Positions 1-64,000 of a stretch of 64,000 nt of DNA are shown piece by piece. The position numbers and the translations under genes were made by a program. The stretch spans positions 5,578 to 69,577 of the forward strand of contig JAVBJD010000001.1 in the NCBI GenBank assembly GCA_030756715.1. Reading direction: 5' to 3'. The DNA comes from Conexivisphaerales archaeon (GTDB lineage: Archaea; Thermoproteota; Nitrososphaeria; Conexivisphaerales; UBA164). Positions within the stretch are counted from its first letter, which is position 1, and each line of letters starts with the position of its first letter. Below the pieces are notes generated by a model, which was not told where the DNA came from, did not search any database, and saw nothing but the letters and a program-made list of their open reading frames with translations.

Positions 1-288
1 TTCGTTTATTTTTGTTGCGGCTATGCTCTCCAGCGTTCTCTTTAGATTCTCGAGGACGTTCGTTACGGAATCCTTTGTCAGAACGTTTGTTGATGAAAAC
101 CCCATAGCCCCTTTATAAATCGCTCTTATGCCTATTCCGTAAAATTCCCCTTTTAGCGGCACATCTGGGATGCCGCTGTTTAGGCTCACCGTAATAAAAG
201 TGTCCCGCTGAACCCGTGCTTCAGAATATTCGAAACCGAGTTTAGATGCCTGCTCCACAGCAAAATGGGCCAGATCCTCTGCCAACAT
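1..288 (-). CDS. TldD/PmbA-family protein, N-terminal fragment (gene continues past the left window edge)
   Basis: Open-ended, so absent from the ORF track. Own translation from ATG at 288: MLAEDLAHFAVEQASKLGFEYSEARVQRDTFITVSLNSGIPDVPLKGEFYGIGIRAIYKGAMGFSSTNVL... This layout is typical of TldD/PmbA N-termini. Confidence 0.55.
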   Translation of the reverse strand, partial: MLAEDLAHFAVEQASKLGFEYSEARVQRDTFITVSLNSGIPDVPLKGEFYGIGIRAIYKGAMGFSSTNVLTKDSVTNVLENLKRTLESIAATKINE

Positions 289-416
289 AATTAAAATATA
301 AAGAAAGCATTAGATAAAGTTTTGTTGTAAATCTTTCGTAATCAGCTAAAAGGTTAATTTTATAAAAAAGAATAAGGGCCAAAAACGTACATGCGTCTTA
401 GAAATTTTTTACCGGT

Positions 417-465
417 TCAGAGATTTTTTGTCATCATTAACTCAGACAAGTCTGGTTTCATCATT
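417..465 (-). ncRNA. C/D box sRNA candidate (2'-O-methylation guide)
   Basis: Minus strand reads AAUGAUGA (465-458), 12 nt AACCAGACUUGU, CUGA (445-442), GUU, AAUGAUGA (438-431), 10 nt, CUGA (420-417). A TATA-like CTTTATAT lies about 30 nt upstream on the same strand. Confidence 0.6.
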
Positions 466-574
466 GTTCGTATTTTTATTAATGCTCGATATAAAGTTTA
501 ACTTTATGCCGATGCTGGAACGATTTTTAAAATAAATATTAAAACTGGGATCGTAAAGCATCTAACGTATAGAA

Positions 575-1081
575 TTGAACAAACTGAGAATATTGCTTAT
601 AATTTTGGTTTCAGCCGCCGTAGGCTTAGGCATGATGATACTGCTGCTTGCTGCGGTGACCGAAAAAAGCCCGAATATACCCGAGCTTTTTTTGCAGCTG
701 CTGATGGGTAAAGCTCCGTCAGGAATACCTTTCTTCATGCCTTTGTCTTTTCTCCTTTTTTTCGTTTTAACTTTAGCGGGAACTGTTGGAGTAGTATACT
801 TTTTGATAATGCCAGAGATTCAAACAACAAACGCCATCGAAAACCAGCAAGAGGATATCTTTTCATTCCTTTTGCCTGATGAAAAACGGATTGTTGATAT
901 TTTGATCAAACATGACGGCGAATACTTACAAAAACAGATTTCAAAGGAAGCTGGATTTACTAGGGTAAAAACTCACAGGGTTATAGTCAGGCTTGCTCAG
1001 AGGGGTATAATATCTGTGGAAAAAAGGGGCAACACTAACGTAATAAGGCTTAACATAAAAAATAAAAAAATCAAAAAATAA
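575..1081 (+). CDS. Membrane-anchored winged-helix transcription regulator
   Basis: Two N-terminal hydrophobic segments, then a wHTH-like stretch EKRIVDILIKHDGEYLQKQISKEAGFTRVKTHRVIVRLAQRGIISVEKRGNTNVIRL. The track start is TTG; an internal ATG (MMILL) is also possible. Confidence 0.6.
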   Translation: MNKLRILLIILVSAAVGLGMMILLLAAVTEKSPNIPELFLQLLMGKAPSGIPFFMPLSFLLFFVLTLAGTVGVVYFLIMPEIQTTNAIENQQEDIFSFLLPDEKRIVDILIKHDGEYLQKQISKEAGFTRVKTHRVIVRLAQRGIISVEKRGNTNVIRLNIKNKKIKK

Positions 1082-1098
1082 CATTTGATAAATATGTT

Positions 1099-1488
1099 TT
1101 AGGTATGGTTGTAAGAAAGGGCAAAAGCTCCGCCTATTATGCCAAGGATGGCGCCTATTACGAAACCTCCCATTCCGAAGAAGCTGAATATTGAGAATAC
1201 GATTATCAGTATCCCCCAAGTGGTGCTTTCTGCAGGTTTAGATTTGAGCATAAATGCAGAAACAAGTACTATTATTCCAGATATGAATCCAAAGAATGAC
1301 ATCATTCCAAAAGCTATCGCTGGCCATGCGAAATACATCATTCTATGATATGGCGCAACAACAAAGAAGACGGAAAACGCGAATGCAACTACAACGCTAC
1401 TGAGTACCATCAGTATGCCTGCAATCAGGGAGAGTATGTACGCCGTCCTTGGATAATTCTGCTGAACGTTCTGAGCCATTTTTATCAC
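1099..1488 (-). CDS. Small integral membrane protein, unknown function
   Basis: 129 aa with about 4 hydrophobic helices and a G-rich C-terminal helix (GMGGFVIGAILGIIGGAFAL). Confidence 0.55.
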   Translation of the reverse strand: MIKMAQNVQQNYPRTAYILSLIAGILMVLSSVVVAFAFSVFFVVAPYHRMMYFAWPAIAFGMMSFFGFISGIIVLVSAFMLKSKPAESTTWGILIIVFSIFSFFGMGGFVIGAILGIIGGAFALSYNHT

Positions 1489-1608
1489 CTCTTATAGACG
1501 TGTTATAGCGTGGATTAATAGACGTTGCCTGAAACATTTTTTGCTTTGTTTTTTGTTAAATCTCTGACATTAAACCGTAATTAATGATGAAGAAAACTGT
1601 AACAACCT

Positions 1609-1667
1609 GAAACGTTTCTGGACAAGCATATTTTTTGCAGTTAAACGTTTTACTTTCATGTAACGTT
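1609..1667. promoter_or_regulatory. Three AACGTT-core palindromes in an intergenic region (possible operator array)
   Basis: GAAACGTTTC at 1609-1618, AAACGTTT at 1643-1650, AACGTT at 1662-1667. Confidence 0.25.
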
Positions 1668-1754
1668 TTTTACAACGCGGTAGCAAACCATGATATAAAA
1701 ACTTAACCTATTAAAAGCAAAATTCAGTTAGTTATTAAAAGATGTTCTATCGGC

Positions 1755-1991
1755 TTATTTGTTTTGCCTTAGAAATTCTATGGCCTTAGTTTCGTTATCG
1801 GCAATCAAATAACCGCAATAAGGACATACGAATCCGCTACACTCTTCTTTACTTGTCTCTGCCCTATCATAGCAACCATCTTCTGAAAGTTCGTACTCGG
1901 TAGATTCCGTGCACACTCTTTTAAGGTAAGATAAAGCTCTTCCGCAATTGGGACACTTTGGACCTTCCTGCATAGATTCTACTAAATTCAA
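1755..1991 (-). CDS. Small zinc-ribbon protein
   Basis: 78 aa with CPNCG near the N-terminus and CPYCG near the C-terminus. Confidence 0.5.
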   Translation of the reverse strand: MNLVESMQEGPKCPNCGRALSYLKRVCTESTEYELSEDGCYDRAETSKEECSGFVCPYCGYLIADNETKAIEFLRQNK

Positions 1992-2019
1992 AGGTTATTT
2001 ACATTTTTTGAATGATTTA

Positions 2020-2811
2020 TTAAAGCTTATAAAGTTCTGGCCTCCTCTGTTCAAGCAAAGGAAGAGCGCTTCTAACTTTATTTACTCTATCTTTACTTAT
2101 TTTTACTTCAATTACTTCTTCGATCTCGCTTGCCCTTGCTTTTATTACTCCCGCAGGGTCCACTGAAAGCGTTATACCTGTGTAGATGTTACCTATTTGG
2201 TTAGAAGTCAGGACATAAGCGGTATTTTCCATAGCCCTGGCCTTCGCTAACGTTATCCACTGTTCTTCTTTATTGTATCCCCTTAACCATGCGCTCGGAA
2301 CTATTAACGCTTCAGCTCCTTTTAAGGCCAGACTTCTGGCTATTTCTGGAAACCTTATTTCGTAACAGATCATAAGCCCTGCTTTAATTCCATTTATTTC
2401 AAAAACGCTAAGCGTGTTGTCTGATTGCTTTAAATAAACAGATTCATCGTATCCTAGGGCTTTAAAAAGATGGGTTTTCCTGTATTTTAATCTAATTTTT
2501 CCCTCGGGCTCGATAACGTAAACTGCGCTGTAAGTTTTTGGAAAATCTTCGCTTTTTTCATATACACCTAATATTACCCATTTTCTGTTCTCTGATGCAT
2601 AATAAAATATTTCGTTTAAAAATTCAGAGTCTTCTGTTTCAGCGTTTTTATAAACTTCTTCTGGCTTTAAATCCGAAACGTAAAAGTCTGAAAATTCCGG
2701 GAATATTATTACTTCAGCTTTTGATTCTTTTATGATGCTTTTTATTTTTTGAAGGTTTTTGCCTTTTTCTTTTTCTGTCTTTATCTGCGCTAGAGCTAAC
2801 GACAGTTCCAT
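2020..2811 (-). CDS. Carbon-nitrogen hydrolase (nitrilase superfamily)
   Basis: Catalytic E-K-C context is present: IIFPEF, YRKTHLF, GLMICYEIRFPE. Confidence 0.85.
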   Translation of the reverse strand: MELSLALAQIKTEKEKGKNLQKIKSIIKESKAEVIIFPEFSDFYVSDLKPEEVYKNAETEDSEFLNEIFYYASENRKWVILGVYEKSEDFPKTYSAVYVIEPEGKIRLKYRKTHLFKALGYDESVYLKQSDNTLSVFEINGIKAGLMICYEIRFPEIARSLALKGAEALIVPSAWLRGYNKEEQWITLAKARAMENTAYVLTSNQIGNIYTGITLSVDPAGVIKARASEIEEVIEVKISKDRVNKVRSALPLLEQRRPELYKL

Positions 2812-2822
2812 GAGATCATGAT

Positions 2823-3497
2823 TTAATAAAATCCTTTTAGCAGTTGCGGATAAAACAATTTAAACAGAATAAGAATTAAAAGGGAAATTATTGGAACGGT
2901 TATGTTGTCGTCTATAAATTTCTGTTTTTCAGCAAGAGTTCCAGCTAAAGCCGAGATTAGACCGCCATACCCCATTACCAAGCTAAACGGCGTTATGGAG
3001 GCAAGCATAGCTAAACTGCCTTCAACTCCTTTGTACCTTTTCTTAGAGACCAGTATTCTAACTATTCCGGTTATTCCATCTCCTATAGACATATAAATTG
3101 CAGGCAGAACCCCCAGCCATAAGTTTTTGTCAAAAAACCAGCCAATTAGGATTGAAAGTCCCCACATTATGGTAAAGTCTACTTCATAAAAATTATTTGT
3201 TTCTTGAAACCAGCTCATCATATTTTTCTGCCTTCTTTTGTATAAAAGGAGGAAAGTTAAAATCAAGCTTAAGATGAACGGAGTGACAGGCTCTCTGTAT
3301 ACAAAAGGAACAAAAACGGCTATAACCCCTCCTGCAAGTATATGTATTGTTTTCCTGCTGAGGTATCTCGCGGACACTTCGTCAAAGTTTTTGGATATCG
3401 CGTAACTGTAGACTTCCTTTGAAATTATTACAATAACCGATAGAACCCATATGATAAAAAGCAAAGTAACCAAAACGTCGTAAATGATATAATTCAC
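2823..3497 (-). CDS. Polytopic membrane protein, polyprenol (dolichol/phytol) kinase-like
   Basis: Multi-TM protein. C-terminal SIGDGITGIVR...KGVEGSLAMLA resembles the CTP-dependent polyprenol kinase / cytidylyltransferase family motif. Confidence 0.5.
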   Translation of the reverse strand: MNYIIYDVLVTLLFIIWVLSVIVIISKEVYSYAISKNFDEVSARYLSRKTIHILAGGVIAVFVPFVYREPVTPFILSLILTFLLLYKRRQKNMMSWFQETNNFYEVDFTIMWGLSILIGWFFDKNLWLGVLPAIYMSIGDGITGIVRILVSKKRYKGVEGSLAMLASITPFSLVMGYGGLISALAGTLAEKQKFIDDNITVPIISLLILILFKLFYPQLLKGFY

Positions 3498-3730
3498 AGA
3501 TAAGCTTGCGGCTTTAGCGTTAATAAATTTATCTTTACCAATGCTTTATAACTTAGATTTAAAAATTTCAACGCCAGTTATCACAGTATTTTGGCTAAAA
3601 ATAAATTATTGATCTTAACAAAAAGCTGAATTTATTAAAGGAGCTCAATTGTTTCACTGGCTTTTATGCATATTTGTTAATCGGCTATTTGAAACCTTTT
3701 TACTTTTTTAGAACAAAGATAAACTAGATT

Positions 3731-4681
3731 TCAATAAGCTTCGTTAGAAGGTTCAGCGAAAACCTTTCCGAGTTTGGGAATTTGACCTTCTTTGTAAAGA
3801 ACCAGCAATCTCTGTATTCTTTTCTTTACCGAAGGTGTAAAAACTAAAAGCTCAAACTTAGAAGGTATAAATCCGCTTCCTGTGCGCCAGCTGGGGACAA
3901 TACCTGAAACTTTCAAAAGAGCATTTATCAGCGGCTCAGCCCCAACTACCTTTGCTGCTGTTTCATCTGCAGCGTACTCAGATTCTCTTTTGATCAAAAG
4001 AGGGTTTAATATGTTTAGAAAGTTAAACAGCGTCCCGATCAGGGAAATCAGCGAAAACAAAAAGTTTTCATTGTCGTTGTTGGCTATATGGGCAAGTTCG
4101 TGCGTTATAGCAGCAGCCAGCTCATCTTTGCTAAAAGTCTCAAAAGCGCCTACTGAAATAGCTATATATGCTTTTGACCTGTTTGCATTGGTATATAGCT
4201 GAGGTTCTTCGGTATTTAGCATATAGACCTGTGGCTGGGGTATCTTTAACAGTTTTGATATTTCGTTCACAAGTTTTATTGTTTCTTGGTCTCTTAACGG
4301 TGTAAGAGGAGGCTTCCTGTGTGTAAATGTTATACCATAAAATAAGATTACTGCGCTAATTGAAACGCCCCAGAATATTGGGTCATGCTCAACCAACCAG
4401 AACCTCTTGAATATGCCAACGAGAAGGTTAACTCTAGCGAAAAGAATCGCCCTTGCAAAAACCATGAAATCTCCTACTATAAACTGCAGGTCTATAAAAA
4501 TGTAAGGCATTAAAGAGAACAGAGAAAATGACATCAGAAGCTTTCCCGTAAAAGACTTTTTGTCCTTTAAGAATAAAAAGCTCAGCAAACCCATTATTGA
4601 TATTAAAATGCTGAGCTTGATTATCAGCGGCCTTATGATTATCAGATAACCAAATATTTTTACAAAAGTTATTAGGGTCAA
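3731..4681 (-). CDS. Membrane zinc metalloprotease, BlaR1/HtpX-like (M56/M48)
   Basis: N-terminal TM helices and an HELAHIANND (HExxH) motif. Separated by one base from the upstream BlaI-like repressor gene. Confidence 0.7.
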   Translation of the reverse strand: MTLITFVKIFGYLIIIRPLIIKLSILISIMGLLSFLFLKDKKSFTGKLLMSFSLFSLMPYIFIDLQFIVGDFMVFARAILFARVNLLVGIFKRFWLVEHDPIFWGVSISAVILFYGITFTHRKPPLTPLRDQETIKLVNEISKLLKIPQPQVYMLNTEEPQLYTNANRSKAYIAISVGAFETFSKDELAAAITHELAHIANNDNENFLFSLISLIGTLFNFLNILNPLLIKRESEYAADETAAKVVGAEPLINALLKVSGIVPSWRTGSGFIPSKFELLVFTPSVKKRIQRLLVLYKEGQIPKLGKVFAEPSNEAY

Positions 4682-4682
4682 T

Positions 4683-5051
4683 TTATTCTTCTAAGGCCTT
4701 GAATATGCTTTCCAGCTCTTCGGGCGTTAGATTGCTGTTTTCAGCAAAATAAAACTTTAAAGGCTCTTTGAATGCCTTCAGAAAGTCTATAACAAGGGAC
4801 ATCGCTTTTTCGTTTTTAAATATGTTAGAAGATATTCTGTAAACGTATGATGGTTTACCATCGTTTATAAGGGTCCTTTCAACGATCCTCTTTTTAAAAA
4901 GCCTGTCAAGAACCGTAGCTACAGTTGTTATAGCCAGATTTTCCTCGCTTTTTTGTAGCTCGCTATAAACCTGTTTTACGGTACCTTCTTTAAGCTCTGA
5001 AAGAGCTGAAAGTATTTTAATCTCTAAAGGCCCTAGGCCGCTTTTCTTCAC
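4683..5051 (-). CDS. BlaI/MecI/CopY-family winged-helix repressor
   Basis: LEIKILSALSELKEGTVKQVYSELQKSEENLAITTVATVLDRLFKKRIVER matches the penicillinase-repressor family pattern. Confidence 0.75.
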   Translation of the reverse strand: MKKSGLGPLEIKILSALSELKEGTVKQVYSELQKSEENLAITTVATVLDRLFKKRIVERTLINDGKPSYVYRISSNIFKNEKAMSLVIDFLKAFKEPLKFYFAENSNLTPEELESIFKALEE

Positions 5052-5155
5052 ATAAGGTTTTTCTTAAAGGTTAAATATTAATTTTTCTTAGTTTGTATCC
5101 AAAAAATGAAAAATGTTATAAAAGTAAATAAGATACCTTAATTGTAAAGCTAATC

Positions 5156-6694
5156 ATGAGCAATTTATCAAATGAAAAAGTTGCTGAATTGGAACTTTCA
5201 AACGAGTTCAGCGAGCTATTTGATTCTGAAAACGGGATAAAGAACTTTAAATTCTTTATCGACGGTAAATGGATAAACGGAGCGCAAAAGGATCCATTAA
5301 GATCTCCGGTAGACGATAGCCTCATAGGTTATGTTTACAAGGCTACAGCTGAAGATGTTGACAGGGCTGTAAAATCCGCTAAAGAAAACCAGTACAAGAT
5401 AAGGGAAATAGCAGGGATAGAAAGGATAGAGCTGATGGAAGAAGCCAAGCACCTTTTGATGGAACGTCAGGAGGACTTTATAAAAGCGCTTATGCTTGAA
5501 GGAGGAAAGACTAGAGAAGGAGCGAAGGGAGAAGTTGAATCGCTTTACCTAAGGATGAAGCTTACCATGGAAGACGCTAGAAAGATATTTGGAGAATACC
5601 TCCCAGGTGACTGGTCAAAAGATACAGCTCAGAAGATAGCTCTGGTTATAAGGGAACCCATCGGAGTTGTAGGAGCCATAGGTCCGTTTAACTACCCGCT
5701 TTACATTCCCGCATCTAAGATAATTCCTGCTCTTCTGGCAGCAAACAGCGTTGTTGTAAAGCCAACTTCCGAAACTCCATTATCTACTCTTATGTTTGTC
5801 CAGATACTCAACCTTGCTGGTTTCCCTAAAGGCACAATACAGGCTATAACTGGACCTGGTTCTGTCGTAGGTAACGCGCTTGCTGCTCACAAAGATGTTG
5901 GGATGATAAGCTTCACTGGAAGCACAGGTACTGGAAAATCAATAAGCTCTGTTGCTGGCGTTAAAAAGCTTCACCTTGAGCTTGGCGGTAAAGCTTACTG
6001 CATAGTGCTCGCGGATGCTGATCTTAAGACGGCAGCCAAAAAAATAGTTTCGGGTTCGCTTTCAAATGCGGGGCAGAGGTGCGACGCAATCAGCGCTGTC
6101 CTTCCGGTAAAAGAAGTTGCTGATAAGCTTGTTGAGCTGGTAGTTGAAGAAGCAAAGGCCTGGAAACTCGGAAACCCGTTAGCGGATCCAACTGTAAAGG
6201 TTGGACCGGTAATATCAAGGGGAGCTGCACAGAGAATAAAATCGCTAATAGACGACGCTGTTGAAAAGGGAGCTAAAATATTGCTGGGCGGCAATGTTGA
6301 GGGAACTTACGTACAGCCAACGGTTCTGTACGATGTTCCAGAAAACGCAAGGATACTCTGGGAAGAAATATTTGGACCAGTCATACCGATACATAAGGTT
6401 AACAACTCAGAAGAAGCTTTGAACCTTGCAAGAAAAAGCGAATACGGGCTTGATTCCTGCGTATTTGGAAACAATTTCTATGAGCTCTGGAAGGTCGCTA
6501 AAGGACTACAGGTCGGAGAGGTAACCATAAACGACATGCCGAAACACGGGCTTGGGTACTTCCCGTTTGGCGGAAACAAGAATTCAGGAACGGGTAGGGA
6601 AGGTGTTGGCTATAGCATAGATGAAATGACTGTTCTTAAAACTATAGTATTTAACCTGGAACCTGCTCAACTGGGCAAAAAGATAATAAAGTAA
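5156..6694 (+). CDS. Aldehyde dehydrogenase, GapN-like (non-phosphorylating glyceraldehyde-3-P dehydrogenase type)
   Basis: ALDH hallmarks: FNYPL, LELGGKA, catalytic Cys context GQRCDAISAV, EEIFGPV. Confidence 0.8.
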   Translation: MSNLSNEKVAELELSNEFSELFDSENGIKNFKFFIDGKWINGAQKDPLRSPVDDSLIGYVYKATAEDVDRAVKSAKENQYKIREIAGIERIELMEEAKHLLMERQEDFIKALMLEGGKTREGAKGEVESLYLRMKLTMEDARKIFGEYLPGDWSKDTAQKIALVIREPIGVVGAIGPFNYPLYIPASKIIPALLAANSVVVKPTSETPLSTLMFVQILNLAGFPKGTIQAITGPGSVVGNALAAHKDVGMISFTGSTGTGKSISSVAGVKKLHLELGGKAYCIVLADADLKTAAKKIVSGSLSNAGQRCDAISAVLPVKEVADKLVELVVEEAKAWKLGNPLADPTVKVGPVISRGAAQRIKSLIDDAVEKGAKILLGGNVEGTYVQPTVLYDVPENARILWEEIFGPVIPIHKVNNSEEALNLARKSEYGLDSCVFGNNFYELWKVAKGLQVGEVTINDMPKHGLGYFPFGGNKNSGTGREGVGYSIDEMTVLKTIVFNLEPAQLGKKIIK

Positions 6695-6695
6695 T

Positions 6696-7565
6696 TCATA
6701 CCAAACGATCAAATTTTTTCATTATTTCTGGGTAGAAACTTATCAAGTCCATTGCAGTAAAATGAAGTCCTTTTTTATTCAACGCAAGATCCCCGGCACT
6801 CCCGTTTACGAAAGCCGCCAGAGCTGAAGCTTTTACGGCTTTTAATCCTTTAGAGAAAAAACCGGCCGTTAAACCGGCAAGCGCGTCGCCGGTTCCGCCA
6901 ACAGTCATGCCTGCGTTTCCGGTTGAGTTAAGATAAAGTTCTTCTGAATCAGAAATTATATCTATGACGCCTTTTAAGAGAACTGTGGCACCTTTGTCTT
7001 TTGCAAAACCCATTACCAGTTTTGCTTTTTCTTCAATGTCTTTCCCTTCAACATCAAATCCGCTTATCCTCTTGAACTCGCCTCCGTGGGGGGTAACTAT
7101 GAAATCCTTGTCAGAACTGGATAAAACAGAAACGGATTCAGGCAGCAAAGCATCTGCGTCAAGTATGACTTTTTTAACGATAGTTTCCTTTAAAAATAAC
7201 TTTAAACCATCAGCTATTCCCTTTCCCATTCCGTTACCTATTAGCACAACGTCTACCTCTGGCATTATTTTTATGAGTCTTTCCGCATTGCCCTTTGTGA
7301 ATTTATAGTCTGGTAAAGGTATAACTATCAAATTAGGATCAAGACACCTTATTGCGCTCACTATTGGTTTGGGTACAGCAGTATAGACCAGATCTACGCC
7401 GCTTATCAGAGCAGCAAGAGAAGCTATGTAAGGCGCTCCGTGATAAATCCAGCTCCCCCCTATCACCAGAACTCTGCCGTTCTCACCTTTATGAGAGTCC
7501 TTTTTACGAACCGGATAATTTTCCCTTATAAAATTCTCATCAACATATGTCAGCTCAGTAACCAA
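6696..7565 (-). CDS. ADP/ATP-dependent NAD(P)H-hydrate dehydratase (YjeF C-terminal type)
   Basis: [22 protein letters not shown] and GGTGDALAG motifs. Confidence 0.8.
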
Positions 7566-8637
7566 GGTTCCTTAGCCACCCTTTTAACCACTCAGAAGCT
7601 TCTGCATCGCTTGTTGCCTGAACTGGAGGATGTTTAAACAGAAAAGATGATGGCTCGATCAGTGCCCCCTTCAGACCCTTATCAAGCGCTACTTTCATCA
7701 ACCTTATCGCATCGAGCATTACAGCCGCAAACATAGATTTGTCATCTACAGAGAGCTTAACCTTTAGCTCTACAGGAAAGTCCGCAAAGCTTTTTCCTTT
7801 CAAATATATGTAGCAAACCTTTGTATTCCCGAGGAAGGGCACGTAATCGCTCGGGCCTATCCTTATTTTGCCTTTTTCTTCAAGCTCTTTACCATAGGGC
7901 AGAATGCTGGTAACTGCTGAAGTCTTGCTGATCCTCTTGCTCTTAAGCCTCTCTTCAACGGTCATGTTAAGGAAATCTGTGTTACCTCCTATGTTGACCT
8001 GATAGGTTTCTTCTACTATGACACCCCTCATGTGGAAAAGTGATACTAATGTTCTGTGAAGAATGGTTGCGCCAACCTGACCTTTTACGTCATCACCCAT
8101 CACAGGAACCCCCGCTTTTTCGAACTCTGAAGCCCATCCTTTATCGCTCGCTATGAATACAGGAATGCCGTTTATAAAACCCTTCTTTGCCTCAAGAGCA
8201 GCCCTTGCATAAGCTCTTGTCGCTTCTTCGCTTCCTACCGGAAGCAGGTTTATCAGCAGGTCAGCGCCACTTTCTCTTAGCTTATCTGCCACAAATGATA
8301 TACCGGGCCCTTTATCCATTGGCTGGAATGACTCTCTCATGTGAGGTGCAACGCCATCGTAAACCGGACCTGGTTGAACTTCAACTCCCAGTTTTGGCAG
8401 ATCTGCAAACTTCTTGGTTAAGTTAGGGTATTCAAAAATAGCTTCAGAAATATCCTTGCCCACTTTTCTTTTTGAGACGTCAAAAGCCGCTACAAACTCT
8501 ATATCAGAAATGCTGTAAGGTCCTATTTTATCGCTTATGACGCCTATGGGTTCTTTATCTGTGTAATAATAAACTCCCTGAACGATGGCTGAAGCGCAGT
8601 TGCCGACCCCGGCTATTGCGACCTTTATTTTACTCAT
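7555..8637 (-). CDS. myo-Inositol-1-phosphate synthase
   Basis: N-terminal [17 protein letters not shown] Rossmann segment and family-typical length and layout. Overlaps the downstream gene by 11 nt. Confidence 0.75.
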
Positions 8638-8818
8638 GTATCTATACTTGATTTTTTATGATTGATAAACGTAACGTTCTAAGCGGTCATATATTTTTGC
8701 AAGATCTTCTGTTGGTGTTTTAAAACTGACCTCCTTTCCGCCTTAAAATGGCGAGGCTTTTGCTAATTGCAATTTTAAATCAAAAACAATACGCTAAAGC
8801 AGGTAAAAACTTGATAAT

Positions 8819-8910
8819 GGCCGCCACCGGGAATTTCGGCATCATAAATGCTATCGAACCCGGGCCAGGAGCTCCACAGGCTCCTGTGCTACCACTACAC
8901 CATGGCGGCC
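8819..8910 (-). tRNA. tRNA-His (GUG) with encoded G-1 and a ~20 nt insertion (intron) inside the T-loop
   Basis: Minus strand: G-GCCGCCA-UG-GUGU-AGUGGUA-GCAC-A-GGAGC-CUGUGGA-GCUCC-UGGC-CCGGG-UUCGA[UAGCAUUUAUGAUGCCGAAA]UU-CCCGG-UGGCGGC-C. Has an 8 bp His-type acceptor (G-1:C73) and anticodon GUG. There are 27 nt between the T-stem strands instead of 7. Confidence 0.85.
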
Positions 8911-8999
8911 ACAAACTGCATTATACTACATGCCTTTTTATTCTTTGCTCTGCAATCGTTCAAGAAAGTTAATAAATAGCTGTAACGGTAGAGCTAACT

Positions 9000-9803
9000 A
9001 TGGCCGCTCAGCCTTTGAGCGGGATCTCGATCAAGAGAGACAAGCTGGAGTCTAATCCTAGAGGGGTTCAGCTTGCGTTCGAGACGTTTTTGAATTCCGG
9101 TCTTAACGTTCTTGATTTGAGGGATTCTTGGATCAAGTTAGAAAAATTCGAGTCTTTCCTTAAACCGCTCCGGGAAAATAAAAACATAATTGTTTTAGCC
9201 CGGTTCAGTGGGATATACCCGAGCTACGAAAACATTATTCACCAAGCATCGCTTTTGAAAAACGTTTTGGGAAGGCCTGCAGATGTATTTGAAATCAAGA
9301 TGCCAAACTTTTTTGTAAGTTTAAAAGAAACGTTAAGAGGGTTTAAAAAAGCGCTCAATGAAGGTATAATAAACAGCTTTGGATTGATTGGATGGAGGGC
9401 CAATTATATTAAAGAAATATATCAGGAGGATATTTTTGAGAAACTTCAGCATGTTAAAGTTGACTTTAACGCTTTGACAAAAAACAATCAGCGCGTTGTT
9501 AAAAAACTACAGAACCTTAAGATAAACGTCTTTTCTGCTTCGCCTTTAGGAGGAGGAATATTAACTGAAAGGGGTTATATGTCTTTTAAAAACAGGATAA
9601 TTTACGGTTGCACTTTAAACAGGCTAAAGAAACTCTCTGAAGAAAAGGGGTCGAGCATTTCTGAGATAGCGCTTTCTTTACTTAACTTCTTTAAGGTATC
9701 TTACGCACCCTCAATAAGCGAACCTTTGCATGTTAAAGGGATTTTAAAAAGCAAGGAAATAAAACTCAACGAAGAAGACCTGAGAACCGTTTTTAATTTA
9801 TAA
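9000..9803 (+). CDS. Aldo/keto reductase-like protein (divergent)
   Basis: The C-terminal half has the AKR-like SASPLGGGILTERG motif. The N-terminal half is poorly conserved, so activity is uncertain. Confidence 0.4.
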   Translation: MAAQPLSGISIKRDKLESNPRGVQLAFETFLNSGLNVLDLRDSWIKLEKFESFLKPLRENKNIIVLARFSGIYPSYENIIHQASLLKNVLGRPADVFEIKMPNFFVSLKETLRGFKKALNEGIINSFGLIGWRANYIKEIYQEDIFEKLQHVKVDFNALTKNNQRVVKKLQNLKINVFSASPLGGGILTERGYMSFKNRIIYGCTLNRLKKLSEEKGSSISEIALSLLNFFKVSYAPSISEPLHVKGILKSKEIKLNEEDLRTVFNL

Positions 9804-9844
9804 TAAAATAAAGATTATTAAATGGATCACGGTTAAGAAAATAG

Positions 9845-10282
9845 ATGCTTCAGGACTGCGTTTTTTGTAATATATCAAACGGAAAAGAACAGGCATACAA
9901 AATATTTGAAAATGAAAGGGTGATAGCAATACTTGACAGATTTCCCATAGCGCCGGGTCATTCCTTAGTGATAACTAAAAAGCACTATCAGGATTTTCTT
10001 TCTGTTCCCGATGATGAACTTTATGATCTTGCCAGAATATCTAAAATTGTCGGGTTGGCTGTAAAAATGGGTATGAACGCAGACGGCATAAGGCTTTTCA
10101 CGAACGTAGGCAGGGCAGCCAGTCAAATAATTTTTCATGTTCATGTACACATAGTTCCTTTATGGGAGAGAGAACCAAACTTTACATGGTTTAGAAGGAG
10201 AGCTGAGATAACTCCAAACGTGGCGAACTACGTTTTAAATAAGATAAAGCCGTATCTTAACGAAACTTTATTTAAGCTGTGA
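9845..10282 (+). CDS. HIT-family (histidine triad) nucleotide hydrolase/transferase
   Basis: CVFCNI zinc motif and histidine triad HVHVHIVP. Confidence 0.9.
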   Translation: MLQDCVFCNISNGKEQAYKIFENERVIAILDRFPIAPGHSLVITKKHYQDFLSVPDDELYDLARISKIVGLAVKMGMNADGIRLFTNVGRAASQIIFHVHVHIVPLWEREPNFTWFRRRAEITPNVANYVLNKIKPYLNETLFKL

Positions 10283-10298
10283 CCTGCTTTATTATTCA

Positions 10299-11210
10299 AT
10301 GCTAAAGACTGGCGTTCTATGCGGTGGGACATCAGGAGCTAAAGTCGTTGGAGGGCTGTACAGGAACAAAATTGAAGTTAATGCTATAGTAAACACTGCG
10401 GATGACGAATATTTTCTTGGTCTCTATGTATCACCGGATTTTGATTCTGTAATTTATTCGCTAGCCGGAATCTTTGACTTTAAAAAAAACTGGGGTATAG
10501 TGGGGGATACGTTTAACGCATATGAGATGCTGAAAACAATGAAGGCTGAACCTTACATAATGCTCGGTGACAGGGATCTGGCTGTTCATATTTACAGGAC
10601 TTACCTTTTGAAAAGTGGTTTGAAGCTTACAGACGTTTTTGAAAAAATTCTCAAAGCTTTTGGACTGGATGTAAAAGTTGCCCCTCCTTCCGATAGCAGG
10701 TTAAAAACAATGATTGGTTTAAGCTCTGGAGAAATTTCTTTTGAAGAATACTATGTAAAGAGAATTGAGGATAGCATAAAATACCTTAGGATCGATGGTT
10801 CAGGACATGCAAGAGCTTCTGAAAAAGCGCTTGAAATCATTGATGAATCTGAAATTTTAATAGTTGCACCGAGCAATCCTTTAGCTTCTATATTTCCAAT
10901 AATTTCTGTTAAAGATCTGAGAGAAAAAATAAAAAATTTTAATGGCAAAAGGGTAGCTATAAGCCCTTTTAAAGGAGGGGTCACATATAAGGGCCCAGCT
11001 TCCAAAATGATGCGGGATCTGGGAATAGAACCAGAAGCCGGGGGCATTATAAAAATTTATGACGGCTTGATAGATTACCTTATTGTAGACACGAATGACT
11101 ATAAAGAAAATGAAAGAATTATCGAAGGCGTTAAAATAATTCCTTCTGATATAACCATAAATGAGGATAAGGATGTAATAAGACTGTACAATACAATCTT
11201 AAACTTATGA
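10299..11210 (+). CDS. CofD/YvcK-family protein (2-phospho-L-lactate transferase-like)
   Basis: LCGGTSGAKVVGGL ... NTADDE ... VAPSNPLASI pattern of the CofD family. Confidence 0.65.
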   Translation: MLKTGVLCGGTSGAKVVGGLYRNKIEVNAIVNTADDEYFLGLYVSPDFDSVIYSLAGIFDFKKNWGIVGDTFNAYEMLKTMKAEPYIMLGDRDLAVHIYRTYLLKSGLKLTDVFEKILKAFGLDVKVAPPSDSRLKTMIGLSSGEISFEEYYVKRIEDSIKYLRIDGSGHARASEKALEIIDESEILIVAPSNPLASIFPIISVKDLREKIKNFNGKRVAISPFKGGVTYKGPASKMMRDLGIEPEAGGIIKIYDGLIDYLIVDTNDYKENERIIEGVKIIPSDITINEDKDVIRLYNTILNL

Positions 11211-11282
11211 AATGCATGTGCTAAAGGCATATTCCTTAAAAATTAAAATAAGCTTAAATCGATCTTTTTTGAAAATTATTCA

Positions 11283-11380
11283 GCCGGGGTGCCCGAGCGG
11301 CCTAAGGGGCTGGCCTCGAGATCGCTGACAGGAAAGCCAGTGGGCTTCGGCCCTCGCAGGTTCAAATCCTGCCCCCGGCG
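11283..11380 (+). tRNA. tRNA-Ser (CGA) with a canonical 37/38 intron (~14 nt)
   Basis: GCCGGGG acceptor. Anticodon arm CUGGC-CUCGAG[AUCGCUGACAGGAA]A-GCCAG. Long variable arm GGGC-UUCG-GCCC. T arm GCAGG-UUCAAAU-CCUGC. CCCCGGC plus discriminator G. Confidence 0.85.
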
Positions 11381-11479
11381 AGTTTTATACATTGTTTTTT
11401 ATATTAAATGGGCTGCAACTTTGCTTTTGTCAAAGATTGTGAAGAAAGAAATAATAATCTCATAAATTATAATTGTTCA

Positions 11480-11797
11480 ATGGACAAAGAAAAGGTCTTA
11501 GATCAGATCTGGGAAAACCTTTCTTATGTTATAGACCCTGAAGTTGGAGTATCAATACTTGACTTGAACTTAGTCCAAAAGCTGGAGCTTAGCGAAGATG
11601 GCACTGTAGACATAGAAGTTAGAATGACAACTCCTGCATGTCCTGCAATGTTAGCTTATCAGCTGGCAAATGATGTAGTAGAGGCTTTGAAAAAGGTTCC
11701 AGAAGTTAAAAAGATCAAGTTCAAGTTATTGGACCATTATATGGCTGATCAGATAAACGAAGCAATAAAAGAGTCTTTGGAAGAAAAAGCTGCATAA
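11480..11797 (+). CDS. DUF59 / MIP18-family Fe-S assembly protein (SufT/PaaD-like)
   Basis: IDPEVGVSILDLNLV...VRMTTPACP motif. The start is moved to ATG 11480 (MDKEKV); the upstream part of the track ORF looks non-coding. Confidence 0.75.
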   Translation: MDKEKVLDQIWENLSYVIDPEVGVSILDLNLVQKLELSEDGTVDIEVRMTTPACPAMLAYQLANDVVEALKKVPEVKKIKFKLLDHYMADQINEAIKESLEEKAA

Positions 11798-11798
11798 A

Positions 11799-12491
11799 AT
11801 GTTCAATAAAAAACTGATCAGCTCAGTTGTAGGAATTGCTGCTTTTATATTATCCTATGCCTTCTACGGAGAAGGAAACTTCGGATACAATCCTCTTCAT
11901 AGCCTGATAGTTGCTATACCTGTGTGGACTGCAAAAGCTGTAGCAGATGGTGGAGTAGCCGTAATATTTGTATTAATGACGCTAGAGAGTTCATCTCTGC
12001 CCATACCTTCTGAGGTTATACTTCCTTTATCCGGGTATTTGGTTTCGCTCGGAAAGCTTAACCTTTATTTAGTTCTTTTTGCTGCAATAGCTGGGTCTAT
12101 AATAGGTTCTATAGCGGATTATTATATAGGTTTGCTTATAGGAATAGAAGGCATAGAAAAAAGAAAGCTGATAAGCGAAAATAACCTCAAAAAGGCTGTC
12201 GAATGGTTTAAAAAATACGGTGCTTACGCTGTGTTTTTTACAAGAATGCTGCCCGGCATGAGAACTTTGATTTCTTTTCCTGCCGGGGCATTTAAAATGA
12301 ACCTTTTCAGGTTTATACTCTTTACATTTTTAGGATCTTTTCTATGGAGCCTGGTTCTTCTTTATATAGGAATACTGCTTGGGAATAACTGGGGACACGC
12401 AATAAATATCATAAACAGGGTTCTTGTTCCGGCGGCAATAGGCGTAACTGTTGCATTTTTAGTTTACATTGCGCTCTCGATCAAAAAATGA
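11799..12491 (+). CDS. DedA-family membrane protein
   Basis: LPIPSEVILPLSGYL and FFTRMLPGMRTLISFPAG motifs. Confidence 0.85.
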   Translation: MFNKKLISSVVGIAAFILSYAFYGEGNFGYNPLHSLIVAIPVWTAKAVADGGVAVIFVLMTLESSSLPIPSEVILPLSGYLVSLGKLNLYLVLFAAIAGSIIGSIADYYIGLLIGIEGIEKRKLISENNLKKAVEWFKKYGAYAVFFTRMLPGMRTLISFPAGAFKMNLFRFILFTFLGSFLWSLVLLYIGILLGNNWGHAINIINRVLVPAAIGVTVAFLVYIALSIKK

Positions 12492-12497
12492 TTGCTT

Positions 12498-13229
12498 CTA
12501 AGGCCTCCATGCGGTTTTTGCTTTTTTGCCAACTGCCAGCCCTATAAAGGCACCTAATATTGCAAAAACAATGTCGATCAAAGCAGAAGACAGCTGGATT
12601 AAAGGCGGCTGATAAACACCGAAGTTAAAGAGCATAAACTGCGATGCGAGAAAAGCGTCTGCCGCACTGAACATTATAGAGCCAAGTGCAGGAGTTATAT
12701 ACTCTTTCTTTCCAGCTAAGATTATAAGTTCTGCCAAAGCCGCCATGCTGAAGTAGAAAGGAGTCCAGATAGGGTTAAAGAAAGCGATCATAGATATTAT
12801 GTAAAACGGTATTATCATCATGAAAATAGATCCGTATGCGTTATCGGTAAGTAAAAGCAAAACGCTTACTATTAAACCCTGTGGAAGGTACACAAAAAGA
12901 GCTGTTGCAAAGTAGTTTAAAGGAGGAGTGTACCAAACAAACGAAGGTATATACGCAATCGCAAACTGTGCAGCGTAAAGCAATATTCCGAAAGTTATTG
13001 ATAAAGCTAGGTTTTTTGGCCTCACGACTTCTTTTAAATTCTTGTTTATGAGAACTAAACCAACTACTATGATCGCTAATGACTCAGCCATTGTTATGGC
13101 TTCGCTCATCACCTTACTGTACGCATAAACCTCAAATGAAATGTATAACATGAAAGCGAGCACCGCAATTATTATTGCCGATAAGGCCGTTGCTAATAAT
13201 GAGTTTCTCATGTTGGATGGATTATCCAT
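12498..13229 (-). CDS. Polytopic membrane protein, possible ECF-transporter S component
   Basis: 243 aa with about 6-7 TM helices. Divergent from the adjacent ECF ATPase/T-component genes. The assignment rests on context only. Confidence 0.35.
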   Translation of the reverse strand: MDNPSNMRNSLLATALSAIIIAVLAFMLYISFEVYAYSKVMSEAITMAESLAIIVVGLVLINKNLKEVVRPKNLALSITFGILLYAAQFAIAYIPSFVWYTPPLNYFATALFVYLPQGLIVSVLLLLTDNAYGSIFMMIIPFYIISMIAFFNPIWTPFYFSMAALAELIILAGKKEYITPALGSIMFSAADAFLASQFMLFNFGVYQPPLIQLSSALIDIVFAILGAFIGLAVGKKAKTAWRP

Positions 13230-13268
13230 CCAAATATTTATATCTTTCTGTTTCCAACGCCTTTTTGT

Positions 13269-14525
13269 ATGTTATCTATCAAGGACCTCTCGATGCGCTA
13301 TGATGGAAAGTTGATTTTTGAAAATATTAACTGGGAATTAGGAGAAGGAGAATTAGGTTTGATAAGCGGAGCTACGGGTTCTGGTAAGACTTCTCTTTTG
13401 TACGCGATTTTGGGGTTTGTGGGGGAATACGTTGATGCAAAAATTGAAGGAAGTATTAACGTTAATGGTATAACGCCTAATGAGGCTCTTAAAAATCAAT
13501 TGGTTTACTATGTACCTCAAGAACCCATAAATTCCTTTATTGGTTATGATGTTTGCACTGAGCTTACCTGGAAAAACCCAGAACCAAGAAGTTTTGATGA
13601 AGTCGTTGAAGCCTTGGGCTTAAGAGGACTTTTGCACAGAGACGTGTTTACTTTAAGCGGCGGAGAAGCGCAGAAAGTAGCTGTTGGTTTTGCTCTTCTC
13701 GGTCGCTATAAGTTAGTGCTTTTTGATGAGCCTCTTGCAAACCTTGATAATGATTCAAGAAAAAAGTTCATAGAACAGCTTAAACTATTAAAAGAAAAAA
13801 ATGTAACGGTTATAATTGCTGAACATAGGACTGAGTATTTAAAAGATATAGCAGATACCAGTATTGAGCTTCATTCTGAAAAATTTGATGCGCCAGAACC
13901 GGAGATAGACCTTAAAAATAAAAAAGCAAACGGGGATCTTATTAAAGTAACTAACTTGAACTACATTTATGATTCAGGTGTTCAGGCTTTAAAAAACATA
14001 AGCCTTGAAGTCAAAGCAGGAGAAATAGTCGCGTTTGTTGGCCCTAACGGTTCTGGGAAATCGACTTTGGCGAAGATAATCATTGGAATGCTTCCTTCAA
14101 AGGGCGTCTTTACAGGTGCAAGAACTAAAGGGTTCATGCTACAAACCCCAGAGCTTCAGTTTCTCCAGGATAAAGTAATTTCGGAGGTCCTATACGAAAG
14201 CAGAGACAGAAACATAGCAGATCAAAGCATAAAATTTTTCGGACTTGAAAGCAAAAAAGAAAGGCTACCTCATTCGCTTTCAAGGGGCGAAAGGGTTAGA
14301 TTGGCTCTTGCGTCTGCTGTAGCTAAAGATCCAGAGCTGTATGTGCTAGATGAACCTACAGAAGGCCAAGATCAGTACGGTTTATCATTATTGGTTAATA
14401 TTTTAAAGCTTATAAAGAGCTCAGGTTCTTCTGCCATAGTTATAACGCAGGAAGAATCGCTTACTAAAAAAATATCAGACAGAGTTTATCGTTTTTATAA
14501 CGGTGAAATTTATGAATCGCAATAA
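13269..14525 (+). CDS. ECF/ABC transporter ATPase with two fused ATPase domains
   Basis: Two Walker A sites (GATGSGKTS, GPNGSGKST), two signature motifs (LSGGEAQ, LSRGERV) and two Walker B sites (LVLFDEP, LYVLDEP). Confidence 0.8.
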   Translation: MLSIKDLSMRYDGKLIFENINWELGEGELGLISGATGSGKTSLLYAILGFVGEYVDAKIEGSINVNGITPNEALKNQLVYYVPQEPINSFIGYDVCTELTWKNPEPRSFDEVVEALGLRGLLHRDVFTLSGGEAQKVAVGFALLGRYKLVLFDEPLANLDNDSRKKFIEQLKLLKEKNVTVIIAEHRTEYLKDIADTSIELHSEKFDAPEPEIDLKNKKANGDLIKVTNLNYIYDSGVQALKNISLEVKAGEIVAFVGPNGSGKSTLAKIIIGMLPSKGVFTGARTKGFMLQTPELQFLQDKVISEVLYESRDRNIADQSIKFFGLESKKERLPHSLSRGERVRLALASAVAKDPELYVLDEPTEGQDQYGLSLLVNILKLIKSSGSSAIVITQEESLTKKISDRVYRFYNGEIYESQ

Positions 14526-15288
14526 AAGTTATGGTATTTTTACATCGTTTTTAGTCCTTTTGACGGGTTCTACGTTAGCACTAATGTCATATAACATTTA
14601 TACCCTTACGGCTGGCGTATTGTTTTCTTTTGTATATGGTTTTGTAAATTATAAAAAGCAGCTGCTTCCAGTAATAAAATTCAGCGCATGGGTAGTTTTA
14701 GGTTTTGTGCTATCTCAAGCATTTTTTTACTGGGGTTTTTATTCTGGACAAAAAACGTACATTATCTTTTGGGTAATAAAACCCCATTATAACTTACTTG
14801 TTGACTTTTTAACAGAAGGCAAGGGTATTGCGATCACTTACCAAGGTATAATATGGGGGATTATATCTTCAGCAAAGCTGTTAATAACTTTGTTTTTGGC
14901 TTTCTCTTTTTCTAAACGTTTGAACCCGAAGATCGTTTTGAACGCTTTAAAGAAAATACACGTTCCACCTCTGATCGCTCTTGGAGCCGCTATGACCTTC
15001 AGGCTTCTACCAGAAATGGCAGAAATGTCAAAGACCTTATATTCGGTAAGCAGGATAAGAAAGCCAAAAAAGTTTAGCAGAATAACAATGCCCTATACGT
15101 TTCTTAAAGCGTTGATTTACAACTCAGTAAAAAAAGCTTTTGTTGCCTCGCTTGCACTTGAAACCAAAGGTTTGCCCGATTTCACTTTTGAATGTGAAGA
15201 AATTAAAAGGCCTGATGCTGGAGCTGCTGACCTCCTCTTTTTTGTTATTTTAGCTTTCCTTATCGCTCTTAACTTTATTATTTTTTAG
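14503..15288 (+). CDS. ECF transporter T component (CbiQ/EcfT-like)
   Basis: Multi-TM protein with a C-terminal ASLALETKG motif. Overlaps the ATPase gene by 23 nt. Confidence 0.6.
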   Translation: MKFMNRNKSYGIFTSFLVLLTGSTLALMSYNIYTLTAGVLFSFVYGFVNYKKQLLPVIKFSAWVVLGFVLSQAFFYWGFYSGQKTYIIFWVIKPHYNLLVDFLTEGKGIAITYQGIIWGIISSAKLLITLFLAFSFSKRLNPKIVLNALKKIHVPPLIALGAAMTFRLLPEMAEMSKTLYSVSRIRKPKKFSRITMPYTFLKALIYNSVKKAFVASLALETKGLPDFTFECEEIKRPDAGAADLLFFVILAFLIALNFIIF

Positions 15289-16449
15289 CATCCTAAGCCT
15301 TTCTCCGTTTATTATAAAAGATGAAATATAAAGAATTAAAGCCGTTTCAATAAGCCCCACGAAAATACCTAAAATCCAGTAGCCCGTGAGGTATCTTGTT
15401 ATGAATGCCCTCGTAATTTCTATCGCATATGTAGGAGGTAACAATAAAAGCAGTATTTTAAAGGGCCCGCTTACGTAACTCAACGAACCTCCAGCTATAA
15501 AGAAAAGAGTTGGTATAAGTATAGGGACCGTTATTATACCTAAATATACATTGGCTATCCTTAAATCTTTGCTTAGAAGCCCTATCAAAATTCCCAGTGA
15601 GCTCGAAAAGATTGTGCTTATCATAAGAAGCACTAAAAATATCATAAAGATCAGCGTGTTTACAGAAATAAGCGGTCCTGTTTGCACTGCTCCTAAAAGA
15701 CTCAAATATTCATTTGAAAATATAACGAGTCCAACCAAATAAAATATTGAGCTCAATATAGATATTACAAACGAAGAAACGATTTTTGATATCAGAATTT
15801 CGTACCTTTTAATGGGCATGCTAAGCAACATTTCAAAAGTTTTTTCTTCTTGCTCAACGGTTATCAGAGTTGCGGACATTTCAGCCATACCTATGCAGAG
15901 AGCGAAAAGAATAGTTGGCGCAACGAACTCTTCGACCTGAGTCATTTCAAATATGTAAAGCGGATTAAGAGAATACGTAATGTTGTTGATGTTTGTAATA
16001 AACGAAAAATTAACAGGATTTGATACGACTTGAAAATCAGTGATCCCGCTCTTTTTTAAAAGGTAATTCCTGTAGTATGACTGAAAATTGTTGAGAACGT
16101 AATTCAGAGCTTCAGCTTTAGCGTAATAAATCTGGTTTATATCTTTCATGTTAAAAGTAACGTTAAGGCTTATGAAATTGCTGCTGTTTGTATAACTTAT
16201 TATAGCATCAGAATTAAATGGCTGACTTGTAATTTTGACCCCCTGACTATAAAGATAGCTGTCCAGAAGGCTCCAGTTCTTAGTTACGTAGACGCTTAAA
16301 GGGACAGTTGAAGGGGGCGCGGTAACTGCAGAGATAAATCCAAAAGCCGCGAATATTAGCAGGGGTAAGAAGAAGCCTATGTAAACTTTTGGGTCTCTAA
16401 GCACGTCAAGGAGGTCTTTTTTTATGAGCGCCCTTACCTTTCCCTTCAA
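15250..16449 (-). CDS. ABC-2 type exporter permease
   Basis: N-terminal TM helix, a large extracytoplasmic loop and a C-terminal 5-TM bundle. 4 nt overlap with the upstream ATPase gene. Confidence 0.65.
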   Translation of the reverse strand: MKGKVRALIKKDLLDVLRDPKVYIGFFLPLLIFAAFGFISAVTAPPSTVPLSVYVTKNWSLLDSYLYSQGVKITSQPFNSDAIISYTNSSNFISLNVTFNMKDINQIYYAKAEALNYVLNNFQSYYRNYLLKKSGITDFQVVSNPVNFSFITNINNITYSLNPLYIFEMTQVEEFVAPTILFALCIGMAEMSATLITVEQEEKTFEMLLSMPIKRYEILISKIVSSFVISILSSIFYLVGLVIFSNEYLSLLGAVQTGPLISVNTLIFMIFLVLLMISTIFSSSLGILIGLLSKDLRIANVYLGIITVPILIPTLFFIAGGSLSYVSGPFKILLLLLPPTYAIEITRAFITRYLTGYWILGIFVGLIETALILYISSFIINGERLRMLKNNKVKSDKES

Positions 16450-17219
16450 CCCTTAATCTCCCCCTTTTGAGGTTCTGTTTGATCCCCTTTTGCAAGTTTT
16501 ATGAATACTTCTTCCAGATCCTGGCTGTTACCCTTTATTTCTTTAACAGAACCAACCTTTAGCAAAACCCCTTCGTTTATGATTCCTATTTCATCACACA
16601 GCTTTTCCACTTCAAACATGTTATGAGAAGAAACTATTACAATAGACGAGTTTTTAACCGCAAAATCTTTTATAATGTTCCTTATGTTTATTGCATGAAA
16701 GACGTCTATTCCGGCAGTTGGTTCATCCAAAACTGCAAGCCTAGGCTTTATCATCAGTGCTCTAGCTATCTGTAGCCTTCTTTTCATACCTTTGCTGTAG
16801 GATTTTGTTTTATCGTGTATCTTGTCTCCTAGGTCGGCTATTTTAATTCCATCCTCTAGAAATTCATCGTATTCTTTTTCATTTTTTGCGTAAACCGTTG
16901 CAGCAAATGTCAGGTGTTCGTAACCGGTTAAGTTTCTGTATGTGCCGGCGTCTTCTGGCACATACGAAATGTACTCTCTGGCTCTTTCCGGATCATTAAT
17001 CACTTCTGTATCATTTAAAAAAACGCTTCCAGAATCAGGTTTAAGAACCGTTGCGATTATTTTAAGAGTTGTAGTTTTGCCTGCGCCATTGGGGCCTAGG
17101 AGCCCAAAAACTTTTCCTTCATGGGCCGTAAAGCTTATTCCTCTTACGGCAACCGTTTTGCCGTACGACTTAAAGAGTTCTTTTACATAAAGGGGCATCC
17201 GATTATATATACGCTGCAC
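16446..17219 (-). CDS. ABC transporter ATP-binding protein
   Basis: GPNGAGKTT, YSKGMKRRL and LAVLDEPTAGID motifs. Confidence 0.85.
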   Translation of the reverse strand: MQRIYNRMPLYVKELFKSYGKTVAVRGISFTAHEGKVFGLLGPNGAGKTTTLKIIATVLKPDSGSVFLNDTEVINDPERAREYISYVPEDAGTYRNLTGYEHLTFAATVYAKNEKEYDEFLEDGIKIADLGDKIHDKTKSYSKGMKRRLQIARALMIKPRLAVLDEPTAGIDVFHAINIRNIIKDFAVKNSSIVIVSSHNMFEVEKLCDEIGIINEGVLLKVGSVKEIKGNSQDLEEVFIKLAKGDQTEPQKGEIKG

Positions 17220-17265
17220 AATTATAAACGGTTTTTTAAAATTTAAAACGGCTGGTTGTGCTTGA

Positions 17266-17802
17266 TTATTTATCCTGTCTGTAAAGTATAATGTCTTTAA
17301 TGAATCCTGTCTCGTCTATTTCAACCTTTGACCTCCAGTCCTTAAAAACTATACCGTTTTCTTCTTTTATGTATCCAAGCCTTTCTAGCTTTGCTATTAT
17401 TTGATTCACTCTCCACCTAGGCAACTTTTCGGTAAGAATCCTCATTACCACCTCTAGAGGTACAGATCCTCCCCTCAGGGAAATCTCTACAAGAATCATT
17501 GCCAGCGAAGCTATTTCTTCTATGCGGAGCCACCGGCTATAGTCTGCTTCAGAGAGTGGCTCCTTCGTCATCAACACAAACCGTGCCTTTTCAAAGTCCT
17601 TGGGCGCCTCATCATCGGGGATTATAGCTATCTTCATGCCTAACCTGTCAGCTTCTAAGGAAGCTACTTTTATAGCCTCAAGATAATCTTTCCCAAGATG
17701 CTTTTTTAATTCCCAGCCTTTCAATCCCGGTAATGATGAAGTCTCTATCAGTAAAAGTCTGAGCGCCTTTATGGCTTTCTTTTGAAGTTCTTCTTCAGCC
17801 AA
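17266..17802 (-). CDS. Tandem winged-helix protein, ScpB/KITE-like partner of the SMC-like ATPase
   Basis: 178 aa with two wH-like halves: KALRLLLIETSSLPGLKGWELKKHL... and ...SVPLEVVMRILTEKLPRWRVNQIIAKLERLGYIKEENGIVF. Last gene of the operon, overlapping the previous gene by 8 nt. Confidence 0.45.
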   Translation of the reverse strand: MAEEELQKKAIKALRLLLIETSSLPGLKGWELKKHLGKDYLEAIKVASLEADRLGMKIAIIPDDEAPKDFEKARFVLMTKEPLSEADYSRWLRIEEIASLAMILVEISLRGGSVPLEVVMRILTEKLPRWRVNQIIAKLERLGYIKEENGIVFKDWRSKVEIDETGFIKDIILYRQDK

Positions 17803-18505
17803 ATGGTATCGCCACGCTTTCGAATTCTCCTCCTAGCGGGTTGCTTATCAGCGTTTCTCCAGTAAGAGGATTCCTGAGAACTGATATAACTCCTATGTTT
17901 GAGAGGTAAGCTATGTAAAATGCTACTTTTAATTTTTCGTTAAACTTCTCTATGAATTCTTTATAGGGCACTGTCTTGAGTTTTTCAAGTTCCTGCTTTA
18001 AGCTTTTTTCGTAAAATTCCATAGCTTCTTCTTCAAACTTTTTGTCAAAAACTATGCTCTGTGTGTATTCGCTTTCGTGCCTGGAAACGCTTCCCAAGCT
18101 CGGTTTTCTGCCCCACGGCTCTATCAACCCCAAGTATTCAACTGCCATCTTTATCCTTTCACGGCTTATTCTTTTTATCCCAAGGGCTGGAGTAGTGTGC
18201 TTTGCAAGTATAAGACCTAAGTCTTTAAATGGCATTTGCTTTACTTTTTCTTTTATGAGCTGTGGGTCTATTTTAAGGCCCTTTAACGCATCCAGTACCC
18301 ATTCTTCTTGTTTTTCAATAACTATAGATACAGAATTTAGAGCCTGCGATTCGTATTTTAAAGAAATAACCCTGTCTTTAAGCTTATTTTCATTTATCTT
18401 TTTTAAAAGTTCTTCAACGTTGATGGCGAACGGGTCTCCACCTACTTTTTTTAAAACTTCTGGCAGCTCTATTATTTTCTTTAATTCTTCTTCTTTGCCG
18501 TTCAC
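17795..18505 (-). CDS. Kleisin (ScpA)-like protein
   Basis: 236 aa with a helical N-terminus (DPFAINVEELLKKINE). The C-terminus VAFYIAYLSNIGVISVLRNPLTGETLIS resembles the ScpA C-terminal winged helix. 4 nt overlap with the SMC-like gene. Confidence 0.45.
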   Translation of the reverse strand: MNGKEEELKKIIELPEVLKKVGGDPFAINVEELLKKINENKLKDRVISLKYESQALNSVSIVIEKQEEWVLDALKGLKIDPQLIKEKVKQMPFKDLGLILAKHTTPALGIKRISRERIKMAVEYLGLIEPWGRKPSLGSVSRHESEYTQSIVFDKKFEEEAMEFYEKSLKQELEKLKTVPYKEFIEKFNEKLKVAFYIAYLSNIGVISVLRNPLTGETLISNPLGGEFESVAIPFG

Positions 18506-20259
18506 TTAGCTATCACCTTAGGAGCGCTGCCGTTCTGACTCTTCTGAACTATTATGAAATTTATATCAGGAGCATAAAAGCTAGGGAAGTTTGGAGTTAT
18601 TATTAGGTACTGTGTTTCGCTGCCTTGAGATACATCATATATAGCTTTGATAAACTTCTCCCTTATGATTGGATCCATGTGGACGTCAAACTCGTCCAAT
18701 GCCCTGAAAGGAGAAACTATGTACATCTGTACAGCTAACAGGAATGCTGTTACTGCCGCGCTCAGCTCTCCGCCGCTCTGAGAAAAACTGTCAAGCGGTA
18801 TTAGGTCTGTGCCAACGAAGCTTGCATAAAGCCTAAGACCGGCGTTCTCTGGATCGTTTTCGTTAATCAGTATGACCTTTCCGCTGGCATTTATCCTTGC
18901 CATTATCTCGTTATACTTTTCATTTATCTCAGAAATGGTCTTCCTTATAACTTCTTTCCACTCTTCAGATCTGCTTTCTATCTCTTTCATGGTTTTTTCC
19001 TTGTTCTTCCTTACTTCATCCAGCTTTTCCTTGTATTCATCCACTTTAGCCTTGAACTCTAGGTACACTTTTTCTGCTTCTTGATTTACATCTCCAAGAA
19101 CTTTCAGCTGAGCGTTGATCGTCCTTATTTCATCTTCTATTTCAGAGATCGTCCTGACGTTTGCAGGCCTTTGACCTGTAACCTTTTTAATAGCTTCGTT
19201 CAGCTCGTTTTTTAAGGATTCAAGATCCCTGTTTAATTCTTTAAGGCTTGAATTTAAAGAGTCTATCCTGTATTCCCCTACTTTAACTTTAGAGTATTCG
19301 GCTAACATTTTTTCAAGAAGCGAATTAATTTCGTTTAACGAATCATAAATCGCTGTAACAGACTTTTCATCGCCTTTATAGGCTTTAGCTGCACTCTCCT
19401 TTATTATTTGAACTAGAGTATTGTACCTGTTTTTATCGGATTCAAAATCTGAAAGCAGTTCTCTGTTTCTTGCTGTCTGAGTTGAAATTTCTTCGTTTAT
19501 CTTGTTTATTTTTTCATTTGTGCTGTTTATTGACTTTTCCAGCTTCAAAACTTCAGCCCATGCATATTCTGCGTTTAGCTCCTCTAGCCTCTGTTTAAGC
19601 TGACGACTCATGACCAACCTGTCGTATTCTTCGCGCCACTTTTCCAGAGAATCCATCGCTTTACCTATGAGATCTTGGTATTGATTTTCTTCAGCTATTA
19701 TATTCTTTAATCTGTTTTTGGCGTCAAGTAGGTTTTCTCTTATATTAGCTATACCTAGAGCTTCTTCAACCATTTTTAGCTTGTCCTCAGGCTTAATCAT
19801 GATAAATTCGTCAACCATGCCCTGTGGCATTATTATCAGAAGGTTATTGGGATCTATACCTACTTTCTTTAAAAGATCAAGGACCTGCTGCCTAGATGCT
19901 TCTTTATAATCTATCTCAAACCAGTAAGAGCCGTCTTTTCTTAAATACCTTGAAAGCATTATTTCGTCTTTATTATAAGCCGGAAAGGGCCTTTTGCCAT
20001 TTTCTTTTGAATTGTTTATAACTAAAGAAACCCTGCCAATATCTTCTCCTCTTCGAACTAAATCTGCCAGTTTCCTGCTTCTTTCAGTAGAAAGCTGGCC
20101 CATAGCTAAAGACATACCGAGAAGAATGGCGCTTTTGCCAGCGCCATTAGGGCCAGTTATAAAATTAAACCCAGGTTTTAATGTTATCCTTCCATACTTA
20201 TAACTCATAAAGTTTTCAAGAATCACTTCTTTTATTATAGCTTTGCTCAACCCAAACAA
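18502..20259 (-). CDS. Short SMC-like ATPase (Smc5/6-like head motifs, no hinge, no Cys)
   Basis: ILENFMSY...GPNGAGKSAIL (Walker A). IIMPQGMVDEFIMIKPEDKLKMVEEALGI (SMC Q-loop region). About 300 aa of heptad-rich K/E/L sequence. QSGGELS signature and PFRALDEFDVHMD (Walker B/D-loop). Confidence 0.8.
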   Translation of the reverse strand: MFGLSKAIIKEVILENFMSYKYGRITLKPGFNFITGPNGAGKSAILLGMSLAMGQLSTERSRKLADLVRRGEDIGRVSLVINNSKENGKRPFPAYNKDEIMLSRYLRKDGSYWFEIDYKEASRQQVLDLLKKVGIDPNNLLIIMPQGMVDEFIMIKPEDKLKMVEEALGIANIRENLLDAKNRLKNIIAEENQYQDLIGKAMDSLEKWREEYDRLVMSRQLKQRLEELNAEYAWAEVLKLEKSINSTNEKINKINEEISTQTARNRELLSDFESDKNRYNTLVQIIKESAAKAYKGDEKSVTAIYDSLNEINSLLEKMLAEYSKVKVGEYRIDSLNSSLKELNRDLESLKNELNEAIKKVTGQRPANVRTISEIEDEIRTINAQLKVLGDVNQEAEKVYLEFKAKVDEYKEKLDEVRKNKEKTMKEIESRSEEWKEVIRKTISEINEKYNEIMARINASGKVILINENDPENAGLRLYASFVGTDLIPLDSFSQSGGELSAAVTAFLLAVQMYIVSPFRALDEFDVHMDPIIREKFIKAIYDVSQGSETQYLIITPNFPSFYAPDINFIIVQKSQNGSAPKVIAK

Positions 20260-20433
20260 AATATAATTAATTTAATATAGCTTTATCTGAATTTGTTGAA
20301 ATAATCTAACAAATAATTAAATTTCGTAGATAAAATTTTAACTCATTAAAAGTTCATAAAGTTCAGGTTCTAGCTTGGTAATTGTAAGTTTGAAGCACTA
20401 TTTATAAGCAGCAAATCGAATATTTTTTATTCA

Positions 20434-21108
20434 ATGAGCAAAGATCCTGAAGAAGAAAAGCTTGAACGATTGTTAAAGGATGGTCTGGATTCTCTGTGGA
20501 AGAAGGAAAAATCAGAGCATCAAACAACAAAAGGCATTTACTATCCTTCATACGTAGGTTCTTGCCTGAGAAAACAATTTTATATTTATACAGCTGGAGA
20601 ATCTGTAACCTCTGAAGAACTTGTGATATTTATGACCGGAAAAGGCGTTCATGAACTCGTGGTTAAAGCGTTTGGAGAAAAAGTGAGGATAGAGAGCGTA
20701 GAAGAAAAGATAAACCTAGAATTTACAGATAAAATTAAGCTGAGCGGGAGGATAGATATTATAATCGCCGATATAGAAGGTAAAAAATACCTAATAGAGG
20801 TAAAAAGCGCAAGCAAAACACCTGATAGTCCGTATGAAAGCCATGTGCTGCAGTTACATGCTTACATGCAGGCTTTGAAATTTGATGAAGGGTATCTCCT
20901 TTATTGGAATAAAAGGGATGGGGGAATCAGGGTTTTTAAAGTAATAAAAAACGATGAAATGATGAGAAAACTCTACGAAAGAGTAGCAATGCTTGATTAT
21001 TATATATCAATAAACTCGCCACCGCCCCCAGAATCTTATCAAGAAGGAAAAACATGGGAATGCAGAAAATGCCCGTACCTTAACTTGTGTAATCCTGGCC
21101 CTCTTTGA
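20434..21108 (+). CDS. Cas4-like PD-(D/E)xK nuclease with a four-Cys cluster (stand-alone, no CRISPR nearby)
   Basis: N-terminal Cys (YVGSCLRKQFY), nuclease core RIDIIIADIEGKKYLIEVKSAS, QLHAYM, and a C-terminal CRKCPYLNLC. Confidence 0.75.
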   Translation: MSKDPEEEKLERLLKDGLDSLWKKEKSEHQTTKGIYYPSYVGSCLRKQFYIYTAGESVTSEELVIFMTGKGVHELVVKAFGEKVRIESVEEKINLEFTDKIKLSGRIDIIIADIEGKKYLIEVKSASKTPDSPYESHVLQLHAYMQALKFDEGYLLYWNKRDGGIRVFKVIKNDEMMRKLYERVAMLDYYISINSPPPPESYQEGKTWECRKCPYLNLCNPGPL

Positions 21109-21602
21109 TTTGTTTAATTATAAAAGCTTATTAGACGTCTTCATGTAAATTATTAGAGCGTTGATAAAAGTTGGAGAATATGAAATACGCGAAGCAAATG
21201 AAGACAATATATGGGAAGCAGTTAAAATAAACGAAAAGACGCTGCCAGAACACTACACTTTTGAGTTTTACCTAGAAGTTTATAGAAATTTTCCAGAAGG
21301 CTTCCTTATAGCTTGGCTTGACGGGAATGCAGTAGGATACATAATGAATAGGATAGAAAGGGGGCTTTCGCATTTTGGCTTTTCAATAGTAAAGCAAGGA
21401 CACGTGGTCTCAATAGCTGTTTTGCCTGAACACAGGAGAAAAGGTCTAGGGACGGCTTTGCTCCAAACTGCTATCGAAAGGATGAAGAACAGAGGGTGTC
21501 AAGAAGTCTACCTTGAAGTTAGAGTTACAAACGAAGAAGCTATACGAGTATATGAAAAGCTTAACTTTGTAAAGGTAAGAACTATTGAATATTACTATAG
21601 TG

Positions 21603-22195
<593 letters not shown>

Positions 22196-22462
22196 CTTTG
22201 AACTTTTGTTAAAGATTAAACAGAATTATACGTTCATAATGAAGATTATTGCTAGCTCATTTACAAAGCAGCTTTTACATGCAGAACACATTCCAGACAC
22301 TAATGGCTCAAGTTAACCAAGATCGCACATAGTTTTATAAAACTGAAAGCGATGAAGCAATGAGGTAGTTTCAAGGAATATTGAATAAAAATCCGACTGT
22401 TCGTTGTTAAAATTATGTAATAGCTTTTAAATTAGGTTTATAATATTTAAACTATAGAGATA

Positions 22463-23425
22463 ATGGAAGATATAGAATCGGTCGTTAAAAAATATTTTAG
22501 CGTAGAAGATGTATTCCATACTGAGAATGGTTATGAGTTTGAGATAAAAAGTTATGATCCTTCTTTTTTAAAAAACAGTTTTATAAATCTATACAGCGAT
22601 ATGAAAAGTACTGAATATTTACCCAAGCTTATAAAGCTGGGTAGTAAATACATACTAAAGGTTACAAGAAGAATAGAGAAGTCTCCCAAACACAACATCT
22701 ATCAAATACTTTTGCTTTTAGCCTCTTTGGGAACAATACTATTAGATGGATACTATAAGTTGGGCAGCTACAGCGAATTTATGATAGCTTATGAAGCTCC
22801 TATTCTAGCCATGCTGCTTCTTCACGAAGCTTCTAAATACATAATATCTTATTTGAAAAAGGCAGAATACATGACTTCGTATGCTATTCCTGGAATTCCA
22901 GGAATTATTCCGTTGATGGGTTTTATAAATACAAAATCAGATGCTACAGTAAACAGGGATGCCCTATTCGATGGAGCTTTTTACCCTTACATCGTAGCGC
23001 TTTTTGGTGTCCTAGCCTTTCTGATTTTTAGCCTTAAGGTTAACGTAAACATACAGAAACCGTTAACAGAACCTTTTTTAAGCCAGCTCTTTCGGGGTTA
23101 TTTTAATAGCAATAACCTTTTCTTGGAAGGTTCAGCAGTCGGAATAACGATATTGTTCGTTAATTTCCTTCCGGCAACAAGCCTAGATGGCGGACTTCTG
23201 ATATCAAGCTTGGAAAAAAGCTCTTTAGCCTTAGATCTTTTAAGCATAATAATAATGAGTTTTTTAGGCTACTTTGTGTTAGCCCTAGCTGTAATTTTTG
23301 TACAAAACATCCACAAAACTGAACCGCTCGATTCTGTGTCCCCGCTATCAAAAGGAAGAAAAATTGTATACATAACATCATTTATAATAATCATTGCGTT
23401 ATTTGCAGTTTTTGGAACTGTATGA
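22463..23425 (+). CDS. M50 (site-2 protease)-like membrane protein with a degenerate zinc motif
   Basis: NFLPATSLDGG matches the M50 NxxPxxxLDG motif. The expected HExxH reads HEASK (22823-22837). Confidence 0.6.
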   Translation: MEDIESVVKKYFSVEDVFHTENGYEFEIKSYDPSFLKNSFINLYSDMKSTEYLPKLIKLGSKYILKVTRRIEKSPKHNIYQILLLLASLGTILLDGYYKLGSYSEFMIAYEAPILAMLLLHEASKYIISYLKKAEYMTSYAIPGIPGIIPLMGFINTKSDATVNRDALFDGAFYPYIVALFGVLAFLIFSLKVNVNIQKPLTEPFLSQLFRGYFNSNNLFLEGSAVGITILFVNFLPATSLDGGLLISSLEKSSLALDLLSIIIMSFLGYFVLALAVIFVQNIHKTEPLDSVSPLSKGRKIVYITSFIIIIALFAVFGTV

Positions 23426-23478
23426 TTTTTAAAAATTAAAAACCAGGTAATAAAAACCCAAAAGGGGCTTTTTCAGTT

Positions 23479-24723
23479 CTATAGGTTGTTGATATAAGAT
23501 TTTGACCTGTTTATCAGGTTCTTGTTTATTGCGTTAATGTATAACTGCTTGTTCTCTTCATTAAGCTTGTCCCAGTAGACGCGTGGCCATATTGCGTCTG
23601 CGTGCGCTTTAACTACATCCTGATTTCTCAGCAGGTCATTAAATATAACTTCCATAACTTTATCCATCGAATATTTTGGCTTGAACCCTAGCCTCTTTAA
23701 TGTTTTGTGAGAGACAGAATATTTGTGTCTCTGTTTTTCAACTCTTGGATCCGGTATTCTTACATATTCTGGGTCAAACCCGTATTTGTTAACGATTTTC
23801 TTGACCCTTCTTGCCAGCTCAAGAGTGTTGTGTATTTCTTCCATCTGATTAACAACGCGGTATTCTCCCTCGTCTGCTGGTTTTTGACCAAGGAGAAAGA
23901 GGCAATCGATGCTGTCTTGAAGAGAAAGGAAACTGCGCTTCATTAGTCCAGTGCCGTAAATTAGCATTTTGTTAAAAGCTATGACCTGTGCAAAGTATTT
24001 GTTTATTACTGTGCCCCATACTCCGTCAAAGTCAAGTCTGGTGTTTAACTCATCATTAAATAGATCATCTGTCCTGCTTCCGTATACAACTCCCTGTTGT
24101 ACATCTGTTGCCCTGATTCCCCATATTTTGTTTGCAAAAATTATGTTATAAGTATCAAAGACCTTGCTTATGTGGTACCAAGACCCAGGATCTCTCGGTA
24201 TCATGATTCTGTATTTTTTCCCTCCGTACTTGACGTTCATCCAACCCTCTTCTATCTTGTATCTTGGAGTTCCGTATTCTCCCATGGTGCCCATCTTTAT
24301 TATGTGTGTTTTTGGGGAGTGTTTTTTTACTGCAAAGATGAGGTTGAGGTTTGTCAAAGTGTTGTTTACTTCAGTGTATGCCGCATGATCCACGTCTATC
24401 ATAGAATATGGGGCGCTTCTTTGTTGTGCAAGATGATAAACCGTGTGTGGCTTGTATTTTTCTATGAGTTTATCTACAAATTCGGAATCGGTAAGATCGC
24501 CCACTATGATTTTTAGGTTGTTCTTGCCGTAAGCTTTTTCATAAGCTTTGACCCTTTCTTCAGGACCGCCTATTGGTAAAGCGCTCGTTCCGCCAACCTC
24601 TTCTACTAGCTTTCGAGTTATCAGGTTGTCAACCCCTATTATTTCTTCGTCCAGTTCTTTGGCAAGCCTTACGGATAGAGGCCATCCTATGTATCCGTCT
24701 GCACCAAAAACCATTACAGTCAT
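23479..24723 (-). CDS. UDP-sulfoquinovose synthase-like NAD-dependent sugar epimerase/dehydratase (SQD1/Agl3-like)
   Basis: N-terminal VFGADGYIGWPL Rossmann motif as in SQD1 (GxDGYxGW). Extended SDR length of 414 aa. Confidence 0.6.
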   Translation of the reverse strand: MTVMVFGADGYIGWPLSVRLAKELDEEIIGVDNLITRKLVEEVGGTSALPIGGPEERVKAYEKAYGKNNLKIIVGDLTDSEFVDKLIEKYKPHTVYHLAQQRSAPYSMIDVDHAAYTEVNNTLTNLNLIFAVKKHSPKTHIIKMGTMGEYGTPRYKIEEGWMNVKYGGKKYRIMIPRDPGSWYHISKVFDTYNIIFANKIWGIRATDVQQGVVYGSRTDDLFNDELNTRLDFDGVWGTVINKYFAQVIAFNKMLIYGTGLMKRSFLSLQDSIDCLFLLGQKPADEGEYRVVNQMEEIHNTLELARRVKKIVNKYGFDPEYVRIPDPRVEKQRHKYSVSHKTLKRLGFKPKYSMDKVMEVIFNDLLRNQDVVKAHADAIWPRVYWDKLNEENKQLYINAINKNLINRSKSYINNL

Positions 24724-24860
24724 TTTATGACTATCAATTACATTTGTAGTTTATAAACTTTATCGGAGTTATATTGGCTGATTTAGCCTATTGTTGAATT
24801 TTAAAAAATTATAAAAATCATACAGTAAAGCTATATAAAATAAAATTAATAACATTAAGT

Positions 24861-25742
24861 ATGAAAGTCGGTTTTATCGGACTGGGAATCATGGGTTCTT
24901 CGATGGCATATAATGTATTTAAAGGCGGTTACGATCTTATAGTTTATAACAGAACAGAATCTAAGACAAAAATTTTCAGGGAGGCTGGCGTGCCAGTTGC
25001 AAAAACACCTAAGGAAGTTGCCGAAAAAAGCGACGTTGTTATTCTCATGGTAACCGATGCACCAGATGTGGAAAACGTTTTGTTCGCAAAAAATGGAGTT
25101 GCAGAAGGTGCTCACGAAGGACTGATTGTAGTTGATATGAGCACAAATTCTCCCGAATTCGCTGAAAAGTTTGCAAACGTGCTTGCTAAGCTTAAAGTCG
25201 AGTTTCTTGACGCTCCAGTTACCGGCGGAGATGTTGGGGCCAGAGAAGGCAGGCTCACTATAATGGTTGGAGGTAAGAAGGAAATGTTTGAGAAAGTTAA
25301 GCCGATTTTTGAAACTATGGGTAAAATGATAATTTATGCCGGCCCAGTTGGTTCTGGACAGAAAATGAAGCTCGTTAATCAGATAGCAGTCGCGCTTTCT
25401 GATCTTGCAATGATAGAAGCTATAGAGCTTGCTAAATTTTTCAACCTTGACATTGAGCAGGTTTACAAAGTCCTTAGCACGGGTGGGGCTAGGTCTTTTA
25501 CGATAGAATCATACATGCCTAGGCTCATAAAAGGCGACCTAGAGCCCGGTTTCAAACTTTCTCATTTAAGAAAAGATATTGGGTATGCGCTTGAAGAGGC
25601 AAAAAAGAAAAAGATACCTTTATTCGCAACATCTCTGACATATCAGATGCTTGTTTCTACAGAAAACCTCGGTTATGGTGAAAAAGGAATACAGGCTTTG
25701 ATAAAGCTGTATGAAACGCTCTCCAAAACACAGCAGGTTTAA
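24861..25742 (+). CDS. 3-hydroxyisobutyrate / 2-hydroxy-3-oxopropionate dehydrogenase family oxidoreductase
   Basis: MKVGFIGLGIMGSSMA NAD-binding motif and DAPVTGG. Confidence 0.85.
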   Translation: MKVGFIGLGIMGSSMAYNVFKGGYDLIVYNRTESKTKIFREAGVPVAKTPKEVAEKSDVVILMVTDAPDVENVLFAKNGVAEGAHEGLIVVDMSTNSPEFAEKFANVLAKLKVEFLDAPVTGGDVGAREGRLTIMVGGKKEMFEKVKPIFETMGKMIIYAGPVGSGQKMKLVNQIAVALSDLAMIEAIELAKFFNLDIEQVYKVLSTGGARSFTIESYMPRLIKGDLEPGFKLSHLRKDIGYALEEAKKKKIPLFATSLTYQMLVSTENLGYGEKGIQALIKLYETLSKTQQV

Positions 25743-26374
25743 TCAAGGTTTATATATTTAAATAGTTGTGTTAGGTTTTTTATTTTATATTCTTTTTCAT
25801 TAACAACTGCGTCGTCGTTTTCATCCAATAAAAAGCCGTACGCGGTTGCTTTGAACATGCTTTCATCATATACTGTGTCTCCTACAGATATTGCGTTTTC
25901 AGCTTTAATACCCATTTCTTTTAGATATCTTTCTATCAATCTGTATTTATGAAGAGGTTCAACGTCTATAAATGCGTCCTTTATGAGCCCTTTTTTATCA
26001 TATACAAATCTGTTGGCATATATTTGATCAAACTTGAGCTCTCTACCAACACGATCTGCAAACTCATAGAGCCCAGCTGTAACCATAACTAACTTGACTC
26101 CATGTTTTTTAAGCCTGCTTGAGGCAAGAAGTGCGTCATCTTTTATAGTTATCTTTTTCGTAAGTTGCTCTATCATGTCTTTGCTTACATCTCTACCGTT
26201 TCTCCTCCAGTACTCAACATCGAGCTCCACAAGTTTCTTGTAAGATATTTTACCATCAAGATATTCTTTAAGGTATGGAGACGTATCAAGCCCAACGCTT
26301 TTGTATATGAGATCCCATGAATTTTCTTTTATCAGGGTTCCATCCATATCAAAAAAAGCTACCTTTATTTCCAA
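25739..26374 (-). CDS. HAD-superfamily phosphatase (phosphoserine phosphatase-like)
   Basis: AFFDMDGTL motif I and a C-terminal GDTVYD motif. Confidence 0.75.
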   Translation of the reverse strand: MEIKVAFFDMDGTLIKENSWDLIYKSVGLDTSPYLKEYLDGKISYKKLVELDVEYWRRNGRDVSKDMIEQLTKKITIKDDALLASSRLKKHGVKLVMVTAGLYEFADRVGRELKFDQIYANRFVYDKKGLIKDAFIDVEPLHKYRLIERYLKEMGIKAENAISVGDTVYDESMFKATAYGFLLDENDDAVVNEKEYKIKNLTQLFKYINLD

Positions 26375-26412
26375 ATCCTTATATTAAGTGTTCGTTGTTA
26401 ATTAATACTTTT

Positions 26413-27471
26413 CTAGCGATTTTTGCATAGTTCCTTTATAGATTCCTCTAAAACTTTTATTGCAGTTAAATACTCGCTTACAGAAATCCTTTCCTGATCG
26501 GTGTGTGAGAGCTTTGAATCCCCCGGCCCATACGCAATTATAGGAACTTCATAATATGACCTTAAAACGTTTCCGTCGCAGGTTCCAAGCTTTTTTACAA
26601 ATCCGGCTTTAACGCTAAGAACCTTATATATTCCTCTAAAAAATGCACGGGGCAGTTCATTCGAAGGAGGAGTGCTGAAAGGTTCTAGCCTGTCTTCTAT
26701 TTGATGATTGTTGTTAAATAAAATTTTTTCAAGGTCAAACGTGTTGTATTTTGGGGGGACCCTTATGTCTATATAAGCGAATGCGTCCGCTGGGGTTTTG
26801 TTTGTTGAATCGCCACAGCCACATTTAACAACCTGTGCGGTAACAGCGTCAAAATACGAAGTAACGTTAGCGTTCAGCCCCCTGACTTTATTTTGAACTT
26901 CGTTTATTTTTTCTATCATTAACTCAAAAGCTGTTTTTTCTTCAACAGGTGAAGAAGAATGGTACGGATTTGCTTTAAAGTTCAGCTTTGCCAGCAACCT
27001 GCCTTTATAGCTTACAGCTACGTTACTTACACCCGTTGGTTCACCGAATATTGCGTAATCTGGCTTTTCTTCATGTTTGAGTACTTCGTTCATGCCTTCG
27101 CTCAAACGCTCTTCATCTGTAACTGCTATGAATTTTATTCCACAAGGGACATTCATGAGATTTATTGACGCATGAAGTAACGCTGAAAGAGAAGATTTTG
27201 CATCAACAGCACCCCTACCGTATATGTTATTTCCATCGTAAAATACCGGAAGCTCACCCGGTACGGTATCCATATGGCCTATCAAGTAAACTTTCGGTGA
27301 ACCGTCCTTTACTTTAAGTATTACGTTGTTTGCTTTATCCTGTAATACATCTTTAAATCCAATCGATTTTATATAGTTATATATGAAGTTTGAAACTTTA
27401 GATTCTTCAGTAGAAGGAGAATAAATCTTTAAACTCTCGATAAGAAAATTTAATGGATCTGGTGCACTCAC
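26413..27471 (-). CDS. lysK: M20 deacylase, [LysW]-lysine/ornithine hydrolase (LysK/ArgE type)
   Basis: GHMDTVP and GRGAVDAK M20 motifs. Last gene of the LysW cluster, with a 4 nt overlap with the ligase gene. Confidence 0.75.
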   Translation of the reverse strand: MSAPDPLNFLIESLKIYSPSTEESKVSNFIYNYIKSIGFKDVLQDKANNVILKVKDGSPKVYLIGHMDTVPGELPVFYDGNNIYGRGAVDAKSSLSALLHASINLMNVPCGIKFIAVTDEERLSEGMNEVLKHEEKPDYAIFGEPTGVSNVAVSYKGRLLAKLNFKANPYHSSSPVEEKTAFELMIEKINEVQNKVRGLNANVTSYFDAVTAQVVKCGCGDSTNKTPADAFAYIDIRVPPKYNTFDLEKILFNNNHQIEDRLEPFSTPPSNELPRAFFRGIYKVLSVKAGFVKKLGTCDGNVLRSYYEVPIIAYGPGDSKLSHTDQERISVSEYLTAIKVLEESIKELCKNR

Positions 27472-28316
27472 CTTTTAGTTACCTCTACAGCAAATTCGAC
27501 AATTTTGTCCGGTATGTCTACCCCTGTGACAGAAACCGAGTTCTTAAACTCAACAGTTCCGTTTACTTCATGTACAACTATGCCTTTTTCCGTTTCCATC
27601 ATGTCTACACCGTAAACGCCGCTCCCTATAGCTCTTGCAGCTTTTAGCGCAAGGTCCTCTATTTCTTTAGTTACGGGACAGTTTTCGGCCTTTCCGCCTA
27701 AAGCTGTATTTGTTCTGAAATCACCCGAGGGTTGATTTCTGTAAATCGCCGCAATTACTTGGTCACCAACCACAAAAGCCCTTATATCTCTGGGGGGCCT
27801 GTTCACATATTCCTGTAAGTAATAGACCTGATATATAGGTTCCATATATTCGCGTTCTTCGAATACAGCTTTTGCTGAATAATAACTGTCAAGAAGGGCG
27901 ACCATCCTGCCCCAAGATCCTACTACGGGCTTTATAACGGCCTTACCTCCAAGCTCTTTAAAAGCTTCGATAGCTTTTTCTGGAGAAAACGCAACAATGG
28001 TTCTTGGCGTTGGCACATTGTTTTCTTTCAGTTTAACTGTAGTAAAAAGTTTGTTACCTGTTATCATAAGGATCTGCGAACTGTTTATTACCTTTACCCC
28101 CAAGCTTTCTATTATTGTTGTGCTGTGAAGCCCTTTATAGTAGCTCGTGGTTCTCTGCAGTGCCACGTCTCCAAACTTGCTGTCATAATCTCTGGTTATA
28201 TCGAAATGTTCGTCTTTTATATCTATCAAATTAACCTCAAGTCCTCTTTTCAAAGAGGCCTGGTAAAGCGCTTTTTCTTCCCATCTTACTAGATCGTGAA
28301 GTATTGTTATCTTCAT
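27468..28316 (-). CDS. RimK-type ATP-grasp ligase, LysX/ArgX family (copy 1)
   Basis: ILHDLVRWEEK, KPVVGSWGR and PRDIRAFVVG motifs of LysX/ArgX. Confidence 0.8.
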   Translation of the reverse strand: MKITILHDLVRWEEKALYQASLKRGLEVNLIDIKDEHFDITRDYDSKFGDVALQRTTSYYKGLHSTTIIESLGVKVINSSQILMITGNKLFTTVKLKENNVPTPRTIVAFSPEKAIEAFKELGGKAVIKPVVGSWGRMVALLDSYYSAKAVFEEREYMEPIYQVYYLQEYVNRPPRDIRAFVVGDQVIAAIYRNQPSGDFRTNTALGGKAENCPVTKEIEDLALKAARAIGSGVYGVDMMETEKGIVVHEVNGTVEFKNSVSVTGVDIPDKIVEFAVEVTKR

Positions 28317-29509
28317 CGCCTTTCACCAGAAGCTAAAATCCTCTGCTTTATCTCGTCATTAAGCTCCAGTTCAAAAAGATCGCCCATTTGAAGGCTTTTA
28401 ACGCCGCGAGCTACCTCCCTTGCAAGCGCTTCATCGTTATCTACACCTAAGACTTTAAGAAGGAAAGAAGCCCCGTTCTTGCCTATAAGTTCGCTGAAAA
28501 CAATTTTTCTCTTTTTACCCAAGAATTCGGGGCTAACTAACTCATAAGCCATTGGGTTGTTTAAAATCGCAGCTATATGAGTTCCAGCTTTGTGTTTGTA
28601 AGCGTTTTCTCCCATTATGGGCTGGTTCGATGGTATTTTATAGTCTATGTACTCTTCAAGTATCTTGTAAACGTCGTTCAGCATCTCATACCTTACATCT
28701 AGCTTAACGCCATAAAGCACATAGAGCGCCAACACAAATTGGGAAAGATCCGTTATGCCTGTCCTTTCGCCTAGCCCTCCTATCGTAGTATGAACCTGGT
28801 CTGCCCCAGCTTCGTAACCAGCAAGCGCATTTGCCAGTGATAGACCCATATCGTTGTGACAGTGAACGTCTATCGGAACCGGAGCGACTTCTTTTACGCT
28901 TTTAACCAGCCTGTACATGCCGCTTGGTTTCATGGCTCCGACGGTATCTGGCACGCTTATCCTGTCCACGTTTGCTTCATAAAGTGACTTTGCAAAATCT
29001 CTCAAATATGTTGGATCTGCCCTGCTCGCGTCTTCGAGCGTGACCCTAACTTGTAGTCCATGAGACTTTGCATAGTCAAGAGCTGTAAGCGTTCTGTTCA
29101 GGGCTTCTTCTCTTGACACGTTTAGTTTATACTGTAAATGTATGTCAGAAACAGAATGGTACATCGCATAAAATGATGCGTCGCACCTCAACGCAACGTC
29201 TATATCTTCTTTTAGAGCTCTTCCATGCGCTACTATTGTTGCGCTGAGCTTAGCTTTTACCAACTCTTTGCATGATTCAAAATGCGAATCTGATACTATG
29301 GGGGAAATCTCTATAGCGTTAACTCCAAAATAATCCAGCATCCACCCTATCTGCAACCTCTGTCTTTTTGTAAAAGAAATGCCTGGGGCCTGTTCTCCTT
29401 CACGAAGCGTAGAATCTAAGATCTTTACTTTTTTATTAAAAAAGCCTCCGTTATATATTTGGGCAAATCCCAAACTTTCTTCTAAATCTTTTTGGTTTTC
29501 GTCCTGCAT
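28313..29509 (-). CDS. Homocitrate synthase / 2-isopropylmalate synthase family enzyme
   Basis: DSTLREGEQ and HCHNDMGL motifs. Its position inside the lysine cluster favours homocitrate synthase. Confidence 0.75.
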   Translation of the reverse strand: MQDENQKDLEESLGFAQIYNGGFFNKKVKILDSTLREGEQAPGISFTKRQRLQIGWMLDYFGVNAIEISPIVSDSHFESCKELVKAKLSATIVAHGRALKEDIDVALRCDASFYAMYHSVSDIHLQYKLNVSREEALNRTLTALDYAKSHGLQVRVTLEDASRADPTYLRDFAKSLYEANVDRISVPDTVGAMKPSGMYRLVKSVKEVAPVPIDVHCHNDMGLSLANALAGYEAGADQVHTTIGGLGERTGITDLSQFVLALYVLYGVKLDVRYEMLNDVYKILEEYIDYKIPSNQPIMGENAYKHKAGTHIAAILNNPMAYELVSPEFLGKKRKIVFSELIGKNGASFLLKVLGVDNDEALAREVARGVKSLQMGDLFELELNDEIKQRILASGERR

Positions 29510-29556
29510 AATGGGGTTATAACGCTTTACTTTATAACGTTTTTCGTGAAAAAATA

Positions 29557-29967
29557 TTAAAGTTCTCTCAGAATAATGACGGTATTAGTATTAATAACGC
29601 CGTCTGCTTTTCTAATATCGTCAATAACTTTGTTTACTTCTGCTATACTCGGAGCAGATATAAGCACGGCTATGTCGTATTGGCCTGTTATCTCGTAAAC
29701 TTTTTCGACGCCCTTTATCTTTGATATGTTAGAAGCAACTTCATAAGTAGGGATGTTGGGGGATGTTGAAAGCAAGGTTAGAGCCATGGCCCTCTCCCTT
29801 TCTTTTATTTCTATTGTGAACTTTTTTATTATCCCGTCATCCACTAACTTTTTTACCCTCCGCCTTACAGCGGCCTCTGAAAGGTTCAGCTGCTTTCCTA
29901 GATCTATGTATGAAGCTCTTCCATCTTCTTTAAGAAGTTCTAATAATTTTAGGTCTATTTCATCCAT
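29557..29967 (-). CDS. Lrp/AsnC-family regulator (LysM-like by context)
   Basis: MDEIDLKLLELLKEDGRASYIDLGKQLNLSEAAVRRRVKKL HTH followed by a RAM domain. Embedded in the lys/arg cluster. Confidence 0.85.
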   Translation of the reverse strand: MDEIDLKLLELLKEDGRASYIDLGKQLNLSEAAVRRRVKKLVDDGIIKKFTIEIKERERAMALTLLSTSPNIPTYEVASNISKIKGVEKVYEITGQYDIAVLISAPSIAEVNKVIDDIRKADGVINTNTVIILREL

Positions 29968-30002
29968 ATCATTATCTCGGCAGTTTAAGCTTAAAAAAGT
30001 TT

Positions 30003-31172
30003 CTAAACAAACCTTTTACTATCGATTTCCATAAGGCTTTTTTCGATTATTGATAGCGCATCATCAATATCCTTTTGAGTTATAATGTAAGGGGGAAGAT
30101 ACCTTAATACTGTGAGGCCCGAATAAAGAGATATCAGTCCGTTTTTAAGCTGAGCAAAGAGAACATCTTTAAACCTGATCCTTAATTCTAATGATATCAT
30201 CAGCCCCCTCCCTCTGACTTCTTTAATCGTATGGCTTTTCAGGCTTTTTAAACCATTCATAAATCTTTCGCCTTTAGCAGGTATGCTGTCTAAAAGCTTT
30301 TCAACTTCCTTTATTGTAGCCGTTCCTGCAGCTGAAGCTATGGGATTGCCGCCCATAGTGCTGCTGTGCTCTCCTACTTTTATCACGGAAGCTATGTCTT
30401 CTCTTACAGCTGTCACGCCCATTGGTATGCCGCCGCCAATTCCCTTTCCCGCCGTCATTATGTCAGGCTGTATGTTCCAGTGCTGATGAGCCCACCACTT
30501 ACCGGTTCTTCCCATTCCTGATTGTATTTCATCTATAATGAGAGGTATTCCCTTTTTTTCAGTTATTTCCCTAAGAGAAGGAAGAAAGTCGTCTGGAGGT
30601 ATTATTATACCAGATTCCCCTTGAATTGGCTCTACTATAACTCCCGCTATATCGTTAAAGTCGGCTGAACTTAGTTCGTTTATGTCTCCGTACTTAAAAA
30701 ACCTAACCGGCTCCAGCAGTGGTCCAAAGCCTTCTTTGTACTTTTCCGAGTATGTTACGGAAAGAGCGCCAAAAGTCTTCCCGTGATATGCTCCTGTAAA
30801 AGATATGAATCCTTTTTTACCAGTATATTTTCTTGCAAGCTTAAGTGCAAGCTCCACAGCTTCGGCTCCGCTGTTGCTCAGAAAAGCTCTGCTTAAAGAT
30901 TTAGGTGCTATTCTAAAAAATTCTTCTAAAAACCTTTCTCTCGCGTCATTATAAAGAGACCCATGGCATATGTCCAGTTGGTTTAGCTGATCATATATTG
31001 CCTTAATTACCGCTTGATTCTTATGCCCGAGTATTCCAACCCCAAAACCCTGCATAAAGTCAAGGTATTTTTTGCCGTTATCGTCCCACACATAAGCGCC
31101 TTCACCTTTTATCGCCTTTATTCCGTACCTTTGAAAAGTGTTAAGCATCCTTGAATCTTCTATAGTGCTCAT
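30003..31172 (-). CDS. lysJ: Class-III aminotransferase, LysJ/ArgD type
   Basis: SGAEAVE, DEIQSG and the PLP-lysine context TAGKGIGGG. Start set at ATG 31172 (MSTIEDSR), forming an ATGA overlap with the lysZ stop. The track's upstream basic extension lies inside lysZ. Confidence 0.85.
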   Translation of the reverse strand: MSTIEDSRMLNTFQRYGIKAIKGEGAYVWDDNGKKYLDFMQGFGVGILGHKNQAVIKAIYDQLNQLDICHGSLYNDARERFLEEFFRIAPKSLSRAFLSNSGAEAVELALKLARKYTGKKGFISFTGAYHGKTFGALSVTYSEKYKEGFGPLLEPVRFFKYGDINELSSADFNDIAGVIVEPIQGESGIIIPPDDFLPSLREITEKKGIPLIIDEIQSGMGRTGKWWAHQHWNIQPDIMTAGKGIGGGIPMGVTAVREDIASVIKVGEHSSTMGGNPIASAAGTATIKEVEKLLDSIPAKGERFMNGLKSLKSHTIKEVRGRGLMISLELRIRFKDVLFAQLKNGLISLYSGLTVLRYLPPYIITQKDIDDALSIIEKSLMEIDSKRFV

Positions 31173-31975
31173 CCTCTGACCACCTTTGTTCCTATGCCGT
31201 TTAATGCGCTTTCTATTGGTTTTTCTTTTTTTCCAGAAGCTATTATGCCAGAATCTACGCCTTTTTCTACCGCTTCTATGCATGCCAGTAGCTTTTTATC
31301 CATTCCCGGCCCAACTTTTTTTAACGTTTCTTTCGCTTCTTCTAAGCTAAGCTTATCTAGAACCTTTCCGTCGATGATTACCCCTTCAACGTTAGTGAAT
31401 ATAATTAATTTAGAAGCGCCCACAGAACTTGCAATCGCAGATGCCCCTCTATCTCCGTCAACGTTCAGTATTTCCCCTTCATAGCCTGAAGCTATTGGGC
31501 TGACAACAGGGATCAAACCCAAGTTTAGAAGGCTTTTTAGAAACGAGGCGTCGACTTCTTTTATTCTGCCCGTAAATCCCCCTTCTATGACCCGTTTCCT
31601 TCCTTTTTCGTCAATTATTATAAGTTTCCTTTTTCTTTCGGCTTTTATAAAAGAAGCGTCAACACCAGAAACGTTGACGGCCCTTAATCCCAAAGAGTTT
31701 AAATGAGAAGTTATTTTTGTGCCTATGTTCCTCATTGTCATGTTAAATATTTCAAGGGTTTCCAGATCTGTATACCTGCTCCTTATGCCCTCAGGCGATG
31801 TTACAAAAACAGGTTCTTTTCCAAGAGCTTTCTGAAGCTTGCTTACTTCGTTTCCTCCCCCATGAACTAGTATAAAATTTTGCAGTCCCGAACTTTTTAT
31901 GTCGTTCAAGACATTAATGTATTCTCCTTCTGAAACCAGGCTCCCTCCTATTTTGATTACTGTTATTTGACTCAT
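31169..31975 (-). CDS. lysZ: Amino-acid kinase, [LysW]-aminoadipate / acetylglutamate kinase (LysZ/ArgB)
   Basis: VIKIGGS, LVHGGG and NVDGDRGA motifs. Confidence 0.85.
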   Translation of the reverse strand: MSQITVIKIGGSLVSEGEYINVLNDIKSSGLQNFILVHGGGNEVSKLQKALGKEPVFVTSPEGIRSRYTDLETLEIFNMTMRNIGTKITSHLNSLGLRAVNVSGVDASFIKAERKRKLIIIDEKGRKRVIEGGFTGRIKEVDASFLKSLLNLGLIPVVSPIASGYEGEILNVDGDRGASAIASSVGASKLIIFTNVEGVIIDGKVLDKLSLEEAKETLKKVGPGMDKKLLACIEAVEKGVDSGIIASGKKEKPIESALNGIGTKVVRG

Positions 31976-31980
31976 TGCAT

Positions 31981-33030
31981 CTACACCGGATGTATAGCAG
32001 GAACATCAAGGCTGAGCTTTTCGTCAAAGCCAAGCATCAAGTTCATCGACTGAACGGCGCTGCCAGCTGCGCCTTTTATCAAGTTATCAATAGCCCCAAG
32101 AGCAACTATTCTGCCTGAATGAGAATCAAAATCGAAACCAACGTCCGCAAAGTTTGAACCGACCACTACTTTTGGATCAGGATACTTATAAATTCCTGTT
32201 TTATCCATCATGAACCTTACAAACGGCTCGTTTTTATAAAATTCCCTGTAAGCTCTCCATAGTTCTGGGACGGTTATTTGTTGATCAGTAATGATGTGTG
32301 ATGTGGTTAATATTCCTCTGACTATGTTTACCGCATGCGCGCTCATCCCTACTTTTACTTTTTTACCGGCTAACCTTCCTATTTCTTGTTCTATTTCAGC
32401 AGCATGTCTGTGACCAGCTGGTTTATAAGGTCTTATGACCCCGTACCTTTCTGAGTAGTGAGTTGACAATGAGGGTTTGCCGCCTGCTCCCGATGAGCCT
32501 ATCTTTGCGTCAACTATTAAAGGGATATCTGATACGTATCTGTAAAGAGGCGCGAGGCTTATTATGGATGAAGTAGCCATACAGCCCGGTGCTGACACAT
32601 AATTAGTATTTTTTAGCTCGTCTCTGTGAAGCTCAGGAAGGCCATATACGAATTTTTTTAACAAATCCGGATAAGGATGTTCGTAACTGTACCAAATCTT
32701 GTACTGTTCAGGATCTTTCAGCCTGAAGTCAGCGCTCATGTCGACTATTTTTACGCCTGATTTCATTATTTCAGGAACAACCTTTACGGAAGCTTTATGG
32801 GGCAATGCCAGGAAAACTAGGTCGGCTTTTGTCGCGGCCGTAACTGGATCCTCTCCAGTGAACCTTATGTTCAGTATTCCCTTTAGGTTTGGATGGACTT
32901 TGTGCACATACTCTCCTGCATACTGTCTTGAAGTTAACGAAGTGAGTTCTACATTTGGGTGCCTTACGAGAATTCTTACAAGTTCCCCGCCAACATACCC
33001 TGATGCTCCAACTATTGAAACCTTAACCAT
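31981..33030 (-). CDS. lysY: N-acyl-gamma-phosphate reductase (LysY/ArgC)
   Basis: VSIVGASGYVGGEL and the catalytic context SAPGCMATS. Confidence 0.9.
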   Translation of the reverse strand: MVKVSIVGASGYVGGELVRILVRHPNVELTSLTSRQYAGEYVHKVHPNLKGILNIRFTGEDPVTAATKADLVFLALPHKASVKVVPEIMKSGVKIVDMSADFRLKDPEQYKIWYSYEHPYPDLLKKFVYGLPELHRDELKNTNYVSAPGCMATSSIISLAPLYRYVSDIPLIVDAKIGSSGAGGKPSLSTHYSERYGVIRPYKPAGHRHAAEIEQEIGRLAGKKVKVGMSAHAVNIVRGILTTSHIITDQQITVPELWRAYREFYKNEPFVRFMMDKTGIYKYPDPKVVVGSNFADVGFDFDSHSGRIVALGAIDNLIKGAAGSAVQSMNLMLGFDEKLSLDVPAIHPV

Positions 33031-33887
33031 CAGTTTTTCACCAGCTCCTTAACATATGACATTATTTCTCTGGCTATATCTATCCCTGTAGCCTGGAAGG
33101 CACCGTGAAATTCCAGGTTATTGTTAAGTTCATGAATAACATAACCGTTTTCTGTCTCCATAGCGTCTACGCCGACCAGTTTTGCGTTGACCACGTTCGA
33201 AGCTTTTATCATAAGATCCTCCAGTTCACCGTCTATTTTTATCTGTTCAGCTTTTCCACCTCTCGCTATGTTGGTTCTCCAATCATCTTCTGGCTGGTAC
33301 CTGTATATCGCAGCTATTACGTGCCCATTCACTACTATTCCTCTGATATCTCTTGGAGGTCTTTTTACATATTCTTGAATATAGTAAATCTGTTGTTGAG
33401 GGTCTGTTAGCATTTCTCTGGTTTCTAAAATAGATTCTGCCTGTTCTTTGTCGTTAATTTTAGCTATCATTCTCCCCCAGCTTCCCACTATCGGTTTAAG
33501 CACTACCGGATACCCCAGCTTGTCAATAACCTTTAACGCTGATTCCATTGAAAACGCAGCGTAAGTTTTTGGAGTCGGTATGCCATTTTTAGCTAAAAGA
33601 AGGGTTGTAAGCAGTTTATTGCCACAAAGCAGTGAAGTTATGAATGAATTTATAACTGTATGACCGTAGTTTTCAAGTATAGCAGCGTAATATAAACCCC
33701 TATAATGGCTTATGGTTCTTTGCAGCACTATATCAGCTATCTGCGGATCCCTGTTCAGGTTAGTTAGCTCTTTTGGTTCGCTTTTTACGTCCAGCATGTT
33801 TATATCCAGTCCAAGTTCTTTCCCTTTCTCGAAAAGCTCTTTCTCTTCCCATCTCAGTCTGTCAAATATTATTGTTATATCTGGCAT
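33030..33887 (-). CDS. RimK-type ATP-grasp ligase, LysX/ArgX family (copy 2, adjacent to lysW)
   Basis: FDRLRWEEKE, KPIVGSWGR and PRDIRGIVVNG motifs. Confidence 0.8.
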   Translation of the reverse strand: MPDITIIFDRLRWEEKELFEKGKELGLDINMLDVKSEPKELTNLNRDPQIADIVLQRTISHYRGLYYAAILENYGHTVINSFITSLLCGNKLLTTLLLAKNGIPTPKTYAAFSMESALKVIDKLGYPVVLKPIVGSWGRMIAKINDKEQAESILETREMLTDPQQQIYYIQEYVKRPPRDIRGIVVNGHVIAAIYRYQPEDDWRTNIARGGKAEQIKIDGELEDLMIKASNVVNAKLVGVDAMETENGYVIHELNNNLEFHGAFQATGIDIAREIMSYVKELVKN

Positions 33888-33894
33888 TTGTAGC

Positions 33895-34074
33895 TTATTC
33901 TCCCCAGTCTTCTCCTATATCTTCAGCTAGCTTGAGCTCGACCTTTCCTGCTGATATTGATACTATTTCGTATTCAAGACCGCAATCGGGGCAGCTGACT
34001 ATTTCTCCAGGCAAAGCGTCGTCTGGTATTTCTATATCCGCGCCACATTCTTTACATTTTGCTTTGAGAGGCAT
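33895..34074 (-). CDS. lysW: Amino-group carrier protein LysW
   Basis: Not in the ORF track (59 aa). Own translation: MPLKAKCKECGADIEIPDDALPGEIVSCPDCGLEYEIVSISAGKVELKLAEDIGEDWGE. Has a CxxC...CxxC zinc ribbon and the canonical C-terminal EDWGE. Confidence 0.85.
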   Translation of the reverse strand: MPLKAKCKECGADIEIPDDALPGEIVSCPDCGLEYEIVSISAGKVELKLAEDIGEDWGE

Positions 34075-34075
34075 T

Positions 34076-35509
34076 TTAATACCACCCCTTATTAATCATC
34101 ATCTGATAAGTTTTTTCAATCTTTCTCTTGGATAGGTTAACAAAATCTTCGAATTCTTTAAGTTTAAGGTTTATCATGTTTATCTGTCTTATGCTTTCTT
34201 TAGGATGTGGACCTCCTGCAGTTATCTTCTTTTCGATAGAAGATACCGGGTTTATTACCTGAGTCAGTTCTTGAGCGTCTGCGTTTATTCCATTCTGTTT
34301 AAGGATTTCGATTAAAGAAGAAATAAGTTCACCCCCAGCTTCTGAGCTTTTAACGGCTTCTCCTACTATGTGATGAGCCTCCCTGAACGGAACCCCAAAC
34401 TTTAAAGATATAAACTCAGCAAGATCGCTTGCTATTACAAAAGCCTTTTTCGCGAGTTCTTCTGCTTTATTTTCATTAAACTTTATTCCTAGAACCATAC
34501 CGGACATTACTTTTAGAATAGATGATACTTCATCTATAGAAGCCCAGAGCCTTGGAGTTATTTCCTGCAGATCCAGGTTGTATGATGAATTAAGTCCTCT
34601 GACTATTTCCATTGCCCCAATCAAGTTTGATGTTAAAACCGCGCTTTTGGCCCTGACTATTTCTGCAACCACGGGGTTCCTCTTCTGAGGCATTATGCTG
34701 CTTGTAGAGACAAACTTGTCGTCTAGATCCAATATCCCTAAAGACATAAAAGATATGATGTCTGCGCTGAGTTTAGATAGATTTAGAGAAATGCTTGTGA
34801 TGCTGTACAAAGCATCAAATATAAAATCTCTTGTTGAGACCGCGTCGATGGTATTTTCAACCAATCCTGAGAAACCTAGCATGTCAGCTTCTTCATACCT
34901 GTCTACAGGAACAAGAGAACCTGCGTTAGCAGCAGAACCCATGGGACTCATATCTGTTATAGAATAAGCCAGTTTGAGGCGCTCCAGATCTCTTAGAAGA
35001 GCCCAGGCATAAGATAGCAACCAGTGAGCTCCCGTGCTTGCCTGTGCAGGTTGCAGGTGAGTGAACGTTATAAAAAATGTTTTCACGTTCTCGGAAGCTA
35101 CGTTCAGTATATTTTCTATCAGAGATTCTAATGATTCCATTACAGATAAAAGCTCTTCTTTTAGCTCAAGCCTAATAGCAGTTGCGACCTGATCGTTTCT
35201 GCTCTTTGCAAGTCCTATATGGCCAGCAACTTCTCCAATCTTCAAACTTAAATCCTGTTCTAGGCTCATATGAACGTCTTCGTACCTATAATCAAGGGGA
35301 AAACCTCCGAGCTCTTCGCTTAAAGCTTTCATTATCTTTGACATGTCTTCTTTGGATATCGCTCTTGCGTTATACAGAGCAAGGACGTGCGCCATGTTAA
35401 CATATACTACTGCCTTTTGTATTCTTTTATCAGTTTCAACAGAAGAAGTTATCTTAAGGGCCAGATCATCCATGGGTTCTAGCCTTTTTCCTCTAAGGAT
35501 GTCCGTCAT
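34076..35509 (-). CDS. argH: Argininosuccinate lyase
   Basis: Fumarate-lyase family signature region SSIMPQKRNP, with argH-typical length and layout. Confidence 0.9.
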   Translation of the reverse strand: MTDILRGKRLEPMDDLALKITSSVETDKRIQKAVVYVNMAHVLALYNARAISKEDMSKIMKALSEELGGFPLDYRYEDVHMSLEQDLSLKIGEVAGHIGLAKSRNDQVATAIRLELKEELLSVMESLESLIENILNVASENVKTFFITFTHLQPAQASTGAHWLLSYAWALLRDLERLKLAYSITDMSPMGSAANAGSLVPVDRYEEADMLGFSGLVENTIDAVSTRDFIFDALYSITSISLNLSKLSADIISFMSLGILDLDDKFVSTSSIMPQKRNPVVAEIVRAKSAVLTSNLIGAMEIVRGLNSSYNLDLQEITPRLWASIDEVSSILKVMSGMVLGIKFNENKAEELAKKAFVIASDLAEFISLKFGVPFREAHHIVGEAVKSSEAGGELISSLIEILKQNGINADAQELTQVINPVSSIEKKITAGGPHPKESIRQINMINLKLKEFEDFVNLSKRKIEKTYQMMINKGWY

Positions 35510-36692
35510 CCTGATTTACCTCTCTGTAAACCAAAGTTTGAAGCGCAAAAAGATTGATGAAGCCAACTGCCTGTTTCTGATCAAACGTCGACGCCGAAGA
35601 ATACGTTGAAAGTTCGTGTTTGTAAAGCGATCTATCAGACTTTCTGCCAACCACGCTAACGTTACCTTTGAACAGTTTTAGCCTAACTTCGCCTTCAACG
35701 CTCTTCTGAGTTTCTTCTATGAACGCTTCAAGGGCATTCCTCAAAGGATCTGCCCATAAGCCATCATATATCATGAATGACCACTGCTCTTCTATGTAAG
35801 GCTTAAACCTGAGTATGGTTTTCGGTAGAGTTAGCTTTTCCAGTTCCTGATGAGCTTCTATCAGGACAAGCGCAGCCGGCGTCTCATAAACTTCACGTGA
35901 TTTTATACCCACAACCCTATCTTCAATGTGATCTATCCTTCCCACAGCGTTTTTCCCAGCTATTTTATTCAGCAACGCGATCATCTCAGAAAGTTTCATT
36001 TTTTCTCCGTTGAGCGTTTCCGGTACGCCTTTTTTGAAACCTATCTCGAGATATTCTGGTTTATCAGGTGCTTTTTCTGGCGAAACAGTCCAAGCAAAAG
36101 CTTCTTCTGGAGGTTCAAAGAAAGGGTCTTCAAGCCTTCCGCTTTCTATAGATCTTCCCCAGAGGTTTTCGTCTATGCTGAATTCGCTTCTTGATGTCTT
36201 GTATGGTATGCCCTTGTTTAGAAGATATTTCAGCTCTTCATCTCTGCTCATGTTCCACTCCCTAACAGGAGCTATTATTTTAACCCCAGGATAAAGTGCT
36301 TTCAAAGTGACATCAAACCTTACCTGATCGTTGCCTTTACCGGTGCTCCCGTGAGCCACTGAATCGGCATTTTCTTTTTTAGCTATTTCAGCGGCCTTCT
36401 TTGCTATCAGCGGTCTTGCTAGCGACGTGCTTAAAGGATATTTCTTTTCATAAAAACCGTTTGCTTTTATAGCCTCTGAAATGTATTCATCTGCAAACTC
36501 GTCTTTGGCGTCTAAAAAGTAGTGCTTTGAAGCACCTGCTTTATACGCTCTTTCCTCTATTTCTTTGAAGTTTTCCTGCTGACCAACGTCAACAGTAACC
36601 GTTATTACTTCATTACCGTATTTTTCTTTTATCCACGCTATGCAAGTTGTTGTATCTAGACCTCCTGAATATGCTAATACTGTTTTTCCCAT
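35493..36692 (-). CDS. argG: Argininosuccinate synthase
   Basis: VLAYSGGLDTT ATP-binding motif. Start moved to ATG 36692 (MGKTVLAYSGG). Confidence 0.9.
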   Translation of the reverse strand: MGKTVLAYSGGLDTTTCIAWIKEKYGNEVITVTVDVGQQENFKEIEERAYKAGASKHYFLDAKDEFADEYISEAIKANGFYEKKYPLSTSLARPLIAKKAAEIAKKENADSVAHGSTGKGNDQVRFDVTLKALYPGVKIIAPVREWNMSRDEELKYLLNKGIPYKTSRSEFSIDENLWGRSIESGRLEDPFFEPPEEAFAWTVSPEKAPDKPEYLEIGFKKGVPETLNGEKMKLSEMIALLNKIAGKNAVGRIDHIEDRVVGIKSREVYETPAALVLIEAHQELEKLTLPKTILRFKPYIEEQWSFMIYDGLWADPLRNALEAFIEETQKSVEGEVRLKLFKGNVSVVGRKSDRSLYKHELSTYSSASTFDQKQAVGFINLFALQTLVYREVNQDDGHP

Positions 36693-36745
36693 ACAAAAAA
36701 CCAATTTGGCAAAGTTTTTATACTTTTTGGTCATTATTTATAATA

Positions 36746-37432
36746 ATGGGTAACTCAATGACCAAAAATAGTCAATCTATAACAAAAATTGTACACTCTA
36801 TAGTTTCTTCTAACATTTCTTACGAACACTCTCTATTGATGGGCTACGCTAATCTGAGCGCGCTCGCGCGCATAATTAAAAAACGCCTCGAGAAACAAGG
36901 TTACAGAGTTACTGAAGAAGCTATAGTATCTGCGTTAAAAAGGTACAGATCAGTTAAAAGATATGAAGAATTTGATGCTTTTAAGGTCCTTTCTAAGAGC
37001 AACATAACAATAATAACAGACGCTCTGAAGATTGTATTCAAAAACGAAAAAGCAAAAGAAATAATAGAAAACAGCATGAGCATATCCGATAAAATAATCC
37101 ATATTTCAAAAACTTCAAACGCTATAACGTTGGTTACATACGGCTTGTCTAAAGCAGAAGCTTTAAAGCACTTCTCTAAATACAGGTTACAGCTTCTTGA
37201 AATAAAAGACGGGCTCACGCTTATAGTTATCCACAGCCCTGAAGAAATACTCAATACCCCAGGGTGCATAGAACTGATTTACAGGTTTATAAGCTCTGCA
37301 GGGATAAACATAGAGGATACTTCAAGTACTTACACGGATACACTCATAGTTGTAAAAGATGAGGATGCCTCAAAAGCTTTTGAGGAAATATCTTTTCTTA
37401 TTAACTATTCAAAAGAAAAATTAAGAGAGTGA
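36746..37432 (+). CDS. ACT-domain protein, putative amino-acid metabolism regulator
   Basis: N-terminal HTH-like segment (GYANLSALARIIKKRL) and a C-terminal ACT-like segment (TPGCIELIYRFISSAGINIEDTSSTYTDTLIVVKDED). Divergent from argG. Start set at ATG 36746. Confidence 0.5.
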   Translation: MGNSMTKNSQSITKIVHSIVSSNISYEHSLLMGYANLSALARIIKKRLEKQGYRVTEEAIVSALKRYRSVKRYEEFDAFKVLSKSNITIITDALKIVFKNEKAKEIIENSMSISDKIIHISKTSNAITLVTYGLSKAEALKHFSKYRLQLLEIKDGLTLIVIHSPEEILNTPGCIELIYRFISSAGINIEDTSSTYTDTLIVVKDEDASKAFEEISFLINYSKEKLRE

Positions 37433-37452
37433 TTCAAAGATAAATAAGTTTC

Positions 37453-39129
37453 TTATTCTGGTAAGTTCGGCGTGGAGCCGCCTTCTTCTCCTTCTCCACC
37501 AGGAGGTTTGCCGCCTGCTCCTCCTGTCGGCGGCTTGGAAAGCTTTGCAGCGATTACGTCGTCTATTCTCAGTATCATGGTTGCCGCTTCAGTTGCCGCT
37601 TTTACAACCTGCTCCTTTACTATAGCAGGCTCAAATACTCCAAGTTTGTACATGTCTTCAACCTTATTGCTGTATGCATCAACGCCGTACCAGATGCTTC
37701 CCTTTGAATGAGCAGCCCTGAGCTGAACCTGTACATCGAGCGGATCCATGCCTGCATTTTCAGCTAAAGTCAATGGTATAGCTTCTTCAAGCGCATCAGC
37801 GTAAGCAAGCGCAGCGAGCTGGTCTCTGCCTGGCATCTTCTTAGCTTCTTCTCTTATGTACTGTGCCATTTCTTCTTCAGGTGCTCCGCCCCCTGCGACT
37901 ACTAACGGCTTTTCAAGCACGTCTTTTGTAACCATTATGGCGTCGTGAATTGACCTTTCAGCCTCGTCCACCACTCTCTGGCTTCCTCCCCTTATCAGAA
38001 TGCTGACCGCCTTCGGGTTCTTGCAACCTTCAACGAAGACCCATTTGTCTTCCTCAACTTTTCTTTCTTCAACGAGTTCTGCATATCCTAAGTCAGCCGG
38101 AGTGAGGTCTTCTATGTTTGTAACTATTCTGCCGCCTGTAGCCTTTGCAAGCCTTCCCATATCGCTTTCTTTCACCCTTCTTACAGCCAGTATTCCGGCT
38201 TTAGCGAGATAATGCTGGGCCAAGTCATCTATGCCTTTCTGGCAGAATACTACGTTGGCGCCTACTTCTTTTATTTTGTCAACCATCTGTTTGAGCATTA
38301 CGGCTTCCTGATCCAAGAAAGCTTTCATCTTTGAAGGGTCACTTATCCTTATTTCAGCACTGTATTCTGTTTTCTCAATCTCTAACGGTGCGTTCAAGAG
38401 TGCTATCTTTGCGTTCTTAACTGTTTTTGGCATACCGCTGTGAACCACTTCTTTATCTACTATTATCCCCTTAACGAGAGTCGAGTCGGCCATCGATCCT
38501 CCCTGTTTCTTTAAAACAGAAATGTTATCTACATCGACTTTGTATGTGTTATCATCCCTTTTTTCAGCTACCTGGAATACAGCGTCTATAACCAAGTTTG
38601 CCAGGTAATCTGACTCTTCTGCTATTATCTTTGACCTCATGCTTGTTTTTGCAAGCTTTAGAAGCCATTCTCTGTCTTCAGGAGATATTTTTATGGCTAT
38701 CTGGTAAAGTCTTTCAAGAGCCTTTTTCGAAGCGTACTGGTACCCGTCTACTATGTTTGTTGGATGGACGTTCTTGTCCAAGAGCTTCCTCGCTTCTTCG
38801 AGAAGCCTGCCAGCAAACACTACAGCTGAAGTAGTACCGTCTCCAACTTCTGCATCAGTAGCCTTCGCTATCTCTACTAAAATTTTAGCTGCAGGGTGCT
38901 GGACATCCAGCTGTTTAAGCATTGTAGCTCCATCGTTGGTTATTGTTACATCTCCAAGAGTGTCAACGAGCATCTTATCCATTCCTCTAGGACCTAAAGA
39001 GGTCTTTATTATCTCCGTTATTACTAGCGCAGCCTCTATGTTGTTTCTTATAGCATCATAACCTTTAGTTTCTGTTGTTCCTTCTTTCAGAACCAAGATT
39101 GGACCATAAGGAGTTTGTACAGTAGACAT
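37453..39129 (-). CDS. Thermosome subunit (group II chaperonin)
   Basis: LGPRGMDKMLVD, ITNDGATML, VGDGTTSAVV and VAGGGAPE motifs, plus a G/E-rich C-terminal tail. Confidence 0.95.
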   Translation of the reverse strand: MSTVQTPYGPILVLKEGTTETKGYDAIRNNIEAALVITEIIKTSLGPRGMDKMLVDTLGDVTITNDGATMLKQLDVQHPAAKILVEIAKATDAEVGDGTTSAVVFAGRLLEEARKLLDKNVHPTNIVDGYQYASKKALERLYQIAIKISPEDREWLLKLAKTSMRSKIIAEESDYLANLVIDAVFQVAEKRDDNTYKVDVDNISVLKKQGGSMADSTLVKGIIVDKEVVHSGMPKTVKNAKIALLNAPLEIEKTEYSAEIRISDPSKMKAFLDQEAVMLKQMVDKIKEVGANVVFCQKGIDDLAQHYLAKAGILAVRRVKESDMGRLAKATGGRIVTNIEDLTPADLGYAELVEERKVEEDKWVFVEGCKNPKAVSILIRGGSQRVVDEAERSIHDAIMVTKDVLEKPLVVAGGGAPEEEMAQYIREEAKKMPGRDQLAALAYADALEEAIPLTLAENAGMDPLDVQVQLRAAHSKGSIWYGVDAYSNKVEDMYKLGVFEPAIVKEQVVKAATEAATMILRIDDVIAAKLSKPPTGGAGGKPPGGEGEEGGSTPNLPE

Positions 39130-39204
39130 TGTTACACCACCTAACTATGGTATTATAAGTTGTACCATTTAAAAACTTTACCGAAAACTTTCCCAAACTT
39201 TTAG

Positions 39205-39885
39205 TTATTTTGTAAACAGGAGGATCTTTTCAAGCTCATATATTAACCTGCAAGCAACTGTATCTGTTTCGATAGTTTCTTGCGAGAACGAGAGTTTTTT
39301 AGAGAAGATCGAAGAGGTTTCTTTTGAAAAGTTGCCTGCAGGAAAACCCCCTATAACAAAAGCGCCGTAGTTAGCTACATGAGCTGCGGCTTGCTCATAA
39401 GTAACTTTTTCGCCATCGACATCAAAACCCACAGCTGAGCTTTTGCCTGTTTCATTTAGAACGTCTTTAACTTTTCCGCGTTTTAATTGAAGTAAAACTT
39501 TGCCCTCTGGATCTTTTATAACCTTTTTTTCGAACAGATCAAGCATCAAGCCCTCAAACCTGAAATAAGCGTGGGGCGGTCTTACGTTTTCGCCAAACTG
39601 AATTATGTAGTCATTATAAGTATGAACAAAAAAATTCATCATGCCTTTTTTATAAAGCGGTGATGACGCCACGTCCTGAATTACCCGATAAGCTATATCT
39701 GGCCTTCCTCTTTTTTCCCGATCCTTTAACCTATCCATGGCCCAGTAGTGAAGAGATTTATCTAAGAGGCAGTTTTCTGGTTTTTTACCTAACTTTTTGC
39801 ATGAATTTATGACCCTTGGGTCTTTTTGGAGACTGGCAGGTAAAGTTTCAAGCGCTGCTTCTGCGAGTATGAAAGTCACTTTCAT
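39205..39885 (-). CDS. Nep1/Emg1-like rRNA pseudouridine-N1 methyltransferase
   Basis: FILAEAALETLP N-terminus and the LLDKSLHYWAMDRL...RGRPDIAYRVIQ pattern of Nep1. Confidence 0.65.
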   Translation of the reverse strand: MKVTFILAEAALETLPASLQKDPRVINSCKKLGKKPENCLLDKSLHYWAMDRLKDREKRGRPDIAYRVIQDVASSPLYKKGMMNFFVHTYNDYIIQFGENVRPPHAYFRFEGLMLDLFEKKVIKDPEGKVLLQLKRGKVKDVLNETGKSSAVGFDVDGEKVTYEQAAAHVANYGAFVIGGFPAGNFSKETSSIFSKKLSFSQETIETDTVACRLIYELEKILLFTK

Positions 39886-40886
39886 CTTAGTGCGGCTTCA
39901 GCCAGCTTTACCCCTTTTATCATGTTTTTTAATTTAGCAAAAGCTATTTCCCTTTTTCTTGTCCTCAGACCGCAATCAGGATTGACGTAAACCTTTGACG
40001 GGTCGCCCAGTATCTTAACAGCGTAGAGAATTCTATCCCTTATAAGCTCAGGAGGTTCTATAAAGTCTGAGTGAACATCAAGAACTCCGAGCCCTATCTC
40101 TCTGTCGCTAGCATATTCTTTAAAAGCCTTGAGGGCTCTGTAACCAGGCCTAGAAACATCGTCAACCCCAATATTGTTTAAATCCCTGTTTGCAAACTCA
40201 AGCGCAAAATGTTTTGCCTTCAGATCAGGAATGATGGGCATAAGGCTTGCGTATTCATCACCGCTATAACATATATGAGTGTTGATCTTAGCGTTTATCC
40301 CTTTAACCTGTTCATTAAATACTTCAGCAAACATGTTCATCTCTGATGGGTGCGTAGTAGCAGCAGGTTCATCTATCTGCACTACCTGCATGCCAACGCC
40401 TTCTAGCTCTTTTAGTATTCTATTGATTATGTTTTTCGCTAGATCCAGTGCTAGCTCTTCCCTCGAGTCGTAATATTCGTTATAAGACCAGTCCATGAGC
40501 GTATATGCGCCCGTAACGGGTATCTTGGGCGTCTTTGAAGCGTGTTCTTTTACAAAAATGAACTCTTCAAGGTGATAGTTTTTTACGAAAGAGACTTCAT
40601 CAATGACCCTGGCTTTTTTGTAGTATTTGTTGTCCCACGACCTAACTCTTCCTACAAATTCAAAACCGTGTATAAACTTTGCAGGAAGCTCGTACATTTC
40701 AACTCTTCTAGCTTCGCCATCATAAACAAAGTCCAGCCCTATATGTTCAAGCATCTTTAAATTTACAAATGAAGCATCGTCAAGTGCTGCCTTTTTTTCT
40801 TCTTCTGAGGCGCTAGATCTTAAAAATTCTAAAAGCCAGCTCGGCTTTTTTAGGCTACCTATTTCCTGTGTTTTAAAAACGCTCAT
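39882..40886 (-). CDS. Cobalamin-independent methionine synthase, catalytic (MetE C-terminal-like) subunit
   Basis: Zn-ligand contexts THICYSG and NPDCGLRTR. Confidence 0.8.
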   Translation of the reverse strand: MSVFKTQEIGSLKKPSWLLEFLRSSASEEEKKAALDDASFVNLKMLEHIGLDFVYDGEARRVEMYELPAKFIHGFEFVGRVRSWDNKYYKKARVIDEVSFVKNYHLEEFIFVKEHASKTPKIPVTGAYTLMDWSYNEYYDSREELALDLAKNIINRILKELEGVGMQVVQIDEPAATTHPSEMNMFAEVFNEQVKGINAKINTHICYSGDEYASLMPIIPDLKAKHFALEFANRDLNNIGVDDVSRPGYRALKAFKEYASDREIGLGVLDVHSDFIEPPELIRDRILYAVKILGDPSKVYVNPDCGLRTRKREIAFAKLKNMIKGVKLAEAALR

Positions 40887-41809
40887 GGAACATCACCGGC
40901 TATTTGGGAAAGCAAGTCAACCTTCTTTAGAGCAAACTTCTGTGGTAAAAATTCGAAGTCAACGTTATTTGTTATGTACAACTCATGATCGGTGTTTATT
41001 TTTTTAACGACATCAATAACACGCTCCTTTGTTTCCATTTTTGTGTTAAGACCGTTTATGAGGCCTAATGCAAGATCTTTTCCTTTATTTTCTAACTTTT
41101 TCAGATCGTCTACTTGAAAAGAATACATATCAACACCTAACCCGTCCAATGGAGAAGACGCTAAAAAGTTTAACGATTCCATATTCCTGTAAAAATATAC
41201 GTGGGCTATAATTTTCCCTTTAAAAGCGTTTTTTATGCTAGATAACGCTTCCTTTATGCTCTCTTCATAACCTTTGAATTCACAATTACCGTATGATGGA
41301 GCCTTTAATACCAAATACTCATAACCTGCTTTACTGACTTCTGCAGCAAACGAAGCTATCAGATCTCCTAATCCTTTGATAAATGCTTTTTTATCTACAT
41401 AAAATTCGTCTTTGCTTAAACAGGAAAAGGTAAAAGGATCTGGGAAAGATATCAACGATGCTCCAGCCGTAAGGTATTTTTTTAATGACCCCTCTTTAAC
41501 CGCAGGTTTTGATACGATAACTGGCACTTTGTAAAATGTATTTGTCTCAAAGTATCTGTTAAGGCCGTTAACGCTAATACCGTCTGCTGATAAGGCTAAA
41601 GGCCTAAACATGTCTTCCCACGTAATCTGTGGATCGCTTATGATTTTCAAGCCTTTAGATTTTTGGTATTCTACTATTTTTACTGATTCTGCTAAAAGAT
41701 CTTCGTGATAATTTTGTTTTGTACGCGTAATGTCTATCAGTTTTTCTGACCTCGGGAATATGCCGAAAAAGTATGTATTTGCGCTTTTCAACAACAATTG
41801 TTTACCCAA
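40883..41809 (-). CDS. MetE N-terminal-domain-like protein (split methionine synthase partner)
   Basis: TIM-barrel-sized paralogue lacking the Zn ligands. 4 nt overlap with the catalytic subunit gene. Confidence 0.55.
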   Translation of the reverse strand: MGKQLLLKSANTYFFGIFPRSEKLIDITRTKQNYHEDLLAESVKIVEYQKSKGLKIISDPQITWEDMFRPLALSADGISVNGLNRYFETNTFYKVPVIVSKPAVKEGSLKKYLTAGASLISFPDPFTFSCLSKDEFYVDKKAFIKGLGDLIASFAAEVSKAGYEYLVLKAPSYGNCEFKGYEESIKEALSSIKNAFKGKIIAHVYFYRNMESLNFLASSPLDGLGVDMYSFQVDDLKKLENKGKDLALGLINGLNTKMETKERVIDVVKKINTDHELYITNNVDFEFLPQKFALKKVDLLSQIAGDVP

Positions 41810-41887
41810 GATCGTTTAATAATTTTTCTGATAGCTTTTTGTTTTAAGGATATGTTTATAATTATTTATGATCGTTTTAAGCTTTAA

Positions 41888-42286
41888 ATGGAAAACAAAG
41901 ATCGTGAACTTGAAAAGCCGGCAGACCTAAAAGTAATCACCATAGAGCAAGAGATATATGGGTTCTTTAAGTCGAAGAAAAATACTTCTTTTGAAAGCAG
42001 GTTAAAAAAAGAGCTTTATGATCTAATAATTAGCGAAGGAATAAGCAAAGATAACCTCAGAATAGTTCAGAAAGAAAAAGTCCTTGATATTAAAACAGGA
42101 AATTTTATAATCAATATGGACGTGTACGATGGAGAAAAGAAAGTTTACTCTGTAGCAGCGCATGGAAAAGCTAACATTATAAACAGGAATGGAAAGCCTT
42201 ACATAAAATCACAGAAAATAACGATAGACCTTTTTGCATTAGGCTCTACCAAAAGTCCCCAAGACTCATCTGGCTTGAAGCCCTGA
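41888..42286 (+). CDS. Hypothetical protein
   Basis: 132 aa with K/E-rich coding-like composition and no recognisable motif. Its 3' end overlaps the DP2-like gene tail-to-tail by 41 nt. Confidence 0.4.
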   Translation: MENKDRELEKPADLKVITIEQEIYGFFKSKKNTSFESRLKKELYDLIISEGISKDNLRIVQKEKVLDIKTGNFIINMDVYDGEKKVYSVAAHGKANIINRNGKPYIKSQKITIDLFALGSTKSPQDSSGLKP

Positions 42287-44375
42287 AGATGCTTTTTATG
42301 CTATTTACATAAATATCTATAATTTCTATATACTGGGAACCCTGAAAATCTTCTGATAGCTGGTTCAGTTGCAGGATAAAATTATTTAAATCGGATGATG
42401 TGAACCTAGGCCTGAGTTTCGAACCACATTTCGGACATCTCATGTTTAAAGGAGGCACCCTAAGCCTTTTGCCGCATTTTTCGCAAATGTATGACTGCCT
42501 TACGAACATATCTTCAACCTTCTTTATCAGATGCACTGAGTCCTTTTCGTTTGCAGAGTCGGGATATGTATTCGAAAGCAAATTTATTATGCCTTTTATG
42601 ATCTCAGTCAGGTTTTGCTGGTATATAGGCGTCCTCATATAGTCTATTTCAATCGGAAACAAATCGGCGCTTTCTGACGACTTGTAGACAACGATCCCTT
42701 TGTTTTTTTGGCATGTACAGTTTAAGGCTACGTCTTCGCTTAAAGCGAAATAAGCCTGATTGTCAAGTACCCCTAAACCAGCAAATTCCATTATGTTGGG
42801 GTTTACTATAGCTTCATTCCCCTGCCTGTAGCCCTTTATTTTAAGCTCTATCCCTGCATTAAGAGGCTTGTTAAAAATAATCAGATTTGAACCTATATCA
42901 TCATAATCAGCTTTTTGGTCATAGACATTAATTAGTTCTTCCTTAATGAAAGATTTAATTTCTTTAATTAATGGTTCATACTTTGCGGGCATCTCAATTT
43001 CGTTCGCATCAACGTTTCCAGCCTGTAACTTAATCGGGGTTAAGATCATTCCGAGCGGACTCGCTAACAAAGAGTTTTTCTGCCTTAATAGCAATTTATC
43101 CGGCAGTTCGGGTTCGCTTAATAATATTCTAGGAAGCTTTGGCTCCCTTAAGTTCATTATATTAAGCCTGCTTGCAGCATAACTCAGGCTTTCTTTAATA
43201 TCGATTTCATTGATATGAGGATCTGTTGTCTTTGAACCGCACTTCGGGCAAGTTTCCTCCTTTGTGTATATGCCACATCTTTTGCAATAATATATTTCAA
43301 CAGTCTTAGATCCGCATCGTTCGCACTTTCTGAAAGGCGTGGTTCTTTTACACTTCTCACAGAACCTTAACCTTAAACCTGAATTTAGACCTAAACCTTT
43401 TGAAGCAAGAAGACCATCATACTTGTTAAGTTCATGAAGCTCTTTATCAATTCTAATGAATACTTTAAGCGTTCCCCTGTAGGGTTCAAAGGTGTTTATT
43501 CCACCGAGACCGTTTTTAAGTATATGAAGAATAGCTTTAGTCCTTTCATCATCAGGATCCGACAATTTTATAGCGTCTTTTTCTGTGTAGAACGGCACTT
43601 GTGATTCGATCAATGCCTGAAGTGATACCTGGTTTAACTGTATTCTTTTATCGTCTATGAGCTTCAGTTTAAAGATCGACCTTGGAAAAGAAAAGTAAGG
43701 GTTTAATCGTCCAGCGTTCCTAGCTTCTTCTAAAGCATCATCAAAATTCTGTATCGCTTTTTCGCATCTGTACAAAAAAAGGTCAGCACAAGCTTTTAAT
43801 GGAAGAAGCAATTCCCCGAAACTCACGAGCCTGCCCTTTTGCTCGTTTGATGCTTTGACCCCGTCAAAAAACAGAGGTGATTTAACTTCTTTAGAGAAAT
43901 AAAGCCTGTAAAAAGAATTTCCTATTTTTATAGGTAAGGAGTTCATTTTCAAGTTCATGATATCAGCTATTTTATCGCTTGCAACAGCGATGGGCGCTTT
44001 GCTATCTACAAACCTTAGTATGAACCTGTTTGTTATATCAAAAGTAATATAACCTTTGCCTTTTGGGGGATTTATTTTTGGAGTCTTTAAGTTTTTAATG
44101 AAATCTATGAACGTGAACTCCCACTGGCCAAAATAGTCTGAAAATATCGAGTTTATCTTGGTCCCCTTGATCGGATCTTGATAAGTGGAAGGGTAGCCTC
44201 CATAAGATTCGCTTATCTGCCTAACGACGAATTCCCTTAACTCATTATAGTTTAAAAACTCATTTTTTGTAAATTTTGGCTCGTTAATGAAACTAAACTT
44301 TTCTTTTATTTCAATGTTGTCAGAAGGATCAATACCGTTTTCTCTTCTTATTTTTAGGGCGTCTTCAAACAGCAT
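42246..44375 (-). CDS. PolD large subunit (DP2)-like protein, shortened and lacking the catalytic acidic motif
   Basis: Collinear with Pyrococcus DP2 as I remember it. The N-terminus ALKIRRENGIDPSDNIEI corresponds to DP2 AKKARSQGKDPSTDVEI. RFILRFVDSK corresponds to GFRLRYGRSR. The central element is CEKC..CERC..CKRC..CPKC. The C-terminal element is ICEKCGKRLRVPPLNMRCPKCG. The terminal sequence is QMSLGDFW. Where DP2 has NCDGDED, this protein has NCTCQKN (42696-42722). Confidence 0.7.
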   Translation of the reverse strand: MLFEDALKIRRENGIDPSDNIEIKEKFSFINEPKFTKNEFLNYNELREFVVRQISESYGGYPSTYQDPIKGTKINSIFSDYFGQWEFTFIDFIKNLKTPKINPPKGKGYITFDITNRFILRFVDSKAPIAVASDKIADIMNLKMNSLPIKIGNSFYRLYFSKEVKSPLFFDGVKASNEQKGRLVSFGELLLPLKACADLFLYRCEKAIQNFDDALEEARNAGRLNPYFSFPRSIFKLKLIDDKRIQLNQVSLQALIESQVPFYTEKDAIKLSDPDDERTKAILHILKNGLGGINTFEPYRGTLKVFIRIDKELHELNKYDGLLASKGLGLNSGLRLRFCEKCKRTTPFRKCERCGSKTVEIYYCKRCGIYTKEETCPKCGSKTTDPHINEIDIKESLSYAASRLNIMNLREPKLPRILLSEPELPDKLLLRQKNSLLASPLGMILTPIKLQAGNVDANEIEMPAKYEPLIKEIKSFIKEELINVYDQKADYDDIGSNLIIFNKPLNAGIELKIKGYRQGNEAIVNPNIMEFAGLGVLDNQAYFALSEDVALNCTCQKNKGIVVYKSSESADLFPIEIDYMRTPIYQQNLTEIIKGIINLLSNTYPDSANEKDSVHLIKKVEDMFVRQSYICEKCGKRLRVPPLNMRCPKCGSKLRPRFTSSDLNNFILQLNQLSEDFQGSQYIEIIDIYVNSIKSIFRASSQMSLGDFW

Positions 44376-44425
44376 AACATAACACTAGATGGTTTAACAT
44401 TAAAGTTTTAATACTATATCCGTTA

Positions 44426-45952
44426 TTGCTTCTTAACGTGGAACTTAAAGCAAAGATAATAGATGTAAAAGCCGGAAAAAGATCTGTAATAATAAATGAA
44501 GAAGATGCCCAGAAGATAGGTATAGAACTTAATGATAGAGTTAAGGTGACATCTGATTCAAAATCTTCTACATGCATAGTAGAAACTACAAAGAGCCTTG
44601 TTCCGCAGGGGATAATAGGTATTTATGAAGATCTTTCTGAGATTCTTGGAGTAAAAGATGGAGATGTTATTAACGTGCAGTACGAACAAACCCCACTTGC
44701 TGTTGAATATATAAGAAAAAAAGTTAAAGGAGAAAAGCTTTCTGAAAATGAAATAAAAGAAATCATAAATGACGTTGTAGACAATGAGCTGAGCGATCTT
44801 GAAATAGCAGAATTTATATTTGCTATAAACTATGTGGGGCTAGATCTAGAAGAGATAAAGAATCTTACGTTAGCTATGGTTGAAAGCGGAGAGAAATTAG
44901 AACTCCCTGGATTTACAGTAGACAAACATTCTATAGGAGGGGTTCCTGGTAACAAGGTCACTTTGCTTATCGTGCCTACTATAGCGCTTACAGACCTCTA
45001 TATTCCAAAAACTAGCAGTAGCGCAATAACAAGTCCTTCTGGTACGGCTGATACAATGTCGGTGCTTGCAAACGTTAAGTTTAACCTCAACGAAATAAGA
45101 TCAATAGTAACAAAAACTCATGGATGTATAGTTTGGGGTGGCACGCTAAACCTTGCTCCTGCTGATGACCATTTGATAAAGATTGAAAACCCGCTAAGGA
45201 TCAATCCGCGTGGATTGATGATGGCAAGTGTGCTTGCAAAAAAGCTTGCGGTAGGCGCAAAAGTAATAGCCCTTGATTTACCAGTTGGAAAGGGTACAAA
45301 ACTAAGCGATATTTCTGAAGCTGAGAAGCTCGCAAAAGATTTCTATGAGCTTGGGAAAAGTCTTGGAGCAAACGTGCGTTCTGGAATAACGTATGGTGGC
45401 CAACCGATCGGAAGGGCTGTTGGGCCTGCGCTTGAAGCCAGAGAAGCTCTTTCTGCCTTAATTAACCCATCGCAGGCAAGCATGAGCCTGTTATCGAAGT
45501 CCGCGTCTCTTGCTGGAATTCTGCTAGAAGCTACAGGCATTGTTCAAAGGGGACAGGGATATGAAGCGGCTATGGACATGATAATGAAGGGAAAGACCTA
45601 TCAAAAAATGAAGGAAATAATTGAAGCCCAAGGCGGTAACCCGAACGTTAAACCTGACGACCTGCCTGTTGGAAGCTATAGACATTTAATTAAAGCTGAG
45701 ACTGATGGGTATGTAACTGCTGTAGATAATGAGGCTATAGTTGAAATTTCAAGGGCTGCAGGCGCGCCTCTGGACAAGGGTGCTGGCGTTGTTCTTTATC
45801 AAAAACAGGGGTACAAAGTAAGCAAAAACGATCCGCTTCTAGAAATATATGCGGAAAGGAGTTCCAAATTATCAGATGCAATAACTATAGCTGAAAGAAA
45901 ATTGCCTATGCTGGTTGAAGGTATGTTGCTTAAAGTTTATCCTACATACTGA
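44426..45952 (+). CDS. AMP phosphorylase (archaeal DeoA-type nucleoside-monophosphate phosphorylase)
   Basis: N-terminal extra domain (LKAKIIDVKAGKRSVIINEEDA), DKHSIGGVPGNK, TSSSAITSPSGTAD and ITYGGQPIG. The start is probably GTG 44438 rather than the track's TTG 44426. Confidence 0.85.
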   Translation: MLLNVELKAKIIDVKAGKRSVIINEEDAQKIGIELNDRVKVTSDSKSSTCIVETTKSLVPQGIIGIYEDLSEILGVKDGDVINVQYEQTPLAVEYIRKKVKGEKLSENEIKEIINDVVDNELSDLEIAEFIFAINYVGLDLEEIKNLTLAMVESGEKLELPGFTVDKHSIGGVPGNKVTLLIVPTIALTDLYIPKTSSSAITSPSGTADTMSVLANVKFNLNEIRSIVTKTHGCIVWGGTLNLAPADDHLIKIENPLRINPRGLMMASVLAKKLAVGAKVIALDLPVGKGTKLSDISEAEKLAKDFYELGKSLGANVRSGITYGGQPIGRAVGPALEAREALSALINPSQASMSLLSKSASLAGILLEATGIVQRGQGYEAAMDMIMKGKTYQKMKEIIEAQGGNPNVKPDDLPVGSYRHLIKAETDGYVTAVDNEAIVEISRAAGAPLDKGAGVVLYQKQGYKVSKNDPLLEIYAERSSKLSDAITIAERKLPMLVEGMLLKVYPTY

Positions 45953-45953
45953 A

Positions 45954-46652
45954 ATGGAAAAATGTAATATTAACAGTGAAAAGATAGACCTTATCTCCCG
46001 TTTTTTTAAATCCGTTGATTTTGATTGTTATTACAGGCTTGAGATCACTGATCCTCAGCTAGAAGCTCTAAAAAGGATAAGGCTGAAATGCAATGAAAAT
46101 TGCTTTTATAAGTTTATAATTGCGGCGAGCTTGGTAGCATATCGCCTTAAAACTAATGGCGAAACTTACTGGAACAATTTATCGGGTTTTGATATAGATC
46201 CCACAGATCCTTATAAAAGCGTTGAAATGTTTTTAATTAAAAACAGAGAGTTAGCCAGAAACGCCAAACTCAAGAGACTCAGCAGTTTAAAGGACAGCGA
46301 TGAAATGCTTACATCTGGGCTTGAAGATTATAAAAGAGACCTTGGCAAACTTTATGAAATGCTTTTAGGAATATACGGCGCTTCTTATCAAAAGACGGTT
46401 TCTTTTGCTTGTAAAATGTTTCATTATGGTCTGATAGCTGAAGGCATTCATGGAACCGTTCCTAAAAAAATACCCATACCCCTTGATAACAGGATATTAA
46501 AAGTTTCAAAAAGTCTGGGATTAATAAACGGACAGAAAAATACAGTTTGTGCCCTCAAAGTTTGGGAAAAGGTTTCTGAAAAATCGGGTATAGACCAGTT
46601 ACATCTTGACGTTTTTGTCTGGAGAAAAATGTATTCTGTTTTTGTAAGGTAA
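45954..46652 (+). CDS. AGOG-type 8-oxoguanine DNA glycosylase/lyase (putative)
   Basis: IIAASLVAYRLKTNGETYW, QKTVSFACKMFHYG and IPIPLDNRI resemble the archaeal AGOG family. Start moved to ATG 45954. Confidence 0.55.
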   Translation: MEKCNINSEKIDLISRFFKSVDFDCYYRLEITDPQLEALKRIRLKCNENCFYKFIIAASLVAYRLKTNGETYWNNLSGFDIDPTDPYKSVEMFLIKNRELARNAKLKRLSSLKDSDEMLTSGLEDYKRDLGKLYEMLLGIYGASYQKTVSFACKMFHYGLIAEGIHGTVPKKIPIPLDNRILKVSKSLGLINGQKNTVCALKVWEKVSEKSGIDQLHLDVFVWRKMYSVFVR

Positions 46653-46750
46653 TTTTATCAAAAGCCCGTTCTTAGTTTCATAAAAATAATTTTTGAACGA
46701 TATCAGATAACTGCAATCTGGCAAAGTTGCTTTTTTATAATTTTATATCT

Positions 46751-47869
46751 ATGGCTAAACGAAGATATGCTGTGAGCTATAATAGATTAATAGATGTAGT
46801 ATCTCAGTATGAACCAAAAGACGATATAGATTGGATATTGGGGAGGATAACCAATTCAAAACGGGTAATAATTTTTGGGACTGGAAGATCGGGAGATATA
46901 GCTGATGCTTTTGCAAAGTTTTTAAGAAACATAGGCATAGATCAGACGTTCGGCCCAAATGATGTACCGTACGTATTTGGACCTTGCGATTTATTGATAG
47001 CTATTTCAGGAAGCGGGTCGACGCAATATACTCTAGAAGTTGCTAGAGTAGCGAAAGAGGGCGGTTCTTTCATAATTTCATTAACCAGTGACTCAAACAG
47101 CCCTCTTGCGCTTATTTCAAACAAAATTATCTTGATACCGGGAGCTAGAAAATGGAAAGATTCTGATTATTTTATAAACAATCTTTTAGGAACACCCACG
47201 GCACCTCTAACCCCTCTGGGCACTCTTTTTGAACTTAGAGCTCTTTTATTTCTTCTTTCTCTCGTCTCATACATTAGGGGGGAAGAGCTGACCGAATCAT
47301 ACAGGAAACTTATAGCTATAATAAAAGAGTTTGAACCGCCTTCGGAATATTATGAAAAACTTTATGAAATTTTACCAAAAGCTTCAGCATATGCTAAACA
47401 AAAGACAACTGTTCTCGGTGAAGGATTGAGTGGCATAGTTGGCAGGTTCTTTTCTACAAGGCTTAGACACCTTTCAAAAGGAAATACAGAAAGACTGGTT
47501 AACTTTTGGCTTGATAAAGGAAGTGTTGCCGTAAGACGCGATGATTTGGTGCTTATAATTTCAGGATCTGCATCAGAGTTTTTTGCTACACTAGCTGAAA
47601 AAGCCAGAACAAAAGGCGCAAAGGTAGCTACAGTTACGTCTTTCCAAGATTCAAAACTTGCAAAGGTTTCGGATCTTACATTAGTTATACCTGGTAGACA
47701 GATCTTTAAGTTAAAAGGTCTCAGAAGCAGCTACTTTCCTCAAGACCCGAAATATTCAGCTTTTGAGCTAAGAACTTTGTTTTTCTTAGAAAGCTTTATT
47801 CATTACGTAGCAGAAAAAGAGAACATAAGCGAAACAGATATAAAAATGATGCATTCGGATTTTACATAG
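46751..47869 (+). CDS. Tandem SIS-domain sugar-phosphate isomerase-like protein
   Basis: Two SIS repeats: VIIFGTGRSGD...AISGSGST and VLGEGLSG...IISGSASE. Confidence 0.65.
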   Translation: MAKRRYAVSYNRLIDVVSQYEPKDDIDWILGRITNSKRVIIFGTGRSGDIADAFAKFLRNIGIDQTFGPNDVPYVFGPCDLLIAISGSGSTQYTLEVARVAKEGGSFIISLTSDSNSPLALISNKIILIPGARKWKDSDYFINNLLGTPTAPLTPLGTLFELRALLFLLSLVSYIRGEELTESYRKLIAIIKEFEPPSEYYEKLYEILPKASAYAKQKTTVLGEGLSGIVGRFFSTRLRHLSKGNTERLVNFWLDKGSVAVRRDDLVLIISGSASEFFATLAEKARTKGAKVATVTSFQDSKLAKVSDLTLVIPGRQIFKLKGLRSSYFPQDPKYSAFELRTLFFLESFIHYVAEKENISETDIKMMHSDFT

Positions 47870-47976
47870 GCGACTCGAAGCCTAAGTTTTATTCATTGGG
47901 ACGCACGCGCTAATAATTTAAAAAATTACAGCAGTTATAATCTTGTAAGTTTGGGTTTTTATAAAAATTTTAGCGC

Positions 47977-49569
47977 TTATACAAGAGGCCCTTTAAGCTT
48001 AAGATTTATACTTTTGTAGCTTCTCAAGAAACTCAACCTGTTTTCATAAAACTCCCTGATGTTTTCAACATCATAAATTAGCATGGCAAGCCTTTCTAGA
48101 CCCATACCCCAGGCTAAAACAGGGCCATCGTACCCTAAAGGTTTTGTGACTTCAGGCCTGAAAATTCCCATGCCACAAAGTTCAATCCAATCGTTAAGCT
48201 TTTCAGAATAAATCATGGACTGCATAGAGGGTTCGGTATAAGGAAAGAATGTAGGCCAGAACTTTACTTTTTCAAAACCAAGCTTTTTATAGAAAGCCGT
48301 AAGGAACCCCATAAGCCTTCTTATGCTTGCTCCTTCTTCAATAACTATAGCGTCAAGCTGATGAAGCTCAACTAGGTGCTTAAAATCTGGCTTTTCATTT
48401 CTAAAAACTCTTCCTACTGTAAATATTCTGCCACTCATACCTCTGTAAATAGCTTCTGAAGTGATTGTAGTTGTATGAGTTCTCAGCAAAGCTTTCCAAG
48501 CTGCTTTTTGATCCCAGACATACCCCCACCCTGTTGAACCTGTGATCCAGCCGTTTTCATGGACGCTCTTAACTTTATTTACAATGTCGGTGTCCTTCTC
48601 CTCTATCGTAATATCTTTTAAATAAAAAGTATCATGCATATCCCTAGCTGGATGATCTTGGGGAGTAAAAAGGACGTCAAAGTTCCAGAAAGAAGACCTT
48701 ATAACGGGACCTTCGATCTCCGTAAAACCAAGGCTTTCCATTATTTCTTTTATAAGGCTTATAAGTTCAGATAAAGGGTGAATCCTTGCAGGAAATGCTG
48801 CAGGTACCGGCTGTGAAAGATCTATTTCAGAAAATTTTAATTCCTGCCACTTACCGCTGGCCAAAATGCCTGAAGTTAATAGCGTAATTTCTTCGCTTTC
48901 AAGAATTTTGGGGTCTATCTTTGCGCCTTCAGCTACTTTAACCTTAGTTTCCTTTACTATTGATAACCTAACGAACCTTGGCCTTTTTTTAAGTTCTTCT
49001 AGTTCTGCTATCTCTTCGCTGTTTAAATCTTCTATACAAATGGGTCCACTGGAGATTTTTTCCAAAATCTTGTATACGTCTGTCGTATTTAATTGCTTAT
49101 CTGAGACTGGAAATATCAGATTCTGGGAAATTTTTACCAGACCCTTTTTAATTGCGATTCCAAGTGCAACTCCAGCTTCATTGCCAAGAAGTCTTTTTGC
49201 TTCGCTAATGTCAAGCTTCCCTTTTTTTACGGCTTCGTTTACTAACTTTATTTCTGGTGCTCCTTCTGCAATAGCTTTTTTCCCATTTTCGTCAAGTTCT
49301 ACGATTTGTTTTTCGTCCACTTTGACCTCAACGAGCTTTTTTTCCTTAAGCCACTCTACGACCCTTCTTGCCTGATCCATTGAGAGGCCAGCGTCCTGAG
49401 CTATTTCTTCTAACTTGCTTTCCCCTAGTTTTAATAACGATTTAAGAAACTTTTTTTCCAGCGGATGTAAAGCTACTTGCCCCATCTTTCTAAGATCTTT
49501 TACTGCATCAATATAAAGGTTAGGTTTTATCCTCACAGAAACGTTATTAATATTTGGCCCATAATACAT
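47977..49569 (-). CDS. pheS: Phenylalanyl-tRNA synthetase alpha subunit
   Basis: N-terminal wH repeats and a class II core (HPARDMHDTFY, FRNEKPD, GMGLERLAML). The true start may be ATG 49485 (MGQVALHPLEKK). Confidence 0.9.
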   Translation of the reverse strand: MYYGPNINNVSVRIKPNLYIDAVKDLRKMGQVALHPLEKKFLKSLLKLGESKLEEIAQDAGLSMDQARRVVEWLKEKKLVEVKVDEKQIVELDENGKKAIAEGAPEIKLVNEAVKKGKLDISEAKRLLGNEAGVALGIAIKKGLVKISQNLIFPVSDKQLNTTDVYKILEKISSGPICIEDLNSEEIAELEELKKRPRFVRLSIVKETKVKVAEGAKIDPKILESEEITLLTSGILASGKWQELKFSEIDLSQPVPAAFPARIHPLSELISLIKEIMESLGFTEIEGPVIRSSFWNFDVLFTPQDHPARDMHDTFYLKDITIEEKDTDIVNKVKSVHENGWITGSTGWGYVWDQKAAWKALLRTHTTTITSEAIYRGMSGRIFTVGRVFRNEKPDFKHLVELHQLDAIVIEEGASIRRLMGFLTAFYKKLGFEKVKFWPTFFPYTEPSMQSMIYSEKLNDWIELCGMGIFRPEVTKPLGYDGPVLAWGMGLERLAMLIYDVENIREFYENRLSFLRSYKSINLKLKGPLV

Positions 49570-49834
49570 TGGTCATATGTTGAAAAAATCGCATAATTTT
49601 CTGGTTTTGAAAATCATGAGTTTACTTACTGTCCCCTATCCTCCTTTTAAGGCGAAGTTCCCGGGGTCTCGAGGGTTACTCTCCTTTGACAGGAGCTACT
49701 GCGTTATGCAAAACGATGTATGAAGACCAGGCTTCATTTTTCCTGTTTATCAGCTGCTGGACGTTCGCTGAACCTAACAGATTTTTGTATTTTTCGTATA
49801 TCATTCTGGCTGTCCTTTCAAAGTCTATTTTCTT

Positions 49835-50065
49835 ACCAGAAAAGAACTGTTCTATACTCATGTAGTTCAGCTCGTTGAAAGCTTCCGCGAAGGCATCCCC
49901 GAGCTTTTTTGGCTTGTGCCCCGTGCTTCCTTATGGTAAAAGGCGCACTTTGTTAGTCCTTCTGTTGATGGACTTTACTTTAATAACCTGTTTTTCGGTG
50001 ACAGCCGGTATAGCCTGAGAAGTCGGCTCAGGCGCACCACCAATACCAATTAACCGGCCGTCCCC
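49835..50065 (-). ncRNA. GC-rich structured RNA of unresolved class (SRP-Alu-like 5' part)
   Basis: GC-rich island in an AT-rich genome. 9 bp helix 50062-50054/50008-50000 with a strand-diagnostic G-U. Hairpins at 50033-50027/50019-50013, 49974-49970/49959-49955, 49948-49945/49926-49923 and 49905-49900/49874-49869. The TTATAA box is centred about 27 nt upstream. The 3' end is uncertain. Confidence 0.45.
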
Positions 50066-50089
50066 ATGAAAAAGAGAACTCAAAAGCAC

Positions 50090-50095
50090 TTATAA
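50090..50095 (-). promoter_or_regulatory. TATA box candidate for the GC-rich RNA
   Basis: TTATAA centred about 27 nt upstream of the first G of GGGGACGGCCGG (50065), which is the archaeal TATA-to-start spacing. Confidence 0.4.
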
Positions 50096-50364
50096 CACTT
50101 GACGAGCTTTATCCCGTCTTAAAAAATGCGAGGTTTTCACTAACTGTAAATTCCTTATTCAAAAAATGTAAAAGATTTTACAGATAAAATTACTTAAAGA
50201 ATTTTAAGATTAACTCTTAGAGAGGGGGTTTATCCTTCTCGTGATTTATGTGTGCTTTAAAAAATTAACAGTAACAGGATAATGTTTTTGCTAGATTTCC
50301 ATAATAATATACGATATAAATTCATTTTTAATAAGCGCACTTAACATCTCAAAACACCAAAAAT

Positions 50365-51483
50365 TTATACAGGTCTTTTTAAAACCAAAGAATCGCCATT
50401 CTTCAGCAAAGCTTTTGCTTCGTTCATGGCAGCACTCCTTTTAGCTTGATGATCTTCTATAAAATTGCTTACGAGCCCGTATGCTTCGTTTTTGCATCCT
50501 CCGCACATCCTTACACCTTTTTTGCACTCTTTATAGACGTTTTTTATTTGCATGTCGTCCTTTGCAAAGTAAATATAAAGGTCGAAGACGGGGCATTTTT
50601 CGGGTTCCCCGCCGAGTTCCTTTTGTTCTTTAATCGTTGCACGCCCTCCAGTAAAAGCATTCATTATTTTTTGTTTTAGTTCTTCTTTTTTATCAGAAAG
50701 CGTTATCATAGATTGAGGTGTTCTCTTAGACATCTTGTCGTCTCCTGTCAGAGATCTAACAAGTTTATGGTATATCGCCGAAGGCGGTATAAGTTGTAGA
50801 TCTTCTTTGTGTTTAGCAGCAAGATCTCTGGCAAGCCTCAAATGCGGATCCTGATCCGCACCTACAGGAACAAGAACCGGCTTGGGTCCGTTAAAGGGTT
50901 TAGTTTCCGGTAAAAATATGTCACCTGCTTGGACCAGAGCTGCGAAATAGAGGGAAATTTTCCTTTCGCCGTATATGTCAACTAACATGTTAAAGGTTAC
51001 ATCATCAGAAAATATAAAAGCAAGATCAGAAACGGCAAGCGCTGAAGATTGTTTGTATGTAACCGCCCTTTCTGGATCCATTCCCAGAGCTATCATATCC
51101 GCAACGTTGTATATGGCAATTTCATCGCTCTTATCCAAGCTCTGCCCGTTATCAACATAAGCTTCTAGATCTGCTATTGAATAAAAGAGGAACGCATTTG
51201 AGTACTTTTTTTGAAAATATATCATCTGCTCAGCGGTTATCATACTTCCAATGTGAAATATTCCGCTTGGTTTTATACCTGAAAGTATTGCTACTACTTT
51301 TCCGGATTTAGCTTCAGAAAGAAATTTGTCCAGATCTCTGTGCCCAACCAACATGCCTCTTCTATAATATTTATTATCGTTGAGGTCTTCGAAAGTCTCA
51401 TCTAAGGGCGTTATCCCAAATTCTTGAATTAACTTAGAGTAGTCCTTTATACCAAAATCTCCCCATGGGTTTAATGTACTCAA
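50365..51483 (-). CDS. trpS: Tryptophanyl-tRNA synthetase with a C-terminal four-Cys motif
   Basis: Class I motifs (GIFHIGS in the HIGH position, KMSKR as KMSKS). C-x22-C-x6-C-x2-C at 50494-50595. Confidence 0.9.
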   Translation of the reverse strand: MSTLNPWGDFGIKDYSKLIQEFGITPLDETFEDLNDNKYYRRGMLVGHRDLDKFLSEAKSGKVVAILSGIKPSGIFHIGSMITAEQMIYFQKKYSNAFLFYSIADLEAYVDNGQSLDKSDEIAIYNVADMIALGMDPERAVTYKQSSALAVSDLAFIFSDDVTFNMLVDIYGERKISLYFAALVQAGDIFLPETKPFNGPKPVLVPVGADQDPHLRLARDLAAKHKEDLQLIPPSAIYHKLVRSLTGDDKMSKRTPQSMITLSDKKEELKQKIMNAFTGGRATIKEQKELGGEPEKCPVFDLYIYFAKDDMQIKNVYKECKKGVRMCGGCKNEAYGLVSNFIEDHQAKRSAAMNEAKALLKNGDSLVLKRPV

Positions 51484-51577
51484 GTCTAATACTAATTAAA
51501 TAAAATAATGATAACCTTTTCTTAAAAGTTCAAAGCGTTGCAGTTTTTATATTTATAGTGTTTTAAATTTAAACAAA

Positions 51578-51636
51578 AATCAGTCGCGGGCTTTCTCTTC
51601 ATAGAAACCTCAGAGCTCAGCCTAGATCATCATTGC
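51578..51636 (-). ncRNA. C/D box sRNA candidate
   Basis: Minus strand reads AAUGAUGA (51634-51627), 13 nt UCUAGGCUGAGCU, CUGA (51613-51610), GGUUUCU, AUGAAGA (51602-51596), 12 nt GAAAGCCCGCGA, CUGA (51583-51580), then UUUUU. Lies 20 nt downstream of the glyA stop. Confidence 0.7.
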
Positions 51637-51655
51637 TGTTACCTTACATTGCTTT

Positions 51656-52987
51656 TTATTTTAACCTTATTTTAATATATTCGTATGCATCTCTTTTACT
51701 TTCAAACGCGTACTTTACCTTTAGAAAACGCGCTTTGAGCTCTTTTACCTTTTTCTTGATGGAATCTTTATCTTCCTTCTTTATTAAAGCTCCATAAAGT
51801 AAATCCGCTATTTCTTCCATTTCTGAAGGTCCCATTCCCAATCTTGTGATTTCTTGAACGCCTATCCTTATCCCGCTTGGGTTTTTAAAGTGCTTACCGG
51901 ATTTAATGTCGCCCGGAATCAGATTCCTGTTAACTATTATGTTAGCCTCCTCTAGCTCTTTTTCAACCACACCTCCACCTCCTAAGTCCCATACGTCTAT
52001 AACAACCTGATGCGATTTTGTATATCCGTTCTTCTCGCCTAATACTTTGAAGCCTTTATCTGAAAGCGCGTTAGCTAATTTTTGTGCGTTCCTAATAATG
52101 TCTTTTGCGTACTGCCTACCAAAAGCCAGCATTTCAGCAAAAGCTACAGCTTTTCCAGCTACGTGATGAAGATGATGGTTTGAAACGTTGCTAGGAAACA
52201 CGGCACTCTTTAGTTTTTCTGCATATTTATCAAAGCTCACTATAACCCCTCCCTGAGGCCCAGGGAGAGTTTTGTGAGTGCTGCCTGTCATAACGTCTGC
52301 GCCTTCTTCTAAAGGCTTCTGAAATTCTCCTCCAGCTATAAGCCCTAAAACGTGAGCCCCGTCGTACATTATTGATATGTTTTCGGCCTTTAAGTAAGGC
52401 GCAAGTTCTTTTAATGGATGAGGGAACAAGAAAAGCGATCCTCCAAAAACTACCATTCTTGGCTTTTTACCATCTTTTTTCATTTTTTCAACCATGATCT
52501 TTGTCTTATCTACGTCTATGTTCATCTCTTCTGAATCAAAAGGAAAGTTTTCGACGTTTAGCCCTCTTACAGCTCCAGCAGTGCCGCCTAGCTCCTTTTT
52601 ACCGTAAGTTATATGTCCCCCGTTAGGAATTGCCAGAGATATTATAGTATCTCCTGGTTCAGTAAACGCTGTATAAACCGAAAGGTTTGCGGTAACGCCT
52701 GCTATAGGCCTGACATCTACGTGTTCTGCATCGAAAAGTTTTTTTCCAAGCTCAATCGCTGTAAGCTCAACCTGATCTATATATTTGCAACCAGCATAAA
52801 CTCTATCCCCTGGCCAGCCCTCTGCATATCTTGACATAAAATCAGTTATTATAGCCTCTTTAACAGCTTCGCTCAGAACGTTTTCTGACGCTATAAGCGT
52901 TAACGCTTCAGAAAACCATCTATGATGCTCTTCTAGCAGATTAAATACTTCATCGTATTTATTCTTCGCAAATTCGTATTCATCCAT
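51656..52987 (-). CDS. glyA: Serine hydroxymethyltransferase
   Basis: LIASEN and the PLP-lysine context TGSTHKTLPGPQGG. Confidence 0.9.
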   Translation of the reverse strand: MDEYEFAKNKYDEVFNLLEEHHRWFSEALTLIASENVLSEAVKEAIITDFMSRYAEGWPGDRVYAGCKYIDQVELTAIELGKKLFDAEHVDVRPIAGVTANLSVYTAFTEPGDTIISLAIPNGGHITYGKKELGGTAGAVRGLNVENFPFDSEEMNIDVDKTKIMVEKMKKDGKKPRMVVFGGSLFLFPHPLKELAPYLKAENISIMYDGAHVLGLIAGGEFQKPLEEGADVMTGSTHKTLPGPQGGVIVSFDKYAEKLKSAVFPSNVSNHHLHHVAGKAVAFAEMLAFGRQYAKDIIRNAQKLANALSDKGFKVLGEKNGYTKSHQVVIDVWDLGGGGVVEKELEEANIIVNRNLIPGDIKSGKHFKNPSGIRIGVQEITRLGMGPSEMEEIADLLYGALIKKEDKDSIKKKVKELKARFLKVKYAFESKRDAYEYIKIRLK

Positions 52988-52999
52988 ATAACCACATAC

Positions 53000-53584
53000 T
53001 TAGATTTTCTCCCTTAAATAATTTTTACATACGAGGTAAAGCTCGCTACTTTCTTTTCTGCTAGCCTTAGGCTTTGTCAACTTTACAAAGCTGAACTCTC
53101 TTCTAGCCCTGTTTACTATATCATTTACCCCCTCGCCGTCAAAGAGCTTACAAACAAAATTTCCCCCTCTTCTGAGAGATGATTCCGCTATTTCTAAAGC
53201 CCTTTGAGCTAGCTGTATCTGTACGTACTGATCATGCTCCCAAACACCAGAAACGTTTGGAGCCAAGTCCGCCATTACCACGTCAAAACCACTCATGGTT
53301 ATTTTATCTTTTAGTATATCCATCTGCACAAATCTTACGTTTTCTGATTCAATCTTGAGAGGTCTTTTGTCTATCGCATATATTTCCCCTTCAGGACCAA
53401 CAGCTTTAGAAGCCATCTGTGACCATCCACCTGGAGAAGCACCTAGGTCAAGAATTCTTTGACCAGTTTTGAATATGCCATACTTTTTGTCTATCTCTTT
53501 TATTTTAAAGGCCGCCCTGCTAACGTAACCGGCCCTTTTTGCCATCTTTCTGTAATGATCTCTCTTTGCCTCTTCAGGTCTCAT
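53000..53584 (-). CDS. rlmE: 23S rRNA 2'-O-ribose methyltransferase RlmE/FtsJ
   Basis: YVSRAAFKIKEIDKKYGIF, LDLGASPGGWSQ, ADLAPNVSG and FVCKLFDGEG. Confidence 0.85.
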   Translation of the reverse strand: MRPEEAKRDHYRKMAKRAGYVSRAAFKIKEIDKKYGIFKTGQRILDLGASPGGWSQMASKAVGPEGEIYAIDKRPLKIESENVRFVQMDILKDKITMSGFDVVMADLAPNVSGVWEHDQYVQIQLAQRALEIAESSLRRGGNFVCKLFDGEGVNDIVNRARREFSFVKLTKPKASRKESSELYLVCKNYLREKI

Positions 53585-53966
53585 TTTTTCTCACCGACGT
53601 CAAATGCTGCTGGTACTCAGACATTACCCATCTTTCTAATTTTGTACATGTTCTGGGGGAAACCTCGCCTTCGTCATAACATTTTGAAAATAAGGGACAT
53701 GTAATACACGGAGCATCTGCTATGCTTTCAACGCTCAAAGGTATAAGAAGCGGTTTAATCCTGTAAGTCCACCTGCCATCTTCCAAAACTTTCTCTCTTC
53801 TGATTAACTTTCTCTTTTCTAATCTTGTGGCTATCCTTGATCCGTCCCTGCTGGTCAGGTTAAGTTTTTTCCATAGTTCGCTCTGCAATATTCCCTTGTC
53901 ACCGCTCTCGATAACTATCTTGTAAACAAGGCTTATAAGATCGTCTTCCTTGCTCTCTCTAGGCAT
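53574..53966 (-). CDS. Winged-helix protein with a C-terminal Cys cluster (TFE-beta / RPC34-like)
   Basis: The wH segment is GILQSELWKKLNLTSRDGSRIATRLEKRKLIRREKV. It is followed by CITCPLFSKC...C (C-x2-C-x5-C-x13-C). Confidence 0.45.
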   Translation of the reverse strand: MPRESKEDDLISLVYKIVIESGDKGILQSELWKKLNLTSRDGSRIATRLEKRKLIRREKVLEDGRWTYRIKPLLIPLSVESIADAPCITCPLFSKCYDEGEVSPRTCTKLERWVMSEYQQHLTSVRKNET

Positions 53967-54092
53967 CGTTTTGTAATTTTTAATTCGCCATTAAAAAACT
54001 CTTTCCTATTTTTAATAAACATAAGCTCAAATATTTTTACAGATTTTAACCCGTAAGAGTTATAAGAGATATAAAATTATATCTACACAATA

Positions 54093-55157
54093 ATGCCTAC
54101 TTTAGAGCTAGTTGACATCTGGAAGTCTTTTGGTAAAGTGCAAGTACTAAAAGGCGTGAACCTTCGAGTGGAGGAAGGCGAATTTGTTGTTCTTTTAGGT
54201 CCTTCAGGCTCAGGCAAAACCACGTTATTAAGAATAATAGCGGGTCTTGAAATTCAGGATAAAGGACACGTTAAAATAGGCGAAAAAATAGTTGATGATC
54301 TTACACCACGCGAAAGAAACGTTGCGATGGTTTTCCAAAATTACGCGTTGTACCCTCATAAAACTGTCTTTGAAAACATAGCTTTACCTTTGCAGACAAG
54401 AAAAATGAAAAAGGACGAAATTGAAAGCAAGGTTAAAGAAGTAGCTGGCTTACTAGAAATTGAAGGTTTACTTGATAGATACCCAAGACAGTTGAGCGGG
54501 GGACAGCAGCAAAGGGTAGCTCTTGCAAGAGCGCTTGTAAGAAGGCCTCAACTTTTCCTATTAGATGAGCCTTTGAGTAATCTTGATGCAAAGGTAAGGA
54601 TAACAACCAGAACATTCTTAAAAAAGCTTCAGAAAGATCTGAAAATAACTACAATATATGTTACACATGACCAGTCTGAAGCTATGGCTTTGGCTGATAG
54701 GATAGCAGTTATACACGAAGGCCTTGTTCAGCAATATGATAATCCGTTAAATCTTTATGAATATCCAGCTAACGAGTTCGTTGCAGGTTTTATAGGATCT
54801 CCACCTATAAACATGATTGCTGCAAGATCTGAAAAAGGAAAAATCAAATTGTTAAACGGAGAACTCAAAACATATGTAGACTTCGAAGGTGAGGTAAAAG
54901 TTGGTATAAGGCCCGAAAACATAAAGATCTCGGAAGACGGGCAGCTATCTGGTAAGGTGTTAGTGATTGAACCACTCGGTTCAGAAAGCATCATCACAAT
55001 AGTTGCAGATAGCCAAGAGATCAAGGTAAAAACATCGCCGGAAATAAAAGTAAAGATCGGAGAAGATGTAAAATTAAGAATCGATAAGTTTTTAGTTTTT
55101 AAAGAGGGAAAACTTGTTTATCCTACCCCTTCAGCCCTCCAACCCATAACCCCTTGA
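54093..55157 (+). CDS. ABC sugar transporter ATPase (MalK/UgpC type)
   Basis: GPSGSGKTT, LSGGQQQRVALARAL, LFLLDEPLSNLD and a C-terminal TOBE-like domain. Confidence 0.9.
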   Translation: MPTLELVDIWKSFGKVQVLKGVNLRVEEGEFVVLLGPSGSGKTTLLRIIAGLEIQDKGHVKIGEKIVDDLTPRERNVAMVFQNYALYPHKTVFENIALPLQTRKMKKDEIESKVKEVAGLLEIEGLLDRYPRQLSGGQQQRVALARALVRRPQLFLLDEPLSNLDAKVRITTRTFLKKLQKDLKITTIYVTHDQSEAMALADRIAVIHEGLVQQYDNPLNLYEYPANEFVAGFIGSPPINMIAARSEKGKIKLLNGELKTYVDFEGEVKVGIRPENIKISEDGQLSGKVLVIEPLGSESIITIVADSQEIKVKTSPEIKVKIGEDVKLRIDKFLVFKEGKLVYPTPSALQPITP

Positions 55158-56904
55158 TTATATATTTTTGTAAAAACGCGGAAATCAGTATGACCGGAAC
55201 GGAAACTAGCAATCCTGCTGCGGCCAGCATTCCATAGTTTACAACCTCACCAGAACCGTAAACTAACGCAGAAGCTACAAAAACGGTCGCTGTTTCTGAA
55301 CCCGTGGGCGGAAAGTTAAAAAGGTATGGCGTTCTGCCTAAGGTTAACGCGAACATAAATTCTGTATAGCTCGAAAGTATCGCAAAAAATGCAGCTACGG
55401 CAAGCGCAGGCCTTATTATCGGCAAAATTATGTCAAAAAAGGCATCTATGCGTGATTTCCCGTCTATCAACGCTGATTCGTCTATTTCTTTTGGCACGTC
55501 ATTATAAAATCCTGTTAATATCCAAACCGAAAGGGGAAGCGTGAAAATAGGATAAATCAGCATCAAAGCCCACCAAGTGTTCGTGAGTCCTAGTTTTGTT
55601 ATCAGTGTATATATCGGAACAAGATACACCATTGACGGAACAGTGTAAAGGTAAAGCGCCCAGGCGAGCAGCTTTGTACCGCCAAGTTTAAACCTCGCTA
55701 TTGAATAAGCGGCTGGTGCCGCTAAAATTATTGTTAAAGCAGCTACAACAGGCGCCACTACAAGGCTCACTATGAGGTAAGGAGCTCCCTGTGAAATCGC
55801 CATAGAAAAGTTCTTTATAAGACCTTGTATTGGGTGATGAGGCAGCATACTCATAACTATCCCAGAATAGTGCATTGATGTTAAAAGTGTCCAGATTATT
55901 GGAAAAAATGCAAAAGTTGCGCTAAAAATAAGGATCAGATAAGCAAGCGCGAGGGAAATTTCTGGCCTAATGTTAAATGAAGGGAAAGAAACCCTAAGTC
56001 TAAAATGCCTTTCCTTCTTTTTTGTTTCCAGCCCAAGCCTGCTTTCAAGCCCCATAGCTTTTATAAAAAGTATGCCTAAAATGGTGGATATCCCTGCTAA
56101 AATTACCACTGAAGCCATAGCTATACCTTGATAACCCGGAACAAACGCATAAATGTATGCATAATATACTAAGAGTGCATTGCTTGGGTTAAAACCACCT
56201 GAATCTATGACAAATATTACGTCAAAAGTTCTAAAAGCAGTAATAAGCGTCATTAGAACTGCTACAACAACGGAAGGCAATATTAATGGTAGAGTGACCT
56301 GAGTAAACATATCTGAAGTTGAAAGACCATCAACCATTGCTGCTTCTTTCAATTGTGGAGGTATTGCCTGAACCCCAGCGAGCACAAGTAAAAAAGCAAA
56401 AGGCGTCGTTTGCCATATGGTTATTATTATCAATGAGAGAAGCATAACGTGAGGGTCGGCAAGCCACCCTATGGTTGGAAAATGAAAAAGCTTCAGAACA
56501 TAATCAAGAGGTCCGACAAACGGATCCATTATTATCTCCCAAACAACTGCTACAACTACCGCTGGTAGCATTAAAGGTGAAGTTAAAAACGTAGTAAAGA
56601 TTGATTTTCCCCTAGCTATTCTTTCTATAGATAAAGCTAATAATATAGAGAACACTATGTCAGCTGCAGTTACTGAAAAAGCAAATATAAGAGTGTTAAT
56701 GAACGTTTTAAGAAAAAATGGGTTACTAAAAAGCAAAATATAATTTTCTACTCCAACCATACCAGCGAAATTATAAAGAAGACCTACTTTTGAGAAACTA
56801 AGAATTATTGAGTAAACTATTGGATAAAGGGTGAAAACAACCAAATAAATAATAAAAGGTAAAGCTAATATTAAAGCTGCGTTCCTGTAGCTCCAGTTAG
56901 ACAT
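55123..56904 (-). CDS. Fused double permease of a carbohydrate ABC importer (MalF-like plus MalG-like halves)
   Basis: 593 aa with two binding-protein-dependent transport permease halves, each with an EAA-like loop (LKEAAMVDGLS; IDESALIDGKS). Confidence 0.8.
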   Translation of the reverse strand: MSNWSYRNAALILALPFIIYLVVFTLYPIVYSIILSFSKVGLLYNFAGMVGVENYILLFSNPFFLKTFINTLIFAFSVTAADIVFSILLALSIERIARGKSIFTTFLTSPLMLPAVVVAVVWEIIMDPFVGPLDYVLKLFHFPTIGWLADPHVMLLSLIIITIWQTTPFAFLLVLAGVQAIPPQLKEAAMVDGLSTSDMFTQVTLPLILPSVVVAVLMTLITAFRTFDVIFVIDSGGFNPSNALLVYYAYIYAFVPGYQGIAMASVVILAGISTILGILFIKAMGLESRLGLETKKKERHFRLRVSFPSFNIRPEISLALAYLILIFSATFAFFPIIWTLLTSMHYSGIVMSMLPHHPIQGLIKNFSMAISQGAPYLIVSLVVAPVVAALTIILAAPAAYSIARFKLGGTKLLAWALYLYTVPSMVYLVPIYTLITKLGLTNTWWALMLIYPIFTLPLSVWILTGFYNDVPKEIDESALIDGKSRIDAFFDIILPIIRPALAVAAFFAILSSYTEFMFALTLGRTPYLFNFPPTGSETATVFVASALVYGSGEVVNYGMLAAAGLLVSVPVILISAFLQKYIIKGLWVGGLKG

Positions 56905-56907
56905 GTG

Positions 56908-58362
56908 TTATTTTGAAAGGTACTGATTTATATATGTTGCCCACTGTGAAGCGGCTGTATTGAGGGCTGTGTATGGGTTGTTTGTTACGCCAGTTATGTA
57001 ATTGAATATCTGATGGTTTAGAACGGGCATAAGCTCAGAAGAGGTTATTGGCAACGCTGGCGGGTTAGCATATGCTACCTGAGCGGCCTTTGTGTAGAAC
57101 GACCACTCTTTTGTATAAGTGCTGTTGCTAGCAATTAGTTTTATCGCACCAAGTTCATCTGGCGGGAATCCTCCTCTATAGTAAAGGCTTGCTGCTTCCT
57201 TGTCAGAAGTAATAAATTCAAGGAACTGGAAAGCCAGTGCTTTATGAGCTGAATATTTTGCTATACCTAAGAATGAACCTCCTGCTTCAGCATAACCTCC
57301 CGGAAGGAGAGCCATTGCTATCTTTCCTGCTGTTGCGGGATATTGAGATGGGTTGTTGAATGAGTCGTAAAATCCTGACCAGCCTATCTCCATGCCTGCC
57401 TGGCCGGCTCCAAATAAAGATTGAAGGTGACTATAGTCAACGATTAAAACGTTGGGTGAAGGTTCATATTGCACTAACTGCTTTAATGTCACTAATGCGG
57501 CTGCTCCTGCTGAATTATTAAATGACGGTTTTAGCTGGGAGGTAAAAAGTATGTTAAACGGTGGCAAACCGCCTTTTGTGCCTCCATTAAGGGTAGTGTT
57601 CTGCATATACCACCAGTAAAATATGGCAGGGAAAGTATCTATAAGTCCGTGGCTTGGGTTATCGTCTACAATTATACCATACTGAGCCGCGTGGTGTTGC
57701 TGTATGAACTGCGCTGCCCACACAACTTCGGTCCAGTTTGTCCAATCGTTCGGATTAAATGGCACCTTGTACTGAGCTTGGAACGCCTGCGCAAGAGTTG
57801 CGTTCCCGAATATATCAGTTCTGTAAAACAGAACCAGCACACTAAGATCAAGAGGTAGACCTATTATTTCTGTTTGTTTTGTAGATAGGTTATAGAATTC
57901 CCCTCCAAAAGACAGAAATGCGCTCGGTATATCTGAAAGATTATAATTATACTGAGATATAAAAGGTCCTAAGGGTGTAACATATGGCGCTATTGCGCCA
58001 GACATAGTTGGGCTCCAAGTGAATATATCATACGAAGAAGCATTACCCTGAGATTCTGCTACTATTTCTTTTTCTAAGACGTTAGCAAATGTGGTCTCTA
58101 TAAAGTTAAAATGAACATTTGGGTGCGTTGCCTCAAAATCTTTTGCCGCCATTTCAACTGTTTTATCATTCCAACCCGAAACTACAACCACATTAAGGGT
58201 AACAGGTTTTGGTGTTGTAAGCGTAATGTAATATGAGTAACCTGCTATTCCCGCGATGATTATCACGATTATCAGGATTGCTACTAGATATTTACTTATA
58301 GCCTTTTTAGATCTCATGTCAGAAATAATAAATAAAAGCTCAAATATAAACTTTATATTCAC
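56908..58362 (-). CDS. Extracellular solute-binding protein of the ABC importer
   Basis: N-terminal membrane anchor followed by a large soluble domain. Immediately upstream of the permease. The start is possibly ATG 58317 (MRSKKAISKY). Confidence 0.7.
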   Translation of the reverse strand: MNIKFIFELLFIISDMRSKKAISKYLVAILIIVIIIAGIAGYSYYITLTTPKPVTLNVVVVSGWNDKTVEMAAKDFEATHPNVHFNFIETTFANVLEKEIVAESQGNASSYDIFTWSPTMSGAIAPYVTPLGPFISQYNYNLSDIPSAFLSFGGEFYNLSTKQTEIIGLPLDLSVLVLFYRTDIFGNATLAQAFQAQYKVPFNPNDWTNWTEVVWAAQFIQQHHAAQYGIIVDDNPSHGLIDTFPAIFYWWYMQNTTLNGGTKGGLPPFNILFTSQLKPSFNNSAGAAALVTLKQLVQYEPSPNVLIVDYSHLQSLFGAGQAGMEIGWSGFYDSFNNPSQYPATAGKIAMALLPGGYAEAGGSFLGIAKYSAHKALAFQFLEFITSDKEAASLYYRGGFPPDELGAIKLIASNSTYTKEWSFYTKAAQVAYANPPALPITSSELMPVLNHQIFNYITGVTNNPYTALNTAASQWATYINQYLSK

Positions 58363-58422
58363 AAAAATATTTTTTATAATGATAACTTCTTTTTAAAAAT
58401 TTTAAAATTAATTGCTAATCTT

Positions 58423-58686
58423 TTATTCGCTAATTATGCTTAGATCGTTTGAAGCAACAATATAATCGATGACTTCTTTAACCCACACCCCCGTTTCAGG
58501 CCTTTTTCTTACTTCTTTCAAATATTCATTAAAGGAAATGTTGAAAGCTTCTTTCCAGTATTTATAACCTTCAGTTAGGCTCTTTGCCGCGGTCCTGTGT
58601 TTAAAACACAGTAAACCTTCTTCTGAATAAGACCCGCAAACTACGCACTTTTTATTTTGCTGCTTGGGCACTCCGGGTTCGGACAA
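58423..58686 (-). CDS. Small Cys/His-motif protein overlapping the topoisomerase 3' end (uncertain)
   Basis: CVVCGSYSEEGLLCFKH followed by a helical tail. Candidate starts are TTG 58686 or GTG 71; the track's ATG 58791 would give a 151 nt overlap with the topoisomerase gene. Confidence 0.35.
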   Translation of the reverse strand: MSEPGVPKQQNKKCVVCGSYSEEGLLCFKHRTAAKSLTEGYKYWKEAFNISFNEYLKEVRKRPETGVWVKEVIDYIVASNDLSIISE

Positions 58687-60599
58687 AACACCCAACCACC
58701 TCTCTTTATCATAGGCCACCCGCAATAACTGCAATTTTTCTTTGCGGGAACTAGCTTGCCTTTTCTTGGAAGCGGCGCTGATGCTCCACAAACGTTACAT
58801 TTTAAATACCTTTTTCCGGCCTGAGATATGTGCAGTATAAGCTCGCCTTTTCCGCAAACCGGACATTTTCCAAACGATTCACCGGTTCCAGCGGCGAGGT
58901 ATTTTCTTGTAAGTTCAACCATCTCTTCCGAATGTTTCACGTTTTTCAGTTCTTCGATAAGGAATCTAGCGCTTTCACCTAAGACGTAACTTGGATGAGC
59001 TTTACCGAATTCAATATTCTCTAGAGAATTCTCTAGCTTTCTTGTCATTTCAAGCGTTATTATCTGGGAAAAACTGAAATACCTAGCAACGCTGAAGCCC
59101 AGTTCTGTTATTTCTATCCTGTTGCCCTTTATGTACCCCCTTTTGTAAAGCGTTTTTATGATATCGGCTCTTGTAGCCTTTGTGCCTATTTCATTAGATT
59201 CCATCCACTCTAAAAGGCTTGAAGGAGTATACCTTGAAGGGGGTTTCGTATAAGTAAGCTCCACCTTTACATCTTTAATGAGCACTTTGTCACCTACAGA
59301 AGCATCTGGAATGCTCTTTTCTCTTATTTCTTTAAAAGGATAGACTTCAAGCCACCCCCTGTCTACAAGTGCTGCTCCATCGGCTTCAAGGTCAAATACA
59401 TCTGCCCTCACTTTTATATATTTTTTAGCTACCTTTGCGTTTCTGTAAAAAGTACCTATGAACCTCCTCGCAACAAGGTCATAAAGTTTGAACTCGGTAC
59501 CGCTTAAGGGTTGCAGTTCACCGGTTGGGTAGATTGCCGGATGAGCCGGATCGTCCATTGGCCCTTCAACCGGGTAAGACCTTGATATGTTTGCCGTTTC
59601 TTTGTATCTCTGACCCAGCTTTGTAAGAATCGATTTATAATTGATTGCTGGAGGAAGTTTTTGTGAACTAGTTCGAGGATAAGATATAAGCGCCCTCAAA
59701 TACAGCTTTTCAAGAATAGCCAAAGATTCCCATGGCTGAATGCCAAAAAGCCTGTAGACTTCTTTTTGTAGATCCGATAAGTTAAACGGATATGGCGGTT
59801 TTATTTCTTCCATGCTCTTATCAAAAAACGTTACTTTACCTATCTTTCCCTTTAGCTCCTTTGCCCTTTGCACTTCTTCTAAACTTCTTAAATTTGGACC
59901 AGAAAGTTCAAGTTCTTCACCTTTTATTTCGCCTATAACTTTAAACTTCCAGTATGGTTTTGGCACATATGAGTTTATTTCTGATTCCCTGTTATATATC
60001 TCAATCAAAGTAGGCCCCTGTACCCTTCCTATGCTCAGGCTCAACCTTTTGCCTGTACCGCGCCTTACTTCTTCCATCAGCAGACGCGACAGGCTTATCC
60101 CCCACATAAAGTCAATGTAGTGCCTAGTCCTTCCAGCATCGGCCATAAGCCATTTATCCCTTGTTAAGAGGCTGTTGAAGCTGTGCTTTAATTCTTCTAC
60201 AGTTAGAGTTGAAAACTTTGCTCTTTTAACTACCTTTTCAAAACCTCCATTGTACTTTACAATGTTAAAACCTATCGTTTCACCTTCTATGTCATAATCG
60301 CACGCTATTACAACCTGTTCACTTTCTCTGAGCAGCTTTTTCATAACTTCTAAAAGCTTTATGACGTATCTATCATCTTCTAAAGGAACCCACTCAACAT
60401 CTAACACAGGAAAAAGGCTCAGATCTCCGACGTCTGTTTTCAATGTGTAAAGATGTCCTCTAGCAGGTATTACGTAAAACTTTGTAGAGTTCCATGAACC
60501 GACATAAACCGGGACTCCTTCTAAGGCAAGCTTTTTATAAGAACGATCAAGAGCAAAAGCGATTCTCTTAGCAGCATCGTTTTTTTCTGCTATGATTAA
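58641..60599 (-). CDS. Type IA DNA topoisomerase (Topo III/TopA-like) with C-terminal zinc ribbons
   Basis: TOPRIM LIIAEKNDAAKRIA, YPRTSS active-site Tyr context, and C-terminal CPVCG..CNVCG and CSYCG..CPNPEC. The 5' end abuts tRNA-Val, and no ATG/GTG/TTG exists between the tRNA and the TOPRIM motif. Confidence 0.85.
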   Translation of the reverse strand, partial: LIIAEKNDAAKRIAFALDRSYKKLALEGVPVYVGSWNSTKFYVIPARGHLYTLKTDVGDLSLFPVLDVEWVPLEDDRYVIKLLEVMKKLLRESEQVVIACDYDIEGETIGFNIVKYNGGFEKVVKRAKFSTLTVEELKHSFNSLLTRDKWLMADAGRTRHYIDFMWGISLSRLLMEEVRRGTGKRLSLSIGRVQGPTLIEIYNRESEINSYVPKPYWKFKVIGEIKGEELELSGPNLRSLEEVQRAKELKGKIGKVTFFDKSMEEIKPPYPFNLSDLQKEVYRLFGIQPWESLAILEKLYLRALISYPRTSSQKLPPAINYKSILTKLGQRYKETANISRSYPVEGPMDDPAHPAIYPTGELQPLSGTEFKLYDLVARRFIGTFYRNAKVAKKYIKVRADVFDLEADGAALVDRGWLEVYPFKEIREKSIPDASVGDKVLIKDVKVELTYTKPPSRYTPSSLLEWMESNEIGTKATRADIIKTLYKRGYIKGNRIEITELGFSVARYFSFSQIITLEMTRKLENSLENIEFGKAHPSYVLGESARFLIEELKNVKHSEEMVELTRKYLAAGTGESFGKCPVCGKGELILHISQAGKRYLKCNVCGASAPLPRKGKLVPAKKNCSYCGWPMIKRGGWVFCPNPECPSSKIKSA

Positions 60600-60601
60600 A
60601 G

Positions 60602-60676
60602 TGGGCCGGGCCGGATTCGAACCGGCGACCTCCGCCGCGTCAAGGCGGTGTGCTGACCAAGCTACACCACCGGCCC
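60602..60676 (-). tRNA. tRNA-Val (GAC)
   Basis: GGGCCGG-UG-GUGU-AGCUUGGUCA-GCAC-A-CCGCC-UUGACGC-GGCGG-AGGUC-GCCGG-UUCGAAU-CCGGC-CCGGCCC-A. Confidence 0.9.
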
Positions 60677-60684
60677 GTGACACT

Positions 60685-60852
60685 TTACTTCTTAGCTCCT
60701 AACTCTCTGTTTTGAAGCCTAAGGGACTTACTACCGCACTTTCTGCATCTAACAGCAGAAATCGGGTTTTTAGCACCACATTTCATGCATATCTTATGCA
60801 TTAGTTTCCTCTGAACAGCTATCTGTCTTTTAACAGGATCAGCTATGGGCAT
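60685..60852 (-). CDS. rpl40e: Ribosomal protein L40e
   Basis: Not in the ORF track (55 aa). Own translation: MPIADPVKRQIAVQRKLMHKICMKCGAKNPISAVRCRKCGSKSLRLQNRELGAKK, matching the archaeal L40e pattern. An upstream in-frame ATG at 60864 is also possible. Confidence 0.85.
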   Translation of the reverse strand: MPIADPVKRQIAVQRKLMHKICMKCGAKNPISAVRCRKCGSKSLRLQNRELGAKK

Positions 60853-61001
60853 AATAACGCTCATACGGTTGTCGTTTATAAACTTTTTAGAAAATTCGAA
60901 GCTATAAAATTCTTGGCTTCCCTTACTTTTAAAATGGCATATAGATAAATGATTTTGAAAAAACGCTACATTAATATGTTAAACATTGTTAAACTAATTC
61001 C

Positions 61002-61925
61002 ATGCAAGGTGAACCCGTTAAAGATATAGTTCTAGAAAAAAACGATGCGCCATTTAGCCTGTTAAAAAAAATGGCTAAAGCCGGCGGATTCTCTGGCAGG
61101 GAAATGGGAGAAGCTCTGGATTATTTGAAAGAGCTTTTTTCTGGAGATTATGGGAGGATTTTGACGTTTCCTGCAGATATAATAGCTACAGGATTAAGGG
61201 GGGTAATAACGCAACTAATAAAGCTAAAGATGTTCGATCTTGTCATAACAACTTGCGGAGCCCTTGACCATGACATAGCGAGAAGCTTCTCTAACTATTA
61301 CGAAGGTTCGTACTTTGAAGACGATGTAAAGCTTAGAGAAAAAGGCATACATAGACTTGGAAATGTTTTCATACCTTTGGAAAATTATGGTCCTCTTATA
61401 GAAAAAAAGATGCAGGAACTGTTGACTTCTGAATACGCTAAAAAAACAAAAACGCCAACTTATACGCTTGCTTGGGATATAGGAAAGATGATAAATAATG
61501 AGTCTTCTTTCCTTTACTGGGCGTATAAAAACCAGATACCTGTCGTTGTTCCGGGTATCACCGATGGTGCTGTTGGATATCAGCTCTGGCTTTTTAAGCA
61601 ATCTCACAGAGATTTTACAGTAGATGCTCTCGAAGATGAGCAGCTTGTATCTGATTTTGTTTACTCCCATAAAAAGCTGGGCGCGCTTATAATTGGCGGG
61701 GGCATCTCAAAACACCACGCGATATGGTGGTCGCAATTTAGGGATGGTCTAGAAATAGCAGTTTACGTAACAACGGCTTATGAATATGATGGAAGCCTTA
61801 GCGGTGCTCTTACGAGAGAGGCAATATCATGGGGAAAAATAAAGCCGCGTGGCAAACACGTTACAGTGCACGGAGATGCAACCATAGTGTTACCGTTTTT
61901 GATACATGGTGTACTCTATGGTTAA
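61002..61925 (+). CDS. dys: Deoxyhypusine synthase
   Basis: IIGGGISKHH and the catalytic-lysine context EAISWGKI. Confidence 0.85.
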   Translation: MQGEPVKDIVLEKNDAPFSLLKKMAKAGGFSGREMGEALDYLKELFSGDYGRILTFPADIIATGLRGVITQLIKLKMFDLVITTCGALDHDIARSFSNYYEGSYFEDDVKLREKGIHRLGNVFIPLENYGPLIEKKMQELLTSEYAKKTKTPTYTLAWDIGKMINNESSFLYWAYKNQIPVVVPGITDGAVGYQLWLFKQSHRDFTVDALEDEQLVSDFVYSHKKLGALIIGGGISKHHAIWWSQFRDGLEIAVYVTTAYEYDGSLSGALTREAISWGKIKPRGKHVTVHGDATIVLPFLIHGVLYG

Positions 61926-62980
61926 GGTATAACTTCTGTTGAATCCTGAGTTGGATCGTATTTTAATTGATCCTTGGAGATAATACCCTCATTTATATAG
62001 TGGTCCAGATATTTAGTTAAAGAAATGACCTCTTCGATTGTTCTTTTTGTAATTTCATCAAGGTCTTCATAAAATGACCCCCAAAGATTTTTACCCTCCA
62101 TTAGTGAATAAAGGCATCTGCCTCCGCAGTATCTAAAGTATTCGCATGATTTGCACTTTTCTGGAATTTCTAATCCTTTAAATTTGAACCCTTTATCAAC
62201 ATCTCCAAGTACGGCCCATCTTTCAAAAACAGCTATAGGGCACGCAAGGATCCTTCCATCAGTGCTTACGGAAATGGACCTGTAACCGGCTCCGCACGGA
62301 GGACCATTGTACCCATCAAAGTAATGCGCAGAAAGTATTCCTAAAAAAGGTATTATGCCCAGAACATTTCCCTGAGAAGCTTCTTCTAAAAATTTTTCCC
62401 CGAGCTTTCTTATGCCTGGTATGTAAGAGCTGTAAGCCCAGCTTTTTATGTTCCATTTTTTACTCCATACGGCGTTTAGCTGCCAATGAACATTTTTAAA
62501 GCCTATTGAAAAAAGGTGCATTACATCTTCATATATGTCAGTGTACTGAGTTACTGTCATTCTTGCTATGATCTTGCTTATTCCTATTGAATTCAGTTTT
62601 ATCAAACTTTTTAAAACAGAATCATAAGTCCCTTTTCCTCTGAATCTGTCCGTTAACTGTTTCCTGCCATCTATAGACAGCAAAACTACATCCATCTTTT
62701 TCCAATATTTTTCAGGAAGAAGGTCGATCTTTGTCCCGTTAGTCTGGATGCCGAACCTTCTGGCCTGAATTTCGTCCATTATATCTTCAATGAACTCGGG
62801 GTTTAGCAATGGTTCGCCGCCATAAAATATTATTACGGCTTCTGAATCTGCCTCTATCATTTCTTTTAGTACGTTCAGATCGTACTTAACTTTCCATGGC
62901 ACAATATTAGGACTAAACGACCCACCACAATAAGAGCACTTAAGGTTACATTCTCCTGTTGTGTAAATTAACCATAGCAT
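61922..62980 (-). CDS. Radical SAM enzyme with a SPASM-type C-terminal Cys cluster
   Basis: CNLKCSYCGG (CxxxCxxC), then CGAGYRSISVSTDGRILACP and CKSCEYFRYCGGRC. Confidence 0.8.
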   Translation of the reverse strand: MLWLIYTTGECNLKCSYCGGSFSPNIVPWKVKYDLNVLKEMIEADSEAVIIFYGGEPLLNPEFIEDIMDEIQARRFGIQTNGTKIDLLPEKYWKKMDVVLLSIDGRKQLTDRFRGKGTYDSVLKSLIKLNSIGISKIIARMTVTQYTDIYEDVMHLFSIGFKNVHWQLNAVWSKKWNIKSWAYSSYIPGIRKLGEKFLEEASQGNVLGIIPFLGILSAHYFDGYNGPPCGAGYRSISVSTDGRILACPIAVFERWAVLGDVDKGFKFKGLEIPEKCKSCEYFRYCGGRCLYSLMEGKNLWGSFYEDLDEITKRTIEEVISLTKYLDHYINEGIISKDQLKYDPTQDSTEVIP

Positions 62981-63022
62981 TTTTAATTGATAAAAAATAA
63001 AAAACGATGCTTAAAAATTAAC

Positions 63023-63610
63023 TTAAAGTTTTCCTATGTCGTCCGGCACTCTGATCTTTATTACTGGCATTCCTTCTTCCCAGTTGGCTGGGATTATGTC
63101 GAACTCTTCTGGCTTTGCTGGGTGCTCATATATGTACTTTAGCCCTTTCAAAGCGTTCAGAACGTGCTTTACGTCCTTGCCAAGTCTATCGTTAAACACT
63201 GATATATACTGGACTACTCCATCAGGGTCTATTATCACGGTGCCTCTTTTTGTCATTCCAGTGTCAGTGTTCAGGAAGCCATAAACGGTAGCTATGTCTT
63301 TCCTTATGTCCTCGACAAGAGGGTATGTAACCTTTTTTACCCTTGGGCTTGTCTCCCACCATACTTTGTGAGAATATATAGAATCCTCGCTTATTGCAAG
63401 GATTTCGGCGTTAAGAGCCTTGAATTTGTCGTAATACGCTTGAAAGGCTTCAAGGTCTGTAGCACATACAAATGTAAAGTCTCCTGGATGAAATGTCAGC
63501 ACTACCCATTTCCCCTTATAATCGCTAAGTTTTAGCTGCTTTATTTTTTTCTCGTTTGGAAAGAATGCCTTTGCAGTAAAATCTGGAGCGGGTTTACCTA
63601 CTTCTATCAT
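63023..63610 (-). CDS. Peroxiredoxin (AhpC/Prx family, probably 1-Cys)
   Basis: PGDFTFVCATD peroxidatic-Cys motif. No second Cys at the usual resolving position (IIPANW). Confidence 0.85.
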   Translation of the reverse strand: MIEVGKPAPDFTAKAFFPNEKKIKQLKLSDYKGKWVVLTFHPGDFTFVCATDLEAFQAYYDKFKALNAEILAISEDSIYSHKVWWETSPRVKKVTYPLVEDIRKDIATVYGFLNTDTGMTKRGTVIIDPDGVVQYISVFNDRLGKDVKHVLNALKGLKYIYEHPAKPEEFDIIPANWEEGMPVIKIRVPDDIGKL

Positions 63611-63674
63611 TTCAGTTATAAATATAACACTCGAACTTATAAGACTTTTTAAATTTTTTATACTAAAATCGCAA

Positions 63675-63953
63675 TTAAACTGATTCTTTTAGCCTTTTCA
63701 TAGCCATTATCATGTATAAAATGTACAGTATAAAAAAGATGATGAATATCACGAACGCTATTTCAGCCGTTATAGAGACAAGATATGCTGGCTTTCCTCC
63801 TACAAATATTAAAGGAAAAGGAAATATAAAAAATGAAAATGCATACCCAGAGGATTGACTGGGAGCATAGATAGTTCCTGCTAAAGCAAAAGATACAAAA
63901 CCAGTTACTATAAAAATGAAGCCCAAAATTATTATAATGTCTGATTTGTTCAT
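63675..63953 (-). CDS. Small membrane protein
   Basis: 92 aa with three hydrophobic helices. Confidence 0.45.
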   Translation of the reverse strand: MNKSDIIIILGFIFIVTGFVSFALAGTIYAPSQSSGYAFSFFIFPFPLIFVGGKPAYLVSITAEIAFVIFIIFFILYILYMIMAMKRLKESV

Positions 63954-64000
63954 TTATAATTAAAATTAAAATGGCATAAATATTAGCATATCTTTATTTT

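Follow-up and report, generated by a model that had tools for sequence, protein, structure and literature searches.

The window (i.e. the whole 64-kb stretch of DNA that was analysed) comes from a Conexivisphaerales (Nitrososphaeria) MAG and carries three overlapping genes on its minus strand, encoding an SMC ATPase, a kleisin and a KITE protein, with a Cas4-like ORF on the opposite strand:

18502..20259, minus strand: SMC ATPase gene (585 aa, 66.9 kDa), a predicted hinge-less 'mini-SMC' of Smc5/6 type
17795..18505, minus strand: kleisin gene (236 aa), Nse4-type by profile; shares 4 nt at its start with the end of the ATPase gene
17266..17802, minus strand: KITE gene (178 aa), predicted tandem winged helix of Nse1/Nse3 type without RING; shares 8 nt at its start with the end of the kleisin gene
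20434-21108, plus strand: Cas4-like ORF, divergent from the ATPase gene

The lengths, coordinates and overlaps of these ORFs, as well as the divergent Cas4-like ORF, agree exactly with an earlier note on this DNA; database gene calls place the ATPase start 9 nt further downstream, giving 582 aa versus the 585 aa used here. That note had also described the ATPase as free of cysteine, which holds for the kleisin and the KITE protein too (0 in all three). The synteny check that it proposed gave a strong result, the kleisin gene lying immediately downstream of the ATPase gene in 74 of 80 loci and the KITE gene following the kleisin gene in 71, where the 80 loci compared represent different archaeal classes across TACK archaea. 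Because of this recurring trio and gene order, and of more than 1200 ATPase homologues in a database search, the three ORFs are real, conserved genes rather than chance ORFs. The trio was found in Nitrososphaeria, Bathyarchaeia, Methanomethylicia, Geothermarchaeota, Hadarchaeota and Thermoprotei, so that six or more archaeal classes have genomes with the module in an unchanged order of genes. Within the 64-kb window there is no second copy of an SMC, kleisin or KITE gene, and the surroundings of the trio are housekeeping genes, not a defence island.

The SMC head and its short arm

All the motifs of a complete SMC head could be located in the ATPase, as the earlier note had claimed: Walker A (GPNGAGKS) at position 36, the Q-loop (PQG) at 145, the signature (QSGGE) at 494 and Walker B/D-loop (LDEFD) at 521, the last with an intact Walker B glutamate (the DE of LDEFD is kept). 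The head halves and the parts between them, the latter as delimited by AlphaFold2, are as follows:

19750..20259, minus strand: N-terminal head half, residues 1-170, with the NFMSY strand, Walker A GPNGAGKS, LADLVRRG and the Q-loop
19378..19749, minus strand: predicted ascending coiled-coil helix, residues 171-294 (124 aa, ~18 nm; AlphaFold2 secondary structure)
19369..19377, minus strand: predicted apex, a 3-residue turn (K295-G296-D297) replacing a hinge or zinc hook
18898..19368, minus strand: predicted descending coiled coil, residues 298-454
19078-19182, minus strand: predicted SMC 'joint' break, residues 360-394 (...LKVLGDVNQE...)
18505..18897, minus strand: C-terminal head half, residues 455-585, with the QSGGE signature, Walker B/D-loop PFRALDEFDVHMD and a Smc5/6-type 'ITP' at the H-loop position

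The ATPase matches Pfam SMC_N at 2.7e-29 and scores 217 bits with the NCBIfam model SMC_prok_A, compared to 66 bits with Rad50, 58 with ASRP, 34 with recF and 31 with recN, where the cut-offs are 729 bits for full-length SMC, 700 or more for Rad50 and 300 for ASRP. As judged from these profiles, the ATPase is an SMC proper, and not a Rad50 or ASRP. Searched against the PDB, the ATPase family profile gave 227 and 216 bits for Smc6 and 204 and 181 for Smc5, with 185 for Pyrococcus Smc, 157 for Smc2, 144 for Smc3, 130 for Smc1, 111 for Smc4 and 53 for Rad50. Published ML and Bayesian trees support a position of TACK sequences as sister to eukaryotic Smc5+Smc6. The Smc6-like motifs that the earlier note had pointed out were compared with real Smc5/Smc6 and canonical SMC sequences, and the ATPase goes with Smc5/6; moreover, when 1.84 billion representatives were searched, Smc5/6 were the sole SMCs from eukaryotes to be identified in the best 150. 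The full family profile and the motif comparison distinguish Smc5/6 from canonical SMC. A head-only phmmer search against the PDB and a Foldseek search with the ATPase model each confirmed an SMC-proper head but did not tell the two apart. In profile and head motifs, then, the ATPase is nearer to Smc6/Smc5 than to canonical SMC, Rad50 or ClsN/ASRP. The deep nodes of a neighbour-joining tree on 374 head columns are unresolved (31-49% bootstrap), and the tree was used for the nesting of zinc-hook forms alone, not for placing the family.

In the AlphaFold2 model of the ATPase (pLDDT 87.3) the 284 residues between the head halves (171-454) form a 124-residue helix, a 3-residue turn (pLDDT 79-85) and return helices, without any globular insert. 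The best fold match by Foldseek is 5xei, a Pyrococcus Smc fragment comprising head, coiled coil and joint (E 1.7e-24), and two neck tryptophans of the ascending helix (W208 and W234) are invariant across the family. Pfam SMC_hinge matched neither the ATPase nor any of the homologues listed, and a central CxxC is absent from 119/119 homologues examined. The model thus agrees with the earlier note, which had seen neither a hinge-like insert nor a Rad50-type zinc hook, and predicts an arm of ~18 nm with a bare turn at its tip. All length variation in the family falls at the apex, where the number of conserved alignment columns is 0; the closest relatives keep a turn motif [YF]xG[DK], and longer relatives have extended non-helical insertions. 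Across the whole clade the ATPase measures 548-685 aa, the short form with intact motifs being common to 80/80 loci and to ~50 independent 50%-identity clusters, and the hinge-less state is shared by the entire clade.

Kleisin, KITE and neighbouring genes

Single-sequence queries of the kleisin and the KITE protein against Pfam, NCBIfam, PADLOC and the PDB matched nothing (including the ScpA and ScpB families of Pfam and NCBIfam), and family profiles were needed for both identities. Against the PDB the kleisin family profile matched EID3/Nse4 (1.3e-4 and 2.1e-4), the ScpA N-domain (3e-3) and the ScpA C-terminal winged helix (0.018), the two ScpA matches being weak and below Nse4. Of 34 members of the kleisin family, 16 have Pfam Nse4_C, at best with 1.2e-6. 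These profiles identify the 236-aa protein as an Nse4-type kleisin, so that of the ScpA-like winged-helix end proposed in the earlier note the kleisin assignment stands, while the nearest relative would be Nse4 instead of ScpA. For the 178-aa protein, in which two winged helices had been anticipated, the AlphaFold2 model (pLDDT 87.9) contains two H-H-H-E-E units, and in a Foldseek search of the PDB its four best matches come from Nse1 and Nse3/MAGE (probability 1.00, TM 0.63-0.70, E 3e-5 to 2e-4). MukE ranks below these, ScpB is absent from the top 50, and the KITE profile gives Nse3 at 4e-4 against the PDB. On the model, then, it is a tandem winged-helix KITE of Nse1/Nse3 type, and it has no RING because it has no cysteine.

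Directly upstream of the trio in the window lie Cas4-like and Mrr_cat genes (Pfam). The Cas4-like neighbour recurs in only 5 of the 80 loci, namely those of the five closest relatives, and there is no tandem-repeat array in the window; it was therefore rejected as a part of the module and is a lineage-specific neighbour. The argument of the earlier note for repair or restriction, in so far as it was drawn from this gene, does not hold. An Lhr helicase gene adjoins the trio in 40/80 loci, while none is present within this 64-kb window. Topoisomerase IB is another recurrent neighbour. Across the 80 loci no effector gene is kept alongside the trio, Nse2, Nse5 or Nse6 types are missing from the conserved neighbours, and there is no Toprim-type JetD neighbour. 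Gene neighbourhood is weak evidence for function, and for a role of repair type the affinity to Smc5/6 and the Lhr neighbour are better arguments than the Cas4-like gene.

Comparison with described complexes

An archaeal 'SMC5/6-related' SMC-kleisin-kite operon has been predicted before (Yoshinaga & Inagaki 2021, PMC8665677; van Hooff, Raas, Tromer & Eme, bioRxiv 10.1101/2024.01.07.573240). The trio in the window is alike in taxa (TACK, including Conexivisphaerales), in its three components and in gene order, and belongs to the complex predicted there, which means that the trio itself is not new. For Conexivisphaerales, one SMC5/6-related SMC, one Nse4-related kleisin and one Nse1/3-related kite have been reported, some members being listed without another SMC complex; Conexivisphaera calida has the SMC5/6-related set only, and no canonical SMC, kleisin or ScpB (van Hooff et al., 10.1101/2024.01.07.573240). 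These studies are phylogenomic, with the coiled coil removed by hand from some SMC alignments, and mention the hinge in general introductions only; the hinge-less half-length form, the zinc-hook variant and the Lhr link are not described in them. Nor was any account of an SMC built without a hinge in this way, of the variation at its apex or of Lhr as a recurrent neighbour found in the searchable literature. The caveat of the earlier note that the module might be an already characterised complex is thus borne out as far as computational prediction goes, but not as regards experimental characterisation or the hinge-less form.

The likeness to eukaryotic Smc5/6-Nse1/3/4 extends over the head motifs (NFM-, L[IV][RK][RH]G, PFRxxDEFDVxMD and ITP/TPK), the Nse4-type kleisin and the Nse1/Nse3/MAGE fold of the KITE protein. 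However, where eukaryotes have Smc5 and Smc6 as well as Nse1 and Nse3, the locus has one SMC gene (presumably encoding a homodimer) and one KITE gene, and the archaeal ATPase is predicted to lack a hinge and to have an arm of ~18 nm, whereas the arms of eukaryotic Smc5/6 measure roughly 35 nm; the KITE protein, furthermore, lacks the RING. Smc-ScpAB follows the same SMC-kleisin-KITE logic, with a weak profile match to both ScpA domains and the fold match to Pyrococcus Smc, but its SMC is ~1170 aa long and has a hinge (e.g. P0273, SMC_hinge 3e-21). Canonical SMC head motifs (NFKSF, PFYLFDEIDAHLD, ITL) differ from those of the ATPase, and the canonical architecture, a globular hinge on a coiled coil of ~50 nm, contrasts with its 3-residue turn at ~18 nm.

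With respect to short or hinge-less arms, the nearest analogues are RecN, LmuB, Rad50/SbcC and ClsN/ASRP. Rad50, ClsN/ASRP and many LmuB proteins dimerise by a zinc hook, which the ATPase does not have, while RecN dimerises through an arm-tip interface. Rad50 has no kleisin or KITE partner, and none is reported for ClsN. ClsN/coalescin (68 kDa, similar in size) was rejected on its ASRP score, 58 bits against a cut-off of 300, on the missing zinc hook and on the presence of partner genes. Lamassu and Wadjet, which had come up through PADLOC matches and nuclease neighbours, were likewise rejected on scores, neighbour conservation, the missing effector and the housekeeping context. Lamassu LmuB (about 650 aa, arms ~20 nm) usually has an E-to-Q change in Walker B and often a zinc hook; the ATPase has neither, scores only 89 bits with LmuB and is not accompanied by a conserved LmuA effector. 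As for Wadjet/MksBEFG, PADLOC is blank for the kleisin and the KITE protein, JetC reaches only 39 bits and JetD is missing.

A proposed DNA clamp and its alternatives

Following these comparisons, the trio is probably the TACK (Thermoproteota) form of an archaeal Smc5/6-type complex, whose chief role would be that of an ATP-gated clamp or tether on DNA in genome maintenance. Upon ATP binding, the heads of two SMC subunits would engage, and one kleisin would bridge the pair, with its N-terminal helical domain on one neck and its C-terminal winged helix on the other cap, and a KITE homodimer on its middle. DNA lying on the engaged heads would thus be enclosed in a compartment formed by all these parts, similar to the DNA-clamped state of Smc5/6. 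In the absence of a hinge the SMC pair would be joined by the kleisin bridge, head engagement and possibly side-by-side packing of the short arms only; the subunit numbers, the bridging by the kleisin and the absence of dimerisation at the apex are inferred. Such a complex would work in replication-associated repair and topology management as a clamp or tether, not as a long-armed ring, and the frequent Lhr repair-helicase neighbour fits this genome-maintenance role.

It is also possible, though rather doubtful, that the trio is a chromosome-organising loop extruder, in which the two arms pair at the tip or close to it (for example as a RecN-like four-helix bundle) or zip over their full length and so close a ring. 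Eukaryotic Smc5/6 extrudes loops, the turn motif is kept in the closest relatives, and in Conexivisphaera calida the SMC5/6-related set, being alone, may supply the general SMC function; in lineages without another SMC complex, chromosome organisation may fall to the trio, and this speaks for a function beyond that of a local clamp. In addition, Mini-Smc and Smc(zinc hook) chimeras of B. subtilis demonstrate that an engineered Smc tolerates shortened arms and a foreign type of dimerisation domain with its function kept, but all of these mini-Smc proteins retained a dimerisation domain (Burmann et al. 2017, PMC5344682). Furthermore, the lumen would be very small with ~18 nm arms, and the variation of the apex in length and sequence across the clade, without conserved columns, argues against a conserved tip interface. 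Since the monomer AlphaFold2 model is blind to intra- versus intermolecular pairing and the turn counts only three residues, a domain-swapped antiparallel dimer could be imagined as well, where residues 171-294 and 298-359 form one long helix that pairs with a second protomer, and the whole a dumbbell with composite heads at both ends instead of a hairpin. This is highly improbable, considering that the arms of all characterised SMC, Rad50, MukB and RecN proteins are intramolecular, that the Gly-Asp turn is kept in close relatives while longer ones have non-helical insertions at the apex, and that the turn is modelled with the pLDDT given above.

Anti-plasmid or anti-virus defence by Wadjet or Lamassu logic, with a short SMC-like sensor and the nearby Cas4-like and Mrr-like nucleases, could draw on the PADLOC sub-family matches of the ATPase (LmuB 8.5e-26, mad3 2.2e-29), on the nuclease genes directly upstream, on the similar size and arm length of LmuB, and on the restriction of viral DNA by human Smc5/6. 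It is nevertheless very unlikely: those nucleases are kept in the five closest relatives only, no effector is conserved with the trio, the kleisin and KITE draw a blank in PADLOC, the Walker B glutamate is intact (unlike in typical LmuB), the SMC-proper scores lie far above the Rad50 or LmuB-type scores, and the context is a housekeeping one with the same gene order in all those archaeal classes. The remaining alternative, that an ordinary SMC gene has been truncated or is decaying here, or that a ClsN/ASRP or Rad50-type protein has been mislabelled, might be suggested by a mass close to that of ClsN and by an SMC score far under the full-length cut-off. It is refuted by the short form with intact motifs at every locus and in the independent clusters, by the low ASRP and Rad50 scores without a zinc hook, and by the kleisin and KITE partners, which Rad50 lacks and which are unreported for ClsN.

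The hinge is viewed as a defining SMC feature, credited with dimerising the protein, closing the ring and serving as a gate for DNA or for obstacle bypass. A natural hinge-less, half-size and thermostable Smc5/6-type complex of three small, cysteine-free proteins, kept in many archaeal classes, would be a minimal system, which could show which SMC activities, among ATP-gated DNA clamping, topological entrapment, translocation and loop extrusion, need a closed SMC ring. The trio also runs counter to the frequent claim that SMC complexes are missing from Thermoproteota, and its Lhr helicase and topoisomerase IB neighbours are testable functional leads.

Whether the TACK clade has a complete SMC-kleisin-KITE without any arm-tip dimerisation element, the tip being an exchangeable module, is a serious possibility that falls somewhat short of an even chance. 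If true, Asgard and basal members would carry a hinge at the tip, most TACK members would have no such element, and a stand-alone Bathyarchaeial paralogue would have regained a Rad50-like zinc hook, and the kleisin/KITE/head compartment alone would suffice for the conserved cellular function of a Smc5/6-type complex. Natural hairpin, zinc-hook and hinge variants in one archaeal family parallel the engineered Smc finding in B. subtilis (PMC5344682), except that those constructs all retain a dimerisation module, whereas the ATPase in the window is predicted to have none. Hinge-bearing relatives (L082, L083 and the Asgard L084) carry homologous kleisin and KITE genes, and therefore the hinge was probably lost in the hinge-less clade; that the hinge-bearing Asgard and hinge-less TACK versions share kleisin and KITE also bears on the origin of eukaryotic Smc5/6. 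In one Bathyarchaeial branch the apex is zinc-hook-like, and in the neighbour-joining head tree the nesting of the zinc-hook forms is well supported (79-96% bootstrap).

An Smc5/6-type operon

In the window, which comes from a Conexivisphaerales/Nitrososphaeria MAG, three genes of the minus strand follow one another head to tail, with the coordinates, sizes and overlaps of 4 and 8 nt that had been claimed for them, all of which were recovered by ORF calling:

18502-20259, minus strand: SMC ATPase, 585 aa
17795-18505, minus strand: kleisin, 236 aa, 4-nt overlap with the ATPase gene
17266-17802, minus strand: KITE (tandem winged-helix SMC partner), 178 aa, 8-nt overlap with the kleisin gene

A sequence check found all motifs quoted by the earlier note in the ATPase, which is cysteine-free as stated there, as are the kleisin and the KITE. 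Assembly GCA_049967515.1 encodes a protein with 100% identity to the ATPase. The start of the ATPase is ambiguous: the longest ORF begins with a TTG at 20259 (585 aa; window 20250-20259), while databases mostly annotate this protein and its close relatives at 582 aa, with a start 9 nt downstream.

Judged by its profile matches, the ATPase belongs to the SMCs proper and is of Smc5/6 type. It matches Pfam SMC_N at 2.7e-29 and scores 217 bits with the NCBIfam archaeal SMC model, versus ~ 66 for Rad50 and 31 for RecN; the ASRP model (ClsN/Sph family; ClsN being a separate zinc-hook family) gives 58 bits at a cut-off of 300. When a family profile built from 40 sequences was searched against the PDB, Smc6 (227 and 216 bits) and Smc5 (204 and 181 bits) took the top ranks, followed lower down by the Pyrococcus Smc head (185), Smc2 (157), Smc3 (144) and Smc1 (130), and lowest by B. 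subtilis Smc (127), Smc4 (111) and Rad50 (53). The eukaryotic proteins identified in the best 150 matches of 1.84 billion cluster representatives were all of Smc5/6 type. The Smc6-type head motifs named in the earlier note held up against real Smc5, Smc6 and canonical archaeal SMC sequences: NFMSY, LxDL[IV]RRG, PFRAxDEFDVHMDxxNR and QYxxITP are common to the family and eukaryotic Smc6/Smc5 (NFMCH, LIKRG, PFRAMDEFDVFMD and ITPQ in Smc6; TPKLL in Smc5), whereas canonical archaeal SMCs have NFKSF, VIYDG, PFYLFDEIDAHLD and ITL at these sites. Neither head-only pairwise scores nor Foldseek on the ATPase model separated Smc5/6 from canonical SMC, and the deep nodes of a neighbour-joining head tree lacked resolution; the family is therefore placed by means of published trees and its partner proteins.

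As single sequences, the two partners had no match in Pfam, NCBIfam, PADLOC or the PDB, and profiles of both were built from syntenic homologues. The 236-aa profile matched yeast Nse4 and EID3, the human Nse4 paralogue, with E-values of ~ 1e-4 and, more weakly, the ScpA N-terminal domain (3e-3) and C-terminal winged helix (0.018), while 16 of 34 family members individually matched Pfam Nse4_C (best 1.2e-6). The 178-aa profile matched Nse3/MAGE (4e-4) and, weakly, Nse1. AlphaFold2 models the KITE as two winged helices in tandem (pLDDT 87.9), and the four top PDB fold matches of this model are Nse1 and Nse3/MAGE-G1 chains (probability 1.00, TM 0.63-0.70); MukE ranked below these, and ScpB was missing from the top 50. 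The kleisin and double winged-helix assignments are thus both upheld, and more specifically the 236-aa protein is, by its profile matches, a predicted Nse4-type kleisin and the 178-aa protein an Nse1/3-type KITE.

An 'SMC5/6-related archaeal SMC' was defined in TACK lineages by Yoshinaga & Inagaki (2021; PMC8665677), and operons of such an SMC with an Nse4-related kleisin and an Nse1/3-related kite were described in TACK and Asgard archaea by van Hooff et al. (bioRxiv 10.1101/2024.01.07.573240, version 2 of 2025), whose table lists one each of SMC, kleisin and kite for Conexivisphaerales genomes. The trio thus belongs to a complex that is known from computational prediction and not from experiment. 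The proviso that the module might already be characterised thus applies to its prediction, but not to experiment, nor to how long these SMCs are and whether they have a hinge, points that neither paper discusses ('hinge' occurs in their general introductions only and nowhere in the supplements). In the further literature searched, hinge-less SMC variants were reported only for marine Actinobacteria, in a paper that also describes Thermoproteota as without SMC complexes. The locus is a hinge-less, half-size architectural variant of the known, predicted complex; it is of interest both as a minimal SMC system from nature and for its bearing on the origin of Smc5/6.

The hinge-less arm and its relatives

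In the AlphaFold2 model of the ATPase (pLDDT 87.3), the protein is laid out as follows:

residues 1-170: N-terminal head half
residues 171-294: single continuous helix, ~ 18 nm
residues 295-297: three-residue turn (KGD)
residues 298-454: return helices, with a break at 360-394 corresponding to an SMC-type joint
residues 455-585: C-terminal head half

The top fold match is 5xei, an engineered Pyrococcus 'Smc head + coiled coil + joint' fragment. The modelled KGD turn, together with the lack of a central CxxC in any of 119 full-length homologues, bears out the claim that there is neither a hinge nor a zinc hook, and the ATPase is accordingly hinge-less; Pfam SMC_hinge was not found among the homologues listed. 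Length variation in the family (561-720 aa) falls entirely at the apex (the arm tip), where the alignment has no conserved column. Since short forms (564-683 aa) are present at all 80 loci compared, except for one over-called ORF, and are likewise encoded by ~ 50 independent 50%-identity clusters, shortness is a trait of the clade, and a truncated gene can be dismissed.

Three longer relatives bear a hinge: an 835-aa protein of the Asgard archaeon Freyarchaeum has a clear Pfam hinge, a 982-aa protein a weak but near-full-length match (E = 0.005), and a 928-aa protein (P0240, locus L083) a globular middle. Each is followed by homologues of the window's kleisin and KITE (E-values 2e-36/1e-34, 2e-43/2e-18 and 1e-13/6e-15), so that the hairpin SMCs (short forms whose arm ends in a bare turn) would most simply be hinge-deleted descendants of the same module. 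The kleisin homologue of P0240 (L083:8784-9938) carries an N-terminal extension of ~ 135 aa that weakly matches winged helices of MarR/IclR type. In Candidatus Freyarchaeum deiterrae (CP147778.1; L084:1-6004), an AAA ATPase gene directly precedes the hinge-bearing operon, and genes for ubiquitin, E2 (UQ_con), E1 (ThiF) and a RING-finger protein lie 2-6 kb from it, an intriguing setting given that the subunits of eukaryotic Smc5/6 include ligases for ubiquitin and SUMO.

Bathyarchaeial paralogues of ~ 1030 aa (proteins P0216, P0320, P0215 and P0219) nest within the hairpin clade (79-96% bootstrap, neighbour-joining head tree):

L081:2105-5248: Bathyarchaeial paralogue
L086:6001-9087: Bathyarchaeial paralogue
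L087:6001-9087: Bathyarchaeial paralogue

Their central CxxC motif, KPQI[KR]CDKCGS, resembles a Rad50 zinc hook, and no kleisin or KITE genes were found within 6 kb; an assignment as ASRPs was rejected. Two further SMC-like proteins that are short and hinge-less, P0243 and P0244 (628 and 633 aa), group in the head tree with canonical or Asgard-type SMCs outside the main hairpin clade, and hinge loss may have occurred more than once.

Gene neighbourhood and predicted function

The synteny sample comprised 80 loci, with genomes that belong to different species, spanning Nitrososphaeria, Bathyarchaeia, Methanomethylicia, Geothermarchaeota, Hadarchaeota and Thermoprotei. The order of the trio is kept, with a kleisin homologue immediately after the ATPase in 74 loci and a KITE homologue next in 71, the exceptions being mostly contig ends. 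An Lhr-type DNA repair helicase adjoins the trio in 40/80 loci of several archaeal classes and also lies near the operon of P0222, a hinge-bearing relative (L082), while a eukaryotic-type topoisomerase IB is found upstream in 16, mostly in Methanomethylicia. Neither of these genes was found in the window. The function of the trio is probably genome maintenance, which the frequent Lhr neighbour fits. The Lhr gene (domains DEAD, Helicase_C, WH_Lhr and DEAD_assoc) stands just downstream of the trio and is mostly convergent. Examples are:

L026:11981-14848, minus strand: Lhr
L014:11197-14073, minus strand: Lhr
L042:11129-12874, minus strand: Lhr
L082:10599-12962: Lhr
L026:6205-7881, minus strand: topoisomerase IB (Topoisom_I_N, Topoisom_I, Topo_C_assoc)

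The catalytic motifs of the ATPase are intact, the SMC joint is present, three head-proximal coiled-coil tryptophans (W208, W234 and W434) are invariant in the family alignment, both kleisin termini are recognisable and the KITE has its winged helices in tandem. By analogy with established SMC-kleisin architecture and DNA-clamped Smc5/6 structures, ATP would engage two SMC heads, a single kleisin would reach from one SMC's neck to its partner's cap, and a KITE homodimer on the kleisin would help to seal a compartment that encloses DNA resting on the heads. As a hinge-less pair would be held by the kleisin, head engagement and perhaps arm packing, our preferred reading is a clamp or tether gated by ATP, not a large ring. 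Its main rival, a genuine chromosome organiser that extrudes loops and dimerises via its arms, gains weight because some Conexivisphaerales are listed without any other SMC complex (van Hooff et al. table, 10.1101/2024.01.07.573240). Engineered Smc of B. subtilis can cope with an exchanged hinge and with certain truncations of the arms, but a dimerisation module was always kept in these constructs (PMC5344682).

A defence role for the trio is unlikely. The locus lies among housekeeping genes (thermosome, PheRS, SHMT, argininosuccinate lyase, topoisomerase IA and ABC transporters in the surrounding 64 kb) and no tandem-repeat array was found in the 64-kb window, so it belongs to no mobile element or defence island. 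The earlier note had argued for a role in DNA repair or restriction from a Cas4-like gene divergent from the ATPase, 174 bp upstream. Among the 80 loci, this gene is kept beside the ATPase in only the five closest relatives and was rejected as a part of the module; that reasoning consequently falls, while the SMC-kleisin-KITE composition, the Smc5/6 affinity and the absence of a hinge stand. The gene belongs to a small cluster (20434-22130, plus strand), divergent from the SMC operon and seen again in its entirety in L088, a locus of the same species:

20434-21108, plus strand: Cas4-like PD-(D/E)XK nuclease, four cysteines
21161-21640, plus strand: GNAT acetyltransferase
21585-22130, plus strand: Mrr_cat/NERD-like nuclease, overlapping the GNAT gene

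Elsewhere in the window, a 709-aa ORF (42246-44375, minus strand) has a weak double zinc ribbon near its C-terminus as its sole Pfam match and is otherwise uncharacterised. A conserved 227-aa protein, absent from the window and without a Pfam or NCBIfam match, is encoded upstream of the trio, usually divergently, in 36/80 loci and could be a further associated factor; examples are:

L031:7217-7900, minus strand: 227-aa protein
L026:5405-6088, minus strand: 227-aa protein
L063:6560-7243, minus strand: 227-aa protein

Follow-up and report, generated by a model that had tools for sequence, protein, structure and literature searches.

The trpS gene and the gene for the alpha subunit of phenylalanyl-tRNA synthetase (pheS) are neighbours in the 64,000-nt stretch of the Conexivisphaerales contig analysed here (the window), and are separated by a spacer running from 50364 to 49570 (Table 1). 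The pheS frame may have its true start at 49536 or 49485 instead, and the same gene is given as 519 and 502 aa in public annotations. A preliminary description had placed in this spacer, read on the minus strand, a GC-rich structured RNA with its own TATA box, possibly a very divergent SRP RNA. The GC content of that interval (0.43–0.50) does exceed that of the remaining spacer (0.25–0.30), but the proposed island is modest, close to the neighbouring genes in composition and below the tRNAs (0.72–0.77). Scanning the whole window against Rfam at gathering thresholds returned two tRNAs only, and a scan of 49300–50500 at E ≤ 10 gave chance-level matches only, with no SRP, RNase P or omega/sotRNA family at the interval.

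Table 1. Features of the trpS–pheS spacer and its flanks, in window coordinates. L001, closest relative with an empty site; L083, paralogue with the same deletion; L085, near-full-length tnpB element; L004 and L007, loci with matching tnpB 3' ends.
Feature	Position	Strand	Basis
trpS (flank)	50365..51483	-	Pfam tRNA-synt_1b, 3.4e-40
TTAC target / transposon-adjacent motif	50146..50149	-	directly 5' of the element's left end
Whole inserted element, internally deleted tnpB-only IS200/IS605-family copy, 517 nt	49629..50145	-	blastn against L001; aligns to L085
Left-end subterminal hairpin, decayed, CCTCGCATTTTTTAAGACGGG (family consensus GCCTCGCCCTTCAGGGCGGGG)	50112..50134	-	alignment A1
TATA box of tnpB promoter	50090..50095	-	TTTATAA/TTTAAAAA conserved in all aligned copies
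Conserved 5' stem-loop, 73 nt	49995..50067	-	covariation, fold, covariance model
tnpB N-terminal pseudogene, about 115 codons	49718..50067	-	repaired translation against protein databases; third-codon-position excess
61-aa ORF, internal ATG of tnpB remnant fused in frame to last 13 tnpB codons (IVLHNAVAPVKGE, then stop)	49676..49861	-	sequence comparison
Deletion junction, TTCATAC microhomology	49718..49724	-	blastn against L085; ~955 nt of tnpB missing
3' module (tnpB end and right end)	49629..49717	-	alignment A2 with L085, L007, L004, L083
Right-end hairpin, decayed	49655..49640	-	window z = +1.4; L004 folds (-11.5 kcal/mol, z = -3.6)
pheS alpha subunit (flank)	47977..49569	-	Pfam tRNA-synt_2d, 5.6e-77

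Comparison of 80 pheS loci from related genomes (Nitrososphaeria/Thaumarchaeota assemblies, many of them from hot springs) revealed a trpS–pheS gap of less than 50 nt in most near relatives. The closest relative (L001), with a PheS 92% identical to that of the window, has a spacer of ~280 nt, and by blastn the window spacer positions 1–219 and 737–793 match positions 3716–3935 and 3936–3992 of L001. Since these flanks are contiguous in L001, the 517 nt at 49629–50145 are extra DNA in the window. The empty site reads TTAC/TATGTAAAC in L001, with nothing inserted, and the occupied site reads TTAC-(517 nt)-TAAGTAAAC in the window; the target is not duplicated. In each of the four Nitrososphaeria copies of the family (the window, L083, L084, and L085) and in many metagenome copies, the conserved left end likewise follows a TTAC, so that the insertion lies 3' of a short motif, without target-site duplication and with a precise empty site. 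Among the loci compared, no relative with the trpS–pheS arrangement, L001 included, has the segment. Excision of IS200/IS605 elements is seamless, and the L001 site may therefore represent either the state before insertion or the state after excision. Two other assemblies of the same species keep the element at 99.7–99.9% identity, and blastn and tblastn searches of the insert against the window returned no second copy within it.

The insert aligns to positions 2913–3351 and 4307–4404 of L085, which are the two extremities of a tnpB element of ~1.5 kb. At both ends the window copy is homologous to intact family members (alignments A1 and A2), and the right-end profile matches window positions 49700–49633. 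A repaired translation, read through the TAA, matched 24 database proteins (best E = 3e-35, 72% identity), several of them named 'RNA-guided endonuclease TnpB family protein, partial', and the NCBIfam guided_TnpB profile matched residues 41–118 weakly (E = 0.005). Relative to its homologues, the pseudogene carries a 1-nt deletion near 50050, which shifts the frame after MGTAG; at 49933–49931 it has an in-frame TAA in place of the Lys codon of the homologues. The region presents itself as a 52-codon ORF at 50089–49931 on the minus strand, followed in the same frame, after this single TAA, by a 61-codon ORF. The TnpB-encoding character of the family is thus present in the window, yet only ~128 of ~455 codons are left. 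By comparison, one of the matched proteins, P0002, is followed in L085 by a 312-aa ORF with the Pfam domains OrfB_IS605 and Cas12f1-like_TNB, the two making up a near-full-length element, and L118 encodes an intact TnpB of 455 aa that scores 130.5 bits against guided_TnpB (cutoff 100). The TnpB genes of the Saccharolobus solfataricus plasmid pMGB1 and of Acidianus two-tailed virus (ATV), annotated as TnpB or IS605 OrfB, encode intact relatives 72–75% identical to L118 and belong to the same family, copies of which occur in Sulfolobales, Nitrososphaeria, Thermocladium, Caldivirga and Marsarchaeota assemblies as well as in the virus. We consider it probable, at roughly 85%, that 49629–50145 is a decayed, internally deleted fossil of a tnpB-only IS200/IS605 element, the left two thirds of which correspond to the interval of the preliminary description.

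The internal deletion can be located precisely against L085, where the 5' block runs up to 3351 and the alignment resumes with the 3' block at 4307, the two overlapping on TCATA. The window copy measures 442 nt between its 5' structure and its right end, versus 1394–1450 nt in ~60 intact copies. An identical deletion junction is found in L083, a paralogue on a different contig, in assembly GCA_049966355.1, situated between HEPN/MNT genes and rpl3 and 79% identical to the window copy overall. The derivative has no intact protein gene, retains both ends and occupies more than one locus, with two copies known. Intact copies have similar hairpins at both ends (left GCCTCGCC-CTTCAG-GGCGGGG, right CCGCC-ATTCAT-GGCGG), of the foldable subterminal kind that serves TnpA recognition; these are intact in L084, L085, and L004, and lost in the window and in L083. 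Folded as DNA, the left-end hairpin reaches -7.4 kcal/mol in L084 and -7.9 kcal/mol in L085, and the window counterpart has a z-score of -0.05. Because its terminal hairpins have decayed, the window copy is a fossil rather than an active member of the family: it is no longer able to move or to make TnpB, and both it and the L083 copy, their ends decayed, can probably no longer be mobilised. In L007 and L004, tnpB genes or remnants have 3' ends that match window positions 49657–49724 (...HPDLNGALNI..., then GAGTAACCCTCGAGACC...GGGAAC). In TnpB elements, the 3' part of the omega-RNA scaffold is encoded at the end of tnpB and in the right end (PMC8612924, PMC10055086), and the 3' 89 nt of the window copy, which are homologous to those of intact copies, are a putative omega-RNA-encoding region. 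The order of events was an insertion on the minus strand after TTAC in the trpS–pheS spacer, without target duplication, a later loss of ~955 nt of tnpB via microhomology deletion, and then the acquisition of the frameshift and the stop codon and the decay of both terminal hairpins.

The preliminary description had also raised the possibility that a 61-aa ORF is a genuine small-protein gene and the structure upstream its leader. The frame is open and has an ATG, and public assemblies list it as a 'hypothetical protein' (P0004), but its sequence consists of TnpB parts, namely residues ~68–115 joined to the last 13 residues, with a C-terminus resembling that of the intact TnpB of L118 (...FIVDHNRVAPVKGA, then stop). 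Neither this ORF nor the 52-aa ORF had a match in Pfam, the homology being visible only across the in-frame stop; the 61-aa frame has no family match of its own and no separate promoter, conservation across diverged copies was not seen, and in L083 the counterpart is interrupted, stopping after 21 codons. A real small-protein gene at this place is therefore very hard to credit, and the idea of a structured leader before an ORF holds for the first 73 nt of the transcript, not for the small protein, which is the tail of the tnpB pseudogene. The 'hypothetical protein' of the public assemblies is a pseudogene fragment.

The promoter and the structure that follows it belong to the element. In aligned copies a TATA box lies ~28–30 nt upstream of the start codon, and in the window TTATAA lies 28 nt upstream of ATGGGGACGGCCGG (50067–50054); the strand and the promoter that had been proposed are thus upheld, the promoter being the element's own tnpB promoter. 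Archaeal promoter geometry and spacing would place the transcript start at or next to the AUG. The stem-loop that begins there is composed of an outer helix, P1, pairing 50067–50054 with 50008–49995 and including the ATG, a junction (50053–50034), and a hairpin, P3, pairing 50033–50027 with 50019–50013 around a loop that reads CCGACUU in the window and CCGAYUY in the family. The nested helices that had been predicted from the single sequence, GACGGCCGG/CCGGCUGUC and the hairpin GCCUGAG-CCGACUU-CUCAGGC (50033–50013), are real, and constitute a family-wide conserved stem-loop of this tnpB clade. The window sequence folds at -32.9 kcal/mol (z = -2.87), and none of 200 shuffles was as good. By comparison with homologues the family has 14 columns in P1 and 7 bp in P3, and the window forms 12 of the 14 and all 7 of these pairs, respectively; the outer helix is thus longer than the 9 bp originally described.

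A metagenome scan with the N-terminal protein alignment yielded at least 80 further loci, and 68 distinct copies were used to assess covariation, which proved strong in the 73-nt stem-loop. In this set 94.8% of cells pair, versus 49–62% with slid partners, and 14 of the 21 pairs change on both sides; no shuffle out of 500 matched the observed values. Compensatory changes are abundant, among them the interchange of GCCUGAG/CUCAGGC, GCGGGAG/CUCCCGC and GCGGGGG/CCCCCGC and that of CUCGG/CCGAG and CUCUGG/CCAGAG, and RNAalifold independently predicted the same fold. Since G.U cells outnumber A.C cells (112 vs 61 across the 68 copies), it is the sense strand that folds. The first three P1 columns are ATG or GTG in 66 of the 68 copies. 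Among the 54 copies with an intact frame, no third-position excess was detected in codons 1–27 (ratio 0.27–2.0), in contrast to ratios of 2–10 from codon 28 onwards, which indicates that nucleotide structure rather than peptide is conserved in codons 1–27. The nucleotides of the junction and loop are conserved at all codon positions. Given this codon pattern, and given that the NCBIfam TnpB profile begins only at residue 38 of L118, the stem-loop is a nucleotide-level element placed in frame before the TnpB core.

The structure is also recognisable across lineages. A covariance model (R1) built from 54 Sulfolobales-type copies only, with the lineage of the window left out, found the window stem-loop at 49990–50067 on the minus strand (40.5 bits, E = 4.4e-9) as its single match in 64 kb, and matched the copies of S. 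solfataricus pMGB1 (87 bits) and Acidianus two-tailed virus 2 (ATV2; 81 bits); it had no match on the tnpA+tnpB relative ISSis2. Inspection by eye gave no consistent covariation for a P2 hairpin or a pseudoknot in the 20-nt junction. Downstream of the stem-loop, neither the closing helix ACCGAAAA/UUUUCUGGU nor any of the three additional hairpins of the preliminary description is supported: over 49994–49835 a consensus structure was absent in 43 homologues (-2.5 kcal/mol, 0 covarying pairs). The window sequence taken singly does fold there (z = -2.4). At third codon positions, the aligned stretch shows the substitution pattern of coding DNA. Protein-like conservation, which had been named in advance as a sign against an RNA gene, applies to most of the interval; only the first 73 putatively transcribed nucleotides are conserved as structure, and the remainder of the supposed stand-alone RNA gene of ~230 nt is former tnpB coding sequence.

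These results leave next to no room for a very divergent archaeal SRP RNA or another housekeeping structured RNA. The resemblance lay in GC-rich helices within an AT-rich genome and in short motifs resembling SRP RNA locally (GGUGGUGCGCCUGAG... and GGAAGCA). GGAAGCA, however, lies in tnpB coding sequence, in codons for LLP-stop-GST, and the interval has neither the helix 5/8 architecture of Rfam Archaea_SRP nor any covariance-model match, even at E ≤ 10 over 49300–50500. The segment is located within a mobile element, is structurally conserved over only 73 of ~230 nt, is missing at the orthologous place in the nearest relative and the other relatives, and is duplicated elsewhere in the genome. 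An SRP RNA is refuted by the insertion polymorphism together with the TnpB homology.

Among known systems, the closest is the IS1341 group (tnpB-only) of IS200/IS605 elements, which encodes the RNA-guided nuclease TnpB and a 3' omega-RNA. Shared features include a homology to TnpB in which the final 13 codons take part, an insertion point 3' of a constant tetranucleotide (here TTAC) without target duplication, similar subterminal hairpins in intact copies, and a conserved 3' module reaching the right end. The window copy differs from this group in being without ~955 nt of tnpB, frameshifted, stopped, and unfolded at its end hairpins, and the family as a whole differs in a ~36-codon 5' extension that forms the covarying stem-loop. 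The ~1.5-kb size of the intact element suggests that it may be the ISfinder entry ISC1476. The window copy also resembles PATEs, the MITE-like, non-autonomous derivatives of such elements (Meers et al., PMC10055086), which are protein-less and keep both ends and the omega-RNA-encoding 3' part, as is the case here, and one genome has this deletion derivative at two loci (the window copy and L083); these derivatives differ from PATEs in that the tnpB promoter and the 5' stem-loop are kept as well. The sotRNAs and omega-RNAs of haloarchaea (RF02656/RF02657; PMC4615843) are likewise non-coding RNAs from archaeal tnpB genes, but they are mostly 3'-end RNAs, and the window has no Rfam match to them. 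No description of a 5' stem-loop in this TnpB clade was found in the literature searched.

Protein-less members of the family bear on what the stem-loop does. Versions of ~250 nt occur in related metagenomes and keep the tnpB promoter and the 5' stem-loop. In four such mini-elements (L148, L125, L092 and L150, identified in the flanks examined), the left end, the TATA box and P1/P3 are retained, and P1/P3 is fused directly to a 95–180-nt 3' omega-RNA/right-end module. Promoter and P1/P3 are kept in three independent deletion classes (window/L083; L148/L125/L092; L150), and in two of the three the deletion junction lies at the 3' foot of P1.

One tentative reading, to which we would give slightly less than an even chance, is that the stem-loop exerts cis control over the tnpB transcript of intact elements. 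The tnpB mRNA would there be leaderless and the stem-loop its extreme 5' end, and P1 may act in cis by occluding the start codon, so that little TnpB is translated, and/or by shielding the 5' end from decay. A precedent is the stem-loop of IS200 tnpA, a structured 5' mRNA end over the translation start region that sequesters the start site and represses translation 20-fold (PMC5435999). That stem-loop is bacterial, however, is located on tnpA and covers the Shine-Dalgarno sequence in a leadered mRNA, with no sequence or structural homology to the one described here. Three observations count against cis control of translation. The retention of the structure in protein-less mini-elements, where translation control would be pointless, favours a cis role in transposition or RNA production; the conservation of the loop and junction at all positions exceeds the needs of a passive occluding hairpin; and the ATG annotated for the ATV2 copy falls outside the helix, 3 nt upstream of P1.

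Alternatively, the stem-loop may be a cis-acting transposon element that does not serve translation control, the window copy being a fossil all the same. We regard this as possible, at lower odds than cis control of the transcript, and it would make the stem-loop an undescribed functional module required in cis, whether for single-stranded DNA transposition or to make a promoter-driven guide RNA or keep it stable. On the first version, TnpA 'peel and paste' might read the stem-loop on the single-stranded top DNA strand, as an extension of the left-end signal. The G.U excess is equally compatible with the top DNA strand and with RNA; hairpins of the TnpA type are, however, already accounted for by the left- and right-end subterminal hairpins. 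On the second version, it could be a non-coding-RNA module that makes or stabilises a promoter-driven omega-RNA. Against a cis-acting element of this kind, no covarying pairs linking the 5' stem-loop with the 3' omega-RNA module were found in 58 full-length elements. The retention of promoter and P1/P3 across the deletion classes, the joining of the P1 foot to the omega-RNA/right-end module in two of them, the loop and junction bases conserved beyond pairing needs, and the absence of the module from ISSis2 support either version, although stable hairpins can promote deletions at their own foot, so that the positions of the junctions may have arisen without selection. In S. solfataricus, according to one report (PMC12558985), circular IS200/IS605-associated RNAs lie at the 5' end of the transposase genes of ISC1316. 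This is the nearest published hint, but ISC1316 is a different element from the window family and the data serve as a lead only.

Co-option of the element or of its stem-loop RNA by the host, as a pheS regulatory RNA or leader or as an independent small RNA, seems to us highly improbable. The insert does precede pheS by 60–93 nt, in the same orientation, its TATA box looks intact, its stem-loop is better preserved than its terminal hairpins, and it is almost unchanged in the other two assemblies of the species. Nevertheless, it is absent from L001, for all the similarity of PheS, and from all other relatives, its paralogue resides in an unrelated place, and an AT-rich, apparently promoter-like sequence for pheS persists downstream of the insertion. 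The window and L083 copies are 82% identical in the stem-loop and 79% identical overall, indicating no extra constraint on the stem-loop in the fossils. A 27-nt identical run between these two copies was considered as a sign of selection on the stem-loop; it is within expectation, and selection is not claimed. Given its absence from the nearest relative, its decayed ends, its broken ORF and the lack of extra conservation, the window copy is a relic for which a host function is not likely.

The locus is thus best read as a commonplace transposon fossil, which removes a candidate for a new RNA class. The by-product is a 5' module of an archaeal TnpB clade, namely a stem-loop with strong covariation that overlaps the start codon and is kept in protein-less mini-elements. 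Compact genome editors are being developed from TnpB systems, about whose natural regulation little is known. A conserved 5' cis element would bear on the control of TnpB expression, on omega-RNA production or on element mobility, and S. solfataricus, a carrier of such copies, is a possible test organism. If the stem-loop does prove to be a cis module of transposition or guide-RNA production, it would add a third conserved part to the system of TnpB, omega-RNA and transposon ends.

Four elements lacking a protein gene, of the same tnpB family as the window copy, were encountered by chance in the flanking sequence of full-length copies. Each of them joins a 5' part, made up of left-end hairpin, TATA box and 5' stem-loop, directly to a 3' omega-RNA/right-end module of 95-180 nt, and the L148 element (~248 nt) looks fully intact.

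Intact copies of the family that include the 5' stem-loop were also found on one virus and one plasmid of cultured Sulfolobales. In the virus copy, P1 begins 3 nt downstream of the annotated ATG, and the loop of the stem-loop carries a 3-nt insertion. The second genomic copy of the deletion derivative adjoins a HEPN/nucleotidyltransferase (MNT-type) gene pair, with the rpl3 ribosomal-protein operon downstream.

A spacer of ~280 nt with 25-30% GC between trpS and pheS is common to the window and its closest relative (L001); L002, L003, L006 and L009-L012 are without it, their trpS-pheS distance being <50 nt. A more distant relative (L007, PheS 69% identical) has another tnpB remnant in the same spacer, just 5' of pheS. 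In its sister genome, trpS is inverted and located elsewhere, with the remnant ~1.1 kb upstream of it. The trpS-pheS spacer appears to be prone to repeated insertion or rearrangement.

The pheS start itself is ambiguous, with three candidates within window positions 49485-49569; in alignments to relatives, the first aligned PheS residue is 14-28.

Coordinates of the elements, remnants and neighboring features
Feature	Locus	Position	Strand	Remark
Protein-less mini-element	L148	~138-385	-	metagenome
Protein-less mini-element	L125	~1035-1300	-	metagenome
Protein-less mini-element	L092	~2290-2544	+	metagenome
Protein-less mini-element	L150	2050-2353	-	metagenome
tnpB-family copy with 5' stem-loop	L168	592-676		Acidianus two-tailed virus 2
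tnpB-family copy with 5' stem-loop	L166	601-682		S. solfataricus pMGB1
Second copy, tnpB deletion derivative	L083	2135-2801		
Different tnpB remnant	L007	3472-4001		C-terminal part and right end
tnpB remnant	L004	9140-9343	-	sister genome of L007
AT-rich trpS-pheS spacer	window	50146-50364 and 49570-49628		
AT-rich trpS-pheS spacer	L001	3716-3992		
pheS start candidate, ATG	window	49569		530 aa
pheS start candidate, GTG	window	49536		519 aa, one public annotation
pheS start candidate	window	49485		502 aa, another public annotation
tRNA-Arg(CCG)	window	22121-22196		
tRNA-Val(GAC)	window	60601-60676		

The GC content of the two tRNAs listed (72-77%, versus ~40% for the genome) and the hot-spring sources of related assemblies are both consistent with a thermophilic host.

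Follow-up and report, generated by a model that had tools for sequence, protein, structure and literature searches.

tRNA genes in and next to coding regions

An arrangement resembling the locus described here is that of selC, the tRNA-Sec gene, which in Alphaproteobacteria is bioinformatically predicted to be nested within the selB open reading frame (ORF) (Mukai 2021, PMC8124441). As with selC, the tRNA at the topoisomerase (topA) locus considered here is complete, functional-looking, encoded on the same strand as an uninterrupted ORF and conserved across taxa, and in both instances tRNA processing and full-length translation are proposed as alternatives. The position of the tRNA differs, since that of selB lies in a C-terminal extension, where processing removes a tail, while that of topA lies two codons after the proposed start, where processing removes the start codon. 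Furthermore, the topA locus is archaeal, and the gene that precedes it across a stop-start junction encodes a ribosomal protein. SelB and tRNA-Sec are functionally linked, in contrast to the topoisomerase and tRNA-Val, which have no such link.

The second relevant class comprises translationally coupled gene pairs. As in these, the genes for ribosomal protein L40e and topA are co-directional, and no more than a few bases separate one gene's stop from the next one's start (TAAAGTG, +1 nt). In pairs of E. coli genes, the final ~15 nt of the upstream gene suffice for coupling, and a strong Shine-Dalgarno (SD) sequence is unnecessary in many coupled pairs (PMC6728339, PMC10666635). The last ~15 nt of the L40e gene, which match that sufficient region, are conserved. 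However, in typical coupled pairs the overlap is 1 or 4 nt and the products are often subunits of the same complex, a relation that L40e and the topoisomerase do not share. The L40e-topA pair also differs from them in the tRNA that follows its start codon at a distance of 4 nt, and in the absence of the junction from the sister clade.

In animal mitochondria, with their tRNA punctuation and leaderless mRNAs, and in the t-elements of plant mitochondria, coding regions abut a tRNA 3′ end without spacer or promoter, as at topA. For both, the obligatory RNase Z cut would make the mRNA 5′ end, and the first codons include AUA, AUC and AUU. Mitochondrial processing of this kind is mentioned in PMC7531240. 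Unlike the mitochondrial type, topA has sense-like codons after the tRNA and, in one of the two clades discussed below (clade A), a conserved canonical start upstream of it. Mitochondria read AUA and AUU as starts by means of a specialised tRNA-Met and specialised factors, while we know of no such initiation system in archaea.

Mixed operons are exemplified by thrU-tyrU-glyT-thrT-tufB of E. coli, which is co-transcribed and split by RNase P and 3′ processing. There, the tRNAs are followed by an SD and AUG belonging to tufB itself, whereas at topA the conserved core of the protein comes straight after the tRNA. Lastly, archaea excise structured RNAs and ligate the flanks, as in bulge-helix-bulge (BHB) introns, including that of the cbf5 mRNA, and in rRNA processing stems. 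In principle these resemble the topA locus, which likewise contains a removable structured RNA whose 75-nt loss would be frame-neutral.

Anatomy of the locus

The window analysed is a 64,000-nt stretch of DNA from a Conexivisphaerales archaeon. On its minus strand, genes for L40e, tRNA-Val(GAC) and a complete type IA topoisomerase are packed head to tail (Table 1). The original prediction had described this packing, and when the letters and frames were re-read and family models applied, all of its sequence statements were reproduced. These include the position of the L40e stop, the ends of the tRNA (Rfam places the same ones) and the frame that continues from it as ACT TTA ATC ATA GCA GAA AAA (TLIIAEK), with no ATG, GTG or TTG between the tRNA and the GCA of the LIIAEK strand. 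Upstream, the topA frame is bounded by an in-frame TAG at −24.

Table 1. Features of the L40e-tRNA-topA unit in the window.
Feature	Positions	Strand	Basis or remark
TATA box TTTATAAA, L40e promoter	60875..60882	-	Only promoter-like element for the L40e-tRNA-topA unit
Ribosomal protein L40e CDS, 55 codons (MPIADP...GAKK) plus TAA (60687-60685)	60685..60852	-	NCBIfam NF003161, Pfam PF01020
Invariant 19-nt junction GGAGCTAAGAAGTAAAGTG: last four L40e codons, TAA, one A, GTG	60681..60699	-	Clade A alignment
GTG, proposed topA start codon	60681..60683	-	Sole canonical in-frame start, frame open to topA stop
tRNA-Val(GAC), 75 nt, exactly 25 codons	60602..60676	-	Rfam RF00005, ARAGORN
Trailer CTTTAATCATA, 11 nt; with A60602, ACT TTA ATC ATA (T L I I), TOPRIM strand beta1	60591..60601	-	No ATG/GTG/TTG
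GAA, codon of invariant TOPRIM glutamate (E of AEK)	60585..60587	-	Alignment, Pfam Toprim
Topoisomerase IA conserved body, 652 codons, LIIAEK to stop TAG (58643-58641)	58641..60599	-	TIGR01057, PF01751, PF01131

The gene for L40e, a zinc-ribbon protein, exceeds the cutoffs of both family models (NF003161, 69.5 bits vs 54; PF01020, 24.9 vs 23). Its start is ATG 60852, which is conserved in all relatives, as opposed to ATG 60864, which is missing from them. The TATA box is invariant in both clades (AAAGTTTATAAA) and ends 22 nt before ATG 60852, the geometry of a leaderless archaeal mRNA; the same box-to-ATG geometry is found upstream of other first genes in the window. In clade A, no TATA-like box was found 22-30 nt upstream of the GTG or the tRNA as a separate topA promoter, while clade B has a conserved, weakly TATA-like AGATTAAAGAA inside L40e. 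Our analysis agrees in this respect with the original prediction of a transcript shared by L40e, tRNA and topA.

The tRNA matches RF00005 over the full model (positions 1-71), scoring 66 bits where the gathering score is 29, and ARAGORN calls it Val(gac), with one extra base. The discriminator is A60602, and CCA is not encoded. It is near-invariant across both clades, with a U27-G43/C27-G43 change in the anticodon stem, and is exactly 75 nt long in all sequences. Stops (TAG, TGA) interrupt two of its three frames, leaving only the topA frame open. Consequently, the 680-codon ORF from GTG to the topA stop (60683-58641), whose translation begins MSRAGGVAWSAHRLDAAEVAGSNPARPT..., encloses the complete same-strand tRNA without in-frame stops, and likewise in 12 relatives. 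These observations suggest a functional tRNA-Val gene nested in frame at the 5′ end of a topoisomerase ORF. No other protein with a tRNA-Val-derived N-terminus was found at E<=0.01 with a doubled 56-aa query. The window's other tRNA (Arg-CCG, 22121-22195) is no second example, as the gene downstream of it is ordinary, with its own TATA box and ATG.

As judged from family models and motifs, the enzyme is a type IA DNA topoisomerase of the archaeal TopA/Topo III type. It scores 547 bits with TIGR01057 (topA_arch; cutoff 458) and E=3e-100 with PF01131 (Topoisom_bac), and Pfam Toprim (PF01751) aligns from residue 1 of LIIAEK. Invariant positions in alignment A1 include E5, K6 and the DxDxE acidic cluster (D101, D103, E105), together with the tyrosine motif SYPRTSSQ (I305-S306-Y307-P308-R309-T310-S311-S312-Q313). 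The closest solved relative, Sulfolobus topo III (6k8n), has ~10 residues before LIIAEK. The topA gene has no canonical start of its own a few residues before beta1, which is a matter of gene structure and not of enzyme family membership. Among ~98 outgroup homologues with ordinary starts, M plus 3-34 residues precede [A/C]EK, and none has fewer than 3.

An AlphaFold model of the 680-aa form has a mean pLDDT of 83.9. In it, beta1 comprises residues 28-32 (TLIIA) and the tRNA-encoded residues 1-23 are predicted to be disordered, so that the tRNA-encoded tail would be structurally harmless.

Distribution in related archaea

Comparison of orthologues, proposed in the original prediction for tRNA adjacency and start position, showed the same L40e-tRNA-topA packing in at least 12 distinct sequences, which come from independent assemblies in ENA, JGI and NCBI. 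These sequences fall into two clades (A and B) of non-ammonia-oxidising Nitrososphaeria, across which the anatomy and the frame relations are conserved even though their topoisomerases are only ~52% identical. Clade A comprises six distinct lineages with 66-80% pairwise nucleotide identity, except for one pair at 93%. A DNA-pattern scan of metagenomes contributed at least seven relevant loci (L104, L108, L111, L130, L162, L163, L182) and otherwise returned mostly GC-rich bacterial noise. At more distant topA loci (n=78), no tRNA occurs within 1.5 kb upstream. The host group has been described as heat-loving archaea.

The spacer between L40e and the tRNA is 8 nt wherever it is present (six clade A and six clade B sequences). 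Trailer length is 11 nt in clade A versus 17 nt in clade B, a 6-nt difference that preserves the topA frame. Clade B shares the tRNA-topA junction, with a spacer that contains no GTG in any of its six lineages. What clade B offers as in-frame starts is a TTG within L40e (24 nt upstream of the tRNA) and, at tRNA positions 37-39, an ATG.

On sequence grounds, this comparison confirms the arrangement as real and the product of neither chance nor sequencing error. An error hiding an ATG, or a topA pseudogene that has lost its 5′ end, would account for the missing start codon and for nothing else. That explanation is effectively refuted by the recurrence of the junction in independent assemblies and by an ORF of 652 unbroken codons that keeps every catalytic motif and has a confidently modelled structure. 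Invariance at the three codon positions of topA (0.60/0.76/0.06) indicates strong purifying selection, which is likewise at odds with decay.

The stop-GTG junction

GTG 60683 lies 1 nt past the L40e stop (TAA A GTG, +1 nt) and 4 nt before the tRNA, and was dismissed in the original prediction, as it would translate the whole tRNA. In clade A, however, it belongs to a 19-nt block that is identical in all six lineages and is the longest invariant run outside the tRNA in the 2.2-kb alignment, the next longest being 8 nt. The block spans four synonymous sites and four spacer bases. Elsewhere, third codon positions are invariant at 22% in L40e and 6% in topA, giving P ~2e-6 for the block locally and ~0.004 when corrected for position. 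While GTG is kept in 6/6 sequences, the next 4 nt (TCAC/TTAA/CTAA/TTAG/CTAA/TATA) vary at each position. This variable leader holds stop triplets in five of the six, never in the GTG frame. Judged by conservation, GTG 60683 is the one feature with demonstrable extra selection in clade A. The invariant 19-mer could have another role, for example at the 3′ end of the L40e mRNA or as RNase P context.

Two other ways of starting topA translation near the junction were considered and rejected. Internal genes of the window carry GGTGA 6-8 nt upstream of their starts, whereas GTG 60683 has AGGAG alone, 13 nt upstream, and GGAGGT and GGTGGTG within the tRNA precede no in-frame start; an SD-driven de novo start was therefore set aside. 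An L40e-TopA fusion by +1 frameshifting at AAG-UAA was judged unlikely, as the frames differ by +1 and there is no slippery re-pairing.

Codons following the tRNA

The original prediction held that the protein must begin within about three codons of the tRNA 3′ end, and suggested either initiation at a near-cognate AUC, AUA or UUA or a nearly leaderless message generated by tRNA processing. The conserved core does indeed start one to two codons past the tRNA, and no canonical start follows the tRNA, although initiation at that point is less well supported than a start upstream. The Leu codon next to the tRNA is variable (TTA, TTG, CTT, CTC, CTA or GTA) and always encodes Leu or Val. Changes in the trailer fall at first and third codon positions and preserve Leu/Val, and in clade B its second positions are invariant (p ~0.02). 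By its pattern of substitution, the trailer behaves as translated sense codons, not as a 5′UTR or start codon, which points to translation beginning at or before the tRNA 3′ end.

If the tRNA were used as punctuation, RNase Z cutting after A60602 would yield a topA message with a 5′-monophosphate that begins CUUUAAUCAUA and starts at AUC 60596 or AUA 60593, with a leader of 5 or 8 nt, and each transcript would give both tRNA and mRNA. We consider this unlikely, though with an appreciable residual chance. Mammalian mitochondria initiate in this way with AUA and AUU starts, and a single mechanism would explain both clades. Of 13 distinct junction sequences, 9 lack a canonical start after the tRNA, and the tRNA, with no CCA encoded, cannot mature without processing. 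Starts of this kind (MAEK, MIAEK) were also picked in PGAP annotations. The distance between the predicted cut and the first AUH is 5 nt throughout clade A, which agrees with the <=5-nt definition of a leaderless message (PMC7531240). Two AUH codons before GCN are retained at every junction, but the protein needs Ile-Ile codons regardless, which makes their retention uninformative. The third positions of these codons are A, C or T and never G, though ATG would be neutral or better (a weak argument from ~5 substitution events), and the upstream Leu codon, plus the I/V/L and P/S codons that precede it in clade B, evolve as translated. On the AlphaFold model, a start at ATC or ATA (MIAEK or MAEK) would drop 2-3 of the 5 beta1 residues, and 3 or more residues separate Met from [A/C]EK in all of the ~98 homologues with ordinary starts. 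In archaea, leaderless initiation relies on the initiator tRNA pairing with AUG, GUG or UUG, which disfavours a leaderless AUC or AUA start, and non-SD leaders went untranslated in Sulfolobus extract (PMC7531240). The invariant stop-GTG block would also be left unexplained. If punctuation were nonetheless true, these archaea would initiate on a processed, 5′-monophosphate, non-AUG message as mitochondria do, and the rules of archaeal initiation would be wider.

Alternatively, translation might start at the junction codon that contains the discriminator (ACT in the window), giving M-LIIAEK from unprocessed or alternatively cut RNA, which we regard as improbable. This start would keep beta1 at full length, with an N-terminus like that of ordinary homologues such as MLILCEK; a near-cognate ATH (ATT, ATA or ATC) occupies the codon in 5/7 clade A junctions, counting the truncated L006, and in one genome (P0012/L001) the PGAP annotation places the start at ATT. 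However, the codon is ACT, two mismatches from AUG, in the window and all six clade B sequences, its third position is never G, and the RNase Z cut needed to mature the tRNA destroys it. There is also no ribosome-recruiting signal, and the folded tRNA abuts the codon.

Proposed reinitiation and translation through the tRNA

The reading we tentatively favour, at a little short of an even chance, is reinitiation at the GTG after L40e termination followed by translation through the unprocessed tRNA, with the tRNA and the enzyme as alternative products of one transcript. A single leaderless transcript would run from the L40e ATG through L40e, tRNA and topA, as indicated by the geometry of the promoter and by the absence of space for a second one. 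A ribosome finishing L40e at the UAA would then restart one base on at GUG 60683. By that point, the terminating ribosome would have melted the first acceptor-stem bases of the tRNA, and the GUG would accordingly be accessible only to that ribosome. The +1-nt spacing falls within the working range of archaeal termination-reinitiation (PMC6728339, PMC10666635), the efficiency of which collapses by a stop-start distance of ~20 nt (PMC10666635).

The tRNA sequence would next be read in its sole open frame to give a 28-residue disordered N-terminal tail (M-SRAGGVAWSAHRLDAAEVAGSNPARPT) before beta1 (LIIAEK); SRAGGVAWSAHR and LDAAEVAGSNPARPTLIIAEK are tRNA-encoded peptides expected of such read-through. 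Since CCA is not encoded, the cut that matures the tRNA has to fall precisely between A60602 and C60601. A copy of the transcript that folds and undergoes processing would therefore yield tRNA-Val and L40e mRNA, with topA severed from its start codon, while a copy held unfolded by ribosomes would yield topoisomerase. Reinitiation, tRNA read-through and the mutual exclusivity of the two products are what we infer from the arrangement and its conservation. Indirect support for translation of the tRNA-encoded residues comes from the conserved GTG, the frame and the sense-like codons of the trailer.

Several observations count against this model. Clade B shares the tRNA-topA junction without the GTG, and its TTG and ATG fit short-distance reinitiation poorly, so that one mechanism does not cleanly cover both clades. 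The GTG also lacks a GGTGA SD at the 6-8-nt distance used by internal genes of the window. Rapid folding, and rapid cleavage by RNase P and RNase Z, are to be expected of a GC-rich tRNA; this would sever the ORF and leave ribosomes on a truncated mRNA. Frame agreement is by itself weak evidence, as it is expected by chance in ~1/9 of cases.

The conserved GTG block is also compatible with in-frame removal of the tRNA, either by RNase P/RNase Z excision and ligation of the flanks or by ribosome bypass, such that GUG UCA C|CU UUA AUC AUA would be read as M-S-P-L-I-I-A-E-K. Precise loss of 75 nt (25 codons) would keep the GTG in frame in all sequences, and the resulting N-termini, namely MSPLIIAEK, MLILIIAEK (L210, L086), MLTLIIAEK, MLVLIIAEK and MYILIIAEK, resemble those of homologues (MYTLVVCEK, MKTLLLCEK). 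We nevertheless rate it as very improbable. Folds of 11 sequences contained no BHB and no conserved leader-trailer helix, unlike the archaeal excision systems. A candidate helix, TAAAGTG/CACTTTA, pairs in the window, L163 and L001 but is lost in L086 and L087 though the leader is invariant, and such pairing does not explain leader conservation. RNase P and RNase Z leave 3′-OH and 5′-phosphate ends, which are not substrates of the known ligase, RtcB. For bypass, matching take-off and landing codons are absent. The joined N-terminus occurs in no database protein, and the 8-nt leader of clade B contains no start. Were removal to take place, L40e, tRNA-Val and topoisomerase would all come from one transcript, with the 7-nt leader (GUGUCAC) joined to the trailer once RNase P and RNase Z had freed the tRNA, or with the ribosome skipping the folded tRNA, by an archaeal mRNA splicing or bypass route that uses tRNA end-processing enzymes.

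If reinitiation and read-through hold, a housekeeping enzyme would be expressed solely from transcript copies that escape tRNA maturation, and ribosomes leaving a ribosomal protein gene would decide whether an RNA becomes a tRNA or an mRNA 5′ end. The locus would then be the first instance in archaea of a coding region with a functional tRNA nested inside it, and a natural system for the competition of co-transcriptional translation with RNA folding and processing.

Under either this model or tRNA punctuation, annotation of the topA N-terminus in the clade needs caution. Gene callers disagree to the extent that database N-termini are of five kinds, which makes the annotation unreliable: one of 680 aa that runs through the tRNA, MLIIAEK, MIIAEK/MIAEK, MAEK, and one lacking Met.

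Organization of the Locus

The archaeal type IA topoisomerase gene (topA) lies on the minus strand, 3′ of L40e and tRNA-Val(GAC). The original prediction's positions for the L40e stop and the tRNA, and its T-L-I-I-A-E-K frame, all match the sequence and Rfam. The discriminator A of the tRNA is position 60602, and the sequence immediately 3′, CTTTAATCATAGCAGAAAAA, is read in the topA frame as ACT TTA ATC ATA GCA GAA AAA (T-L-I-I-A-E-K). An archaeal type IA topoisomerase is encoded in full by this ORF (TIGR01057, 547 bits vs. a cutoff of 458); its Toprim match begins at residue one of LIIAEK, and its acidic cluster and SYPRTSSQ tyrosine motif do not vary in an alignment of homologues. Purifying selection on topA is strong, with invariance of 0.60, 0.76, and 0.06 at the three codon positions in clade A, the group of non-ammonia-oxidising Nitrososphaeria to which the window belongs.

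Coordinates of features in the window
Feature	Position	Strand	Basis
L40e start ATG (MPIADP...)	60852	minus	conserved among relatives
Invariant clade A block	60699-60681	minus	
L40e stop TAA	60687-60685	minus	sequence
Candidate topA start GTG	60683-60681	minus	
tRNA-Val(GAC)	60676-60602	minus	Rfam 66 bits vs. gathering score 29
Small Cys-rich ORF	58423-58671	minus	
topA stop	58643-58641	minus	
181-codon ORF	21585-22130	plus	
tRNA-Arg(CCG)	22121-22195	plus	

As had been claimed and is borne out by the sequence, no ATG, GTG, or TTG occurs between tRNA-Val and the AEK motif in the window, and the sole canonical in-frame start upstream, before an in-frame stop is reached, is GTG 60683. Two of the three frames through the tRNA carry stops (TAG at nt 13–15, TGA at nt 32–34), and topA occupies the open one. 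Here, an intact, selected housekeeping gene with no start codon of its own abuts a functional tRNA, an arrangement that is real, conserved, and unusual. Nesting of a tRNA within an ORF has seldom been described, and this would be a new form of it, archaeal and at the 5′ end.

Conservation Among Relatives

Relatives collected by protein search form a tight group of MAGs, labeled either non-ammonia-oxidising Nitrososphaeria or Conexivisphaerales. Comparison of orthologous loci had been proposed originally, and the tRNA–topA adjacency does recur, with 13 distinct junctions compared at the DNA level. Seven belong to clade A (the window, with L182 identical in sequence, and the loci L210, L163, L001, L086, L087, and L006), where topA proteins are 69–99% identical to that of the window. 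The other six (L003, L089, L130, L088, L007, and L034) form clade B, with ~52% identity. The order throughout is L40e, an 8-nt spacer, a 75-nt tRNA-Val(GAC), and topA, the upstream part of L006 being missing where its sequence is cut off. Between the tRNA and the Ala codon, clade A has a trailer of 11 nt and clade B one of 17 nt, and a canonical codon 3′ of the tRNA (TTG, at the Leu position) is present in four cases only: L210, the gene for protein P0015, L088, and L034. Clade A synteny (window 60602–63610, L001, L087, L210) comprises genes for a peroxiredoxin, a radical-SAM protein, and deoxyhypusine synthase (divergent), followed by L40e, tRNA-Val, and topA; upstream in clade B, the radical-SAM gene alone is kept with L40e–tRNA–topA, and the outer neighbors differ.

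Among other archaea (≤44% identity), none of 78 loci has a tRNA ≤1.5 kb upstream of topA, and outgroup topA proteins have Met plus 3–34 residues before [A/C]EK. A 57% identical homologue (protein P0016, locus L002), the nearest relative that lacks the tRNA, has a TTG start and different neighbors. Since it groups with clade A in a distance tree, with clade B outside, the fusion is of long standing and has undergone either one loss or two gains. In L002 (2960–3010), topA starts at the TTG (MHEGHVLVIAEK), ~20 nt 3′ of a TTAAATTTT box, and is probably leaderless in this unrelated neighborhood; either the P0016 lineage would have relocated topA, or the fusion arose twice.

Public calls for the relatives' proteins (P0001–P0022) give five N-termini: a 680-aa form that runs through the tRNA (Prodigal-type), MLIIAEK from ATT, MIIAEK/MIAEK, MAEK (these last two being PGAP non-canonical starts), and a JGI form without Met. 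Gene callers have produced N-termini that are either tRNA-derived (MLRAGGVAWSAHRLDAAEVAGSNPARPTLIIAEK, MAGVAGSNPARPTPILIIAEK) or ad hoc and non-canonical, which amounts to a clade-wide, systematic annotation problem for this topA orthologue.

Codons Following the tRNA

The original prediction proposed initiation at a near-cognate AUC, AUA, or UUA or, alternatively, a nearly leaderless message made by tRNA 3′ processing. Its description of a gene without its own start that abuts a tRNA holds, but tRNA punctuation, with near-cognate initiation after an RNase Z cut, is less well supported and, though the likeliest of the rivals, is considered unlikely in light of the trailer codons, protein structure, and archaeal start rules. 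The Leu codon adjoining the tRNA is TTA, TTG, TTA, TTA, CTT, CTC, and CTT in clade A, and the codon at that position is CTA, TTA, TTA, TTG, GTA, and TTG in clade B; changes are many, with Leu or Val always kept. The two preceding codons of clade B also vary (CCC/CCT/TCT and ATT/ATA/GTA/CTA), and the 7 variable sites among the 17 of its trailer miss all 6 second codon positions (p ~0.02). The trailer bases thus evolve like translated codons, and not like a 5′UTR or start codon.

In the AlphaFold model, strand β1 is T28-L29-I30-I31-A32 of the 680-residue form, and beginning the protein at I30 or I31 would cost this strand 2–3 of 5 residues. Among homologues with ordinary starts, none has <3 residues separating Met from [A/C]EK. 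Archaea use AUG, GUG, and UUG as starts, recruitment to leaderless messages needs initiator-tRNA pairing, and leaders without a Shine–Dalgarno (SD) sequence went untranslated in Sulfolobus extract (PMC7531240). Less telling, both Ile codons have A, C, or T in third position and never G, although ATG would serve at least equally well as a start.

Initiation at the junction codon, which contains the discriminator, is highly improbable. Five clade A sequences have ATT, ATA, or ATC at this codon; the window and all of clade B have ACT, which is not credible as a start, and the obligatory RNase Z cut would destroy the codon.

Probable Transcription Unit and Initiation Signals

The unit has a sole promoter-like element, AAAGTTTATAAA, which shows no variation in either clade and whose end is separated from the L40e ATG by 22 nt. 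Elsewhere in the window, first genes have elements of the same geometry 5′ of them, and thus L40e is most likely leaderless. The first ATG of the L40e ORF (60864; MSVIM...) is too near the TATA box and is not conserved, relatives having CTGAAC or TTGAAC there; the true start is the conserved ATG 60852, consistent with a leaderless mRNA. With an 8-nt spacer and a zero-length tRNA–topA gap, there is no space for a further promoter, and we infer that L40e, tRNA-Val, and topA are co-transcribed.

Across the window (e.g., 53585–53605, 31976–31995, 17803–17820, and 39887–39900), operon-internal genes carry GGTGA or GGTG 6–8 nt before their starts, and first genes have TTTATAAA-like boxes ~22–30 nt upstream and no leader. 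A genome related to Nitrososphaeria thus mixes SD-led with leaderless initiation in a Sulfolobus-like way. The GGTGA motif of the internal genes is absent at GTG 60683.

Proposed Reinitiation at GTG 60683

GTG 60683 was originally dismissed and is now the best start candidate, being in frame with topA through the tRNA and part of an invariant 19-nt block. This block, GGAGCTAAGAAGTAAAGTG, takes in the four final codons of L40e with their stop, a single A, and the GTG, and is identical in 6/6 clade A lineages, which share 66–80% nucleotide identity pairwise except for one closely related pair. It is the longest invariant run outside the tRNA in a 2.2-kb alignment (the runner-up is 8 nt) and spans four synonymous sites and four non-coding bases; elsewhere, 22% (L40e) and 6% (topA) of third positions are invariant. 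The chance of such a run is ~2e-6 at the site, or ~0.004 allowing for all positions. The four bases 3′ of the GTG vary at every position in clade A, and stop triplets occur in this leader in 5/6 sequences, never in the GTG frame. Clade B has the same G-A-K-K-stop with varying codons and no GTG. Leader–trailer pairing was rejected as the cause of the block: TAAAGTG/CACTTTA complementarity is gone in L086 and L087, with the leader unchanged.

Termination-reinitiation works over a narrow range in Haloferax and E. coli that includes a stop–start distance of +1 nt, and the upstream gene's final 15 nt were enough in tested E. coli gene pairs (PMC6728339, PMC10666635), a region that the extent of the clade A block matches. 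In the model tentatively favored here, with confidence somewhat short of even, a ribosome would end L40e, reinitiate at GUG 60683, and translate the tRNA sequence as a 28-residue tail before the enzyme. The product would contain (M)SRAGGVAWSAHR and LDAAEVAGSNPARPTLIIAEK peptides. The tail is predicted to be disordered (AlphaFold pLDDT <50, residues 1–23). Sulfolobus topo III has ~10 residues ahead of LIIAEK, and reverse gyrase a whole domain N-terminal to this region; the family tolerates N-terminal extensions.

The lack of an encoded CCA obliges tRNA maturation to cleave between 60602 and 60601. This would part topA from its start, and any one transcript copy would therefore become tRNA-Val or topoisomerase mRNA, not both. 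For bacterial selB, within which tRNA-Sec is nested, a choice of this kind has been put forward (PMC8124441).

Weighing against the model, GTG 60683 has no GGTGA motif, rapid processing of the GC-rich tRNA would oppose read-through, and clade B has the fusion but lacks the GTG. The in-frame starts of clade B are a TTG that lies 24 nt ahead of the tRNA, in the L40e 3′ end, and the ATG from tRNA A37-U38-G39: all six junctions have A37-U38, vs. G37-C38 in clade A, which creates an ATG in the topA frame in the anticodon loop/stem. Each clade therefore has its own canonical in-frame start upstream of topA, perhaps by chance. Neither clade B start fits short-range reinitiation well, and the constant 8-nt spacer of both clades faintly hints at a frame maintained from upstream.

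If the 75-nt tRNA were instead removed in frame, through ligation or bypass, very ordinary-looking N-termini would result (MSPLIIAEK, MLILIIAEK in L210 and L086, MLTLIIAEK, MLVLIIAEK, and MYILIIAEK; cf. outgroup MYTLVVCEK). No bulge-helix-bulge motif was found around the tRNA, and this is the least probable of the explanations named. The remaining probability falls to mechanisms outside those listed.

Other Overlapping Features

A small Cys-rich ORF (...KKCVVCGSYSEEGLLCFKHRTAAKSL...), with candidate start GTG 58671 and no Pfam match, overlaps the topA stop in another frame. ORFs of 76–96 aa likewise overlap the topA end in gene calls of both clades (e.g., L003 4998–5228 and L087 4908–5177), and L006 encodes the same Cys-rich motif at its topA 3′ end; topA would thus seem to be linked with its neighbors to the 5′ and the 3′ side alike.

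The window has one more ORF that overlaps a tRNA on the same strand, here with its 3′ end: the TAG of a 181-codon ORF lies 10 nt into tRNA-Arg(CCG), counted from the tRNA 5′ end (...ATAAAG|GGCCCGTAG). A TATA box and an ATG of its own serve the gene 3′ of this tRNA.
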